Assembly: GCA_013265495.1 (NCBI GenBank)
Contig: MU057930.1
Span: 1,008,057 to 1,072,056 of the forward strand
Reading direction: 5' to 3'
Source of the DNA: Vicugna vicugna
Lineage: Eukaryota
Length of the DNA stretch: 64,000 nucleotides
A program made the position numbers and the translations under genes. How positions within the stretch are numbered: the first letter of the stretch is position 1; every line of letters starts with the position of its first letter. The notes beneath the pieces were generated by a model. The model was not told where the DNA came from. It saw only the letters and a program-made list of their open reading frames with translations, and searched no databases. Below are positions 1-64,000 of this stretch, piece after piece.

Positions 1-1566
1 AAGGAACAGATCTCATGTGGAGTCAGATTTGTTCTTTTCTATTACAAAACTACACACTTGAAAGAGTGCGTTTTTTGATAGGTGAATTACATCTCAATAA
101 GCTGATAAAAACTTGCTGGGATTTGTATCAAGTGCCTACCCTGGGGATGGCCCCCGCACGTCTTCACGGCTCCATCTCATTGTGGAGAATGACACTAGTG
201 CATAGATGTGAGTGCAAAACCTTTGAAACCCACCGGTGTTGGTTTTGGCTTCTCAAAAAGTATGATCTTTGAATCAGATGCATCAGCATGTTCTGGGGGG
301 TGAATTTTGGTGCTGAATATCAGGTCCTGAATCCAAATCTGCAATTTAGCAAAATCTCAAAGGGATGCTCTGGACATCCCCACATCTGTTTGGGAAGCAG
401 AGTGGTACCCTTTGCCGTCCAAGAATTATTCGGTTGGGTTATTTGCTTCTAAGTGAGACTCACTTCTTTCAGGGAGATGTTTGAGCTCAATGAACTCACT
501 TTGGAGGTGGGTAGGTGGGAAATAAAGTGACTGAGTGAGTGACCAAATCAGTCTTAAGATGCCATCAGTCCCATTTTTCTATAAAAATGCCATGGAATTC
601 ATAGAATAGCATGGGGGTAACCACATGGCCACCATTATTAATAGGAATCTTAAAAAAAACGCAATTATAAGCAGACTGTTTAAAAAGAAATCATTACCCC
701 CAAAGAAGCCCGCTCTGTGCCTAAATGCACATTATCCAGTTTAGAGACCACAGATGTAGCATCGTGTCCTTAAAGTAAAATAACTTAAGGACATACGAGT
801 GGTTTCTACCTCGTGTGTGTATGAATTTGACAGATTTCAGTATCTCGGAGTCTCTTGTGCAGAATAGAGGTAACCCGCATGCCCCCGCTTCATTCGGAAA
901 GAGTCTTGATCCAAGAATCAGAGGTGTGTAGAAACGGTCCAAAAATTCTATCACGAGCTGACAATGGCTCGTATTCTGCCCACATGACTTGTTTCCGACT
1001 GAATTTGTTGCTCCTTTGTGGGAAACACTTAGAGAATGATACTCATATAACCGCTCAGATATTCATGATTCTCCCACGAAAACCAGGCTTGGATACAGAG
1101 TCTGGTTCCTGGATGTGTGTTAATTTGGATCATAAAGTATCATCTTAAGATTTATTTTCTGTAAGACGGAAAGTGTCACATTTCATGGTGTTGACATGCT
1201 GCCTGGCAACTGGCTTTTGTCACTGTCTCATGTGGACTGGCTTTGCCAGAGAGGAAAATGATATAAATAGAATTTAAAAATCTTAGTGTTGCATATTTAG
1301 GCAATATTTATTCAATGCTAATGTTGCAAAATGATTGCCCTGCAATCATGCAAATAAGTTCATTTGTCTTTTTTCTTTCTCTAGATTCCACCCTGTCTTA
1401 AAGCGGGAACAATTCACTCAGTGACCTTTTCTCACAGGTACTCAATTTCCTCCCATTCTCACGGTTTCTTCTACCCCTGTTTAATCAATTTTATTTTTAT
1501 TATCTACCTGCAGTTGCCAGCGGGTTTTATTAAAGAAACCTTGCAGATATTATCTTTATAAGCTCT

Positions 1567-1770
1567 ATTTTTTTCTTTTTTCATTGAAGTGTAATTGCTG
1601 TCCAGCATTATGTGTCACCGGTATACAGCAGAGTGAGTCACAATTTTTAAAGGTTCCTCTCCGTTTATAATCATTATAAAATGCTGGCTCTCTTCCCTGT
1701 GTTGTGCGATGTATCCTTGCTGCTTATCTGATCCCCAATGGTTTGTGCCTTTTAATCCCCTACACTCTCT
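1567..1770 (-). mobile_element. L1 3' end fragment
   Basis: T-rich tail followed by typical reverse L1 3'UTR terminus (attgaagtgtaattg...ttccctgtgttgtgcgatgtatccttg). Confidence 0.75.
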
Positions 1771-2097
1771 TGAACAATCACTGTGTTACTTATTCCTGAA
1801 TAGAAGAAAAATTCTTGATGCATCAAAATATTGAGAAAGTCCAAATGCCCTGAACACTCGATGTGGTTTTATACGCTGTGAAGTAATATGTGCGATGATT
1901 TCGTTCATTCATTCTCCCAGAAATACTGATTGAGAACTGGAACCTCTATTCCATGCTGACAATAATGAAGGACATAACTGCTTTCACGGTAAACATGGAT
2001 CCAGATAAAAACATCAAGGGGTCTTTCTGGAAGAATGTATAAGCTTGACATATTTGTTAAAAAATCTAAATGTATGTGTTTAAAAAAAATCTAAATA

Positions 2098-2560
2098 GAC
2101 AGATACGTACCCAAGAGTGGAATCACTGGGTCGTGTGGTAGCTCTAGTGTTAGCGTTTTGGAGAAGCTTCCATACTGTGTTCCACAGTGGCTGCACCGAG
2201 GTACATTCCCGCCCACAGTGCGGGAGGGCTCCCTTCCCTCCACGCCCTCGCCAACGCTTGTTGCTTGTCTTCTTTTTGATGCTAGCCAGTCTGACAGGCG
2301 TGAGGCGTTCCTCTGTGTGGTTTTGATTTGCACTTCTCTGATGAGTAAGGATGCTGAGCATCTTTTCAGGTACCTCTTGCCCGTCTGCACTTCATCTTTG
2401 GAAAATGTCCCTTCAGTCCTTCTACGCATTTTTTTAAACAGGTTGTTTGTTTTTTTGATATTGACTTATATGAGCTCTTTATATGTATTGGATATATAAG
2501 GATAAAGATGGGTCATATTACCTGCAAATATCTTCTGCTATTCAGTAGGGCGTCTCTTCT
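2098..2560 (-). mobile_element. L1 ORF2 C-terminal fragment (inverted part of a 5'-inverted L1; resumes at 7529-7562)
   Basis: Minus ORFs give KRYLKRCSASLLIREVQIKTT, LTPVRLASIKK..KRWRGRGGKGALPHCG and LELPHDPVIPLLG, which match the L1 ORF2 C-terminus. Confidence 0.85.
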
Positions 2561-5500
2561 TTTTTTTGTATATGTATAGTTTTATGGAAGTAGAGTCGGT
2601 TTACAATGCTGTGTCAATTTCTGGTGCACAGCACAGTGCTTCAGTCATAGGAACGTGCATATATTCATTTTCATATTCTTTTTTACTGTAAGTTACTGCA
2701 AGATATTGAAGATAGTTCCCTGTGCTGTGCAGTATGAACTTGCTGTTTATCTACTTTATATGTGTTAGTACCTGCAAATCTCAAAGTCCCAATTTACCCT
2801 TCCCACAAGTAAGCATAAGTTTGTTTTCTATGTCTGTGAGTCTGTTTCTGTTTTGTAAATAAGTTTATTTGGCTTCTTTTTTTAGATTTCACATATAAGT
2901 GATATCATACGGTATTTTTCTTTCTCTTTCTGGCTTCACTTAGAATGACAATCTCCAGGTCTATCCTTATTGCTGCAAAAAGCATTACTTCATTCTTTTT
3001 TATGGCTGAGTAGTATTCCATGGCATAAAAATACCACCTCTTCTTTATCCAGTCATCTGTCCATGGGCATTTAGGTTGCTTCCATGTCTTGACTATTGTA
3101 AATAGTGCTGCTGTGAATATTGGGGTGCCTGTATCTTTTTGAATTAAGATTCCCTCTGGATATATGCCAGGAGTGGGATTGCCAGATCATATGGTGAGTC
3201 TATTTTTAATCTTTTGAGGAATCTCCATATTGTTTTCCATAATGCCTGCAAACTGCATTCCCACCAGCAGTGTAGGAGGGTTCCCTTTTCTCCACAGCCT
3301 CTCCAGCATTTGTCATTTGTGGACTTTTGAATGATGGCCATTCTGACTGGTGTCAAATGATACCTCATTGTAGTTTTGATTTGAATTTTTGTGATAATTA
3401 GTGATAGCATTTTTCCATGCTCCTATTAGCCATTTGTACATTTTCATTGGATAATTATTTATTTAGGCCCTCTGCCCATTTTTGGATTGGTTTGTGTGGG
3501 TTTTTTATTAAGTTGTATGAGCTGTTAATATATTCTGAAAATTAAGACCTTGTCAGTCTCATATTTTGCAAATATTTTTTCCCATTCCATAAGTTGTCTT
3601 TTGTTTTTCTCATGGTTTCCTTTGCTGTGCAAAAGCTTATAAACTTAATTAGGTCCCCTTTGTTTATTTTTGCTTATTTTTTCTATTGCCTGGCTAGACT
3701 GCCTTAGGAAAACATCGCTGAGATTTATGTCAGATAACGTACCTAACTTTTCTTCTAAAAGGTTTATAGTGTCTTGTCTTATGTTTAAATCTTTAAGCCA
3801 TTTTGAATTTATTTTTGTGTATGGTGCGTAGGAGTATTCTAACCCCATGGATTTACATGCAGCTGTCCAGTTTTCCCAACACCACTTGCTGAAGACAGTG
3901 TCTTTATTCCACTGGTATGTTCTCGCCTCCTTTGTCAAAGACTAATTGACCAAAAGTTTGTGGATTTCCTTCTGAGCTGTCTGTTTTGTTCCATTGATCC
4001 GTGTCTGTTTTTGTATGAATACCATGCTGTTTTGATGGCTGTAGCTCTGTAGTATTGTCTGAAATCTGGGAGAGTTTTTCGTCCAGCTTCATTCTTTTTC
4101 TTCAGTATTGCTTTGGCAGTTCTGGGTCTTTTGTGATTCCATATAAATTTTAGATTTATTTGTTCTAGTTCTGTGAAAAGGTGTCCTGGATAATTTGATA
4201 GAAATCACATTAAATCTGTAGATTTCTTTGGATATTATGGTCATTTTAAGAATATGAATTCTTCCAATCCAAGAACATGGGATATCTTTCCATTTCTTTT
4301 AAGTCATCTTTAATTTCCTTGGTGAATGTTTAGTAGTTCTCCATATACAAGTCTTTCACTTCTTTGGTCAGATTTATTGTTAGTATCTTTTTTTTCTTGG
4401 ATGGAATTTTGAAAGAGATTGTTTGTTTATTTTCCTTTCCTTATATTTTGTTGTTAGTGTAAAGAAAGACAATTGATTGCTGTGTGTTAATCTTGTGACC
4501 TGCTACGTTGCTGAATTCTTTTATCAACTCTAGTAGTTTTTATGTGGACCTTCTAGGGTTTTCTATATATAGTAAGTCATCTGCATCTAATGACAATTTT
4601 ACCTCTTCTCTTTCAATCTGGATCACTTTTATTTCTCTCTCTTGCCTGATTGCTGTGGCCAGGACTTCCAGGACTGTGTTGAATGGGAGTGGTGAGGGTG
4701 GGCAGCCTTGTCTTGTCCCAGGTTTTAGCACAAAGGCCTTCAGCTTTTCGCTGTGGAGCACTGTGCTGGCTGTAGGTTTGTCACAAGTAGCTTTTATTAT
4801 GTTGAGATATGTTCCCTCTAAACCCAGTTTGGGAAAGATTTTTATCGTAAATGGGTGTTGAATTTTATCAAATTCTTTGCCTGCATCTATTGAGATGATC
4901 ATGTGGTTTTTGTCCCTTCTCTTGTTGGTGTGGTGTATTACATTGATTGATTTGCGTATGTGGAACCGCCTTTGTGTCCCTGGGATGAACCCCACTTGGT
5001 CATGGTGTAGAATCTTTTTTATGTGTTGTTGGATTCTATTTGCTAAAATTTTGGTGAGGATTTTGGCGTCTATGTTCATCAGTGATATTGGCCTATAATT
5101 CTCTTTTTTTGTAGTGTCTTTGCCTGGTTTTGGGATCAGGGTGATGGTGGCTTCATAGAATGAGTTTGGAAGTTTTCCCTCCTTTTCAATCTTCGGGAGA
5201 GTTTGAGAAGGATCAGTATGTGCTCTTCTTTGTATGTTTGATAGAATTCTCCAGTGAAGTCATCAGGTCCTGGACTTCTGTTTGCAGGGAGTTTTTTTAT
5301 TGTTGATTCTATTTCACTTCTAGTGATTGGTTTGTTCAAATAATCTATGTCTTCTTGATTCAGTTATGGTGGACTGTATGTTTCCGGAAACTTGCCCACT
5401 TCTTCTGAGTTGTCCAATTAATTGCCATACAGTCGTTCATAGTATTCTCTCATGATTTTTTGTATTTCTGTGGTGGTGTTTGAAATTTCTCCATTTTCTC

Positions 5501-7528
5501 TTCTTGTTTTGTTTATTTGTGTCCTCTGTCTTTTCTTCTTGGTGCGACTGGTCAGAAGTTTTTCGATTTTGTTTACTCTTTCAAAAAACCAGCTCTTGGT
5601 TTGATTGATTTTTTTCCTGTTGTTTTTTAGTCTCTATTTTATTTATTTCCCCTCTGCTCTTTATTCTTTCTGTCCTTCTGCTGAACTTGGGTTTTGTTTG
5701 CTCTTCATTTTCTGATTCTTTTAGGTGGTGGGTTAGGTTGTTTATTTGAGATTGTTCTTGTTTTGTGCGGAAGGTCTGTATCGCTATGAGCTTCCTTTTT
5801 GGGATTGCTTTTGCTGGATCCCATAGATTTTGTCTGGTTGTGTTTTCATTGTCATTTGTCTCAAGGAAGTTTTAACTTTATCTTTGATTTTCTCAGTGAC
5901 CCATTGGTTTTTTAATAGAGTGTTTTTTCATCTCCATGCTGTCGGGTTTGTTTTTTTCTTCTCGTTTGTTTTTCTGTGGTTGATTTCCATGCTATTGTGG
6001 TCAGAGAAGAGGCTTAAACTTGCATTTGCTGTGGCAATATCAGTTATCTGCTGTGGTCCTGAAGGGCTGTTTTGTTTTGTTGGTTTGTTTGTTTTCATTT
6101 CAAGTGGGAGTGTTCCTGTGCAGACTGGGCACATCTGAGTTTTGTGGCGCTGGCTGCTCTTGGTGTGGATGGCTGCTTTGTGCGTCTTCCATGAGTGCTG
6201 GCTGTTACCCTTTGACTGTGGGTGTCGTTGGCACTGTGGTGCTCAGAGCCTGCCCTGACTCTTGCTGTTGAGATGGACCTCCTTTTTTTGTTCTGTGGTT
6301 GTCACAGCCTTGACAGAGGTTGCGTCTGCTCCCCCGTTGCTGGAATAGGGGCTTCTAGACCTGTTTCTGAGCTGTGGTGTGTAGTGGGCACGGCTGGAGG
6401 GCTTTATCTGGGGAGAAGAGGAGGCAGGAGACGTCCACTGGGCAGCGCCCTCTGTGCTGTTGTCTGTCACTTGTTATGCAGGCTTACAAAGTACTGTTTG
6501 TTGACACCGCCTTTGTCCCTGCCTTACCTGCAGGAATGCCGGCCACCTGCTCTGGTGTCCCCCAGGCTCTGAGCCCCAGGAACCACCAGTGCAGATCCAC
6601 CAATGTCACGTGCTAGGACCCACCACAGTGAGCGTGCAGTCACACACCTGAATCGGTGGTGTGGCACAGGGTCAGGAGAGACCCCAGCCCCTCCTCCACA
6701 TATGGCACGTTATGCCAGCCTGTCATACATGCCCATACTCGCCCCTCCCATGTACCAGAACTCTGCTCACCACCTGTTTGCCCCAGGGGCACGGGGGTCC
6801 ACAAAGGATTCAGATAGAGCCAGTCCATCCTCTCTGCCTGGGGCTGTAAACTCATCTCAGCCCCACCTGTGAAGTTGCAGGGCCCCTGGGTGTGAATTCA
6901 GTTTTCGGGCCTGCTTCCCCACAGCTGTGATGGCTGTGACCGAGCCCCACCTGTCTTCTCATGGGAGCCAAGCCGGGACAGAGGCTCTGGCCTGCCTGCC
7001 TTGCACCCCGCCCACACACCAGCAGTGGTGCTTTTTTTAATGGGGGGGCCAGCCAGAGCTCACACCACCCTCCAGTCCCCTGAGACGGCCTCTGTGCATG
7101 GACTCCTCACTGCCCTCCAGCAGCCGGTCCCGGCACGTCCCTGCCAGCTCGCGTCTAGGGCCGGGGAACATGGGGACCCTCCCTGCCAGTTTCCCTCAGT
7201 TCTGCCTGCCAAGCGGCTGCTCCTTTCTGCTCTGAGTCTCAGAAGCTGCACGTCTGTCCTGGGTGGAGAGGGGGTGTCCTAGCCTGAGGGTGCCTTTCTT
7301 CCTCTGCCACTGCCTCCCTGCAGGACCTGTCCTGCACCAATTTTTCATTTTCTTTCTTTTTTCTCTTAATGGATTCTGTGAGAATCCTCCTGGGTTTCAA
7401 AGTGAGAGACACTCTGCCAGAGTTCAGTCAGTGTTCTGTGCGAATCACTGGGTTTGTAGTTGTAATTCTTGGCATGTTTGTTGGGGAGGGTGAGCTGGGA
7501 GTGTCTCCTCCACCATCTTGGCCTTCTC
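2561..7528 (-). mobile_element. Nested L1 with 5'UTR, degenerate ORF2 and 3'UTR but no ORF1
   Basis: 3'UTR at ~2570-2900; ORF2 remnants from ~2900 to ~6015; GC-rich 5'UTR ~6025-7528 ending in reverse GGCCAAGATGG (YY1-type L1 5' terminus). Confidence 0.85.
3144..6015 (-). pseudogene. Disrupted L1 ORF2 (EN tail, Z domain, RT, Cys-rich C-terminus)
   Basis: Fragmented ORFs: [62 protein letters not shown] (catalytic FADD degenerate), [25 protein letters not shown]; multiple frameshifts and stops. Confidence 0.9.
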
Positions 7529-7562
7529 ATTGTGTTGCTTTCCTTTCCTGTGGAAAAGCTTT

Positions 7563-7977
7563 TAAAACACCAATTTGAAAAGATCCATACACCCCAATGC
7601 TGACAGCAACACTTCTTATCGTAGCCAAGACATGGGAGCAACCTAAGTGTCCATCAACAGATGATTGGATAAAGAAGCTGTGGTCTATTTATAAAATGGA
7701 ATAGTACTCGGCCATAAAAAAGAATGAAATAATGCCTCTTGCAGCAACATGGATGGACTTGGAGGGTATTATGCTTAGACAAATAAGCCAGACAGAGAAA
7801 GACAAATACTGTATAATATCACTTATATGTGCAATCTAACAATACAACAAAGTAGTGAATAAAAAAAAAAAAGAAGCAGACTCACAGGTATAGAGGACAA
7901 ACTAGTGGTGACCATTGCTGGCAGTGGCAGAAATATATTGGTGGGGGAGTGGGAGGTAAAAAGTACTGGGTATAAAA
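7563..7977 (+). mobile_element. L1 ORF2 end and 3'UTR (forward part of the 5'-inverted L1), truncated at the tandem array
   Basis: caacctaagtgtccatcaacagatgattggataaagaag...gcagcaacatggatggacttggag...gcagactcacag, classic L1 3' region. Confidence 0.85.
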
Positions 7978-7980
7978 ATC

Positions 7981-9332
7981 CTACTCTCCTACTCTCCTAC
8001 TCTCCTACTCTCCTACTCTCCGACTCTCCTACTCTCCTACTCTCCTACTCTCCGACTCTCCTACTCTCCTACTCTCCTACTCTCCGACTCTCCTACTCTC
8101 CTACTCTCCTACTCTCCGACTCTCCTACTCTCCTACTCTCCTACTCTCCGACTCTCCTACTCTCCTACTCTCCTACTCTCCGACTCTCCTACTCTCCTAC
8201 TCTCCTACTCTCCGACTCTCCTACTCTCCTACTCTCCTACTCTCCGACTCTCCTACTCTCCTACTCTCCTACTCTCCGACTCTCCTACTCTCCTACTCTC
8301 CTACTCTCCGACTCTCCTACTCTCCTACTCTCCTACTCTCCGACTCTCCTACTCTCCTACTCTCCTACTCTCCGACTCTCCTACTCTCCTACTCTCCTAC
8401 TCTCCGACTCTCCTACTCTCCTACTCTCCTACTCTCCGACTCTCCTACTCTCCTACTCTCCTACTCTCCGACTCTCCTACTCTCCTACTCTCCTACTCTC
8501 CGACTCTCCTACTCTCCTACTCTCCTACTCTCCGACTCTCCTACTCTCCTACTCTCCTACTCTCCGACTCTCCTACTCTCCTACTCTCCTACTCTCCGAC
8601 TCTCCTACTCTCCTACTCTCCTACTCTCCGACTCTCCTACTCTCCTACTCTCCTACTCTCCGACTCTCCTACTCTCCTACTCTCCTACTCTCCGACTCTC
8701 CTACTCTCCTACTCTCCTACTCTCCGACTCTCCTACTCTCCTACTCTCCTACTCTCCGACTCTCCTACTCTCCTACTCTCCTACTCTCCGACTCTCCTAC
8801 TCTCCTACTCTCCTACTCTCCGACTCTCCTACTCTCCTACTCTCCTACTCTCCGACTCTCCTACTCTCCTACTCTCCTACTCTCCGACTCTCCTACTCTC
8901 CTACTCTCCTACTCTCCGACTCTCCTACTCTCCTACTCTCCTACTCTCCGACTCTCCTACTCTCCTACTCTCCTACTCTCCGACTCTCCTACTCTCCTAC
9001 TCTCCTACTCTCCGACTCTCCTACTCTCCTACTCTCCTACTCTCCGACTCTCCTACTCTCCTACTCTCCTACTCTCCGACTCTCCTACTCTCCTACTCTC
9101 CTACTCTCCGACTCTCCTACTCTCCTACTCTCCTACTCTCCGACTCTCCTACTCTCCTACTCTCCTACTCTCCGACTCTCCTACTCTCCTACTCTCCTAC
9201 TCTCCGACTCTCCTACTCTCCTACTCTCCTACTCTCCGACTCTCCTACTCTCCTACTCTCCTACTCTCCGACTCTCCTACTCTCCTACTCTCCTACTCTC
9301 CGACTCTCCTACTCTCCTACTCTCCTACTCTC
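7981..9332. repeat. Perfect tandem array of 169 octamers CTACTCTC with 32-bp higher-order unit (CGACTCTC + 3x CTACTCTC)
   Basis: Five CTACTCTC units, then the variant CGACTCTC at 8021 and every 32 bp to 9301 (41 copies); no other mismatches seen. Confidence 0.97.
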
Positions 9333-9346
9333 CTCTCCCTGCCCTG

Positions 9347-9479
9347 GGACTTGAACCTACAACCTCCTGCATGCTAGCCCTGCTCTCTACCCCTAACCTA
9401 TAGCCTCACTCTAGCTACCTGACTTCCCTTTCCCTCACCTTTATCTCCTACACTGACAGACTATGCTGAGTCCCTGGTT
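9347..9479 (-). repeat. Left arm of inverted repeat ending in a tRNA-like segment (Pol III A/B-box-like, 9347-9405)
   Basis: Reverse complement aligns ungapped with 9615-9747 (~94/133 by hand count); B-box-like GGTTCAAGTCC on minus. Confidence 0.8.
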
Positions 9480-9540
9480 CCTGACCCTGTGTGATGTATC
9501 CAAAAACCATTCATGTATTTTGTCTTCTCTCTTCTTTCAG

Positions 9541-9665
9541 CAGGCACACTTACATCCACTGTCCATTGCTCCATCTTCACTGGAAACAGAAATGAAATGT
9601 CTTTTTCAGAGAGTAACCTGGGACCCAGCATTCTCCCTCAGCTGAGGAGATAAATCCCTGTGCAG
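9541..9665 (+). other. Candidate non-coding exon
   Basis: Strong polypyrimidine acceptor tgtcttctctcttctttcag and donor CAG|gtaaag; stop codons in all three frames. Confidence 0.35.
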
Positions 9666-9747
9666 GTAAAGTAACATAGCTAGCGACAGCCTGTAGCTCA
9701 GGGGTTGACACCAGGGCTATCATGCCAGAGGTCCTGGGTTCAAGCCC
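9615..9747 (+). repeat. Right arm of inverted repeat ending in a tRNA-like segment (9689-9747)
   Basis: TAGCTCAGGGG A-box-like and GGTTCAAGCCC B-box-like motifs; inverted partner of 9347-9479. Confidence 0.8.
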
Positions 9748-10229
9748 TGCAGAATGGCATAGGTGAGATACTTTGCTGGAAGCAGAAATCAAATTTCATG
9801 TTTTGATAATTGCAGTACATCCTTCACACCTTTCTCTGTTGCTGTCTATGCTTACGAAATTTCCCAAAAAGTCTGAATTTACTTAGGGGCCCAATAGATC
9901 TCGCTGGACTTGCTAGACTCTTAGGATCAAGAGTTGCAACTCATCCATCCTTTTGTTCAGTCACAATGATCAGAGGTGGAAGGTTGGTGACTGCGTCATT
10001 CTGACCACATTTTGCCTTGCCGTCAGGCCACATACACTGGGACAGCCACTTGTTACATTTCAGGTTGCAGCTCAGCGTCTGACGTGAATTCATTGCACTT
10101 AGCCATGTAGATAAATTATAAACATCAGGCCCACCACATGCTAGTCATTCTAGCTAAAGACAAATCCTGTTTTGTTTGTTTGCTAGTTTGCTCCTTTACT
10201 ACTTTGGCAGACATTTGATCCTACTTAAA

Positions 10230-10385
10230 TTAGATATATATTAAATATAATATTAAATATATTATATTTTAATGTAGTGTAAATTTAACATATTAATATA
10301 TATATATTTATATATTTACAATATGATTTATATGTTAAAAAATACATATATATTAAAAATATATATATATCAAATATAATAATAC
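10230..10385. repeat. AT-rich low-complexity tract
   Basis: Almost only A/T, (AT)n-like. Confidence 0.85.
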
Positions 10386-11063
10386 ATCCATGATACGTGG
10401 AACTGTTCAACTGTGAACTCAGTAACCTGCTTCTCAAAACTCCGGATACGTTCCAGCACAGCTTTCCCACTACACTTGTCCACAGACACTGGGCTCCACC
10501 AAAACCAGTCCACCTTCGAAACACAGCCTGTACTTTCCATACAGATGGGAAAGGCTCCCTGGTGCCTTTTACGATTTCATCTTTCCATTTGGCAAAGACG
10601 CAATGTTTAGACTACGAGCACATTTTCGGATCAACAAGAATAGACATGGGAGACAATCAAATAAACGAACAATGCAGCTTTCTATACCCTGCTAAACTAT
10701 CACTCAAGAGTGATGATACAGCCAATCTGGGAAACCCGTAATGGAATATAACTTCTGCAGTATCTCATCATCACCCCACGGAAACCAAGGAACTACAATA
10801 ACAGAGCCAAAATCCACAAATAAAATCTACCAAAAAAACAAAAACAAAACACTAGGTGAAAAGCTATCTTGAGCCCTATCATAGTGACATTACAAAAAAC
10901 CAAGGCCAATGTGGCAGAGACAGCAGACTTGTGACTTTCAAAGGAATATGCTTTAGATGTCCAACTGATTATGCAACAGTAACAATGGATGCCAGGGGGC
11001 GAAATTGCCTCAAACTCAAAAAACTGTGAATATAGAATCCTATACTCAGGGAAATTAATTTTA

Positions 11064-11704
11064 TTCACTGATTTATTTATGTATATCTTCACTGAAGGAC
11101 AGTGTACAATGTGTCAGTTTACAACATGTCACTGTCTGGTGTACAGCGTAATGCTTCAGTGATACATGAACATACATATATTCATTTTCATATTCTTTTC
11201 CACCATAAGTTAGTTACTACAAGATATCAGTTAGAGTTTCCCATGCTCTACAAAAGAAACTTGTGGTTTGTCTATTTCATACATATTAGTTACTATCTCC
11301 AAATCTAGAACTCCCAGTTTATCCCTTCCCAACCCCTCCCCACCAGAACCATAGGTTTCTTTTCTATGTCCATGTGTCTGCTTCTGTTTTGTAAGTAACT
11401 TTTTTTTTAAGATTCCACATATAAGTGATATGATCTGTTATTTTCCTTTCTCCTTCTGGCTTACTTCATCTAGACTGATAATCTCCAGGTCCATCCATAT
11501 TGCTCCAAATGGCATTATTTCATTCTTTTTCATGACTGAGTAGTATTCTGTTGTATAAATAGATCACACCTTCTTTATCCAGGCCTCTGTCAATTGTTAT
11601 GTTCTGTTTCTTCCAGAAACAGACTGTATGTCTTCATTGGAGAATGGCTTGTTTAGGTTTTCTGCCCATTTTTGGATTGGGGTGTTTGTTCATTTTTCTC
11701 ATTA
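11064..11704 (-). mobile_element. L1 3' end with internal deletion, inserted in an older L1 ORF1-end remnant
   Basis: Reverse L1 3'UTR and ORF2 end; diverged TSD-like ggaaattaatttta / ggaaaaataatttta at the flanks. Confidence 0.8.
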
Positions 11705-11899
11705 GGAAAAATAATTTTACAATGAAGGCAAAAATAGACATTTTTAAATGAACATACACAGAGCTTGCCACCTGTAGATGGACTAAAAGATGTAATTCAG
11801 AAGGAGAATGATCTGAGAGAGACTGTCTCGTGCAAAACCAGGTGACTTTCTAAAATGCTGAACTGTATTTAGGCAAATCTACATGAGTACTGATCTCCA

Positions 11900-12110
11900 C
11901 CAGAAACCTGTTAGAAACAGTGAACAAATTTAGGGAAGTTTCAGTATAAAAAATCAATATACAAAAGTTAGTTCTGCCTCTGTACACTAACAACAAAATA
12001 TCTGAGAGAAATATGGAGAACAATCCTATTTACAATTTCATCAAGAACAACAAAAAATACCTAGGAATAAGAAAGACCTGTACAATGAAAACTGTCAGAC
12101 AATCATGAAA
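11900..12110 (+). mobile_element. L1 ORF2 fragment
   Basis: ctgttagaa..aaatttag..aaaaatcaatatacaaaa..tacactaacaac..aaatacctaggaataa, post-RT L1 sequence. Confidence 0.75.
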
Positions 12111-12439
12111 GGAGGGGGAGGGGCAGCCATCATCACCAACTTATTATATTCTCATGAGAAAACATATTCATTTTTATTTTTCAGCCAAGTGGGCATTTTC
12201 TTCATATATGCTGGGAAAAAAGAGAGATTTTAATTTAATTTAAGGACCATCTTTATTAAAGTTGGATCAATAATTTTATCATCCATTGAAAGATGAGAAG
12301 GAACCAATGAGAGTTTATCATCCAAATGCTTCCTCTGTCAAGAGTTACAACAAATAAACAAAAATTTAGGAGACGTACCACAGGCAGCTTGCTGAACGAG
12401 AGGCTTTGAAATATCTGCAATAGTCACTGTCAAGATGAC

Positions 12440-13180
12440 ACATCCTGAGGGGAAACACAGGTCAAAACAACAACAAGAAACCTCTTCACACACACACACA
12501 CACAGTACAGTCAGAAAGACAGTGCTGGAGAAGATGAGAGGAGTCTGGAAGCACTGCCCATCTCTGGCAAAAATGTAACGTGGCACACCTGTTCTGGAAA
12601 ACGATCAGGTACTTCCTCCAGTAGTGAAACACGGTGCGGGCATCTGACCTGACAAATCTACTCCTAGGCACACTTCCGAGAGAAACGAAGACACATCTAC
12701 ACAAAACCTTGCACACGCTTGTTCATGGCATCTTTCATGCATAATAGCTAAAAAAAAAGTGGAGAGTACCCAATGTCTGTCAACATAAATGCATAAATAA
12801 AATGTAGTCTCTCCACACAATGAAACAACTCAACACTTCAACAGAGCCCTGGCACGTGCTGCAGGATGCACGAACTCGATGTGACATAAAATGAGCCACT
12901 CAACAAAAAGTCATAGTGTATGATTCCACTGGCATGAAATGTGCAGAATAGGCAAATCTATAGCAAGAAAGTAGAAATGGGTGGCGGGCTGGGGGAGGCT
13001 GGCGAGCAGGGTTAGGAGGTCATTGCTAAGGGATGTGGGGTTTCTTTTTAAGGTAATGAAAATATTCTGAAGTGGATAATGGCTGCACAAATCTGCGAAA
13101 ATGCTAAAAAAAACTGAATGGACACTTCAAATGGGTGAAATGTATGGTATGTCAATTATGCTTCAAAGGAGTTGAAATAC
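12440..13180 (+). mobile_element. Older L1 (L1MB/ME-like) 3' end
   Basis: ctactcctagg..acacatctacacaaaacctt..tgtatgattccact..aataggcaaatctatag..aaatgggtgaaatgtatggtatg. Confidence 0.75.
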
Positions 13181-14104
13181 ATTTTTTGAAAGTGGATACA
13201 AACATACAGACAGAAGTGAGGAGAGGGCTGACTTACAAAGACAGATGCAGGCTTCTCAGACTGTTTATGAACCTGCTCCCTCAGCTCTGAATCTATTGTC
13301 CTAGGAGGAAAGAGAACACTCTCCCAGTGTCGGTTAGTAATCCCGACATTAACGAGGTTGATGAATTAAAAGGAAATTTTTTAAAAAATTGCATGATCAG
13401 TCCTAAAATTTTAGCAGGTCAGAAGTGTATGCCCACAAGAGGTAGGAAAAAAGAATTCAGTAGGCATTCTTCCCAGCACACTAGCACGACTTATACTTAA
13501 GTTTAAGCCACAACAGGCAATAAAACATCCCTAGTCAGACTCTATTTCTGAACGTGACATGCAAGGATAGTGCAATGCAACAAATAAAATGAAACAAATC
13601 GAGCTGGAGGAAGACCATAATTGTTTACTTCCTTCTGCACCCCTTCTAAATTAATTAACAGAAAGTATGTTTTCTGTAAAATGGAGTAAGTGCAAGAAAG
13701 CTAGTGACACAAGACCCAGAGTATAAAAAGTGTATGACACCAAGACGTGGCAGGAAAGACTGTTTATTGAAACCCTCAAAGGCAGCACACTGCAGGGGAA
13801 CGTTTTAAAGAAAGAAAGAAAACATCACGGAGCCGCTGGAAATAGAAGTATATTCCTCAGACCTGAGAAAATGAAGACCAAAGTGCAGAGAAGAAATGGG
13901 GTTCTGGAGTGGGAAGTGTCTCTCTGCATGTCTACAGCTACCGACCCCAGTAACACAAACGCTGGTCTGGATATGAGAAGAGGATGGGGACTATCCTGTG
14001 GTCCAAGAAGGTCAGGAATTCAAAAGCCACCTCCAACGACTAAGACTCCCAAATGCATTTGCATTTGCAGAAAATGAAGAGTTTGCAAGGCAGATCTTTT
14101 GCTG

Positions 14105-14425
14105 CTTTGTTTTTAATGGCGCTACAGTGGCCAGAAAATACTATGTAAGTTACAGGTGTACAATATACTGATTCACATGTTTTGATGGTTATAGTCCATT
14201 TATACTTATTACAAAATATTGGCTATATTCCCCCATGCTGTACAATATATCCTTTATGGTATTTTATACCTAATAGTTTACACCTCTTAACCCGCTCCCC
14301 CTAGTTGCCCCTCCCCGTTTCCCTCTCCCCACTAGTTTGTTCTCTGTGTCTGTGTGCCTAACGCTTTTTTGTTACATTCACTAGTTTGTTGCATTTTTTC
14401 AGATTCCATGTATCAGTGATACCAG
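14105..14425 (-). mobile_element. L1 3' end
   Basis: Reverse L1 3'UTR (caggtgtacaatatactgattc...tagtttgttctctgtgtctgtg...agattccatgtatcagtgata). Confidence 0.8.
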
Positions 14426-14839
14426 AGGGACATCTTGTTCACAAAGTGCACTGTTGAGAATAATTGCCAATGTGACCACTGGCTATGGATGGAGTCAACT
14501 GGATGGATGAAGGGATGAATGAGGAAACAGAGTCTCCCCTACATACTTCCACCAGAATCCTTTTCCCCGTGTGTCTTTGCAACCATTCATTCATTCCATT
14601 TGCTTGCCCGAATACCCTAAGTGGAAACCATCGTTTAAAATAGTTCTAAATTGGTTGTGCCTCCCAAGGCTTGGTAGAAACACATAGACCTTCTCTTTAG
14701 AGGTTAGTACTTTCAATGGAACCCTCAAAGAATTCCTGCACATGGTTTCAAGGACACCAACCCATCTAAACAGCCCCACACACAAAAACAAAACAAAACA
14801 AACAAAACAAAACGAAACAAATCTAAACGCTCAAGAAAA

Positions 14840-16700
14840 AGAGCCACCATGAGAGAAGAAATTGCTCACACAAAAGCAATGGGGACCCTAAAAGTCAGAG
14901 TGGAAAAGAAGTGGATGTAAAATATTGGAAAAAATACACATGGAGAAATACAACGAAGAAACAAGTGACTGTCACAGTCCTGCCCACAGACTTGCAAAAT
15001 GGTTGACTTGAAGAGACATTAGCTAGATGATACAGAAATACCTGAGAAAGAGTGATGAAAAAAAAAAAAACAAGAAAAAAACCCAACAAGTAAAAAGGAA
15101 AGTAGGAAAGAGGTGTTAAAAACCACAGGGGAAAAAAGGGTGCGAACTCACTGCCTTTATGTAATTAGAGTTTCATACAGAGATGACAGATTGGGAGAGG
15201 CAATAGCAAAGGCATAATAATTCACGAATTTTCAAGACGAGAAGCAAGGCGCCATTGCCTAGATGGGGGCACAACCTACCTGGGACAGAATACATTTAAA
15301 ACAAATTGAAGCCAAGCTGTGTCATAGTCCAAGAACCAAAGAAGACTGAACACAGCTGTCGAGCTCCAGAAAGAAGAGGCAGATGGAACAAAAACTAGAC
15401 ACTCTTCGGGCGTCTCATGCAGACTAGTAGCCACTGGAATTAGACGTGCCTGCAGAGCTCTGACAATGACGGGAGGGTTGGACTTCTAGAGAAACGCCTT
15501 GCAAGGCTACCAGTGAAGTAAGGGTACTTTTAGACGACTGTGCTTACAACAGAGCTTCCATAAGTGAACGCTAAGGTGTACGTTAAAGAAAGACAAGAAT
15601 GCACTTGAAGACGCATGCATAAAATGCGGGAAGTGATGCTGGGGGTGGGGAGTCGATGGGGACGAAGAAGCCAGCATGGGGGAAAAATCTAAGGAAAGAT
15701 AGATGATTGTATAAAACGGTGTACACGAAGGGATTAGAAAATCCTTCATATCCGCCCTATGCTGGTTGCAACCGCGTAACACTTGGGGACTTGGTTACAG
15801 TTGACGGACATGAACAAGGAAAACGTTAATTTAGGACTTCATGAAAGTGTCTAGAGACATCACTAAAATGCTACCTAGAGAGTATATACATTCTGGAAAT
15901 GTAACAAAGGAAACGGGAGACCAGTTCAAAGGCATCAAAGAGAGGAGAATGGTGATGGGAGAGGACCCATGTAAGATGCAAAAAATTAACATGACAAATG
16001 TACCCAAGTCATCACAAATGCTACTCAAATCAATCTCCCTTTTCAAAGATACAATCTGGAAGATTGGATTTAAAAAAAAAAAAAACAACTCTATGTTGTT
16101 TATAGGAAACGACATGTAAGAACAAACTAGATGGAAAACAAAAGGTCAAACACCTGCAATGGACAGACACAGAATAGACAGAACTCTGTTGATATTGGAC
16201 AGAATGGACTTGACATCACAAAGGATTAATCCATTTAAAGAGGGTCACTATTTGTGGAACACAAACCTATGGTTACCAAAGGGGAAAGGGTGGAGGGATA
16301 AATTAGGAGTCTGGGATGAGCAGCTACACACTGCTATCTGTAAGATACATAAACAACAAGGTCCTTCTGTAGAGCAAAGGGAACTGTGGTCAGAATCTTG
16401 TAATAACCTTTAATGGAAACGAATCTTAAAAATCTACGTGACTGAATCATTTTGCTGCACACTGGAAACGAATACAATGCTGTAAACCAACTTCAACAAC
16501 AATTAAAAAATAAATAAAGAGGGTCACTACCTAGTGATAAGCTCGCTTCTCCAGGAGGACATAACAAGTCTAAACGTGTTCATACTTATTAATTAGCACC
16601 GCATCCATCTTTAAAGCACACTGGGCAGAAGAACAGAGACAAACTGAGCGATCCATAACCACAGTGAGGTAACTTTCAGCTCACAGCGCCTGGCAGAGCA
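14840..16700 (+). mobile_element. Highly decayed old L1 (ORF1 region to endonuclease start)
   Basis: A-rich strand; attggatttaaaaaa..caactctatgttgtttataggaaac is the EN-domain start; taattagagtttc is ORF1-like. Confidence 0.55.
16251..16514 (+). mobile_element. Short L1 3'UTR insertion with 15-bp TSD
   Basis: TSD TAAAGAGGGTCACTA at 16236-16250 and 16515-16529; A-rich tail. Confidence 0.9.
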
Positions 16701-17869
16701 AGCAGACCACATTGAGAGAAAATGTGGAGTGTTTGTGTGATACAGTTGACGCACGAGTGCATTCCTAAAGGGCACCGTAGCCCCTGAGCACCCCACAAAT
16801 GGAGACGGTCATCTTTGAGTCCCATGGGACTTTAAACGCAAAATGAACACGTATAAATTTATCCAGTGAGCCTACATTTGAAGCTGTTATAAAACATTAT
16901 TTTAAAAAATTAATCACCTTGCTCCTCAGTAGCCAGTAGGCCAATGACAGCATGGCCATTTACATTAAAAAACACTGGATGACGATGGAAATGATACAGC
17001 TTGAAATTAAATTCGGCTACATTCAAACTGAGAATAAGCAGGTGGAAACCAAGCGTCCCACTTACAGAAGTTCTTTGCAAGAACTTTAACTGACCGAGCA
17101 TTAGAATCCAGGATCCATAGATGTATCCTGTATCCACCCATGTAGCCACCAATTGGAAAGCGTTAAAAAAAAAAAAGTATAGAAAAATTGATTAGCAAGT
17201 TTTAGGGGATTGCAGTGACCGATGACTATCTGCTTTGTGCTAATTTGATTGAAACAAACCCAACACTTGGAATTTTCCATCCCTCTTGCATTTCTGAACA
17301 GTCCCATTGCTTTCTGAAACTCATGGCAATAAATGTGTTTGCTCTGAATGCCACACGTGTTTCAAGGGGACACATTTTTATTTTCTGTTTGCCATTATTT
17401 CTATGCTGCCTCAGATTAATGCAGTTCTCTCTGCTATCTCTCGGTCTGCACAGCGCCAGTCCCCAACTGGTCATGGTTTTCCCTTTAAACTTTCTGAATT
17501 ATTTACTTCATCTCTCCTTGTTTCACGGCTGGATTTACTCACTCTTTTCTTAAATGAAATCATTCTCTGTTTTTATAGGTGATTGCAGCCAATTCGTTTC
17601 CATCACCATGAGTGATACGTACAGGGCTACTTGCGGAATCTTGACTTAATGCATTCAACGTGATCTTATTGATGTTACGATATGTAGCTTTTCATAGTAA
17701 AACATCACACATACCCACACATATGTAACACACGTGCACACACACCTGCAAACACACAGTATATATGCGTGTGTATAAACATACACACGCATATATGCAC
17801 ACACACACCCATCTATAAATATGATTTAACTCTTTCTGAAGTGATACCCATTTACCTTTTTCTAAAAAT

Positions 17870-18425
17870 ATATTCACGCCTTCTGCCCACTTTTTAATTT
17901 AGCTGGGTTTTCTTGATATTGTATGAGCTGTCTCTCTATGTTGGGTTAATATTAATTCATTATTAATCATAGCATTTCCAAGTATTCTCTCCTGTTCCCT
18001 AGGCTTTTTCCTTTGCTGTGCAAAAGCTTTTAAGTTTCATTAGGTCCCATTTATTTTTTTCCCTTTTGTTTTCTTTCTTTCAGTGACAGATGAAAAAAAA
18101 AAACTATTGCTACAATTTATATCAAAGAGTGTTCTACGAGTTCTTCTAACAGTTTTATACTTTCTAATCTTACATTTAAGCCTTTAGTCCTTTTTGACGG
18201 GTTTTTCTTTTTTGGTATACGTTGTGATAAAGCTGTCCCATTTTACTCTTTTCCGTGGAGCTGTCCATCTTTCCCAGCACCACTTACTGAAGATGCTGTC
18301 TTTTCTTCATTGTATCTTCTTGCCTCCTTTGTCAAAGATTAATTGACCATAGGTGTGTGACTTTATTTCTGTTCCATTGATCTGTGTGTCTGTTTTTGTG
18401 CCAGGAACCATGCTGTTTTGATGTC
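17870..18425 (-). mobile_element. L1 ORF2 fragment
   Basis: Minus ORF ..KSHTYGQLIFDKGGKKIQ; tttcctttgctgtgcaaaagcttttaagttt. Confidence 0.8.
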
Positions 18426-19424
18426 TATACATTTGCTGGGATTGAAAAAAAAAAAGCATACAAATGGCCACATTGTACAAAAGGAGATGGATATTAGCTA
18501 CCACACTCCCTGACTTCAGATGCCCACTGACTCTCATAAAATGTGAACATTACTACACCTTTTCTCATCTCAGTTTTCTATCTCCCACTTATTGTGTTTT
18601 ATTGGTTTAAAAAAAGGTGTTTTATACATTGTTCGTAATATTTAAGTGTTTTTCACTGTGTATCTTCCAAAAGACGCTTGCATCATGTTTCTGTAACGAC
18701 ACAGCTATTCTGTGAGAATCTAATCTTTTGCTCCATATTTCATATCAGCAACGTCAGAAATGTTCCTCTTGCCCTGCTCTGTCTAGTTATTTTTTTTATC
18801 TTTCTGTGGTCCATTTCTCCTTTCACAGTTTCAGTGTTACCTTCAGTTTTCTTTGAATAGGGCAAGTAGCTCCTTCCCGGTATTTATCACAGCTTTTTGA
18901 ATAGAGTATTTTCCCAAAGCAGCACTCTGTCTGCAGCCTAAGGGCTAAGTGTCCTATTTAAGTATGACTTTCTTTCTTTTTTTACCCCCCTAGTCGCAGG
19001 TCACTTAAAAATATATGTTATTGTTCATTTGTTTCTGGGTGTTAGCATTTTGGAACTTGTAAGGAAGAGCAAAGGGGGAAATGATTTCTAGTGGAACCCC
19101 AGCCCCATGTATGACTAGCCTGTCAAAGAAGCAAGGTACTGAACCCCTGTGTGCCTCGGTGAGATGGGTGTCTGACCAGTACCAACTGCAGACAGCCGAT
19201 TCCAACAGTACAGAGGGTAACAGCTGGTGCCCACTTTGGATGTGAGGCCTTAGCGGTCACATCCATTTCTCTGTCTAGCTTTGCACTTCTGCCTTTCTGC
19301 AACTATTCCTGCATCAGAGAAATATAATTCATGTATCATTTTTTTCCCCTCCTTTCTAAGAGGTTTTTTTCACCACCAGTGGATGCTTAAATAAAACATT
19401 ATTTGTTCTGGATATGAACAAATT

Positions 19425-20090
19425 AAGATCTAAAGATAAAACTAAAAAGAGAGTTACCTTTTGACTGATCCAGCAATCCCACTCCTGGGCATATATCCAA
19501 AGGGACCTCTAGTTCAAAAAAATACATGCACCCCAGTGTTCATAGTACCACTATTTACAATAGCCAGGACACGGAAGCAACCTAAATGTCCATTGACAGA
19601 TGACTGGATAAAGAAGCTGTGGTATATTTATACAATGGAATACTACTCAGCCATAAAAAAGAATAAAATAACACCATTTGCTGCACCACGTATGGACCGG
19701 GAGATCATCATTCTAAGTGAAGTCAGTCAGAGAAATACAGACATCGTATGATATCACATATGTAGAATCCAAAAGTTAGTACAAATGACCTCATTGATAA
19801 AGCAGAAACAGACTCACACACATAGATAACAAACTATGGTTACCAGCAGGGGAAGAGGGGAGGGATAAATTGGAAGCTTGGGATTAACAGACACAAAATA
19901 CTATAAATAAAATAGATAAACAACAAGGTCCTACTGTACAGTTGCATGAACTAACTTCAATATCTTGTAATAACCTATAATGAAAAATATGAGAAGAAAT
20001 ATATATATGTGCACAACCAAATCACTATGCTGTACACCAGAAACTAGCACAATGTTGTAAATTGACTATACTTCCATTAAACAAATAAAG
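19425..20090 (+). mobile_element. L1 3' end (ORF2 C-terminus and 3'UTR)
   Basis: ORF DPAIPLLGIYPK..KQPKCPLTDDWIKKLWYIYTMEYYSAIKKN; 3'UTR and A-rich tail. Confidence 0.9.
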
Positions 20091-20534
20091 CTATATATTT
20101 TTTTCCAATATTTTAATTGGTTCTTGGTGATCCCTTAATCAGCTAAACAAAGGTGTGATTTTGATTCAAGCATCTCCCATCCCACTGTCTGAAGTGCCAT
20201 CTTCAGGACCACCTGTGGTGGACACTTGAGATGAATGGCATCAGAAAGCAGCCTTGATTTGCTGTGTGTGGCTCCTTCTCTCTCAGTCCGTGGTTCGCCA
20301 TAGCATCTCACCATGCACCTCCCACTCCATGGAGTCTAGGTTATCTTCTGCTTTCCTGACCCCCGCAGGAAGAGCCATCCAGAATTTACTGCTCTTCCCT
20401 GCATGAAATATCTTCCCAATGACCCTCTTTCTCTGCCACTGAATTACAAAGACAACTTCTCTACCAAACATACGTGTTCTTAAAGTTTCTCTTGTTTAAC
20501 ATATTTGCTTTGTCAAGATGGTCTTTATCTGGTG

Positions 20535-21240
20535 TATTTTTAAAAACTGATAAACGGTTTACAACGTGTTAGTTTCTGGTGGATGGCAAAGTGACTCAGT
20601 TATACATATATGCTCTTTCATATTCTTTTTCATTATAGTGTTACCAAGTCCAAACTCATTCTGCTTGCTGCACGACAGGCTAGTAAATAGGGAGACAAGG
20701 TTTTGGGGCAAGGAATAGCGACTTTATTTGGAAAGCCGACAGACCAAGAGGATGGCGGACTAATGTCCTGGAGAACCATCCTACTCCAGTCAGAATTCAG
20801 GCTCCTTTTATACAAAAAACAGGGATGGAGTGGGTGTGGTTGGTTGTTACAAACTTCTTGGAGCAGGAATTCTTTGTTCTTGCAGCTGCCTGCCTGGGCC
20901 AGGTCAGGGTGTCCCTGTAAACCTCCAACAAAACAAAGGTTATTCTCTATTTTGCAACTTGTTATCTTTATATAAGCGCAGACCTGTTGACATCCTTAAA
21001 GGCCAGAGCCCCGGGAACAGGTGGTCCTGGGTATTTCAGGCGAAAGGCAACACTGTTTTACAAAAGGTGCAGCGCTAACAAGACTAAACCCAGAAAAAGG
21101 GGCACAGTGGTTAAAACCAAAGGAACAGATCCAATATGGAGTCAGCTCCGTTCTCTATCACAATAGGTTATTATGGGATCATGAATGTGGTTCCCTGTGC
21201 TGCACAGTAGGACCTTGTTGTTTATCAATATATTTGCTTA
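20535..21240 (-). mobile_element. L1 3' terminal fragment split by an LTR insertion
   Basis: ..tattctttttcattatag | ataggttattatggg..ggttccctgtgctgcacagtaggaccttg rejoin across the LTR. Confidence 0.75.
20639..21162 (-). mobile_element. ERV1-type solo LTR
   Basis: TG...CA termini, 4-bp TSD ATAG (20635-20638 / 21163-21166), AATAAA on minus near 20725. Confidence 0.88.
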
Positions 21241-24200
21241 TTTTCATTTAAAGCACATATGGTTTGTTCAAGTCAGTTTTCCCAATTTGTAGAATACGGG
21301 TGCTCTGAAAAATAACTGAATCAGCACATACGTGATGTTTACAACAGAGCCCGGCATGTGCTCAGCTCCAGGGTCTCCCCTGGGGGGCTACAGATCACTG
21401 AAGTTCATGTCATTAGCCACCAAGCCGCCGCTGGAATCTTCCAGGGATGGGAGAACCCACCCAGCAGAGAGTGTCCTTTTACTGTAGTTTTGGAATTCTC
21501 TGCTTTCAGTGAAGCAGTCAGGCCCTTAGCCATCCTCCCACAGACAGAGTTTATGGAGAGTCACAAGATGCTCTGAGCAGTCAAGAACTGTCCTCTGCTT
21601 TGGAAATCCTGAAGCTTATGCAGATGATGGTACGTGCCTTGGAATCTGATGTGGTGGTGACAGTGAATTTGAAGAGAGCCAATTAGGGGGATCCTTAAAA
21701 GCTTGGGAGCAGAAATGGCAGCGTCAAACTCCAGCATTACTGGCACCCGTGGTTTGTCGACGGCAATCCCTGGGGTGCAGAGTTGGGACTGTTTCAGGGG
21801 GAAGAGCTGCAAAAGCTGATTTTTGTAAGCCCTCTGTGACCAGGAATCAAAGAGCCACTGGAAACGAAGGGATGGCTCCCGAGAGACAATTGCAAAGCAT
21901 CCCACTGGACCTCCCCTCAGTGTGTCCCCAGCGGCAAGACAAATAGGAAACAACCTGAAACTTCTTTTACACAGAGGACGATGATCTCAAGTCGGTTCCT
22001 GCTGTTTCGCTCTGTTTTCACCAAAGATGCGAGACTCTTGAGGCATTTCAATGCTACTTGTCCTGGAGAGCCAGCCCACGAGATGTTCTACGAGGTACAT
22101 CCACTCTACCGCCTGAACTTCTTGAGAGATGAACCCAGACCCGACAGACCTTTGCCGTTCCCACAGCCCTTTGCCCAGTGCCATGGACGGTACGGTCCAT
22201 CACGATGGAACCAGCCCCGGCTGATGTCCCAGGGAGCAGAGAGATGTCTGAGAGAGTGCCAGGCAAGTACCATCCATGCGTCCATTTGAAAGTCCATGGG
22301 AAACTGCCGTTAGTAAGTGATGGAACAAAAGCAACATTCTAAAAGGTCGGAGAAGAAAACTGGAAATGGAAAACTGTTTACCGATAATGCACAGAATGGA
22401 AATCAGTGGATGAAACCATGCTGTTGAGTTCTGCTTACAATTTAGTTGCACATAAAAGAACAGATTTTTTTTCTTTTTGGCTCAGTCGGATGCATGCCTT
22501 TGGCGTTTCCCATCTCCTAGGGTGCAGGGAGGGGAGGGAAAGGGACGCTGGCAGAGGTGTTCCATTGTGAGGTGCTAGTTCCTCCAAGCGAACATTAATT
22601 TTCCTCTTCCTTCTTCTCTTTCAAAAGCGACATTTTTTCCCCCCAGGAGTCCTCTCTGGGTCGGGGATCTAGTGAGAAAAAATGGGAAAAATTCAGCCTT
22701 CTGACAAAGTCATGGTTTGGGGGGGGGTGACACAGACAAGCTGGTTTGGGTGCATGTTAGCGAGAGATGTTTCCCTCAGCAAAGAGCTACGTGGCGCAGC
22801 AGCACCTTCTTGGAATATTTAAGGATATTAAACCTGGCTTTAAAATGCTAATAATAATTGCCAGTGTAAACCACGTGTCTAAAAAGTTCTAGAGGAGGTG
22901 GGTTGTGTACATGGCTTTCTTACGAATGTGTCACAAAGCCAGATGCCTCTGTGAGCAATAGTAGCTACTAAACCGGTGAATACATGACTCATACACATTA
23001 AATATAATGAGTAGGTATGTACACACACACGCCTATACTCCATACAACGATTTTCTGGAAGGAGAATCAGCTAGACCTTTAAAGCAACAGAATCCTTTGC
23101 TGACACTGAAATCATTATTTCATTGCATATAAAGGGATGACCCATTCGGTTCCCCTTAGCTGCACTTTCGTGAGCCCTTAAAAAAGTGTTTTGTGGCAGC
23201 AGTAGAGAGGAATCAATATAGGCGTGTCCTTAAATTGATGGAATTCTTTTTCTTTCCATCTGCATTTTCACACAGGTGCATTTGCAACATGGCGGGAGGA
23301 GGACACGAGTGTGGAAGGGGAGAGACGGTGGCCGTGCACCCAGAGCCCTTACCCCGCGAGGCAGTGAAGCCCTGTTACCAGGTGACACTCTTCCTCTGCT
23401 AACGCTGCTAGGGCCTTTTTTTTTTAATCAATGCACACGCATTTTTAAGCTTCTCACTGTATTCCTGATCGTGGTCGCTAAGTGTGCTTCCATTTATGAC
23501 TTTGATGTCAGTGTGACTGAATTCGGCACTCAGGCTGGTAAGAGCAGAAGGGAAAGGAAGAAACCCAGATCATTGCCTTTTATTCCCCCCTAACTCTGGC
23601 CCATGACTGCGAACCTGGTTCCCGCTCTCCTCTGCCAAAAACGAGCCTATTTTGTCCGACTATGAAACTGCCCTGTTCCAAAGCAGAAACGTTCGCGTGT
23701 CGGGGATTTTGTTAACAGATGCAGATCTGGGCCCGTTCCCTTTAAAGAGGAGGCAGCAGAGGCTCATTCACGCCTACGTTGATCTACGTCTCAGAACTGG
23801 TCATGAACTCATTTATTCATTTCATCAAACAATACCTGCATGTGCCAGGAATCGAATTAGGAGCTGGCAGCGTACAGAGGGAACGTGCTCCTAAAAAGGC
23901 TGTAAATGCACGTCCAAGGTGGGGGTCGTCTGGTATAAGGTGGCCCTAAGACAGCATTTGCAGTGCCTATGCTTTTTTTATTACTGTTTTTTTCTCCTGT
24001 ATCTTTACCATCCCTGGCAAACCTCCTTTTCCTCCTGCCCCCGGCATCCTTCATCCCAGGAGCAGTGCTGCCCTTTCCTGGCTCAGTCTGCCCGTGGACG
24101 TGCTGCTGGAGGGGTCGCGGCTGGCCATGAGCCCGACACTCCTCCTCTGCACCCCGTCAGCCTGTGTCGCTCTGGGGGCCACCGCCTTCTAGTGAATGCA

Positions 24201-24817
24201 TGGACATCCTCCATCCGCTACACAAAACCCAGCCAGACTTGCTCTTTCTTATCTAGGCACCAGAACACCTCTCCGTAAGGATAGTTGGGAAATTCTCGAC
24301 CCCCGTGACCCCCACAGAAATAGTCTGCTCGGCGCCAGGTGTGTGAGGTCAAGTCGCTTTGCCTGGACGGTCCCTCCGTCCCCAGCCTCCGGTTCTCAGC
24401 ACGCTCCCAACCCGAGTCGCGAACAATCAGAAGTCACCCCCTTAGACTGACAGCACAGATTACAGGTGACAGAGCAAATCAATGAAGGGCGGGGCGGGGG
24501 TGCGTTGGCCCGAGGGCAGGGATGTAGCAGGATCCCGGTCACGGCATGGATTTGAGCGCGTGAACATGTACACCTGCTCTTGGCTGCCTTCTAGGTGGTT
24601 TGTCTCCAGTGTGGTTGGACTGGTCCTGTTCGGAACGCCTCGTGCTCATATTAACTAGAGAATCTAAGTACATAGAAGTAGGAAATAAAAGAATGCATGT
24701 GCAGTGTACATATGCGTGTCTGTTTATAATTTGTACATATATATTTACCTTAAATTACGATATGCTCATGGCCTGAGAAATTTGCAGCTCGAACATGGCT
24801 ATAAAAAGGACATGCAC

Positions 24818-25066
24818 GCAGGTGCCCTCATAAGACGGGGAGTTCAGACACAGACGGAGAAGACAGCGTCGTGACTATCCTGATGGATCAACAGACCAAG
24901 GAGCACCGAAAATTGCCAGCAACACCAGGAGTTAGCACGGGCGAGAAGAGGTTCTCCACTTGAGCCATCAGACAGAGCATGGCTCTGCCACTGCTTTGAT
25001 CATGGACTTCCAGCCTCCAGGATTGTGAGGCAATACATGTCTGTTTCAAGCCAAAAAAAAAAAAAA
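24818..25066 (+). mobile_element. MLT1 (ERVL-MaLR) LTR 3' fragment ending in an A14 tract
   Basis: gccagcaacaccagga..gcatggctctgcc..ggacttccagcctccaggattgtgag..aagcc(A)n. Confidence 0.8.
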
Positions 25067-25123
25067 GGGATACATGTATGTGTGTCCATGTAAGTACCTA
25101 CACATACATACATGTGTGTGTAC

Positions 25124-25223
25124 AAATATATTTGTTCTTGTGACATGTGAAGGTATAATTTTTATACACATTTATATTATGATTGCAATTATACCTTTGC
25201 ATGTCACAAGGACAAATATGTTT
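25124..25223 (+). other. Inverted repeat: 37-bp stem, 26-nt loop
   Basis: 25124-25160 pairs with 25187-25223: 33 Watson-Crick and 4 G-U pairs. Confidence 0.85.
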
Positions 25224-25403
25224 AAGTGAACTAACCTACATTATAACGTCATTTAAGTCATTGTGATACATATATGTATGGTACATACACAATTATGTCT
25301 TTACACGTGACAATAATGGATGTATTGAAATGAACCAACTTAAATTACAGAAGAATTTAAATAATGATTCAAATACATGTGTTTCATATATACATTCAGG
25401 TAA

Positions 25404-25670
25404 CAATAACAAATTAAACTATGTAACTTAAATAATTATGGTATATATATATACAGACATACTCACAGGATGGTCTCTGCATGGAGCAATAACAAATTCA
25501 TGTGTGATGTAATTTAAATAATTACAATACATACACACATACATACACCCACACAATGCTCTCCTTGCCTGTAACAGTAACAAATTATGATGTAATTTAA
25601 ATAATTATGATAATCCGTATAGACACACATATACTCACACAATGGTCTCCTCTGCACGTAACAGTGACAA
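25404..25670. repeat. Diverged tandem repeat, 3 copies of ~85 bp
   Basis: Recurrent aataacaaatt..atgtaatttaaataatta..actcacacaatggtctc..gtaac units. Confidence 0.75.
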
Positions 25671-27229
25671 AGGCTTGTATCTTCTGTGCCAGGCACTGAA
25701 CACAGCTGCAGAAACATAACCATGAGAGCAGATTCAGGAATTCATATTTGCAGAAATGTCAGGAATGTAAATTTGTTGCGTTTTCAGGAGAAAGGACTAT
25801 TTTGAAAGACGCTTAAGCTATAAAACTGTTTTACAGGAAGGTTTGATGTCCCATGTTGCGCACACCCAGTATTTTCCTTTCGCATCACAATTCTTTAACA
25901 AACACCATGGCTTCACTTCGAGTCTGGTGCACGTTCGGTGAGCATGCCGGGAGTCGGATCTGGTTTTTACATCTTGGCTTCATTCCTAAACTGCTGTGAG
26001 ACTTGAGGAAAGTCTCCTCATCCTCCGATCCTGTTCTCATGCTTCATCTGAAAAAAAAAATACAAATAAAAACACAGATCTCATGGAATTGCAGAGGAAT
26101 TAAAAATCTAATGAACTAAACAATAAAACACCGGGTAGGTTCGATTATGCTGAACGAGGGTCCCGCCAATGACAGCTGTTAACGACAAGATGATTCTCTT
26201 TGCTTGGAACTACCAGGAAACCAAAGGCAGGACAAACAAGAGTTTTGGGGGCAAAGAATTTCCCCGGAGTTGCAGATTAATCCAGTGCTGACTATGTGCT
26301 CAGATGTGACCCAGTATCTCACTTTTCTCCATCATTACAGCAACCCCATGGGATAAGGATGAAGCGTTCTTGGGAGCAGACGGAACGCATCACGTTTAGA
26401 CACAGTTAAAAGTAAGCGAAACGATATTTTTTTGCCCAGATATGAAAAGCGTAAAGTAGCAGGTTAGAATATTTTGGGGGTTATTCCGTAGGTGACAGGC
26501 AGGAAGTACGGGTCTCGGGGAAGGTGGCAGACGTGGTGACAGCACACCTCTCACTCAGGGAGTGTGGGCCTCCTAAGCGGAGATGGGTGGCTAAAACGGA
26601 GAGTGCCAAGTCATGGCAGCAGAAGATCAAAAGATCATGTTTAGACAGAGTGCCCTGGGGATGTCCGTGCAGATACTCTAAACCGAAAAGCAATGATTAA
26701 ATTTTTCATTTGCAAGCTTAAATGGAATTTTCAGACTCATCAGAGAAACTTAAATAACACAAGAAAGGATAAAAAAAAAAGATGACTCGCAGAATCTGCA
26801 TTACGCTGCCAGTGTTATTATCTTGAAGATAAAAACTAACCATGAAAATGACCACCCATCCTATTGTGAATTTTAGCAGGCTGTACAGAGACGTTCAACT
26901 TAACGCGCTTCAGACATGATAAACATTCATTCTCTCTTTTATTCAGTTAAGTAATATTTAGTAAGAGTCTTCAGTATGCTGGCAACCGTGAGAAATGGCA
27001 AAATTCATCAGCTTGGGTCCTCCCCCTCCCCACCATCCACCCAAGAGAATAAAACTCCCGTGGAAAAGACAAACCTTTGTTTAATAAAAAATCAGCTGGA
27101 CGTAGAGCATCCGTCATACGCGACTTCAACAGAGGCTCGTCGGAAGGGAAAAGCACATCTGTTCTGGTGCACGGAAGCCACGCAAAGATGGAATACTTTA
27201 AAAAAAAAAAGATAAAAAGGCTGCTGGTG

Positions 27230-27490
27230 AGACTGGAGGAACATAGGGTCAATTGCTGTTGACAAGGCGAATAAGACAGAGAGATGACTGATGGGTTTGG
27301 TGACAAGGAGATCATTGGACAAACTGTCAAAAAATGGTTCTGTGGGGTCATGGGGACAATTCTCTGATAGGAACGGACTCAAGAGAAAATACAGGAGCAG
27401 AAGCAAGGTAATGAATGTGAACAAATCATGGAGGAATTCTTCTGAGAAGGGCTGGAGAGAAAGGTGGGGAAGGTGAGCCAGAGTTATGTT
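27230..27490 (-). mobile_element. L2 remnant (further L2-like sequence at ~28500-29830)
   Basis: Purine-rich L2-like motifs (tgggtttggtgacaaggagatcattgg; ggtgacctctg..tcacagaag..gaggaggtgaaag). Confidence 0.5.
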
Positions 27491-27506
27491 GAAAAAGTAC
27501 CTTATA

Positions 27507-27888
27507 AGCCAGGAAGAGAAAGAAAAATACCATATGAGATCACTCATATGTGGAATCAAAAAAAAAAAAAAAAGGACACTATGAACTCATCTACAAAACA
27601 GAAAATCTCACAGACATAGTAAACCATCCTATGGTTACCAGGGAAAAGACGGTGGGGATGGATACATTTGGGAGTTTGAGATTTACGAATGTTAGCTGCT
27701 GTATATAAAAACAGATTTTTTAAAAAGTTTCTTCTGTGTATCACAGGGAACTGTGTTTAATATCTTGCAATAACCTTCGATGAAAAAAATATGAAAATAT
27801 ATGTGTGTATATGCATGACTGGGACATTGTATACCAGAAACTGACACATTGTAACTGACTGTACTTTAATTACAAAAAAAAAAAAAAA
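27507..27888 (+). mobile_element. L1 3'UTR insertion with poly(A) and diverged TSD
   Basis: gaaaaagtaccttata / gaaacagtactttaga flanks; long A tail. Confidence 0.85.
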
Positions 27889-28167
27889 GAAACAGTACTT
27901 TAGAATCAGGCATGTTATAGTGGGTGTAACTTCTACTGGGAATAGTCAAGATGGAGATTAACATTTGGGGCACCCAGGTCAGCACTGAAATGGCCACTTG
28001 CCAACTGTCTGAGTTTTAATGAGTGACCTTATCTCTAGAGTCCACTGTATCTTTGTTTACAAAGAATAGTGAGCTCTGTCTTGGAGGGTCCTTGAGGAGA
28101 TCAGAGAAAAACAGAGGACATACCACACACAATATGAAGCACAGGTGTGTCTTGGAAATGAGAGCAG

Positions 28168-28510
28168 TTATGGAGGAAGAAGATGAGGAAGAGGAGGAGG
28201 TGGTTAAGGAGAAGAAGGAAGACACACCAGCGGAGGAGAGCGAGGTGAAGGAGAGATGAGGAGATGGAGAAACAACAGGAAGGGACACAAGAAGAAGGGA
28301 GGGGAGGATATGGTGGACGTGAGGGGAAGGGAAAAGGAGAGGAAGAGGAGAGGGGATGTGGAGGGTTCCATCCTCCTCCTCCTCCTTCTGGTCCTCCATC
28401 TCCTTCTACATCTACAGATGGAGGATTGGAAGGAGGAGGAAGAGGATGGAAGAGTGAGGAACCAACAGGACAGGAGAGACAGCAGTTAGAGGAGGAGGGG
28501 GAAGAAGTAA
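28168..28510. repeat. GA-rich low-complexity tract containing a 36-bp inverted segment
   Basis: (GAG/GAA)-rich; 28366-28401 is the reverse complement of 28416-28451 (32/36). Confidence 0.8.
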
Positions 28511-30004
28511 ACCCCAAGAATGTGATTGGGTTTGTTCTTTGGAAATTTTAATCCATCTAGAATTGAGAAGGGAAAGGAAGAGACGTGAGTGATTCTGAGG
28601 TGCACTGGATGACCAAAATCTATCTAAGGGATTTCACTTTTCCTTTGAGAATATCGCTGAGAACATAGTCGATGCCAGGACAACAGTACACTCCAAGGGA
28701 ACAGCAGGATGCAGCTGTTGTAAGGAAGATGTTCTCCAGCTAAAGACGCAATGAGGACAGTGTGGAAGATGGCTTGGCCAAAATGAGCTCAAAGGATGCA
28801 TCCTTGAGTGTAAAAATGATGAGCTGAACCCATAAAAAAAGAGGGACCCGGGAGGAGGAGTTGGAGTTAGGGGAGGATGATTCATTAGTTTTGAGACTAG
28901 TTGGAATTAAGCTGCAGGCAGGGTAGCAGGGTGGAACCATCCAAGAGACCTTTGGAAACATGAATCTGGGGAAAGTTGCAAACGTCATGAGGGACAAAGC
29001 AGCCTTGAGGTGGTCAGTAAGGCTGAGGAGGTTGTGTCCATTCAAAGTGAGAAAAATATAATGAACTCAGAGAGGTTGCAGCAAGAGGCCATTCATCACC
29101 TGAACCACTGGGAGAAGGTGGCCTCACGCAGGGTTAAATCCAAGGATCAGCGACTACCCCTGAGACGTTTTCTTCCCTCTTCCCATGTCTCTGCCTTTCT
29201 TCTGCATTGACTTTCCTCCACCTCCTCTTCCTCCTCCCTCTCCTCCCCCTTTCACCCTAGGGAGAAAAAACAATAGAAACTTTGTCTTGGGCTCTCCACT
29301 TCTGAGATCTTGTTAAGATGCTCAAATGGGGAGACCATGATTAAGTCAATTGATTTTATAAAATGAGAGTCTAGGAGAGGCCCTTGGGCATAACCAATGA
29401 GAAATCAATGGATGGAGAGATGAGATTGGAAGCATGAGACCTGCATTACTGATCTAGAGACAGAGGACAGGGACAGAAGTCCCAAACCAAGCCAGTAGAA
29501 CACCTAGTATTTAGAACAGTATAGAGGATGGAGCCAAGGAAAGATAAGATGTGGAAAGGAGTTTCCTGGCATCGAAGGAAGTCGAGAGAGGGCAACACTC
29601 AAAGGGTGGATGGCCAGTTGGTTGGGATGCTTCTAAGAAGAGACACATCTTGTGGGTCTGGTCCACAGACATCTTTGGAGACCAAGACAAGGTGACCTCT
29701 GATTCTGAGGTGGTCACAGAAGCTAGGATGCAGTGGGCTGCTTCTGGAATGGTGTGTGAGGAGGTGAAAGCTATGTAGCAGATGACCTCCAGAAATCCAG
29801 CCACGGATAAGAACTAGGGTAGGTGGTTAGAAAAGGATGGGGGTGGGGGTGGGGATCCAGAAGGGGCTTCATTTTATCTTAACTTTTTGGCCAATGTGTC
29901 TGCACTATGTCTAGCGTATTATAATCTTCTGAATATGTATAAGATGAACAAACGAATGAATGAAAGAGAAAACAATTCAGGGGCCACGCTTCAAGAATCT
30001 CCCT

Positions 30005-30545
30005 CAGTTGCCTATCTCTGCTACATCAAATCATGATAAATTTAGAAGCACCAAATAATAGTCATTTATTATCTCATAGTTTCTGTGGGTCAGAAGTCTG
30101 GGTCCAGTGAGATGAGATGTGTCCTCTGCTGAACGTCTCCCAGGGCCAAAATCAGGGGGTTGGGAGGGCTGTGATCATGGATGCTCTGGGGACATATGGC
30201 TCCCAAGTTCACTCATTATTGTCTGAATTCAGTGCCATGTGGTTGTGCCACTGAGCTCCATGCTTGTCCTTGCTGCTAGAGGCTGCCTGCATTCCTTCCT
30301 CCCCGTCCATGTGGCAGGATGAGTCCTCCTGATGCTCTGAATTACTCTGACTTTTTTTTTTCCCTGCCATATATCTCTACCCTATAAACAAAGACAGTCC
30401 TCTGCTTGTAAGATCTCCTGGGATTACACTGGACACGCCTCCACAATCCAGGAATCTCTCCTTATGTAAGATTCCTAAATTCAACGACCCCTGCAAATTC
30501 CCTGTTGCTCTGGAATGTAATGTATCTGCAAGTTTTGGGGATTTT
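30005..30545 (-). mobile_element. MLT1 LTR
   Basis: catttattatctcatagtttctgtgggtcagaagtctggg..gattacactggac..ataatccagga-like..ctgcaaattccct. Confidence 0.75.
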
Positions 30546-30562
30546 TTTTCACCATTTCCTTA

Positions 30563-30989
30563 TGTCCACTGGAAAAAAAAGAAGTGCTAGCTAAAAGCTG
30601 AGAATTATGTTTTATTTAGCAGAGATATTGAGGACTTAAGCCCAGGATGGCAGCCTCTCAGATGGCTTTGGGGGACTGCTCCGAGAAGGTAGGGGAGGAG
30701 CCAGAATATATAGGAGTTTTTGCAACAAAACCCAGGTAGTCAGAACATCCAAAGATTACTGTTAATTAAAGAAAAGCAAACATTTATAGATGTATGTGAG
30801 ATGCAAGAGTCTGGGGTCTTTGGAATCATACCTCTGACGTGCACCTGTGTTATCCAGGGCCAGTATCCTGTTTTTCTCCATCTTGAATCCCCTCAAAGTG
30901 CACCCTTGGGGGCACCTGCAACGGCTGAGGGCTTGCTGACTGCAGTATCTTTTGTTTACTCAAGTGGCAGGTGACATTCTTTGTCCACA
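30563..30989 (-). mobile_element. ERV1 solo LTR, MER41-like
   Basis: TG...CA termini, 4-bp TSD CTTA (30559-30562 / 30990-30993), tatgttttattt..gaggacttaagccc..gcagcctctcagat..ggaggagccagaatatatagg. Confidence 0.85.
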
Positions 30990-33104
30990 CTTATATGTTG
31001 TTTATTTCTTTTTAAAAGAGAATATATATACCTACATTCCAATTCTTCCTTTTTTTGTTTTTTTGTCTTTTATAGATGTTCAGAAGCTTCAGAGAACACC
31101 AGACAGCCATGCCTACAGTCAAACTGCTGAAAGCAACACAGCTAATTTTTCTAGGGTACAAGGTGACATCTTAACTACCTTTCCTAGTCCAAGATTACTC
31201 AGTGGTGCCGGGACCGTCATCAACTTTCCTGATATGATAAAAGTTCACTGCTTCACATTCTACATTCCGGTTCCCTTGACATGTCTTTTTTAATGAATGA
31301 TTATGATCAGAGCCCATGTAATTCTGTCTCTGTTTTCAAAGGGGAAAGTTTAATCTAATAACATTTTATTAAATTTTTTTCAGTTCTCGCCACGGCACGT
31401 TTGAAGGATATTCAAGGTAAACCATTCTACACCAGATTTTGACTGCTGGATACCCCCATCCTTCCTAATGAAAATTTATTTCAGGCCCGTAGCAAACTCT
31501 GCTGTTCATTATAACACTGAGTATTTCTGCACACGGGCTTTTTGGATGTGCTAACTTTATCACTGAGAGTTTACGCTGGCCTGTTTTCCATTTAGAAATG
31601 AATGATAAATAGATAAAGCGCTAAAGAAGAAAATTGGATTTTCAATCAGTCATTCATCCTATATAAAACAAAAAAAGAAAACAGAAAACAAACTAACCAG
31701 GTGATGATTTAGAACTGGAGCTACACCAGATAGTATGAACTTTATTAAAGACGGAAATTACAATACTGCTCCGGAAGTGGATGTTTCTTTGCTGTCTTGC
31801 TTTGTCTCCACTAAGTAAACTTAGATTTACAGAACTATCATGCGTCAGGGAGCTTGATGCATTGCAGTGGTTGGAAATGAACATTCCTTTAGGGCCAGGG
31901 TGGGTAATAAGGCAAATGATGGGGACTACAGAACAGCGATGATGTGTATTGAACTTAACGTAACTACAGGTTAGATATTTTTTAAAAAGCCAATTTGCAG
32001 GCCAAGTGAGATGTCCTTGTGAACTCACAAAACCTGTCTGTCACCTGCTTTGGCCCCGAGTCCAACCCCTACCTATGTGATACCCCCTTGTGTCTCAATT
32101 TTACTTCCCTAGGACAACAATGGTTGAAGCCACCTGGGTGACGGGCATCCATTGAGGGAACAGTAACCTCCCATTCTTAATAACTGTGTCAGAGATGGGA
32201 GATGGTGGCTCTAAGGCAGAAGCATGGTATCGGGGTGAGGCAGCGTGCCAAGTGGCGTAGAAATGGCGCACATCGCCCACCCACTGCCTTGTCACTCACC
32301 CCTGCCCCTTGGGACTTCCTGGAGCAGCGTTCTGTAATCCCATCCACCATGCATGAGGGGTTCTCTCTGCCCCTTTGTTGAAATGTCTGTGTTACCTCTT
32401 CACTCACTGGGAATGCTCTCTGGTCCACTGCATCGTCTCTTGCCAACGTCCCCAATTTCCTTCCCATAAAAAGAACAAGTACCATGACAACAGAAATAAA
32501 GCTCCATTTTTTTTTTTTTGAGAGAGAGAAGACCTTTTCAACGCACTGTCTCAACTTGGAAGCCTGCGGAGATTTCTCTTCTGATTATTTGTGGTTTTCC
32601 CATATGAGGGGAAACACTACCCATCAACCTCTTTGCCACACGGCACGGCTTCCATGCAAAGACCTTGCAGAGGGCAAATAAAAAGCTGATTTCTCCACAA
32701 GCGGCAGGGTACAAGGGGACACAGCCTCTTTTAAAAATATACACATAACGGACACATTCTCCAGGCAGCAACTCAGGGAGGGGGGCGCAGACCCTCAGCA
32801 CCTACTGATGGAATTTCCAAGGGCAAGTCTTCATGCTCACATGTTTATTCAGACTTGGTTCTCTCGCTACAACAAGGGCTGTGTTTTGCGTCATTGTTTC
32901 TGTTACAGGTGTCCTTCTGCTAAGGTCTCCTCTTTCACTTCTGTTGTCCTGAGTCTCTGATGGGCACTTCTTTCCCTGCATTCTTGTCTGCACCATATTG
33001 CGCTGCCATGACTAACATCCCCTGGCTTTGGATGTTATGTATATGTATACTGTTTTGCCCCCAGTGCTGATAAAAATGAGCACCTCTGGTCAGCACGGCT
33101 CTCC

Positions 33105-33910
33105 TCAACAAGTCTACAAATAATGAATGCTAGAGAATGTAGAGAAAAAAGAACTCTCCTACACTGCTGGTGGAAATGTAAATTGATGCAGCCACTGTGG
33201 AGAACAACATGGAGGTTCCTTAAAAAACTAAAAATAGACTCATTAAAAACCTACCATATGATCCAGCAACCCCACTCCTGGGCATGTATCTAGAGAAAAT
33301 TCTAATGTGAAAAGACACCTGCACCCCAATGTTCACAGCAGCACTATTTGCAATAGCTAAGACATAGAAACAATCTAAATGTCCATTGACAGATGACTTG
33401 ATAAAGCAGTTGTGGTGTATATGTACGATGGAATACTACTCAGCCATGAAAAAGAATGAAATCATGCCATTTGCAGGAACATGGATGGACCTGGAGATGA
33501 TCATTCTAAGTGCAGTAAGTCAGACAGAGAAAGACAAATATCACAATGATATATCACTTACATGTAGAATCTAAAAAAAAATAGTACAAATGAACTTATT
33601 TACAAGACAGAAACAGATTCATGGACATAGAAAACAAACTTAGGATAACCAAACGGGAAAGGTGGGGAGAGATAAATTAGAAATTTGAGATTAGAAGATA
33701 CACACTACTGTATATAACAAAAACACCAACGTCCTACTGTAGAGCAGAGGGACCTATATTCAATACCTTGCAATAATGTATAATGGAAAAGACTCTGAAA
33801 AAGAATATATATATACCTGAAAAGATACATGTATATTTATATCTCTGAATCACTTTGCTGCATAACTGAAACACTGTAAATCAACTATACTTACATTGAA
33901 AAATAAACAC
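33105..33910 (+). mobile_element. L1 3' end
   Basis: ORF TDDLIKQLW..MEYYSAMKKNEIMPFAGTWMDLEMIILS; 3'UTR and A tail. Confidence 0.9.
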
Positions 33911-36655
33911 AAAAAGATGACCTCCTGTTTCCATATGTATGTGATGACGTCTGCAAGCCTTTGGAAGGCAGAGGGACTGAATACAGACAGGGTGATTTTA
34001 AAGGAGGTGAACACGTTGCAAAAGAAAAACCAGCACATAAATGTGCCGTACCGTTTTGCAAAATTGCCATGCTGATGGACACACTGCAAAGTGTTGCTGC
34101 TTTGTACAAAATGGCACGGAAGCAGCATGCCATTATTTGGCACCAATTTTTTTTTGGTGGGGGGAGGAGGGCAAAGATACTTTCCTACGGCCTAGATAGT
34201 AATTCTGCCATATCTGAACAATATTTCCCTGTGATACAATCAACCGTGGCTTCTGACACATTCTTCAAGCAGAATCTCGAATCTGGGGGCAGTGACAAAT
34301 GGAATTCCATCACAGGGCTGATCCGCTTTGGGTTGCAATGATTTATCTCCTCGGGGAAATGTTTTTCAAAGTTGTGCTCAGCTAGGATCCTGGGGAAAGG
34401 CGAGCTGGGCTGTGAGAAGGTATAAAATTCATAGATGCATGCAATTTACACAGTGAAAACTGACCTTGAGGTCCCCACATTCTCACTCCATCACTTTAGA
34501 AACAAGCAAAGACCAGGCTCCAACGAATGCTGGGTGGTTATGAATACCCCGCGATCTGAGAGGCTCTGAGCATCTGATTGAAGCTACGAGCCTGTCTCTG
34601 ACGGAATGCCTCGGTGCAGCCAACACGGTGCCTTCTCTGCAGGCCCCCAAGGTCATGCAATGGAATTTTACCCCTGGACTCCAAGATGCCTGAGGTTGAA
34701 TGATTTATGTAAGGCCACCCATGAGATACACCCGAAAAACAAAATGGGTCTTCGTTTGGAATTGAAACCACCTATTTCAGGAACAGAGAACCCTAACTTT
34801 GCCTTCGCAACATATGTTCCCCATCACATGGACGCGAGCTTCAAGGTCTGCCCCAAAGATGGACCCCCAGACCTCACAATGTGCTCCTTTTCAAACGATA
34901 ATTTAAAATGTATAACCAGTGTTCAGCTGGGGTTTTCAAAAGTCCTGATTGCTTTAGAAAGTCCAGCTACATTCCTAGTGTGTGGAAGAGACTCACTGTT
35001 GAGAATGGAAAAAAAAGTAAGCCCTCTTTATCCGCAAGAGGGTCACTGTTTACTGGGGACGGTGGGACATAGTAGCTAAACATATAAAACCCTCAGGCCA
35101 AGAGACCCTGAGTTACATTCAATGCTGCAGATCTGAACGCCCTTTAAAATATTCTCAGCATGCTTCCTGATAAACTTTATGTTCTTAAAAAAAGTCTGAA
35201 GTAAAAATGTTGTTGAGACCATTTATATCACTGCCACATATACTTAGAATGATGCACTTTCCATGATTAGAATGATGCATTTTGCATGATTTCAACCAAA
35301 GGTACCTGTGATTGTCACAGATCAGACGATATAACAGACAAGGGATTCCCTTCAAATCCTCAAGGTCAGTTTTTTTTTTTTCCCTTTTGCATCCTTTCTG
35401 TGCGATGTCCTAACCTCCATCCTTTTGCACAATTTGGGGCAAAACTCAGTGTCTGCCTCTGAGCTCATTTCCTACCCCGACAGGTTTTTAAGTTTCTTGT
35501 ACAGATGCAGATGATCTGCCTTTTATATAAATATAACATTTAACATTTCCACTTTAAGAAGCCAAATTTAAGGTTAGACCAGCAAAATGAGTTACTCCAC
35601 TTTGGCCAACAACGTCCTTATTAGCGTAAGTATATGGTTGCTTATAATGAATATCATGTAATAATCTTAATTCTCAGAAACACCTTAACAAAGTGAAGGA
35701 ACACAGAATATAGCCTTCAGTTCCATGAAGTCTGTTTTCAAATTTTTTGTGGGACAAGTAATTCTGACTATAATACTGGATGTCGGAATAAAAAGTAGTT
35801 TTGCGGACATAGAAAATAATTCATGTCCTCTTAAGCTTAAACCAATAAAACATTATTCATTCTCTCTCTCTCTCTCTCCAACAGAAATCAAAGCCATGCA
35901 AAAAAACAGGAGATTTATTTTGTGTCTGAGCAAACCCAAAAATCAAATATTCAGATTCTGGGTGGACTAAAGAGTTAAGTTTATATTAGGAACTAGGAAA
36001 TGACCCCAAATGACACAGTCATCATCTTAGGACATTCAGGCTATGCTCACAAACGTTTTTCCATGTGATAAGGAATGTATCATTGTCAGTATCAATATGG
36101 ATAAAATTGGAGGTAAAAGAGGACGTGACGGCTCAAGAAAGTCAGTTCGACGATTTTTGGAAGAAGGAAATCAAACAAGAAAATACACTCAAATGTTTCA
36201 AAATCCCAGCCCAAGCCGAACTTCCGAAGAAAACTCTGCAAGACGAGCACCTGGCTGCATTCAACCGGCTCATTTTCAAGTATGTTGACTCAGAAACCCC
36301 AAGTGGAGATACGAAGTGTTGGATAAACAGTCTAGTAAAGTCGATGAGATCCCCTCTGAGGGCGGCTTGTATGGGAAAGCAAGACATGAGTGGGGGGAGA
36401 ATTTAACTCTCACGTCCAACGGGCAAGAAATAAATGGAAGCTAAACAGTTCCTTTCTCAACGCGAATTCTGTACGTTTCGTCAGATCACTGCTCGTTGGC
36501 TGGAGCTGAGATTTCTGTGACTTTGGCATGTCAGAAAATTGCGTATCTGGGAAACTATATGGATCATATGAACATATTTCTTTTTAGAAATATTTAACTC
36601 AGATAAACGGATGGACAAACTGGGAAAAACTGGCTCCACACTTAACGGTTTGAGG

Positions 36656-36731
36656 GTTTTTTTTTTAACCATTTTTTATTGACGTTTAGTTGATTTCAAT
36701 GTGTTAGTTTCAGGTGCACAGCAGTGATTCA

Positions 36732-36780
<49 letters not shown>

Positions 36781-37128
36781 TCTTTTTCAGATTCTTTTCC
36801 ATCATACACCGTTACAAGATATGGGATATGGTTCCCTGTGCTGTATAGTAGGTCCTTGTTGTTCATCTATTTTATATACAGTAGTGTGTGTCTGCTCATC
36901 CCAAACTCCTAATTGATCCCTCCCCAACCTGCTTCCCTCTTTGGTAACCCTAAGTTTGTTTTCTATCTCTGTGAGTCTGCTTCTGTGTTGTAAATAAGTT
37001 CATTTGTATCTTTTTTTTTTTTTAAAAAGAGTCAACATAGAAGTGATACCATATGATTGGTCTTTCTCTGTCTGAGTCACTTCACTTCGTACAATCATCT
37101 CTAGGTCCATCCGTGTTGCTGCAAAGGT
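36656..37128 (-). mobile_element. L1 3' end containing a (TG)n microsatellite at ~36735-36778
   Basis: Minus ORF FAATRMDLEMIVRSEVTQTEKD; reverse 3'UTR with T tail. Confidence 0.88.
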
Positions 37129-37589
37129 TTGCATTTGTAACACTGAGCTTGGAACTGCAATAGGAATGGACATGGGGCTTCTGCACGAGGTCGTCTTGTC
37201 TGTCTGCCTTTCTTCCTGGTGGCCTGTTCTTATCAACCTTGAATGAACTCCACCCACGGGTTTGTTTGAACTACGTTCTCCAGAGCTGAGGTGGGGTTTA
37301 CCTAAGAATTCCTTTACGCAGAGTGTTTTCTGCATCACTTTTGTCCATTGCCCACAAACATTTCCTCAAGCCTCAGTCCTGACATTTCTTGGTTTAACCC
37401 ACTGATAGCTAAGTCTTTGTGCCTCAGGGAAAGTCTGCCCAGAAGTTCTCCTTCCGGTCAACTCATAATTCTTCCAGCCTCCTTAAGAAATCCAATCTAG
37501 CAAATCGTTTAGAGTTTCCAGAATACGTCTGCAGAATTTCCATAAAATGCTACCTCTCACTCTTGGTCATCCTAAAATTGATTCCTTCT

Positions 37590-37669
37590 AAGAGGCGGGA
37601 GTAGAGCTCAGTGGTTGAGTGCAGGCTTAGCATGCACAAGGTCCTTGGTTCAACCTCCGAGTTCCTCCA

Positions 37670-37723
<54 letters not shown>
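37590..37723 (+). mobile_element. tRNA-derived SINE (Vic-1-like) with A52 tail
   Basis: agctcagtgg A box, cttagcatgc Ala(AGC)-like anticodon region, ggttcaacc B box; TSD GATTCCTTCT at 37580-37589 / 37724-37733. Confidence 0.9.
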
Positions 37724-37725
<2 letters not shown>

Positions 37726-39543
37726 TTCCTTCTGCATACTAACATTTAAGAGGATTTTTTAAATGTTATTTTCATTATTTTTTTAATTTTAATTTTTTTT
37801 TATTGAAGTACCATCAGCTACAACATGTCCATTTCTGGTGAACAGCACACTGTCCCAGTCATGCATACACATACCTATTAAAACGTTACTTTTAAAAAGT
37901 CGGTGCTAATCTATTTCATTCTGAACTATCAGGATGGTGTGTTCTCTTCTGGTAAATTCATTTTAGGATTTTATATGTCTTGTAACAGGCTACTCAGTCT
38001 CTGGTGAGCTTGTTGGCTAACCTCGCCATTAGTAATTAATATTGTTTTGCAGAAACAAGTCCTTTTTTTTTTTTTCCAAACAAATGACTCACCGTGGAAC
38101 CTTGGAGGAAGCACACATCAACGTTTGTAAATGTTGAACCCTAGAGGGCTCGTGAGTGAAGGACCGGCCTGGGAGCCTTTCTGGTGTGGGCATCGCCACC
38201 CTCCCGGCTGTTCGTGGATCTCAGAATTCCCCGGCCTCAGATAATATTTCTCCCTTACACTGTGCATTCTTTTCAACCTTAAATTCAAACTATGATGAAA
38301 ATGTTTTGAAAATCTATTTCCTACCCCTCTTAGACTCATTCTCCGTTCAACATCAGTGAACATTCTGCCGGAGGATGCCTTTAACGGGCTGAAGACTTTA
38401 TGTCGTGACAGATTTTGATGACAACCTCATGTAGCATTTTATTAAAAAAAAAAAAGATTTTGTCATGTTTTACGAATGAGTCCTTCGGTCGTTCAGAAAT
38501 CAAATGAACTCATTTGAGTATATGCTCAATTGGAGAGTGAGGGCTCGTCCACAAATGACTTCGTGCTAAAAAAACAGCGGCTCCGTTAAAGATGGCTACT
38601 TATCCATAAAGTAATGAATTTCGTAAATGAACTATTTGAACGGTGAAAAGCTGTCGGTACCAAGTTCTAACGGATGTTCCACATGGTAACAAGTAGCTTT
38701 TCAATCCACAGCTACTTGACGCCTTTCTTGAGCATTTCTATAATATCCTATATCCTTAAAAAAGTAATCAAAATATGTAAGCGACGTACGCCGGGGTATC
38801 AGAGACCCGTGATTCCTTCTGGCCTGATTTCACACAGCACGTGTGCAGGTGGCTTATATATTTTTATATTCACGGTGCTAAAACGGGACACTGCTGGTCA
38901 CTGCCTGCCAAGGCTCGGAGCGGCAGGGAGGGAAAACGCAGCGCACGGCCACGTCTGCAGGGGGTCCGCTCCCTGCCCAGGACGGCCGTCTGCTTGGCGG
39001 TCCCGCCAGCAGGGCACCCCCTTCCCCCCCTTTTCAGTTTCCAAAGGCAGATGCTGTTGGAACAACATGCCCTGCAAAGCTGAGCCTTCCCTCGGCCCAG
39101 GGCGTGAGGTTCGTCTGTGTTGCTCAAGACACAGACTCTCCTTTTCCTTTGGTTTTGAATGATTCAGGAAAAGCCCAGGAGACTTATTTCTGATCAGAGA
39201 CACAGAAGAACGCCTGAAGGCGGCAGTGCCTGGAAGAACTTGGCTCTTTTGAGTTGAAAAAGAATGAAAACTGTCTTTGGTGTGGTCGCCCCACAAAGCT
39301 GGGGTGGGCCTCCACCCCCCACGTTTGGTTTGCTTATTGACATTGACGCAGGCACGTGTGTGCACATGCGTGCACACACACACACACACACACACATGAA
39401 AAGTTCCTGGCTCACATAGTGAAACTTGCTGGGGAGACCAGAGCAGGACACTTTCTATCGCATCCGAAAATGCCTAGACGGCACAGGGAGAGAAGTCTGC
39501 AGTGAGGCTGAAAATGGGTGTCACACAAGAAAGGAGACCACGC

Positions 39544-39545
<2 letters not shown>

Positions 39546-39613
<68 letters not shown>

Positions 39614-39620
39614 GTTATTA
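39546..39620. repeat. (TTA)n microsatellite
   Basis: About 24 near-perfect units. Confidence 0.95.
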
Positions 39621-39864
39621 GCATTCCCTGTTGTGGACCAGGAGGCGACAAATGAGGCATAAAGCTTGAAAGCTGTCAGGAGGGCATACTGGAAAAAAAT
39701 GCAATCCAAGTTTTTAACCACAGCCTAGAGGGCAGATGTGTGAGGCTGTTCTGATGGGACCGTTGGTGGCGGTCTTGTGGACGGAACATCACAGATGGAG
39801 AACCGTGACGTGCAAAAGGGGGCTGACGGGTGGGATAAAGGAAGTAACATAACGTGGTGGGTCA

Positions 39865-40260
39865 ATGAAACTCTGAAAACAAACCAACTCAGATTTGTGG
39901 TTTCCAGGGGTGGGAGGAAGTGGGCGGGGGGGGGGGNNNNNNNNNNGAAGGCAGATAAGACACAAAGTCCCCGTTACAAGATGAGTAAGTATTGGGGATG
40001 TAACGTACATGATAAAAATAGTTAACATGGCTGTATGTCAGCCAGGAATGTTGTAAAGAGGACAAATCCTAAGGGTTCTCATCGCAAGGCAAAACAATTT
40101 TGTTTTCTATTTCTTTAATCCTGTACCTATAAGAGAGGATGCATGGTCACTAAACCTACTGAGGCCATCACTTGTTGATGGATGGAAGTCCAACCATTAC
40201 GCTGTGCGCCTTACGCATACAGTGCTGTAAGTCAATTGTAGCTCAATAAAACTGAAAAAA
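39865..40260 (+). mobile_element. Older L1 3'UTR (contains a ~10-nt N gap)
   Basis: agatttgtggtttccaggggtggg..gttacaagatgagtaagtattggggatgtaacgtac..ctcaataaaactg. Confidence 0.75.
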
Positions 40261-40987
40261 TATTAAAAGTAAATATACTTAAATCTGCCCCTCCTCCTGA
40301 AAAATCCCTGGAGATGTCTCAGAGGAAAGACAACGAATCAGGAACCGTGTTCCTCTGAGTATCTTGTTCAGTGAAATTAATAAGCGTCCTTATTACTCAA
40401 GTTGGTAGGAGTTGGGTGAGCTCTATGTTGGCAGCAAATCACATTCTAGATCTTTCCCCTTGGATTCTTCCAGGCTCCCCCGATTTCAACAGAAGAGTGG
40501 TCACCACCAGTGCGAAGTCCACACAAAAGAGGCCGGCGTGGACCATCTCTCCCTGCATCTCTGCTGCCTGAAGGGCAGACATCATCCCTCCCCAGGGAAG
40601 AAGGATGATTGTGACCTCATGCCCGTGGAAACCTCCCCACCGCATTTCTCCACAGCCTTGTGCTCAGTCAGTCATGCTCGCCACGTCCTGGCTGGTCCCC
40701 TGTAAGCACGGTTTTACTCCCCAGAGCTTACTGAGCGACACACGTTCTGAAAGGAAGATGCATTCCCAAAGGAAGAACATTACAAAATTAGGAAAAAGTG
40801 CAGCAAGGCACCTGGAGGGGCTGTATCTTTGCCATTGCTGGTTGTGCGGCTGAGAAAAAGTCACAGTTAATGAATAAAATACTGCGGGGACCCACCCACC
40901 CATGAAATACAGTCACATAAGTCGTGTGTGCACCTTTGTCTCAACATCCCAATGGTATATCTGTGGTTTCAATAAAAACATTAGGAA

Positions 40988-41486
40988 TTATACACAATGG
41001 AATACTACTCAGCCATAAACAAGAATGAAATAATGCCATTTGCAGCAACATGGATGGACTTGGAGATGATCATACTAAGTGAAGTCAGTGACACAGAGAA
41101 AGACAAATACAATATGATTTCACTTATACGTGGAATCTAAAAAAAGAAGAAAAAATGAACTTACTTACAAAACAGAAACAGACTCACAGACATAGAAAAC
41201 AAACTTATTGTTATCAGGATGGGTAGGGATAAATTAGGAGTTTGGGATTAGCAGGTACACATGACAATGTATAAAATAGATAAACAACATGGACTTACTG
41301 CAGAGCACAGGAAACTATATTCAATTTCTTGTAACAACAAATAATGGAAAAGAATCTGAACATACATGTGCATGTATGTATGTATGTGTGTGTGTATATA
41401 TATATAAATTGCTTTGTTGTACTCCTGAAACTAACATTGTAAATCAACTACACGTCAATAAAAAATAAAATTAAAAAAATAATAAA
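40988..41486 (+). mobile_element. L1 3' end
   Basis: acaatggaatactactcagccataaa..gcagcaacatggatggacttggagatg..A-rich tail. Confidence 0.9.
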
Positions 41487-42589
41487 ATGAGAAAAGCAAG
41501 GGAAAAGAGCTATAGAAGGTACTTCATCTCAGTAGAAGAATCACCAGGGGAAAATGTGGTTGCCAAGGACCCATCCCGTAATGGCGCTCACACTGCTCGC
41601 ACAGCTACAGAGGTGAGAGAAAACAGCGCTCAGGGAGGCATACGCGGTCCCACATCTCCTGAGAAGGTCAGCAGTCCGTCCCCCCTCCTTAGTGGCACGC
41701 ACTTAAAAGCCGAGCTTATTTAAAAATCTATCTGCAGCAACTGCCAGACTTTCAGGATAGACCCTTCCTAGGGCCGTGTCCCTGCCACGTTCCGTAACAG
41801 CGCTGGAGCTCCAGCAGGCGTTTCAAAAGACCGTACCTGCCTGGGAAAGAGGACCTCAGGTCCAGCCACCCAAGGTCTGGAATATTGCTCCCTGATTCAT
41901 ATGCACAACCAGCTCCTCGGCCCCACGGGTTGCTTCTCATTTTTATAAACGCTGCATTTGATGCAAAAATGGAGGCTGTCGTCCCCCCCCCGTATGCCAG
42001 CTCCGGACGGACACAGCTGTCTGCGTGCTTGTTTGTGGAGCCGTCACCGGCGATGAAGAGCAGAGAGGAGGGTCAGACCGCTCTGCTCCCTCTTTGAAAC
42101 GTCCCCCTGCAGAACGGCTCTGTGTTATTTGTCATCGTGATAGACGTCCCTCCTCCTCAACCCTGTCCCTGACACACCCCAGGTGTTAAACAGCCAAACA
42201 ACAGGCAGCCCTGAAGATAAAGACTTTGCAGGATACCAAAAACCCATCAAGAAGGTTGTTTTTTTTTTTAAAATAAAATCTTTTAAATCACATGCATATG
42301 TTCTTTAACTGTGCTTTGCCGATCCTGACACGCGGGTTGATATTTTCCTAGTGAAACCGCAGATGGACTTTTGCAAAAGACTCCTGCATCTTTCCTCTTT
42401 ATCTATCCCTGTGGGCTCATCTGCAAGTTAATTCTTACACTGGAGGGTGGTACCCAAGACAGGCTGTGCTGAGTTCGCTAAGTGGGAAATGGAGCTAATT
42501 TCTGGGGCTCTGACCTTCATTCTGGTCACTTAATTTCCAGATGGTTCTCGGTATCAGGAGAAGAAAGATTCCATCTGAGAGATAAAAAA

Positions 42590-42780
42590 GAAGACACACA
42601 CGACAAGGTCTCGCTGTAGAGCGCAGGGAACTGTGTGCCATGTCTTGTAATAAAGCGTAATGGAAAAAAGAACATGAAAAAGACTGTGTGTGCATATAAT
42701 ATATATATAACTGAATCACTTTGCTGCACACCAGAAACTAAGACAACATTGCAGATCCACTCTACTTCAGTTAAAAAGAA
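42590..42780 (+). mobile_element. Short L1 3' terminal fragment
   Basis: acaaggtc..gcacagggaac-like..ctgaatcactttgctgcacaccagaaact..ctacttcagttaaaa. Confidence 0.8.
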
Positions 42781-43169
42781 GATATGCCATTCTTTCAATT
42801 CTCAAAAGTCCTCTTTCCAGGATGGATGAATAATCCTTTTTGAAGGATGATCACTTTGCTGTCCCAGGAGTTTTGTCCCAGCCCCACCACCAAACCCCAG
42901 AGTGCTTTCTTAACAAGGAAATGATACAGTATCAAAGGGGAGAGATACATTTTGGAGAGATACATGTTACAGCGATACATTCTTATGGTGATGTTACCAT
43001 CTGCTGGACCCTCTGTTACATTATCTCCTTTTATCCTTCTTACAACTCGAAGAATGTTTTGTTTCTATTTTATCTACTGACAAATTAAGGCTTAGAGACA
43101 CTGGGTAAATGGCCCAAGGACACAAAACTGGAGCTCGTGAGGATGTCAAAGTCTGTCCTGTGGGCTCAA

Positions 43170-43380
43170 AACACAAAGCCTTGGGCATCCTGCACCAGAG
43201 CATTCTTTGGGGGTGGGGGCTGTCCTGTGCACCGCACTGATTTCTGTAGCATCCCTGATCTCCACCCACTAGACGCCACAGGCACCCCACACTCCCCTGA
43301 AAGATGTGACAATTGGGATGTCTCCAAATATTACTCATTGTCCCCTGGGGACGAAAACACCCCAAGTTGTGAATCACTGC
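43170..43380 (+). mobile_element. MER20-like hAT-Charlie MITE
   Basis: ggggctgtcctgtgcacc..agcatccctg..ccacccactaga..tgtctcca..tgtcccctgggg..gttgtgaatcactg. Confidence 0.75.
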
Positions 43381-43405
43381 ACTGGATTCTTCAAGGGGAA
43401 CCAAA

Positions 43406-43556
43406 CAGTAAGATGGTAATTCCCCAGGTGTCCACCCAAGACCAGAAGCATCACCGTCCTCTGGGAATTCTTGGTACCCAAGGACTCAGAATCTCGGGGG
43501 TGGGTGCAGGAAGGCTGCAGGAGGCTCTGATGCTCCCTCGGGCTTGAGAGCCCCTG
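43406..43556 (+). mobile_element. MER5A-like hAT-Charlie remnant
   Basis: gaccagaagcatcacc..ctggga..tcagaatctcgggggtggg..tctgatgc..ttgagagcccctg. Confidence 0.55.
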
Positions 43557-43913
43557 GGATAGAATGATCCCTCCCCACGCAGGCTTTAAAGAGGGAGAAG
43601 GATGAGAGAAGACAGAATGTCTTCTCAGCCTCCCTGAAACTCACTTGTGTCTTGTTTTTTTCTATAAAGTATAGAGTCACAATATCTTTACAATGCTAAG
43701 GACCCTCACCTGCATTTCAGTCGTCTTTGACTGTTGGATGCACTGACTTGAAAAAGTTAGGACTATTTGTCATCATCTAGTTCTTCAGGGAGGGACCACA
43801 GACACTGGCTTGTCTCCTTAAGGTGGAGACTGTCTGACTGAGGAATGTAAAGGAGCAATAATTGGCAAATTCCTCCATGATGAAGGGGCGGCCAGGCTGG
43901 CCGTGCTGTGAGG

Positions 43914-45290
43914 GTGTATGGGTTTCCTGTTGCCTCTGTAACAAATGGCCACGACCTTTGTGGCTTAAAACAACACACTTTTATTCTTTCACAGTTCTGG
44001 AGGGCAGAAGTCCAAAAGTAGTCTTACATACAAATGGCCACACGTACATGAAAAAATGCTCGATACTGCTCATTATCAGAGACATACAAATGAAAACCAC
44101 GATGAGGTGTCACCTCACACCAGTCAGAATGGCCATCATTCAAAAGTCCACAAATGACGAATGGTGGAGAAGCTGTGGAGAAAAGGGAACCCTCCTGCAC
44201 TGCTGGTGGGAATCCAGTTTGGTGCAGCCAACGTGGAAAACAGAATGGAGATTCCCTAAGAAACTAAAGATAGGGTTACCATATAATCCAGCAATTCCAC
44301 ACCTGGGCACATATCCAGAGAAAACTCTAACTCAAAAAGATACATGCACCCCAACGTTCATAGCAGCACTATTTACAACAGCCAAGACATGGAAACAACC
44401 TAAACGTCTACCGACAGATGACCTGATAAAGAAGCTATGGTATAGTTATACAACGGAATACTACTCAGCCATAAAAAGGATGAAATTATGCCATTTGCAG
44501 CAACATGGATGGACCAAGAGATCATCATACGAAATAAATCAGAGCGAGATAAATACCATATGATATCAGTTACGTAGGGAATCTAAAGTATTATACAAAT
44601 GAACTTACAAAATAGAAACAGACTCACCAACATAGAAAACGAACTGATGCTTACCAAAGGGGGAGTCGGGGTGGACAAATTAGGAGTTTGGGATTAATAG
44701 ATATACGCTACTATATATAAAATAGATAAACAACAAGGTCCTACTGTGTAACACATGGAACTATATTCAGTATCTTGTAATAGCCCATAATGAAGAAGAA
44801 TACATACACACATACACAGACACACACACATATATCTGACTGAATCACTATGCTATTCACCAGAAGTCAACACAACATTGTAAACTGACTATACTTCAAT
44901 TAAAAAAAAATAACTAAATAAATAAAAGAAGGTGAGTCTTAGGGGGCTAACATCAAGGTGTCTAGCAGGGCTGGTTCTTTCTGGGGATCCCTTGCCTTTT
45001 CCAGCTTCTGGAAGCCACATTGCCTGGAGGCTACTTGCCTCATCTTCAAAGCACATCCCTCCACCTCTGCTTCTGGGAGCACTCCGTTCCCTTGCTTTGA
45101 CCTTTTTCTCTCCCTCTTATAAGGAGCCTTGTAATAAGAGTGGTCCATCAGGATGACCCAGGAGGACCTAATCATTTCGAGACCCTTACGTGCATCTCCC
45201 GAGCCCCTGTGCCCAGAGGCTGACACAGTCACGCACCATAGGTGTGTGGCCGTCTTGGAGGGACAGTTTACACAGGACCAGGCGTCTTCC
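43914..45290 (-). mobile_element. MLT1 LTR interrupted by an L1
   Basis: tgtatgggtttcctgttgcctctgtaacaaat..cacagttctggagg..aagtccaaa | gggctaacatcaaggtgtc..ccagcttctgga..cctcttataagga. Confidence 0.8.
44027..44928 (+). mobile_element. L1 3' end (ORF2 C-terminal ~160 codons still open)
   Basis: [60 protein letters not shown]; agtctta TSD core on both sides. Confidence 0.9.
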
Positions 45291-46574
45291 CTCTCCCAGT
45301 GGTGACCATGAGTCCACTGTCCAGACACCCAGTTTCCTCTGGAGGCCACCATTGATGGAAGCAATACAGAGATGCAAACTATTCACGAGTCACACTGCAT
45401 CCCAGCAAATGTCGACGGACCACCCTCTGGGGGAAACCAACCATGCCGTCCTTAGACCCACCCCTCAGTCATAAACAAGAGGGACAGGGGCTCGCGAGAG
45501 CAAGGGAAGGATTTTCATTCCCAGAAAGGCACCGAGTCCATACCTCGCAAGGAGTCGACTCTGAGGGCGATCGAAGGCCCAGCTGGGGGACCCTCCACCC
45601 TCATTGAAGCTCCATCCTAAAAACAGGTACCACAGTCTCCTGGACTTTCTCTGATGAAGTCAAATGTGCATCAGAAAGTCTGTTCGCTCCATTGTGGTCA
45701 TGATTTCATCAACAAACGAATGGAAAATCCTTCGTGCGCTGCCTGTAAGACTGTAGGCACTTGATGGATGATAACATGTTTTTCTTCCTCGTAATTTAAA
45801 TGCCACTAAGTGAAGCCTCTGTGTCTCGGCTGTTGATATTTGCTGTTCATAATCAGTAAACAACTTTGAAGTGCCCAGTGGACGGTTCCATCTCCAGAGG
45901 AGACATACTAGCAAATCGTGGTCATTGACCCCAACGGCGGAAATTCTGACCTGAAATAATCATGGCGGAGGGAATGAGCAAGGATTCATTATCCGGTCCT
46001 GTCCAACGGGCTTGCAATTGAATAGAACGCAAAGGAAATCATGTCAAGGGTCACTCTCCGCTGCGTGGTCCCAACAGTGCCCACCCCTCCACCACCACCA
46101 CCTCCAAGAGCTGGGTTTTTGGGAACTGCATTTGCACTGTGGAAATTCTTAGCTCTGGTTCTGCGAAACTGCAACCAGCTCTGCCCTTTAACGCTGGAGG
46201 CCACACCCACTGCTGGGACATTTGACACATCGTACGTGTGGAAGAAATGAGGTTTAAAATAATACTCTTATATTTCCGTCAAGAGAGCGATGCACTTTCC
46301 AAGGGGACATCTGAAAGGCGAACATTTACTCACTAGGAAGACTGTGCGACATCTTCCTGCCTCCCTACGTTAGAAGAACGGTGTGCATTCACCGACCACA
46401 CCCACTCCGTTCATCTTTCACACAGTTTATCTGCTTTCTGCACAAAAGAGAGGATATAAGCTGCCCAGGAAGGAAGGCATGAAGAGGGAACAGCAGTAAA
46501 AATTTCTGATAAATGATTTATCTGTTTTCCCACTTACACTGAGCTAATGATGGAAGGCATCATAATACAGATTA

Positions 46575-46765
46575 CAGGTAACCCTCTGAAAAATTACGGG
46601 TTTAGTTCCAGACCACTGCAATAAAGCACATATTGCAATAAAGCAAATCCCAATTTTTTTTTTTTTGGTTTCCCGGTGCACATAAAAGTCTCGTTTACAT
46701 GACACTCCCATCTATTAAGTGTGCGGTGTCTAAAAACAATGTACATATGTTAATTAAAATTTTCC
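46575..46765 (-). mobile_element. Tigger1 terminal fragment
   Basis: ta-caggtaaccctc..gggtttagttccagaccactgcaataaagc..ggtttcccggtgcacataaaagt. Confidence 0.75.
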
Positions 46766-47489
46766 AAATTGCAACTCTGTGTGTGTACCACATTTTTAAC
46801 TGTTTCAATGCATACTTTTTGCATATAGAAACGATGTAATTCATGTTGCAATTTACATGCATAAGCCTGCCAATGAAACACAGAATGACTTTAAATTCCC
46901 CCCCTTTTTTTTCAATTAGTAAAATATTTATTTTTGAGTATGACGGAAGACAAGGATTCACTGATAGATTCTACCCGCAAGGCGCTCAGTCAAGACGAGG
47001 AAAACACCATAAAGAAGCAACCTTACGAGGGAAGGTGATGCGGGTACAAGAGAATCACGTAAAACAGAGAAAACCCAGAGGACAGAGCGATTGTTTCTAT
47101 CGGAGGGTCAGGCGTGCCCTTCAGGAGAGAGGACATATGCACTAACGCTGGACACGCGAATTCAGCCCCCTGCGTGTGATTCAATGCGAGACCCCCCACT
47201 TCACAGACGGCTCCCATAAGAAAGGACACGTGTCGCCAGGCTCTGAGGTCCGCATCAAAATCTCACCGCCTCCAAGTTTCCCAGACTCAGTCTTCCTATC
47301 ACCCTGTATTGTGCGTTTGCACTGTCTTCGCAAACGAGCAACCACTTCTATATTCATTTTTAATTGCCCAAAGAATTGCCTTAAGGTTTTGTCATCAGAC
47401 GCCTCCAGAGCACGCTTTGCCTGGATGTAATTCACACGTAAAGCAGGTGTTCGACATTCCTCTGTATTTTTATGACCTGCCATAATGCT

Positions 47490-47570
47490 AAAATATATAT
47501 ATATATATATATATGTATACACACACACACACATATATATATATATACACATATACATATATATGTATTT
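47490..47570. repeat. Compound (TA)n/(CA)n microsatellite
   Basis: Direct reading. Confidence 0.9.
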
Positions 47571-48797
47571 TTAATTTTGATGCCATCATGGACTTTTTTG
47601 AGGAAATGCAAACGGATGTCCCTTTGGATGCCTGGTTTCAGTGCTGGGCATGACAATTTATGCAAGTATAAATATTTTAACCCACCCCCTGCGAGGCTCC
47701 ATGCTCTATTTTGAGAAACCTGATGGACAAACTGGTAATTGCATCGGACACGGGCTTTCAATCAACTCGCCCGCAAGCTGTGCTTCGATGACTCGCTGCG
47801 CACCTGATAATTAATCATCGGCTTTCCTGCAAGAGGATAAATTCTGTGACGTCCCCCGGAGACACCTAAGTCTACACGCACCTCTTCCAGGGAAGCGTTG
47901 GGTCCTCTGAAAGCACAAACCTGTAAGTGTATCTTCTGCAACGTTGCAAGTGTGTGTGTCAGAGGCCTGCCCCGAAGGTAACCTTCCTTTTCCCCGTGGA
48001 GGGAGTCAGATTAATTACAGCTCAGCACCTCCCTGCCGGCGTCCCTCTCGACCATGTGGGGAGAGTCCGTCCGCAGAATGCTATTTATGCATCTCCTTTA
48101 AACCAGACTCGATTTGCCCAGACCTGTTTTCAGCATTCAACCTTATTACAGAGCCTCCGAAACAAATGAAAGGTCTTCGTTATGGTTACTGGTAAGGTGG
48201 TGGTGATGGGAGTGAAAAATATGTGGGGGGAAAAAAAAGATGTTAAACGTTCCAGATTCTACACTGTCAGGGACCAGGGTGTCTGGGGAAGGAGTGGCTG
48301 CATCAGCTAAATCCAGAAGATGAACTGAAAGCAGGAGAAGGAATTATTGAAATTAACATCAAACGTAACATCGAAAGTAACAGCGAAATGAATAGTATTT
48401 CCCAATAAAAGTATGAATTAAGGCAGAGGGAAACCAGGATGCAGATTTCACACGGACACTTATGAAGAAATCCCTAAGAGGGGGGGAGTGTGTTTGCAAA
48501 GGGATGCGGAGGGCGGAGACGGGTTGAGTCAGTTGCTTTAGGGTAAGCACTAAACCCACAAGTGTATGCGTCTTGCATCCCCTCGAAGGGAGGAAACTTT
48601 TCATTGTGTGAGCGGGCTGCCCTGTGCCCGAGGACACCTGCGTCTCTCCTTGCTGAAGCATTTACTGTTTGTCAGGCTTTGAGGTGAGCACTTTGAGGGA
48701 GGAAGGAGGGAGGAAGGGCGGGAAGGAGAGGGAGGGAGGAAGGAGAGGGAGGGAGGAAGGGAGGGAGCAAGGAGGAAGGGAGGGAGGGAGGAAGCAG

Positions 48798-49584
48798 NNN
48801 NNNNNNNNNNNNNNNNNNNNNNNNNNNNNNNNNNNNNNNNNNNNNNNNNNNNNNNNNNNNNNNNNNNNNNNNNNNNNNNNNNNNNNNNNNNNNNNNNNNN
48901 NNNNNNNNNNNNNNNNNNNNNNNNNNNNNNNNNNNNNNNNNNNNNNNNNNNNNNNNNNNNNNNNNNNNNNNNNNNNNNNNNNNNNNNNNNNNNNNNNNNN
49001 NNNNNNNNNNNNNNNNNNNNNNNNNNNNNNNNNNNNNNNNNNNNNNNNNNNNNNNNNNNNNNNNNNNNNNNNNNNNNNNNNNNNNNNNNNNNNNNNNNNN
49101 NNNNNNNNNNNNNNNNNNNNNNNNNNNNNNNNNNNNNNNNNNNNNNNNNNNNNNNNNNNNNNNNNNNNNNNNNNNNNNNNNNNNNNNNNNNNNNNNNNNN
49201 NNNNNNNNNNNNNNNNNNNNNNNNNNNNNNNNNNNNNNNNNNNNNNNNNNNNNNNNNNNNNNNNNNNNNNNNNNNNNNNNNNNNNNNNNNNNNNNNNNNN
49301 NNNNNNNNNNNNNNNNNNNNNNNNNNNNNNNNNNNNNNNNNNNNNNNNNNNNNNNNNNNNNNNNNNNNNNNNNNNNNNNNNNNNNNNNNNNNNNNNNNNN
49401 NNNNNNNNNNNNNNNNNNNNNNNNNNNNNNNNNNNNNNNNNNNNNNNNNNNNNNNNNNNNNNNNNNNNNNNNNNNNNNNNNNNNNNNNNNNNNNNNNNNN
49501 NNNNNNNNNNNNNNNNNNNNNNNNNNNNNNNNNNNNNNNNNNNNNNNNNNNNNNNNNNNNNNNNNNNNNNNNNNNNNNNNNNNN
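48798..49584. other. Assembly gap (787 N), preceded by a GGAA/GGGA purine tract (48696-48797)
   Basis: Run of N. Confidence 0.99.
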
Positions 49585-49700
49585 GGGCGGGGGGCAGGAG
49601 CGGGGGTGCGAGGCGGGGCGCGGGCCATGTCCCCGCCGGCCCCAGCAGCGCGGTGGGCACGCTTCGCCTGGATGCGCGGAAGAAGACAGAAGAACAGAGT
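49585..49700. promoter_or_regulatory. Edge of a probable CpG island with GC boxes
   Basis: Very GC/CpG-rich (gggcggggggcaggagcgggggtgcgaggcggggcgcgggcc...) directly flanking the gap. Confidence 0.5.
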
Positions 49701-50071
49701 CACGTTTGCTGGAGTGGCGGCAAGAGCTAAAATTCCACAGTGAAGAACGGGGCTCAGAGCACGCGAGAAACAGAGCGAGAGAGTATTTTTAGCTCCTCGT
49801 TAAAGCCGGCAACGCAAAGTTAACTGCAATGGTTTATAATTTCATAATTCTGCTCTTTCCTATTATATATATTTTTTGCAAACAACTCTAGAGGCAGGGT
49901 GTTAAACGAACTGACGTTTCACAAGATTGACATTAATTGCCTAAACTTCTTAAATTGGTTACATCAAAAAAAAAAATGAGGCACAGATTATTTTAAAGAA
50001 AGCCTTAAAAAAATTTAGCAACAAAGTTAAATACATGGGTTATCACCATAAATCTATAAAATACGCCTATA

Positions 50072-50320
50072 CAGGCATGGCCCTCAGACAGTGTGAGTTT
50101 GGATCCACACCTCCCCAATAAGGCAACCATCACCGTAAAGCAAGTCACACGAATGTTTTGGTTTCCTATGACACGTAAAAGTTACATTTATACCGGACTG
50201 TAGTGTGTTAGTACTGTAATAACATTACGTCCAGAAGAAAAACGTGCATACCTCAATTTAAAAATACTTTATTGCTAAAAAAGTAAATGCTCGCCACCAT
50301 CTGAGCCGTCAGCGAGTGGC
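50072..50320 (-). mobile_element. Tigger1-derived fragment
   Basis: ta-caggcat..aaagcaagtcacacgaat..ggtttcc..aaaaatactttattgctaaaaa..ccatctgagcc. Confidence 0.7.
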
Positions 50321-51009
50321 CATCTGAGCCGGTGCTGAGTGTGAATCACTCTGAGAATTCCCCAAAGTGGGACCGGATGTGCAAAGCGAGGGTAGGTGTC
50401 TGCCTGTACCTGTGTCTCCTGACGTATCGACTCGAGAAAGGGATTCATTGTGCTCTACCGTCTCCCAAAGACCTTGGCCCCTGCTCCTTCACACCTACAG
50501 CCTCCAAGGATGATTTAGGTGGTGGTATGTACAAAAAAACCCCCAATGTTTTCCTTTTTTCTGAGAATACGTCCTTCATGCTTAGTTCCTGAGATCCTGT
50601 GTGTGGTCCACGTAAGTCTGTCGCATGGATGAAATACACACTGAGAACAGAGGTGTGAACGGAGTGTTGCCTCTTTTATTCCTGTAGCAGACATTTCTCC
50701 CAAAGATGCAGCCGTCGAAATACAGGAGACCTGGGCAAATATTTTCATTCTCCCCCTGGGAAAAAAAAAATGCGAACCAGCAGGGGTGATGACTTCTCAG
50801 AGTAGCTTGCTTTGTGGAGCTGCAGAAGACGGAGTTCAACAGCAAAATGGAAAATGGAAAATTGAAAACATGTTTCGGAATATGTGTGCAATTGAGATGG
50901 TCAGAGATTTCTAGATGCTGGGTGGCTGTACTGATTGCTGCATCTTTGGGGAGAAGCTAAGTAGATTGGGGTGCGGGGTGTCACCTCTGACTTTACACAG
51001 ATGGTCAAA

Positions 51010-51325
51010 GGTGGGGAGGGGGTGGGAGGGATAAACTGGGAGTTTGGGATTAGGAAATATTAACTACTATATATAAAATAGATAAACAACAAGGTCCTGC
51101 TGTACAGCACAGGGTACTATATTCAATATCTTATAATGACTTACAATGAAAAAGACTCTGAAAAGGAATACATGTATGTGTATGTATGACTGAAACATGA
51201 TGCTGTGCACCAGAAATGGATGCAACATAGGAAAGGAAAGGAGAAAGAAAGAGAAAGAAAGAAAGAAAGAAAGAGGGGAAGAGAGGAAGAAAGAAAGAAC
51301 GAAAGGAAAGGAAAGGAAAGAGAAG
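51010..51325 (+). mobile_element. L1 3'UTR fragment with (GAAA)n-derived tail
   Basis: gggataaactgggagtttgggatt..aacaacaaggtcctgctgtacagcacaggg..then GAAA repeats. Confidence 0.85.
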
Positions 51326-51489
51326 AGGCCAGAATTTGTTTGCTTTTTTCTTTCTTTTGCCTCTTAATTTGCTTAAGAGCTTTACACGTATCCATCAATT
51401 TGTTAAGGAATTTTGGCATCACGAACACTCTGATCTGCGTCAATCAACACAATCGAAGGGTGAAAATCTAGTCTTTCCTTAAGTCCTGC

Positions 51490-51680
51490 TGTCACAGCTT
51501 GAATCGTACCACTCCTCTCCAAAAAACAATTCTACATTTAAGCCCTAACTCCCAGGACCTGTGCATGGGACCTCCGGAATTAGTGACTTTTACAGAGGTC
51601 CTCAAGTTCAAGTGAACAACCTTCTTCATTAGGGTAGGACCTCATCCACGGGGTCCTTCTAAGAAGAGAGACGAGGACCC
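51490..51680 (+). mobile_element. MLT1 LTR 5' fragment, followed by a (CCTT)n tract at ~51698-51820
   Basis: tgtcacagcttgaatcgt..aagccctaactcccaggacc..cattagggtaggacctcatcca..gtccttctaagaagag. Confidence 0.65.
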
Positions 51681-53197
51681 ATGAATTTCTGTTCATTTTC
51701 CTTCCTTCCTTCCTTCCTTCCTTCCTTCCTTCCTTCCTTCCTTCCTTCCTTCCTATTCTTTCCCTCTTTCCTTCCTCCCTCACTCCATCCTTCCCTCCCA
51801 ATCTCCCGTCCTTCCTTTCTTTTAAATTAACTACATTCTGTTAAATTTTGCCCTCTTAGACACTTTTTTTTTAAATCAGCAAAACACAGTTAACAGGAAG
51901 AAATCCCCGTGCCCATTTCAGCCCGTGCTTCCAAACCCTTTGACAAACATCGCAGAGTCCTTTCAGCAATGTGGGTGTAACTCACGGCCCCCGGCAGGCA
52001 GTCCCCACCTCCTCCCTAATTCTGTCCACGCAAGTACTCTCCACGCGAGGAGTGAAGACAAGTTAGCAGATGAAAGGGACACCGGGAAGACTGTGAAATT
52101 AAATTTAGCCACCACCTGCCAGCAGGGGCTGCTTCTGCTCCCCAGAATGACTGGCAAGCCTCAGGAGCGAGGGGAAACGGGCCTGCCTGGTGTCCGCCCT
52201 GCACGAGTCAGGGGAGGGACAGTCAGAAGCCGGACTGATGATGCGGCTGCAGTTTCTGCCGCAGAGATGCAGCCAGCGCCGGGAAGTCAGGTGCTCAGGA
52301 AAGGAAGCCTTTGGCATGTCCCGATTTTATTCATGACGCCTTTCTAACAACAGTGTCGGCTGAATGCTCAGACGTCCCCACAGGTGCCCTTGGGCAGGCA
52401 GCCGACAAACGCTGCAAGCTGGTAAATAAAGAACGAAGTGGGTGAAAGCGGGATTGGTTCGTTTAGAAAAAAAAGAAAAAAGAAAGAGAGAGACATAAAA
52501 ATGCAGAACAAATAGGAAGCTTCTGAATTGCAATGTACATCCCCGAAATGAGAAAGCCAACAGGAACACGCAGTGCATTCATAAGCTGTTTAAGTTTGAA
52601 ACAGAATCTTCTCTACTCAGATAAGCAATCTGCGAACACACTTGGTAGGGATCAGCTGCCCTCACCCACGGCACCTTCTGCATGTTTATCCTGCTCTGGC
52701 TTTCACGTCAGTTGTCCAGAATTTATTTCCTTGGGTGAAAACAAAATTAATTTTTTCTTAATTGCAAATGTTTTAGGTCAAGCTGTTGATGGCTGTTGCA
52801 ACCTGGGGTTTTTTTGTTTTAGGGTCACATTTATATTGCTGTATGTGCACATATGTATTATGCAGGTTTATATATTTATACATTTATTCTACATGCATAT
52901 GATACACATATGTTGCATTGTATTTAGTATAAATACAGCACATTTTATATATTTATATATTTTATATATTGATATATTTATGCACATACTCATAACTACT
53001 GATAAAGCCAGTGACAAATCTGCAATTGTATGTGGCTCTTAGATAGGTGAAATTTGTTCATCCCCCCAAATGCCAGGTATCTTTATTACTAACAGACTAG
53101 AATCTCTGTGTAATTTTACTCTGTAGAATTCTTCATATGGAGAGAAGGCCGATTCTGGGAAAATATAATGGTGCTGTAACCAGTAAAGAAATGGTGA

Positions 53198-53340
53198 GGG
53201 GAGGGCCTAGCTCAGTGGGATCATGCGTGCTCAGCGTGCAGGAGGTCATGGGTTCAATCCACAGACCCTGCATCAAATAAATAAATAATAATAATAATCA
53301 ATTAATTGATTAACCTAATTACCTCCCCATATGAAAAAAA
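53198..53340 (+). mobile_element. tRNA-derived SINE (Vic-1-like)
   Basis: ggggagggcctagctcagtgg..ggaggtcatgggttcaatcc..aaataaataaata..aacctaattacctcccc tail. Confidence 0.85.
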
Positions 53341-53686
53341 ATTTTTTTAAACGATATAGTCATTTAAAGCTGTGCGTTTCCGCCAAGTCCTCCTGTAACA
53401 GAAGCCTGCTCACCTAATACGGTGCACTTTCATTTTTATGTGGTTCAAGGTACTTTGCGATTCCCCTTCTGATTTGTACTTTGACCCACTGGCGACGCAG
53501 AAGGGTGTTATCTCGTTTCCAATATTGGTGGATTCTCTAGACATGTGTCAATGAGTGATTACAACTTCATGCCCCTGCAGTCAGAAAACCAACATTGTAT
53601 CCATCTGGTTTTTTAAACATTGAGACTTAGTTTTAGGTGCCGAATACGGTCTAACTTAAACATTCTGTGTCCGTTGATCATTTATA

Positions 53687-54009
53687 CAGGCATGCCTCAT
53701 TCTACTGTGTTTAGCTTTACTGCAGATCACAGATACTGCATTTTTTTTTTTTTTTACAAATGGAAGGTTTGTGGACACCGTGCATTGTCAGGGTTAGCAT
53801 TTGTTAGAAATAAAGTGTGTCTTAATTAAGGTTTGTACGTTGTGTTTGTAGACATAATGCTACTGCACACTTAATAGACAACAGTATAGTGTAAATGTAA
53901 CTTTCATGTGCACGGGGAAAGCAAAAACATTGCATGATTGCCTTATTGTGATGTTTGCTGGCTTGAGGTGGTCTGGAACTGGACCCCCAATATCTCCGAG
54001 GTAAGCCTG
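53687..54009 (+). mobile_element. Internally deleted Tigger1 with both termini
   Basis: TA|caggcatgcctc ... gaggtaagcctg|TA: TIRs and TA TSD. Confidence 0.85.
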
Positions 54010-54049
54010 TATGCGTCTTAGAAGGAAGCTCCCTCAGACTTACAGGGTA

Positions 54050-56390
54050 CAAAAATATTCAGTGCCCAACAGGGTAAATTTGACAATGTCTACCATCCAA
54101 ACGCACATATCTAGACAGGGGAAGTAGTTGAGAAATGTAACTGAGAAGGCAGAGAATAAAATAAAGTGATCCAGATGGACCCATGACTGGCCCAGAGGGT
54201 AGACTACACACAGAGCAACCCTAAGTGGTTGTTATAACTGTATGTTATATGCTCACAAAGTTAGCAATGGGTAAGGCATAAAATGACCTAAATCAAACAT
54301 CTCAATATGAGACCTGCAGTGGGGAGATGGGAAATCTACGGAGCGGAATTTGCAGCAGATTAGAATTTGCAGGACAAATAAATGACTGGGTAAAGAAGTT
54401 GCGGTACATTTACAATAAATATAGATGTATTTATAATAAATAAATTTATAATAAATAAATTTATAATAAATATACCAGAACTTCTTTATCCAGTCACCAA
54501 CATACAGACATGACAATAAAAATTCTACAAATCAAAACACTGAGAAAATAGATTTAAAAAAATATGGAATAGAAATTCTGTGAGCTGTGGGAAAACTTTA
54601 AACACCCTAATATGCATGTAATTGAGTTTCCTGATAAAGAGGATCACAAAAAACATATCTGAAGAAATTATGGGAAATCACTTTCCACAGCTGATGTAAA
54701 TTTGTAACACCAAGCTCCAAGAAGCCCAGTCAATGTCAAGGACAGAAATTATGAATTAAACTAGGGTTTATCAGAATTGTAAGATGATCCTAAAGCAATC
54801 TTTAGGGGGGAAAATGCATAGCATTCCATAATAAAATTGCTTAAACTGTACTGATTCAGAGAAAATCTGAAAGCACCCAGAAATAAAAGTTAGCTTACAC
54901 ACTACAAGGGAAAGAGCAAGAATGGAGCTTTCTTGTGAGAAACGATGCCAGCAAGAAGAGAATGTATAACGTCTTTAAGATGCCGAGAGGGGGGAAAGTC
55001 AATCAACAACCATATAGCCAGCAAAAATATATTTTAAAATTAAAGATGATGTGGACGTTTGCAAACACACAAAAGCAGAAAGACTTCAGTAGAACAGAGC
55101 AGGCTGCAGGAAATGCTGAGGGCACCCTTCAAGAGGAGGAAAACTTATACCAGGTGTGATTATGGAAATATGGATTTATACAACGGAAGGAAGGAAATCA
55201 GAAATTGTCACCTCATGGAAAAGGAGTAAGTTCTTTTTTTTCTTTTTAATCTCTAAAGATAACCAGCTGCTTCCTCAATCGTGACAGCAATGTGAAAATT
55301 ATAACTAATGGATAAACATTTTTTCCTTATTATTTAAATCTCTTTAAAATAATTGCCTCTTCAAGCAAATATGATTTGGAGAGGCGGATTATAACTTGCG
55401 CACATGTAAAATGAATGGTGACATTAGCACAAAGTCTATGAGGGGAGAAACGCAAATACACGCTGGAAATATTCTTATACTCTGCGTGAAATACACTGTC
55501 ACTTGAATGTAGATTGTGAATAATACCTACTATGAATCCTACAGCGACTAACAAAATTACAAAATAGTCACAGCCAACAAACAATGGAAATAAAACAGAA
55601 CCATAAAGAAAATTCAATTACTATGAAAGAAGTCAAAACTCGGAAAAAGAGAACAAAAAACAAATGAGACCAAAAAAAAAAAAAAAGAGAAAAAAAGAGA
55701 AAAAAAAAAGCAGATCATCTTTCAAACTCTCATACGTCAACAATAATGTTAAACGTCAAAGGTCTTCAAACTCCAATTGAAAATGGAGTTTGTCAAGTTG
55801 GACAAAAGGCAAGATTCAACTCTATGGTATGCTGACAAATATATATGTTCCTTATAAAACATTTAAATAAAAAGACACAGGAGGTTAAAAGTTACTTGAG
55901 AGAGAAAAGTTATCCATGCTGCCTATGATCAGAAGACATTTGGTGTGGCTACACTGCCATCAAAGGCTGTTTCACAGTGAAGAATGTTACCAGTGATAAG
56001 GTTACTTCTTAACAATACAAAAGTCAATTGATTGAGACAATGTAAAATACTAAACGCTTATGCACCTAATAACAGGGCCTCAGAAAGGCAACTAAAACCA
56101 AAGGGTTTGCAGGGACAAGCAGAGAAATTCGTAAGTTCAGGTTAATTAAGATTGAAGTGCCCCTTTCTTAAGAACTGATAGAAAAAGGAGACAGAATAAT
56201 TAACAGGAGATCACACATTTGTTCAACACCATCAAGCAATGTGTGCTAACTGTCATTTATGGGACAGTTCACCCACGTAGAGCCAAACAGACTTTATTTT
56301 CAAGAGAACACATTTGGCAGGTTAGACCCTATTCTGAACCACAGCACTTTTCTTAATAAACTTAAGATGACCCTGGTCATATCTATCGCA
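54050..56390 (+). mobile_element. Decayed old L1 (ORF1, inter-ORF and EN start)
   Basis: gagctgtgggaaaactttaaac..taatatgcatgtaattgag..tccaagaagcccag..tatagccagcaaaaatat..tatgcacctaataacagggcctca. Confidence 0.7.
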
Positions 56391-56391
56391 T

Positions 56392-56434
<43 letters not shown>

Positions 56435-57169
56435 AAGTTCACATTGAAAAAAAATAAAGTGTAGTTGATTTAACATTTTAAATAAGAGAGTTTTGGAATC
56501 TTTAAGGTGGGGAAAGGAAATATGAGTTATCTTTTAAATTTGTATAGAGGGTTCCTGGCTGTCTTTGTTTTCTGTGCTTGATTTTATATCTATAATACTT
56601 ATAATTAAAAAAATACCATTAAAGTCATTTATTAAATACTGTTGGATTTTTTCCCACTTGTGTAATAAGTATAAATTAGGACTGCAAGACAAAAATCTAG
56701 TGAAAGGCATGGGTGCTCACAATAGTCAAATTTTTGTACCCTAGAATTCCATTTCATAAGAAATGCAAAGACTCTTTAATTTTTTTTCTTTCTTCAGATA
56801 CAACATCCTGAGGGATTTCATTTGAAATTTCAGGCCTGACAAAACGCTCTCCGAGGGCAGATAACTATCAGACTTCAAAAGACCTTGAATAAAGGCTTTG
56901 TTCCAGCATTAAAGGAAGCGGATTTGACCCTGGGGTGCTGAGAATTGTGTGTTAACAGAGTGGCTTAAAGGATGGAAAAGAAAGAAATTATATGTACATG
57001 CATACAAATCTCAGTAGTAACGCCTCCGAGCCTCACCTCCGCGTGCTGCAAATGTGTGGACCCTCTTGAGATCTTATGAGAAACCAGGAGCGAGGGCAGC
57101 TTCCGAAATGGCTCTGGAGGAGTGATTACTGGTGACAGGAGGAGGAAGTTACTGGGCTCTGGATGTGCT

Positions 57170-57345
57170 CACTAAGCTCATCGCGTGGGACTTACTGGCC
57201 AGTATGACCTCCGCAGTTCGAAGCCTGACCTTCTCGGCGGGGGCGGGGGGGGTGGTGAGAAGCAAAGACACCCGCCAGAATTCATCGTGGCGGAGTCTGG
57301 ACGTCACCGGGGGGCAGGCGGGAAGCGGCGTGGCCACCGGTGACT
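57170..57345. promoter_or_regulatory. Small CpG-rich element with GC box, E2F-like and CRE-like motifs
   Basis: ggggcgggg, ggcgggaa and gacgtca in a CpG-dense ~175-bp stretch. Confidence 0.3.
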
Positions 57346-58090
57346 GAGTCAAAGATGTAAGTGGAACTGAACTCAGAGCCTGACTTTTTTTTGACTCTCA
57401 GTCTAAATCCTACCAAGCAGGCCATGCCCAGGGTGTGATCCACAGCAAAACCACAACTTTTGTAGCTGACACCCATCTAACGTTTTACTAAAACATCACC
57501 TGACCCTTCTTTTCAGGATGGAAATTGCTTTTGTCAGCTCAGTGCAGACAACTGTGGGGAAGCCGGCATCTGCTAACACGTGCGGACTGGCGCGGACCCA
57601 GGCGGGTGTTAGACCAGTGTGCACAAGCCGCAGGGACAGAGCCTCGTCCTGTAAACCCGGTCACTTCTACGACACGCTTCGCCTGTTTGTTTTTTTCTTT
57701 TCTGAACAGGCGATGGGCATGAAAGTTTTACAACATGATAAACATTTCCAAAAGTGTTTCTACGCCTGCAAAGATTCCCCAGCTGTTGGGTATTTATTTG
57801 AAAGGATTTACCAGGCTCTATGGAGCTTAATATATAAAAGTCTTATTTAAAGGCGAAGAAAAAAGATAAGGAGAGGGAGAGAGAGGTCAGAGATACAGAG
57901 ATGGAGAGAGACAGAAACAGAGAGATAAAGAGGAGAGTGACAGAGATGATGGAGGCAAACCTGGGGCTCCAAGACACACCCCAGGCAGCAAGCAGTTCCC
58001 TGAGTTTTCACTCTGCACCTGTATTGTGCTCTGTCTCAGAATTGGACCACCCATATCTGGAGGGAACCTCGATTCCTTCCTGGTTAAGGC

Positions 58091-58739
58091 TGATACAGGA
58101 AAATGAATGTGGGGCAAGAGGGTGGCCGGGTCCCAGGTCTCAGTTGAGTCCCTGGGACATGCCCCACCAAGTGTGGATCCTTGGCTTCACACAGGGAAGA
58201 ATTCAAGAGCGAGCCACAGGCGAGTAAAGGCGGATTTATTCAGAGAGACATGAACTCCACAGACCGAGTGCAGGCTGGCTCAGAAGCCAAGAGAAAGGCC
58301 ACGAGATGCGAGGGTGGGCGCTCAGCAGATACGCACTCCATAGACAGAGAGCGCGGTCCACCTCACTCAGAAGCGTGAGCAGCCACGAGGTGCAGGGCTG
58401 TTCGTTTTTATGGGCTCAATTATCTCAGATGCTAACAAGGGGGAGGATTTTTCCAACGAAGTTGGGGAATCGGCGGGGATTCCCACGATTTGGGCCACCA
58501 CGCACTTTCTGACGTTTTGTGGTTAGCCTTGGAACGGGCTGTGGTGCCCGTGGGGCTGTCACTGAGCATGCTGATATATTACAGTGAGCGTGTAATGAAG
58601 CGCAAGGTCTCCTGGAGGTCAAATCTCCCGCCATCTTGGGCCTCAAGGTCTACTGGGGGTTGAATTTTTCACCACGTTGGTGTTAATGGCTATGTTATTT
58701 CTTGAATGGCTGTACCCTGCCCGCTTCCTTCCTGTCTTA
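58091..58739 (-). mobile_element. ERV1 solo LTR (MER4/LTR39-like) with an internal ~75-bp duplication
   Basis: TG start, TA (for CA) end, TSD-like AGGC/AGAC, ccgccatcttgg motif, AATAAA on minus; duplicated units at ~58241-58309 and ~58323-58393. Confidence 0.8.
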
Positions 58740-61700
58740 AGACTGCACAACAGAAGTTCCCAGCAAGCTTTGAATCTCCCTTTGTACCTAACTGGTGAAG
58801 ACAACTGGACACCATCGAGAAAGACTAACTCTTGGAATCACCATGAGAACTGTGGACAATTCCCACTGCCCCGCCTTGTCCAAAAACCAGAGAAAGAGAG
58901 AAGGCTTTTCCCAGTCAGCTGTGAATCAACTCTCCTCCTGATAATTCTTACATTCATCTTGGAGGGGGGTGGGTGGGCAATGCATTCGGGAGCTAACCAA
59001 GGGAGGAAGATGTATTTATTGACTGATCCTTGTCTCCGCAGGGTCACATGTAATGTGATGCTCAGAATGGATTCACCTTAGAACTGGACCCGATTATGTG
59101 TCAACAACGCTGGAAAGACGAAACAAATGTTACAGTCAGGTCTTGAAACTCCAACGTCTACAAATGAGGAGTGGGTAGACTCCCAGGCTGGCGAAAAGCT
59201 GCTAGATTAGAGGCTACTTCAGTAAGTACCACAAGCAAAAACACCACCTCCACCAGCACCACAAGTTAAAAGCAAGCAGAGCCAAGTACACGAGGTTGAA
59301 CTCCTGTGACCGCCATGAGATCTGATCAAGTAAACACGAGGTGCCTCCCACAACAAGAATTGTGATCCTCGGGGTACTATGTGATTTGTGAGGTCACATA
59401 CACTCTCCCCTAGCCACTGGGGTCTAACAGGTCAGGGATGAACTTGTTACGTAAGACTTTCTCCATCTGCTGAGTGTCTTCCCATGTCCCCGTCAGGTGG
59501 ACCATCTCCAAGAAGCTGAGTTGGAAGAAATAGGCTCGTTCCACCTCAAACCCTTACCCCACCAGCTACGCCCAGAGTCCGCCATGGAAAATCTCATGCT
59601 GGGTAATACTGACCTAAGAGAAGAGTTCCCAAGCCCAGTGGATTGTCTTCCTATGAACATAGGATCTCTAACACCTGTCGCACAACCACTGCACGTTTTG
59701 ATGAGAAGCTTAAACCTTTAGATCATGTACATCAAAGTAAAGGACATAGCGATTCAACATAAGTTTGTCATCACGATCGTGCAACAATCCCTTTTAATTT
59801 TTTTCTTTCTCTCTCTTTTTATTACTATTTTTTTTTTAATTTCACGTTGAGATGGCTTCCATGAAGCTGTGCCAGGATTCCGATCCCTTTGTCTATTAAG
59901 GTGACAGCTGTCTGTTGCAAGTGATTTGAAAACAGTGGCCGGACGGCGTGCAGACGTCAGACAATTAAGCAGGTAACTGAAAACGTTCTTACAGAAATAG
60001 GCAAGTGATTAAATATCCCTGAGCAGCTGTAATCCGTCCACTTGTTCCTTGGGAAATGTCTGGATGTTGAATAAATATGTCACCCCTCCACCGCAGCTGA
60101 AAACATTTGGGTAACGCTCGCCTGCGGACTTCAGTGTCGAGTTGTAAGCTGTTTAGTCCCACCCCTCAAAGTAGAGCCAAAGAATATTGGTTCTCATTTG
60201 AAAACTAAATGTATATGCGTTTATTTTTGTTTGTTTGTTTGCTTTTTCCCAATTAGAAAGAGGAGATTTGGAAAACATTTAAAGGGAAGTCAAAGAAACA
60301 GGAGCGGAATGGAAGACTGGCTTTTACACACGCTGTGGTGGCAGCTGAAATGTTTCTGCGCGTTCGTGGGAAAGCGGGGTGGCCCCACGCGGTGCTCGGA
60401 GCGCGTTCTCACAGCGATCTCAGGCCAGAAGTGGCTGCAGTAGGCATCCTTCTTCGCTCACAGCGTGTCTGGAAGGGCATCCGCCAGGGCAGACTCATAG
60501 CGAATGCTCCCTAAGACTTTCGAGTCTTGACTTGGGTGAGCTCAAGCCACGTGACGTGCCTTCAAGCACAGAGGACGCGCAGCAGGGCTCCCCTGGGTCA
60601 CCCAGTCTCCTCCTCCTCCGCCCGCCCCTCTCTGTGCTTTACAATCAGACACGTTCTAAAAAGCAGCGCCGCGGTAAGAGAGAGGAAGCGTTGCATTGAA
60701 TGGGAGCGCGTTTAAGTCACTGGAACCAAGTCTTGTTAGCATGAGGCCAGTATGAAAAATGTTGTACCCATAAAACACATTGAAGCGGGGTCCCACTGCA
60801 TTATGAGGCTGTTTTACCAGATCGCTGAGCTCATGTCTGTTTGCTGCTTGGGGCCTCCCCACGTGATGGTGATCAGAAAAGGAAGCCTGCAGACCAAGGC
60901 AAGGCAGAGTTTCAGGGCAGGGCAGCAAGAAATATTTTGTCCCTTTCGTTCGAGGAGAAGACACTTGTAGAAAAACCATCGAGATGCCAGCTTGAGCCCC
61001 CACCCACGTTCTGCAAGAGCCACTGTGTAACTTGACTTCCACATTCGCCCTTCTGCGCTGTCAAGTTTTGAAACAATTTTTCAGATAGGGCCACCATTCT
61101 AAGCGTCTCCCAGTTCTGGGAACAGGACAGCCCTCTTTTACCTGACTTTTCCCTCAAATAAATAAGGAGTATTACTAAGCCGAGTGTCTGTTACTGATGA
61201 CACAGTTGTCAGCCTTTCCCCACTTTGGAGTGTCCCCAATTATTAAGTCAGTTGTGGGACTTCCCTTGCGAAAGCAACAGAATTGTACATACTGGCTAAT
61301 TCTGTTTCTCCTTCTCCCGTGGAGTGGCGTGGCTCCACACACAGGCATGTCCAACGTCAACTCCTGCTTTAATAAGCGGGAAGGGCTTCGGTGAGGCCAA
61401 GGCTAGACTCTGGCTGTTGGCTGATGGGGAGGGTTCCCTTCATAGTCTCAGAATGGTGCCCGCCGTGTCCTGTGTTCCCGGCATCTTCACCCCAGTGAGA
61501 AGGGAAACAAAAAAAGCCAGGACAAGACTTGTCCGCTGAGGTGGGAAAGGCACTGCGGTGTGTGTGGTAAGCCCCGTCCTGGGGTCTCAGCTCCTGCCAG
61601 AGACGTACTGGTTATACTGGGTGGGCGTTTGAGGAGAGAAGCCAGAAATGAGGCACGTGCTGGCCGTCAAAGCCGCACGCGCTCAGCCAGGCCAGGGGTA

Positions 61701-64000
61701 CCGGCAAGGACAGATCAGACGTGCTGCTCCTGGGAAAGGCAAGAATCGCTCGTGTCTAGAAGCAAATTTCTACTCACTTAGGACCCAGTCTTAACTGTCA
61801 AGCCCCAGAGAGAGCGCTGCCTGTGGTCCACTCGCTGGTGCTGCCACCAAGCCCACGTACACGACAGATCTACTGCAAATGCCACAAATGCCACATATTC
61901 TGCCAGACCTCGCACTTCAACCGCGGTGTGTTCTTCAAGAAGAAACCTAGTCTTTTTTCTACTTGGCTTCCCCATCCCCCCTTGGCACTGTCTCAGCCGA
62001 TGTTTAGTGCATTTGTTTTAGACAAATGGGTTTTGAGAAGGTGGGTGCACGCGAGGGGAGGCAAGACATTCAAGGAAACAGAATTGGGATTTGGCGGGTG
62101 GGGGGTGCTTGCATGTGAAGGTGATGAGGAATGTGCCTCCTGGTCCCCTGAGCACTGGACGAGCACATAACCTGAAGTTTAAACACAGAGAACTTCAGAG
62201 CAAAACCCGCTCACACCTTGTCACTGTGGTGCCTCCACCAGGAGTCTGTCTCCAACTTTTCAAGGCCGTCATGGGCGCCATATTGGGAAAGATCACGCAT
62301 TAGAAGACCTGTGGTCCTGTCTTGACTCTGAAACTTTCCAGCAGGAAGACACTGCGTTGGACCCAAGACAGAGCTTGAGTTTAGGAAACCAAAGTGGTCA
62401 TGAATATCTTTCCTTCCATAACATAACTGTGCAGCCAAAACAAGATGACCAGAAAGGATCGCGGATAGAACATAGATTTATGGAAATGTATTGGAGTACT
62501 TGGAAGGGACTTCCATATTTTTAGCATCTTGACAGGATCAATGGAAGATTGATCTTCCAAGGGAATTCAATATGGTGGGCAATGTTCATTTGCATGTATA
62601 AGTATACTTGCAGGTAAGTCAACCTAAAAAAAAGAAAATATCTAACATATTTTTATTTCTAAAACATCATCCACATGTAGGAGAAATGAAAAAAAAATCA
62701 GTAAATTAGTTCTCCAGTGGAAGTGGCCACCCAGTATTTTAAACAGAGACCGTACAGCTGGAGAGTTCAGCTCTGAAATCGTAGGACCAGTTTCAGAGGA
62801 CCACAGTGCAGGATACCATCCAACAAGAAGACAAAATGGGAATTAAAAAATAACTAATTCCCACAGAAAATCTCTCTCAGTCATTGTGATGTGTTATCTT
62901 GTTTTATTACTGCTCAAATAGTAATGACCTCCTATAGACTGGAAGTACCACAATAATTTACACATATCTTTGTACCATGGACTTGCAAGTCACTACTGGG
63001 TGTTGATTTTACAGTCGCTAATTGTTGGCTTCTTTCTTAATTATAAAAACATTAAGATAAATTTACTCATGATTTTTTTTTTCTGAGGCGATCACTCATT
63101 TCTTTCAGATTACGTGCTTCTGCACTGGTTGAATTCTATTATGCTTCCCTAAGAGGTTACTGTTTTTCTGGCTTCAGATTTTTTAAAAGAAAAAGCATGT
63201 TTAAAAGTCAGAGAAAGGGTAAAAAAGAAAAGGTTAGAACAATGTAAGTTCTTCATCACGCTGCCAGCTAATTACACACATTGTCCCTGGAAAATGAAAA
63301 GGGCACCTCATCACGGGGACAGTTTGTTTTCTCTAGTCTGGAAAGTAATCACCTTAATTTTCAGGGTGACAGCCTGTCTATTCATGACAAACTAACTAAA
63401 TTCTGGACATACAATGCTTGCAACTCAGTGCAATTTCCCCCCCCCCCCAAATCACTGCCATGGAGTGGGGGGCAGTGAGGAGCGTTTGGGCATCTCCTTG
63501 TTTTCTTCTGATTTTTTATTTTGTTTCACCCTTCAGAGATTTTTCTGTCACTTAACATAGATTCTCAAAGCTGTTGAATATATTTTCTGATGGCGGGGTT
63601 TAAGTGCTGTTACATCCTAGAACGGAAGACGGTATATGAAAAGCTAGACTATGTGATACACAAAACAAGATAATCAGCCGAGATACTGCACAGAGGACGG
63701 ACTGATCAGCTCCCGGGGAAGAGGGCTTTCTGGGCGATCTGGTAAGGGGACTTTGGCAGGAGGACACACCAAGAAGATAAATTGCACATGTGGTGTGCAA
63801 AGCTGCAGAAGAGAATTCTACATTCGGAGAACAGTGGGTGTTCTGAACAAGATGTGGCCTCCTGAAGCTGCTGGCTGCCTCTCCCAAGATGGATCTCTGA
63901 AGAATGCAGAGAAAAAAGGGAAAAAATAGACACAGCGAGCCCATGTTTGCCTAGGGCTTTCTGAACTGGTGTGTCGATGAGGTGCGTGGAGAAGTTGATG

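Follow-up and report, generated by a model that had tools for sequence, protein, structure and literature searches.

The long inverted repeat at positions 9347-9747 of the window, the 64,000-nt stretch of Vicugna vicugna DNA analysed here, very probably belongs, as an inherited core, to a single old and decaying member of a noncoding interspersed repeat family of low copy number. The inverted pair is an ordinary repeat fossil and not a purpose-built regulatory structure.

Two related units form a long inverted repeat

To measure the inverted repeat, we recounted its single ungapped diagonal, in which 9347-9479 faces 9615-9747 and paired coordinates sum to 19094. Our recount gave 94 matches in 133 columns, as had the hand count in the original prediction, and reproduced its division into blocks (45/59 for 9347-9405, 18/34 for 9406-9439 and 31/40 for 9440-9479). 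The diagonal can be lengthened to 9482, which brings it to 96 of 136 pairs, and a repeat search likewise returned arms at 9347-9482 and 9612-9747, each 136 nt, 71% complementary and 129 nt apart. Beyond the arm ends pairing collapses, to 5/20 over 20 nt outward and 7/28 over 28 nt inward. When 9340-9775 was shuffled 200 times, the best 136-nt inverted diagonal reached 56 pairs (mean 50.4) compared to the 96 observed, which excludes chance.

RNA folding of the same interval yielded -150 kcal/mol for the plus strand (z -5.5) and -192 kcal/mol for the minus strand (z -9.9), and none of 100 shuffles was as good in either case. Among the 40 arm mismatches, 10 are G-U compatible in minus-strand RNA versus 3 in plus-strand RNA. 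Two related SINE units thus lie close together in opposite orientation with a stable predicted duplex, which is the structure of an inverted SINE pair, and in any RNA transcribed from the region the arms would be expected to fold, as with any such pair, into a long and imperfect hairpin. Inverted-repeat Alus occur in primate transcripts. The window pair resembles them in having two SINE-derived units in opposite orientation, 129 nt apart, with a long imperfect predicted duplex; unlike them, it was inherited ready-made within a composite repeat and does not represent two chance insertions at the locus.

Several further parts of the original prediction were borne out. The reading of an old palindromic arrangement is supported, homology does stretch ~75 nt past the tRNA-like part, and the variants AGGGGT and CAGGGCTA are found in both arms. 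The arms had been contrasted with two ordinary Vic-1-like SINEs in the window, and they do differ from such SINEs: the copy at 37595-37672 has neither AGGGGT nor CAGGGCTA. It is, however, one copy and not two; BLAST and a pattern scan of the window found no second Vic-1-type SINE, and two other pattern matches proved on reading not to be SINEs. An A tail is indeed absent from both arms, the left adjoining an octamer array and the right a 23-nt degenerate purine-rich stretch. A tRNA gene was considered and rejected, as ARAGORN predicted 0 genes in the window. Rfam gave 0 matches at the gathering threshold, and at E<=10 on 9000-10100 it found no tRNA and three weak unrelated matches (IS009, sR14 and Ocean-VII).

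The palindrome is part of a dispersed repeat family

We searched 2.03 Gb of genome with the right arm and obtained 9 matches, 3 of which span the whole arm at 79-80%; at each of these three loci the left arm and the adjoining body are present too, along with an octamer-based array. The whole palindrome, with an identical outer junction, was found at four further genome places at 75-81% identity, and the proposal of a local inverted duplication private to this locus is therefore not upheld. A head motif gave at least 38 genome matches, compared to at least 1 for its control, and a leader motif at least 27, compared to at least 2. Inspection of 30 head-motif loci identified 17 family copies, 12 ordinary A-tailed Vic-1-type SINEs and 1 chance match. 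The family numbers tens of copies, these counts being lower bounds.

Read on the minus strand of the window, the family plan is a ~1.1-kb body (10872 to 9786), a T-run or leader, a unit and a GA-rich octamer array. The unit measures ~136-165 nt and consists of a ~70-nt leader with GAGATAAAG/GTGAGT and a ~68-nt head related to Vic-1-type tRNA SINEs; descent of the head from a Vic-1/CHR-type tRNA SINE is part of our best explanation. The ~75-nt 5' block remarked on in the original prediction belongs to this unit: all 29 aligned units long enough to include it have it, and this applies to single-arm copies too. After the unit comes a GA-rich octamer array or a short GA-rich run at 17 of 17 family loci inspected, the array length being highly variable between copies; older copies have an A-run after the unit.

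The copies are scattered over many contigs, and the sequence flanking them on either side is unrelated. They have one constant end, whereas the opposite end is variable (at 9422, 9879, 10037 and 10536-10872), and two very short copies, L030 and L047, comprise ~95-100 nt plus tail and start a few nt before the head. Seven aligned copies have a single unit: in L036, L048, L049, L019, L022 and L023 the body is joined to it directly, and in L020 it comes after ~110 nt found in no other aligned row. An inverted unit occurs in five genome places only (the window, L002, L003, L004 and L018), and all five inverted units follow one junction, ...AAATTTG.TTTCTGCTTCCAGCAAA.

Pfam searches detected no TE-like family in 87 open segments taken from the window and four family copies. 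Among 24 long ORFs of the window, Pfam matched only RVT_1 at 4540-5259 on the minus strand. The one real match among the 87 segments, an unrelated PI-PLC-Y exon (Pfam, E 9.7e-24), is present in the flank of L020 and at no other locus. Passages of a survey of Camelus transposable elements (PMC8605555) mention no such family.

Organization of the window copy

The copy begins with an octamer microsatellite array at 7979-9333 (minus strand, 1.36 kb), the family's variable tail beside the resident unit. It reads (CTACTCTC/CGACTCTC)n on the plus strand and (GGAGAGTA)n on the minus strand, and TRF assigned it a higher-order period of 32 bp with 42.3 copies and 99% matches. L024 carries an array of the same type, 94.6% alike. 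Next to it, the resident arm (T arm, 9347-9482, minus strand) is one family unit with a leader, in which GAGATAAAG/GTGAGG forms a donor-like site at 9442/9441, and a tRNA-SINE-like head of ~68 nt (~9414-9347), in which TAGGTTAGGGG resembles an A box and GGTTCAAGTCC a B box. Over 52 nt this head is 75% identical to the Vic-1-type SINE of the window.

The inner part of the spacer (9483-9574, minus strand) is the leader of the window's own sublineage and contains a polypyrimidine tract with an AG at 9540. This leader is common to L033 (window 9349-9556, 78%) and in part to L051 (9321-9492, 84.6%), and it is missing in four copies, designated 'b', whose arms abut. Compared with leaders of other copies, the spacer showed similarity within shuffle range, a 32-nt direct repeat excepted. 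That repeat, at 9575-9606 and 9771-9802, is alike at 25/32 positions (78%), with a local alignment score of 36 compared to a maximum of 26 in 100 shuffles, and is a candidate target-site duplication around an inverted module; its second copy is also the end of the family body beside the module insertion point. Between the two copies of the repeat lies the inverted arm (I arm, 9612-9747, plus strand), a second family unit of older sequence type, with A-box-like TAGCTCAGGGG, B-box-like GGTTCAAGCCC and, at 9663-9671, a CAG/GTAAAG private to the window copy. The first TTTT downstream of the I arm is at 9801. The arm is followed by a tail remnant at 9748-9770 (plus strand) that is short, degenerate and purine-rich (CAGAATGGCATAGGTGAGATAC), and that aligns, at the same junction, with the remnant of the four 'b' copies, which is clearer and reads CTCTCCTCTGTCCTTCCCC on the opposite strand.

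The body is noncoding in its proximal part (9786-10240, minus strand), for which collinear matches at 70-82% were found in L017, L018, L019, L020, L023, L036 and others. It is interrupted by an AT-rich simple-repeat insertion at 10241-10373 that is private to the window copy (TRF rows at 10229-10378); other copies pass directly from ~10240 to 10374. The distal body (10374-10872, minus strand) carries, on the plus strand, an AATAAA at ~10818 and an A-rich run at 10828-10852. Its end at ~10872 is the family boundary: all aligned long copies agree up to ...TAGGTGA.AAG.TATCTTGA and then diverge, the window continuing with L017 and L018 as one group and L019 with L020 as another.

The two arms differ in lineage and have decayed

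The inverted arm is not a copy of its neighbour. Identity between the two is 70.6%, whereas the I arm of the window is 79% identical to the I arms of L002, L003, L004 and L018, and its T arm is 83-87% identical to the T arms of other copies. The states AGCTCAGGGG and GGTCCTGGGTT are shared by the I arms, the old copies L019 and L020, and Vic-1, and TAGGTCAGGGG and GGTTGTAGGTT by all T arms of palindromic copies and most other T arms. The inverted arm keeps older character states that were lost from the lineage of the neighbouring arm.

Pairing was then scored over the 133 aligned columns. In 79 columns the arms pair in both the window and 'b', in 27 they pair in 'b' only and in 12 in the window only, while 12 columns are unpaired in each, and in the remaining 3 both arms have changed. 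The window has lost 27 pairs, of which 14 reflect an I arm differing from the general state and 8 reflect private changes in the T arm. Since insertion the arms in the window have decayed neutrally through private changes, with pairing falling from roughly 82% to 71%. In the hairpin-bearing subfamily the arms are 93-97% alike between copies, which suggests that this subfamily was copied relatively recently.

Origin of the inverted arrangement

The older states of the I arm, its own tail remnant and the flanking direct repeat together point to nested backward insertion of a family module and not to local duplication. We propose that a second module of unit plus short tail came from a source copy of older type and inserted in reverse, immediately upstream of the unit already resident there, and that this insertion duplicated ~32 nt of target, as the direct repeat suggests. 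The palindromic composite would then itself have been copied. The window copy would represent the original spaced form, and the sister lineage 'b', at four places, would have lost ~115 nt between the arms, so that they abut. Nested retroposition is thus the probable origin of the palindrome. Two points stand against it: a 32-nt target duplication is long for LINE-type insertion, and the copies of the direct repeat are alike at only 25 of 32 positions.

It is improbable that the palindrome was instead made in place, by a fold-back or inverted duplication through template switching or hairpin-primed synthesis, and then inherited. Such an event would fit the other mirror junctions of the family, where a GA array gives way directly to CT-rich sequence (such as GGCAGGCAGGC/CTGCCTC in L003), and the abutting arms of the four 'b' copies, with a loop of only about 10-18 nt. 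It would also fit the 'b' T arms, which have three I-type states and share one T-to-A change with their own I arms, both of which could reflect arm-to-arm conversion. Against it, the I arm is of older type than its neighbour at several diagnostic sites, it resembles that neighbour less closely (70.6%) than T arms from separate copies resemble one another (83-87%), and it has its own tail remnant and a direct repeat on both sides. In addition, the spaced form in the window is hard to derive by fold-back, whereas the abutting form is easily obtained from the spaced one by deletion.

Spread of the family

Transposition of the family as a whole is suggested by the differing flanks and the variable ends of its copies. 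Target-site duplications of whole copies were sought with nine boundary settings in five copies, and all scores fell within shuffle range. L017 and L018 have flanks in common past the family boundary, as do L019 and L020, and common flanks of this kind indicate that DNA-level duplication accounts for some of the spread at least. The extra ~1 kb past 10872 occurs in L019 and L020 only and was rejected as a 3' extension of the family. Units often occur in same-orientation pairs 0.8-4.5 kb apart.

These shared flanks also favour a view in which there is no transposable element at all and the copies are segmental duplicates of one ancestral locus, spread at the DNA level near microsatellite arrays. 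The local same-orientation pairs, the partial tandem duplications (L019, L027/L043 and L036+L048), the failure to find target-site duplications in the five copies tested and the missing poly(A) at most ends are in keeping with it. We nevertheless give it little chance, because the copies are dispersed across many contigs and have unrelated sequence at either side, because one fixed and one variable end, together with the very short copies L030 and L047, form the pattern of truncated retrocopies, and because the inverted module resembles an insertion with duplicated target.

The copy ends at 9879, 10779 and 11120 are without A tails; A-rich ends are confined to L019 and L020, which have (AAAC)n, and L002, which has an A-rich stretch. 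In L002, L003, L030, L045, L047 and L053 a CT-rich stretch follows the GA array, a succession for which no simple insertion model accounts. From their multi-copy behaviour in BLAST, the sequence at 10872-11050 may be a piece of L1 ORF1 and the flanks may be L1; in a Pfam search to confirm this, 0 of 23 segments matched.

Tentatively, we may be dealing with a composite retroposon of camelids, not described before, that is built around a Vic-1-type head and has a non-A, GA-octamer end. It could be an SVA-like, L1-driven element antisense to the head, or else one of pol III/SINE-like type that combines a microsatellite tail with a putative reverse-transcriptase partner. A tendency to insert into or beside its own copies would, on the same tentative reading, have produced the hairpin-bearing subfamily.

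For the first of these forms the comparison is with SVA and LAVA, composite retrotransposons of hominoids that have L1-mediated poly(A) and target-site duplications, with the usual L1 truncation at a variable 5' end. The plus-strand order of (CTACTCTC)n, reverse-complement head and body matches their layout of 5' CT-rich simple repeat, antisense SINE piece and unique sequence only if the plus strand is the RNA. The family is also like them in its low copy number, in copies carrying extra flanking DNA and in the A-run after the unit of older copies, and on our reading the target duplication of the inverted module starts with an A-run at a TTTT/GA-type site. Unlike SVA and LAVA, whole family copies are without terminal poly(A) or target-site duplications (nine settings, five copies), the fixed end would be 5' and the variable end 3', opposite to usual L1-driven truncation, there is no retroviral-derived part, and the host clade is another.

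In the 'stringent' type of LINE and SINE 3' end, short tandem repeats come after a stem-loop. Were the minus strand the RNA, the palindromic subfamily would similarly end in a hairpin plus octamer repeat tail, and family copies would be truncated from the 5' side. Unlike elements with such ends, however, the family has no partner LINE that we found to carry its 3' end, most of its copies have no hairpin, its hairpin arms (136-165 nt) are far longer than recognition stems, and a CT-rich stretch often follows its tail.

Relation to Vic-1 and other element classes

Vic-1 is a camelid tRNA-derived SINE of the simple head-plus-tail type described in SINEBase (PMC3531059). The outer ~50-68 nt of each arm are 75-78% identical to the window copy at 37595-37672 and have the same A-box and B-box layout, and older family units, which have TAGCTCAGTGG and GGTCCTGGGTT, resemble it even more. 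Unlike Vic-1, the family head is preceded by a ~70-nt leader belonging to the unit and followed by a GA-rich octamer array and not an A-rich tail, the unit comes with a ~1.1-kb body, and the family exists in tens of copies, below SINE scale. Membership of Vic-1 was rejected, since the 12 genuine copies end in ...CCCCAGTACCTCCATTAAAAA and the 17 family copies in GA-rich octamer runs.

A SINE is defined in SINEBase (PMC3531059) as an interspersed repeat of <1 kb with a 5'-terminal head derived from a pol III RNA, the head matching a tRNA, 5S or 7SL RNA at no less than 60% over 60 nt or more. The family head, as compared with the Vic-1-type copy, is homologous to a tRNA-derived SINE, and in most copies it is not 5'-terminal, leader and ~1.1-kb body coming before it; L030 and L047 do begin just before the head. 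In number, with at least 38 head-motif matches, of which only 17 of 30 inspected were family copies, and at least 27 leader-motif matches, the family falls short of a SINE in the SINEBase sense.

We also rejected a MITE or other nonautonomous DNA transposon, as the arms are internal, with the array on one side and the 1.1-kb body on the other. MITEs have terminal inverted repeats at the element ends and a short target-site duplication outside; here seven aligned relatives have a single arm, and the direct repeat brackets one arm only.

Splice-like and promoter-like motifs

The splice-like motifs are present as the original prediction stated, but their significance is not, as they are inherited or accidental. 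AAG/GTGAG is found in 16 of 29 aligned units, and the polypyrimidine 'acceptor' with its AG at 9540 is the reverse complement of the purine-rich leader common to L033. The 125-nt candidate exon has a stop in each of three frames. Among runs recorded as RNA, none contains the stretch. When four runs were compared, two that were guessed to be RNA yielded only short contigs on the T arm (9365-9483 and 9352-9444), with 2-3 differences and no joints, which weighs neither way. The finding named beforehand as speaking against a special element was obtained in part: both arms are ordinary members of a repeat that has the 5' block within its unit, and they have diverged neutrally.

A locus-specific functional element, working as a divergent Pol III/TFIIIC site or, through dsRNA in an intron, by masking the 9665 donor or recruiting ADAR, is highly improbable despite the near-consensus boxes of both heads (TAGCTCAGGGG and GGTTCAAGCCC in the I arm, with the TTTT at 9801; TAGGTTAGGGG and GGTTCAAGTCC in the T arm) and a strong predicted hairpin, strongest in minus-strand RNA (-192 kcal/mol, z -9.9), because every feature is inherited from a dispersed family with single-arm relatives, pairing decays by private changes, the tRNA and Rfam scans are negative, the candidate exon is stopped in three frames, transcription from the T-arm head would have to cross 1379 nt of array before its first TTTT, and A and B boxes are, according to SINEBase (PMC3531059), an indication and not proof of a pol III unit. 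Nothing at the locus indicates selection or function.

Meaning of the palindrome

The locus itself is of small importance, its palindrome being a transposable-element fossil. Its splice-like and promoter-like motifs come with the repeat unit, so the palindrome should be taken neither for an exon nor for a regulatory hairpin by design. Our analysis flags a low-copy camelid family that joins a SINE head to a GA-octamer array end, often mirrored by a CT-rich stretch, and whose mobility the usual poly(A)/L1 route does not explain. It also illustrates that a long inverted repeat can arise once, by nested insertion, and then spread inside a repeat family.

Inverted repeat at 9347-9747

A repeat search returned two inverted arms of 136 nt, the resident unit (T arm, 9347-9482, minus strand) and the inverted unit (I arm, 9612-9747, plus strand), which are 71% complementary with 129 nt between them. 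On the diagonal whose paired coordinates sum to 19094, our recount gave 94 of 133 identities, the figure of the original prediction, and its block counts of 45/59, 18/34 and 31/40 were reproduced exactly. The match ends abruptly, with 5/20 in the next 20 nt outward and 7/28 in the next 28 nt inward, and over the 136-nt diagonal 96 matches were observed, compared to a best of 56 among 200 shuffles of 9340-9775. Folding of the RNA of 9340-9775, a check proposed earlier, gave -150 kcal/mol for the plus strand (z -5.5) and -192 kcal/mol for the minus strand (z -9.9), with 0/100 shuffles as good in either case. The minus-strand fold is stronger because more of the arm mismatches are compatible with G-U pairing there (10/40 vs 3/40 on the plus strand). 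We conclude that the palindrome is real and that its description was accurate.

The arms belong to a dispersed repeat family

When the right arm was searched against the 2.03-Gb assembly (12,405 contigs), as had been recommended, nine matches were obtained, three of which span the whole arm at 79-80%. Each of these three loci (L002, L003 and L004) has both arms and the sequence that lies right of the right arm in the window, together with an octamer-based tandem array directly outside the left arm. A query with 10374-11120 gave 12 further candidate places, mostly also with arms. A 21-nt head motif had at least 38 genome matches vs 1 for the reversed control, and 30 inspected loci comprised 17 family copies, 12 ordinary A-tailed Vic-1-type SINEs and 1 chance match; a 26-nt leader motif absent from Vic-1, the simple tRNA-derived SINE of camelids, had at least 27 matches vs 2 for the control. 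These motif counts are lower bounds. Judged from the arm, body, head-motif and leader-motif matches, the family appears to number tens of copies. The same arms, array and body recur at other loci, which argues against the earlier suggestion of a local inverted duplication.

Alignments of family copies and units, read on the window minus strand, show a noncoding body of ~1.1 kb (10872 down to 9786), interrupted in the window copy alone by an AT-rich insertion (10241-10373), and joined to the unit by a T-run or a leader. The unit (136-165 nt) consists of a ~70-nt leader, which includes the well-kept block GAGATAAAG|GTGAGT, followed by a ~68-nt SINE head whose motifs resemble A and B boxes. The leader block has the form AAGGTGAG in 16/29 units. 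Homology does reach ~75 nt past the tRNA part on its 5' side, as described earlier; because a ~70-nt leader precedes the head in the family unit, this extra stretch is that leader. A GA-rich octamer array follows, ranging among copies from ~10 nt to 1.36 kb. The window array (7979-9333; period 32, 42.3 copies, 99% matches) is a 1.36-kb run of 99%-pure octamers whose higher-order unit is 32 bp (TCCTACTCTCCGACTCTCCTACTCTCCTACTC). This array far exceeds the matching runs in most other copies, which suggests recent local expansion. Open segments of the bodies had no protein-family match, save an unrelated phospholipase C exon by one copy: L020 91-537 (+) is a 149-aa open segment with a Y-domain exon (PF00387, E 9.7e-24), which places this copy within or beside a PLC gene.

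The window also holds an RVT_1 reverse-transcriptase ORF (4540-5259) and an A-tailed tRNA-type SINE (37595-37672), with twelve more such SINEs seen elsewhere in the genome; we take all thirteen SINEs to be camelid Vic-1, whose head is a relative of the family unit's head. Two Vic-1-like SINEs had been reported in the window, and we found only this one. With its tail it spans 37595-37742, carries ~60 nt of pure A and the direct repeat GATTCCTTCT on both flanks, and looks like a young insertion. Separately, 48601-49799 has open frames of 345-395 aa in all six frames at a GC of ~0.30, and presumably consists of one long simple repeat lacking stops.

Origin of the inverted arm

The body is joined directly to a single unit in L036, L048, L049, L019, L022 and L023, and L020 too has one unit, after ~110 nt unmatched in any other aligned row. 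The inverted unit is present at five places, the window and the four loci with abutting arms (L002, L003, L004 and L018; 'b' copies), and in 5/5 it follows the identical body sequence ...AAATTTG.TTTCTGCTTCCAGCAAA. On its outer side lies a short reverse-complement tail, which is easily recognised in the four 'b' copies (CTCTCCTCTGTCCTTCCCC) and has degenerated in the window copy (9748-9770). Flanking the inverted module in the window is a 32-nt direct repeat (9575-9606 / 9771-9802, 25/32 match), whose alignment score is 36 vs at most 26 in 100 shuffles. Inverted arms have AGCTCAGGGG and GGTCCTGGGTT, the states of old copies (L019, L020) and of Vic-1; in the T arms beside them and in most other units these read TAGGTCAGGGG and GGTTGTAGGTT. 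The window I arm is 79% identical to other I arms and 70.6% identical to its own neighbour, the T arm, and T arms of different copies are 83-87% identical. The older states, own tail, direct repeat, identities, junction and single-arm relatives argue that the I arm is a separate module and not a backward copy of the neighbouring T arm. Such a module, a unit plus short tail, would have landed backwards by the resident unit once, before the five palindromic copies diverged.

The window copy is the spaced form, its spacer being partly common to L033 (to 9556) and L051 (to ~9492), which are single-arm or incompletely seen copies. The 'b' copies are without ~115 nt found in the window, so that their arms abut. 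Between copies these arms agree at 93-97%, compared to ~80-82% for the two arms of one copy. Because L017 (the place of L004) and L018 have common flanks past the family boundary, part of this similarity is due to segmental duplication.

Over 133 columns compared between the window and the 'b' majority, 79 are paired in both, 27 in 'b' only, 12 in the window only and 12 in neither, and 3 are paired in both with different letters. Among the 27 pairs that the window has lost, its I arm deviates from the general state in 14, and in 8 its T arm has a private change. The pattern is consistent with both arms having drifted neutrally since insertion. At three sites, too few to carry weight, the 'b' T arms have I-type states, which hints at some conversion between arms in this lineage.

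Splice-like and promoter-like motifs

The splice-like motifs described earlier are all present, and are either inherited with the family or accidental. The minus-strand donor AAG|GTGAGG (9442|9441) is the family block GAGATAAAG|GTGAGT; the acceptor at 9540, with its polypyrimidine tract and AG, corresponds in reverse complement to a purine-rich leader that L033 shares; and the plus-strand donor CAG|GTAAAG (9665) is private to the window copy, AAGGTGAG occurring in 0/5 I arms. The candidate exon (9541-9665, 125 nt) has a stop in every frame. Pol III boxes are near consensus in both heads. A TTTT lies at 9801, 54 nt beyond the end of the I arm, and 1379 nt of array precede the first TTTT for the T arm. 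A tRNA search and an Rfam search were both negative. Among sequencing runs recorded as RNA none contained this stretch, and contigs aligned to it from four runs had no splice joints.

How the family moves

The minus strand might be the RNA strand of the family, as one end of the copies is fixed at the array while the other varies (9422, 9879, 10037, 10536-10872), two very short copies (L030 and L047) begin a few nt ahead of the head, the SINE head lies in sense orientation and the minus-strand RNA folds better. Alternatively, the plus strand might be transcribed, in the SVA-like order CT repeat, antisense SINE piece, unique part: an A-run directly follows the unit in older copies, the inverted module ends exactly at the A-run position, in our reading of the plus strand the repeat flanking this module opens with an A-run at a site of TTTT/GA type, (AAAC)n forms the end of both L019 and L020, and L006 is without the array-side end of the head. 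Against both strands, target-site duplications of whole copies were absent above shuffles (9 boundary settings, 5 copies), poly(A) is absent at most variable ends, and in six copies the GA array gives way at once to a CT-rich stretch. This mirror junction was seen in L002 (2128-2163), L003 (2612-2850), L030 (past a three-unit tail), L045, L047 and L053, for example as GGCAGGCAGGC|CTGCCTC, with a CCCCGCGCTCC motif common to L003 and L030; no insertion model considered explains it.

Flank-sharing pairs and local same-orientation pairs indicate that DNA-level duplication also contributes. Same-orientation unit pairs are frequent, 0.8-4.5 kb apart (for example C10843:1569582/1570885, C6437:6454832/6455591, C3773:7722997/7727290, C10920:1907726/1912018), and point to local duplication or to insertion close to existing copies. 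Partial tandem duplications that include body and unit are seen in L019 and in L027/L043. Directly past the family boundary (window 10872-12111) lies a ~180-nt piece that presumably comes from the end of L1 ORF1, in sense orientation; joined to it is what is presumably an L1 3' end in antisense. L021 and L022 have this composite junction too, and L017 and L018 have it in shortened form; a Pfam check of the L1 labels for the pieces at 10872-12111 gave no support.

Relation to known elements

A MITE was ruled out, as both palindrome arms lie inside the element and some relatives have a single arm. The likeness to SVA-type composite retrotransposons is one of layout only. By the SINEBase definition (PMC3531059), the family unit falls outside SINEs on copy number, counted here in tens, and in most copies its head is not 5'-terminal. 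Taken together, the structure is probably a palindrome that this copy of a dispersed low-copy repeat family inherited and that is now decaying; a SINE-like module of the family itself, nested in inverted orientation within an existing copy, would have produced it. We saw no sign of function at the 9347-9747 locus, which is itself of low interest; if transcribed, the palindrome would act as inverted SINE pairs generally do. For specialists in transposable elements, the unusual end of the family and its so far unexplained mobility offer a minor lead.
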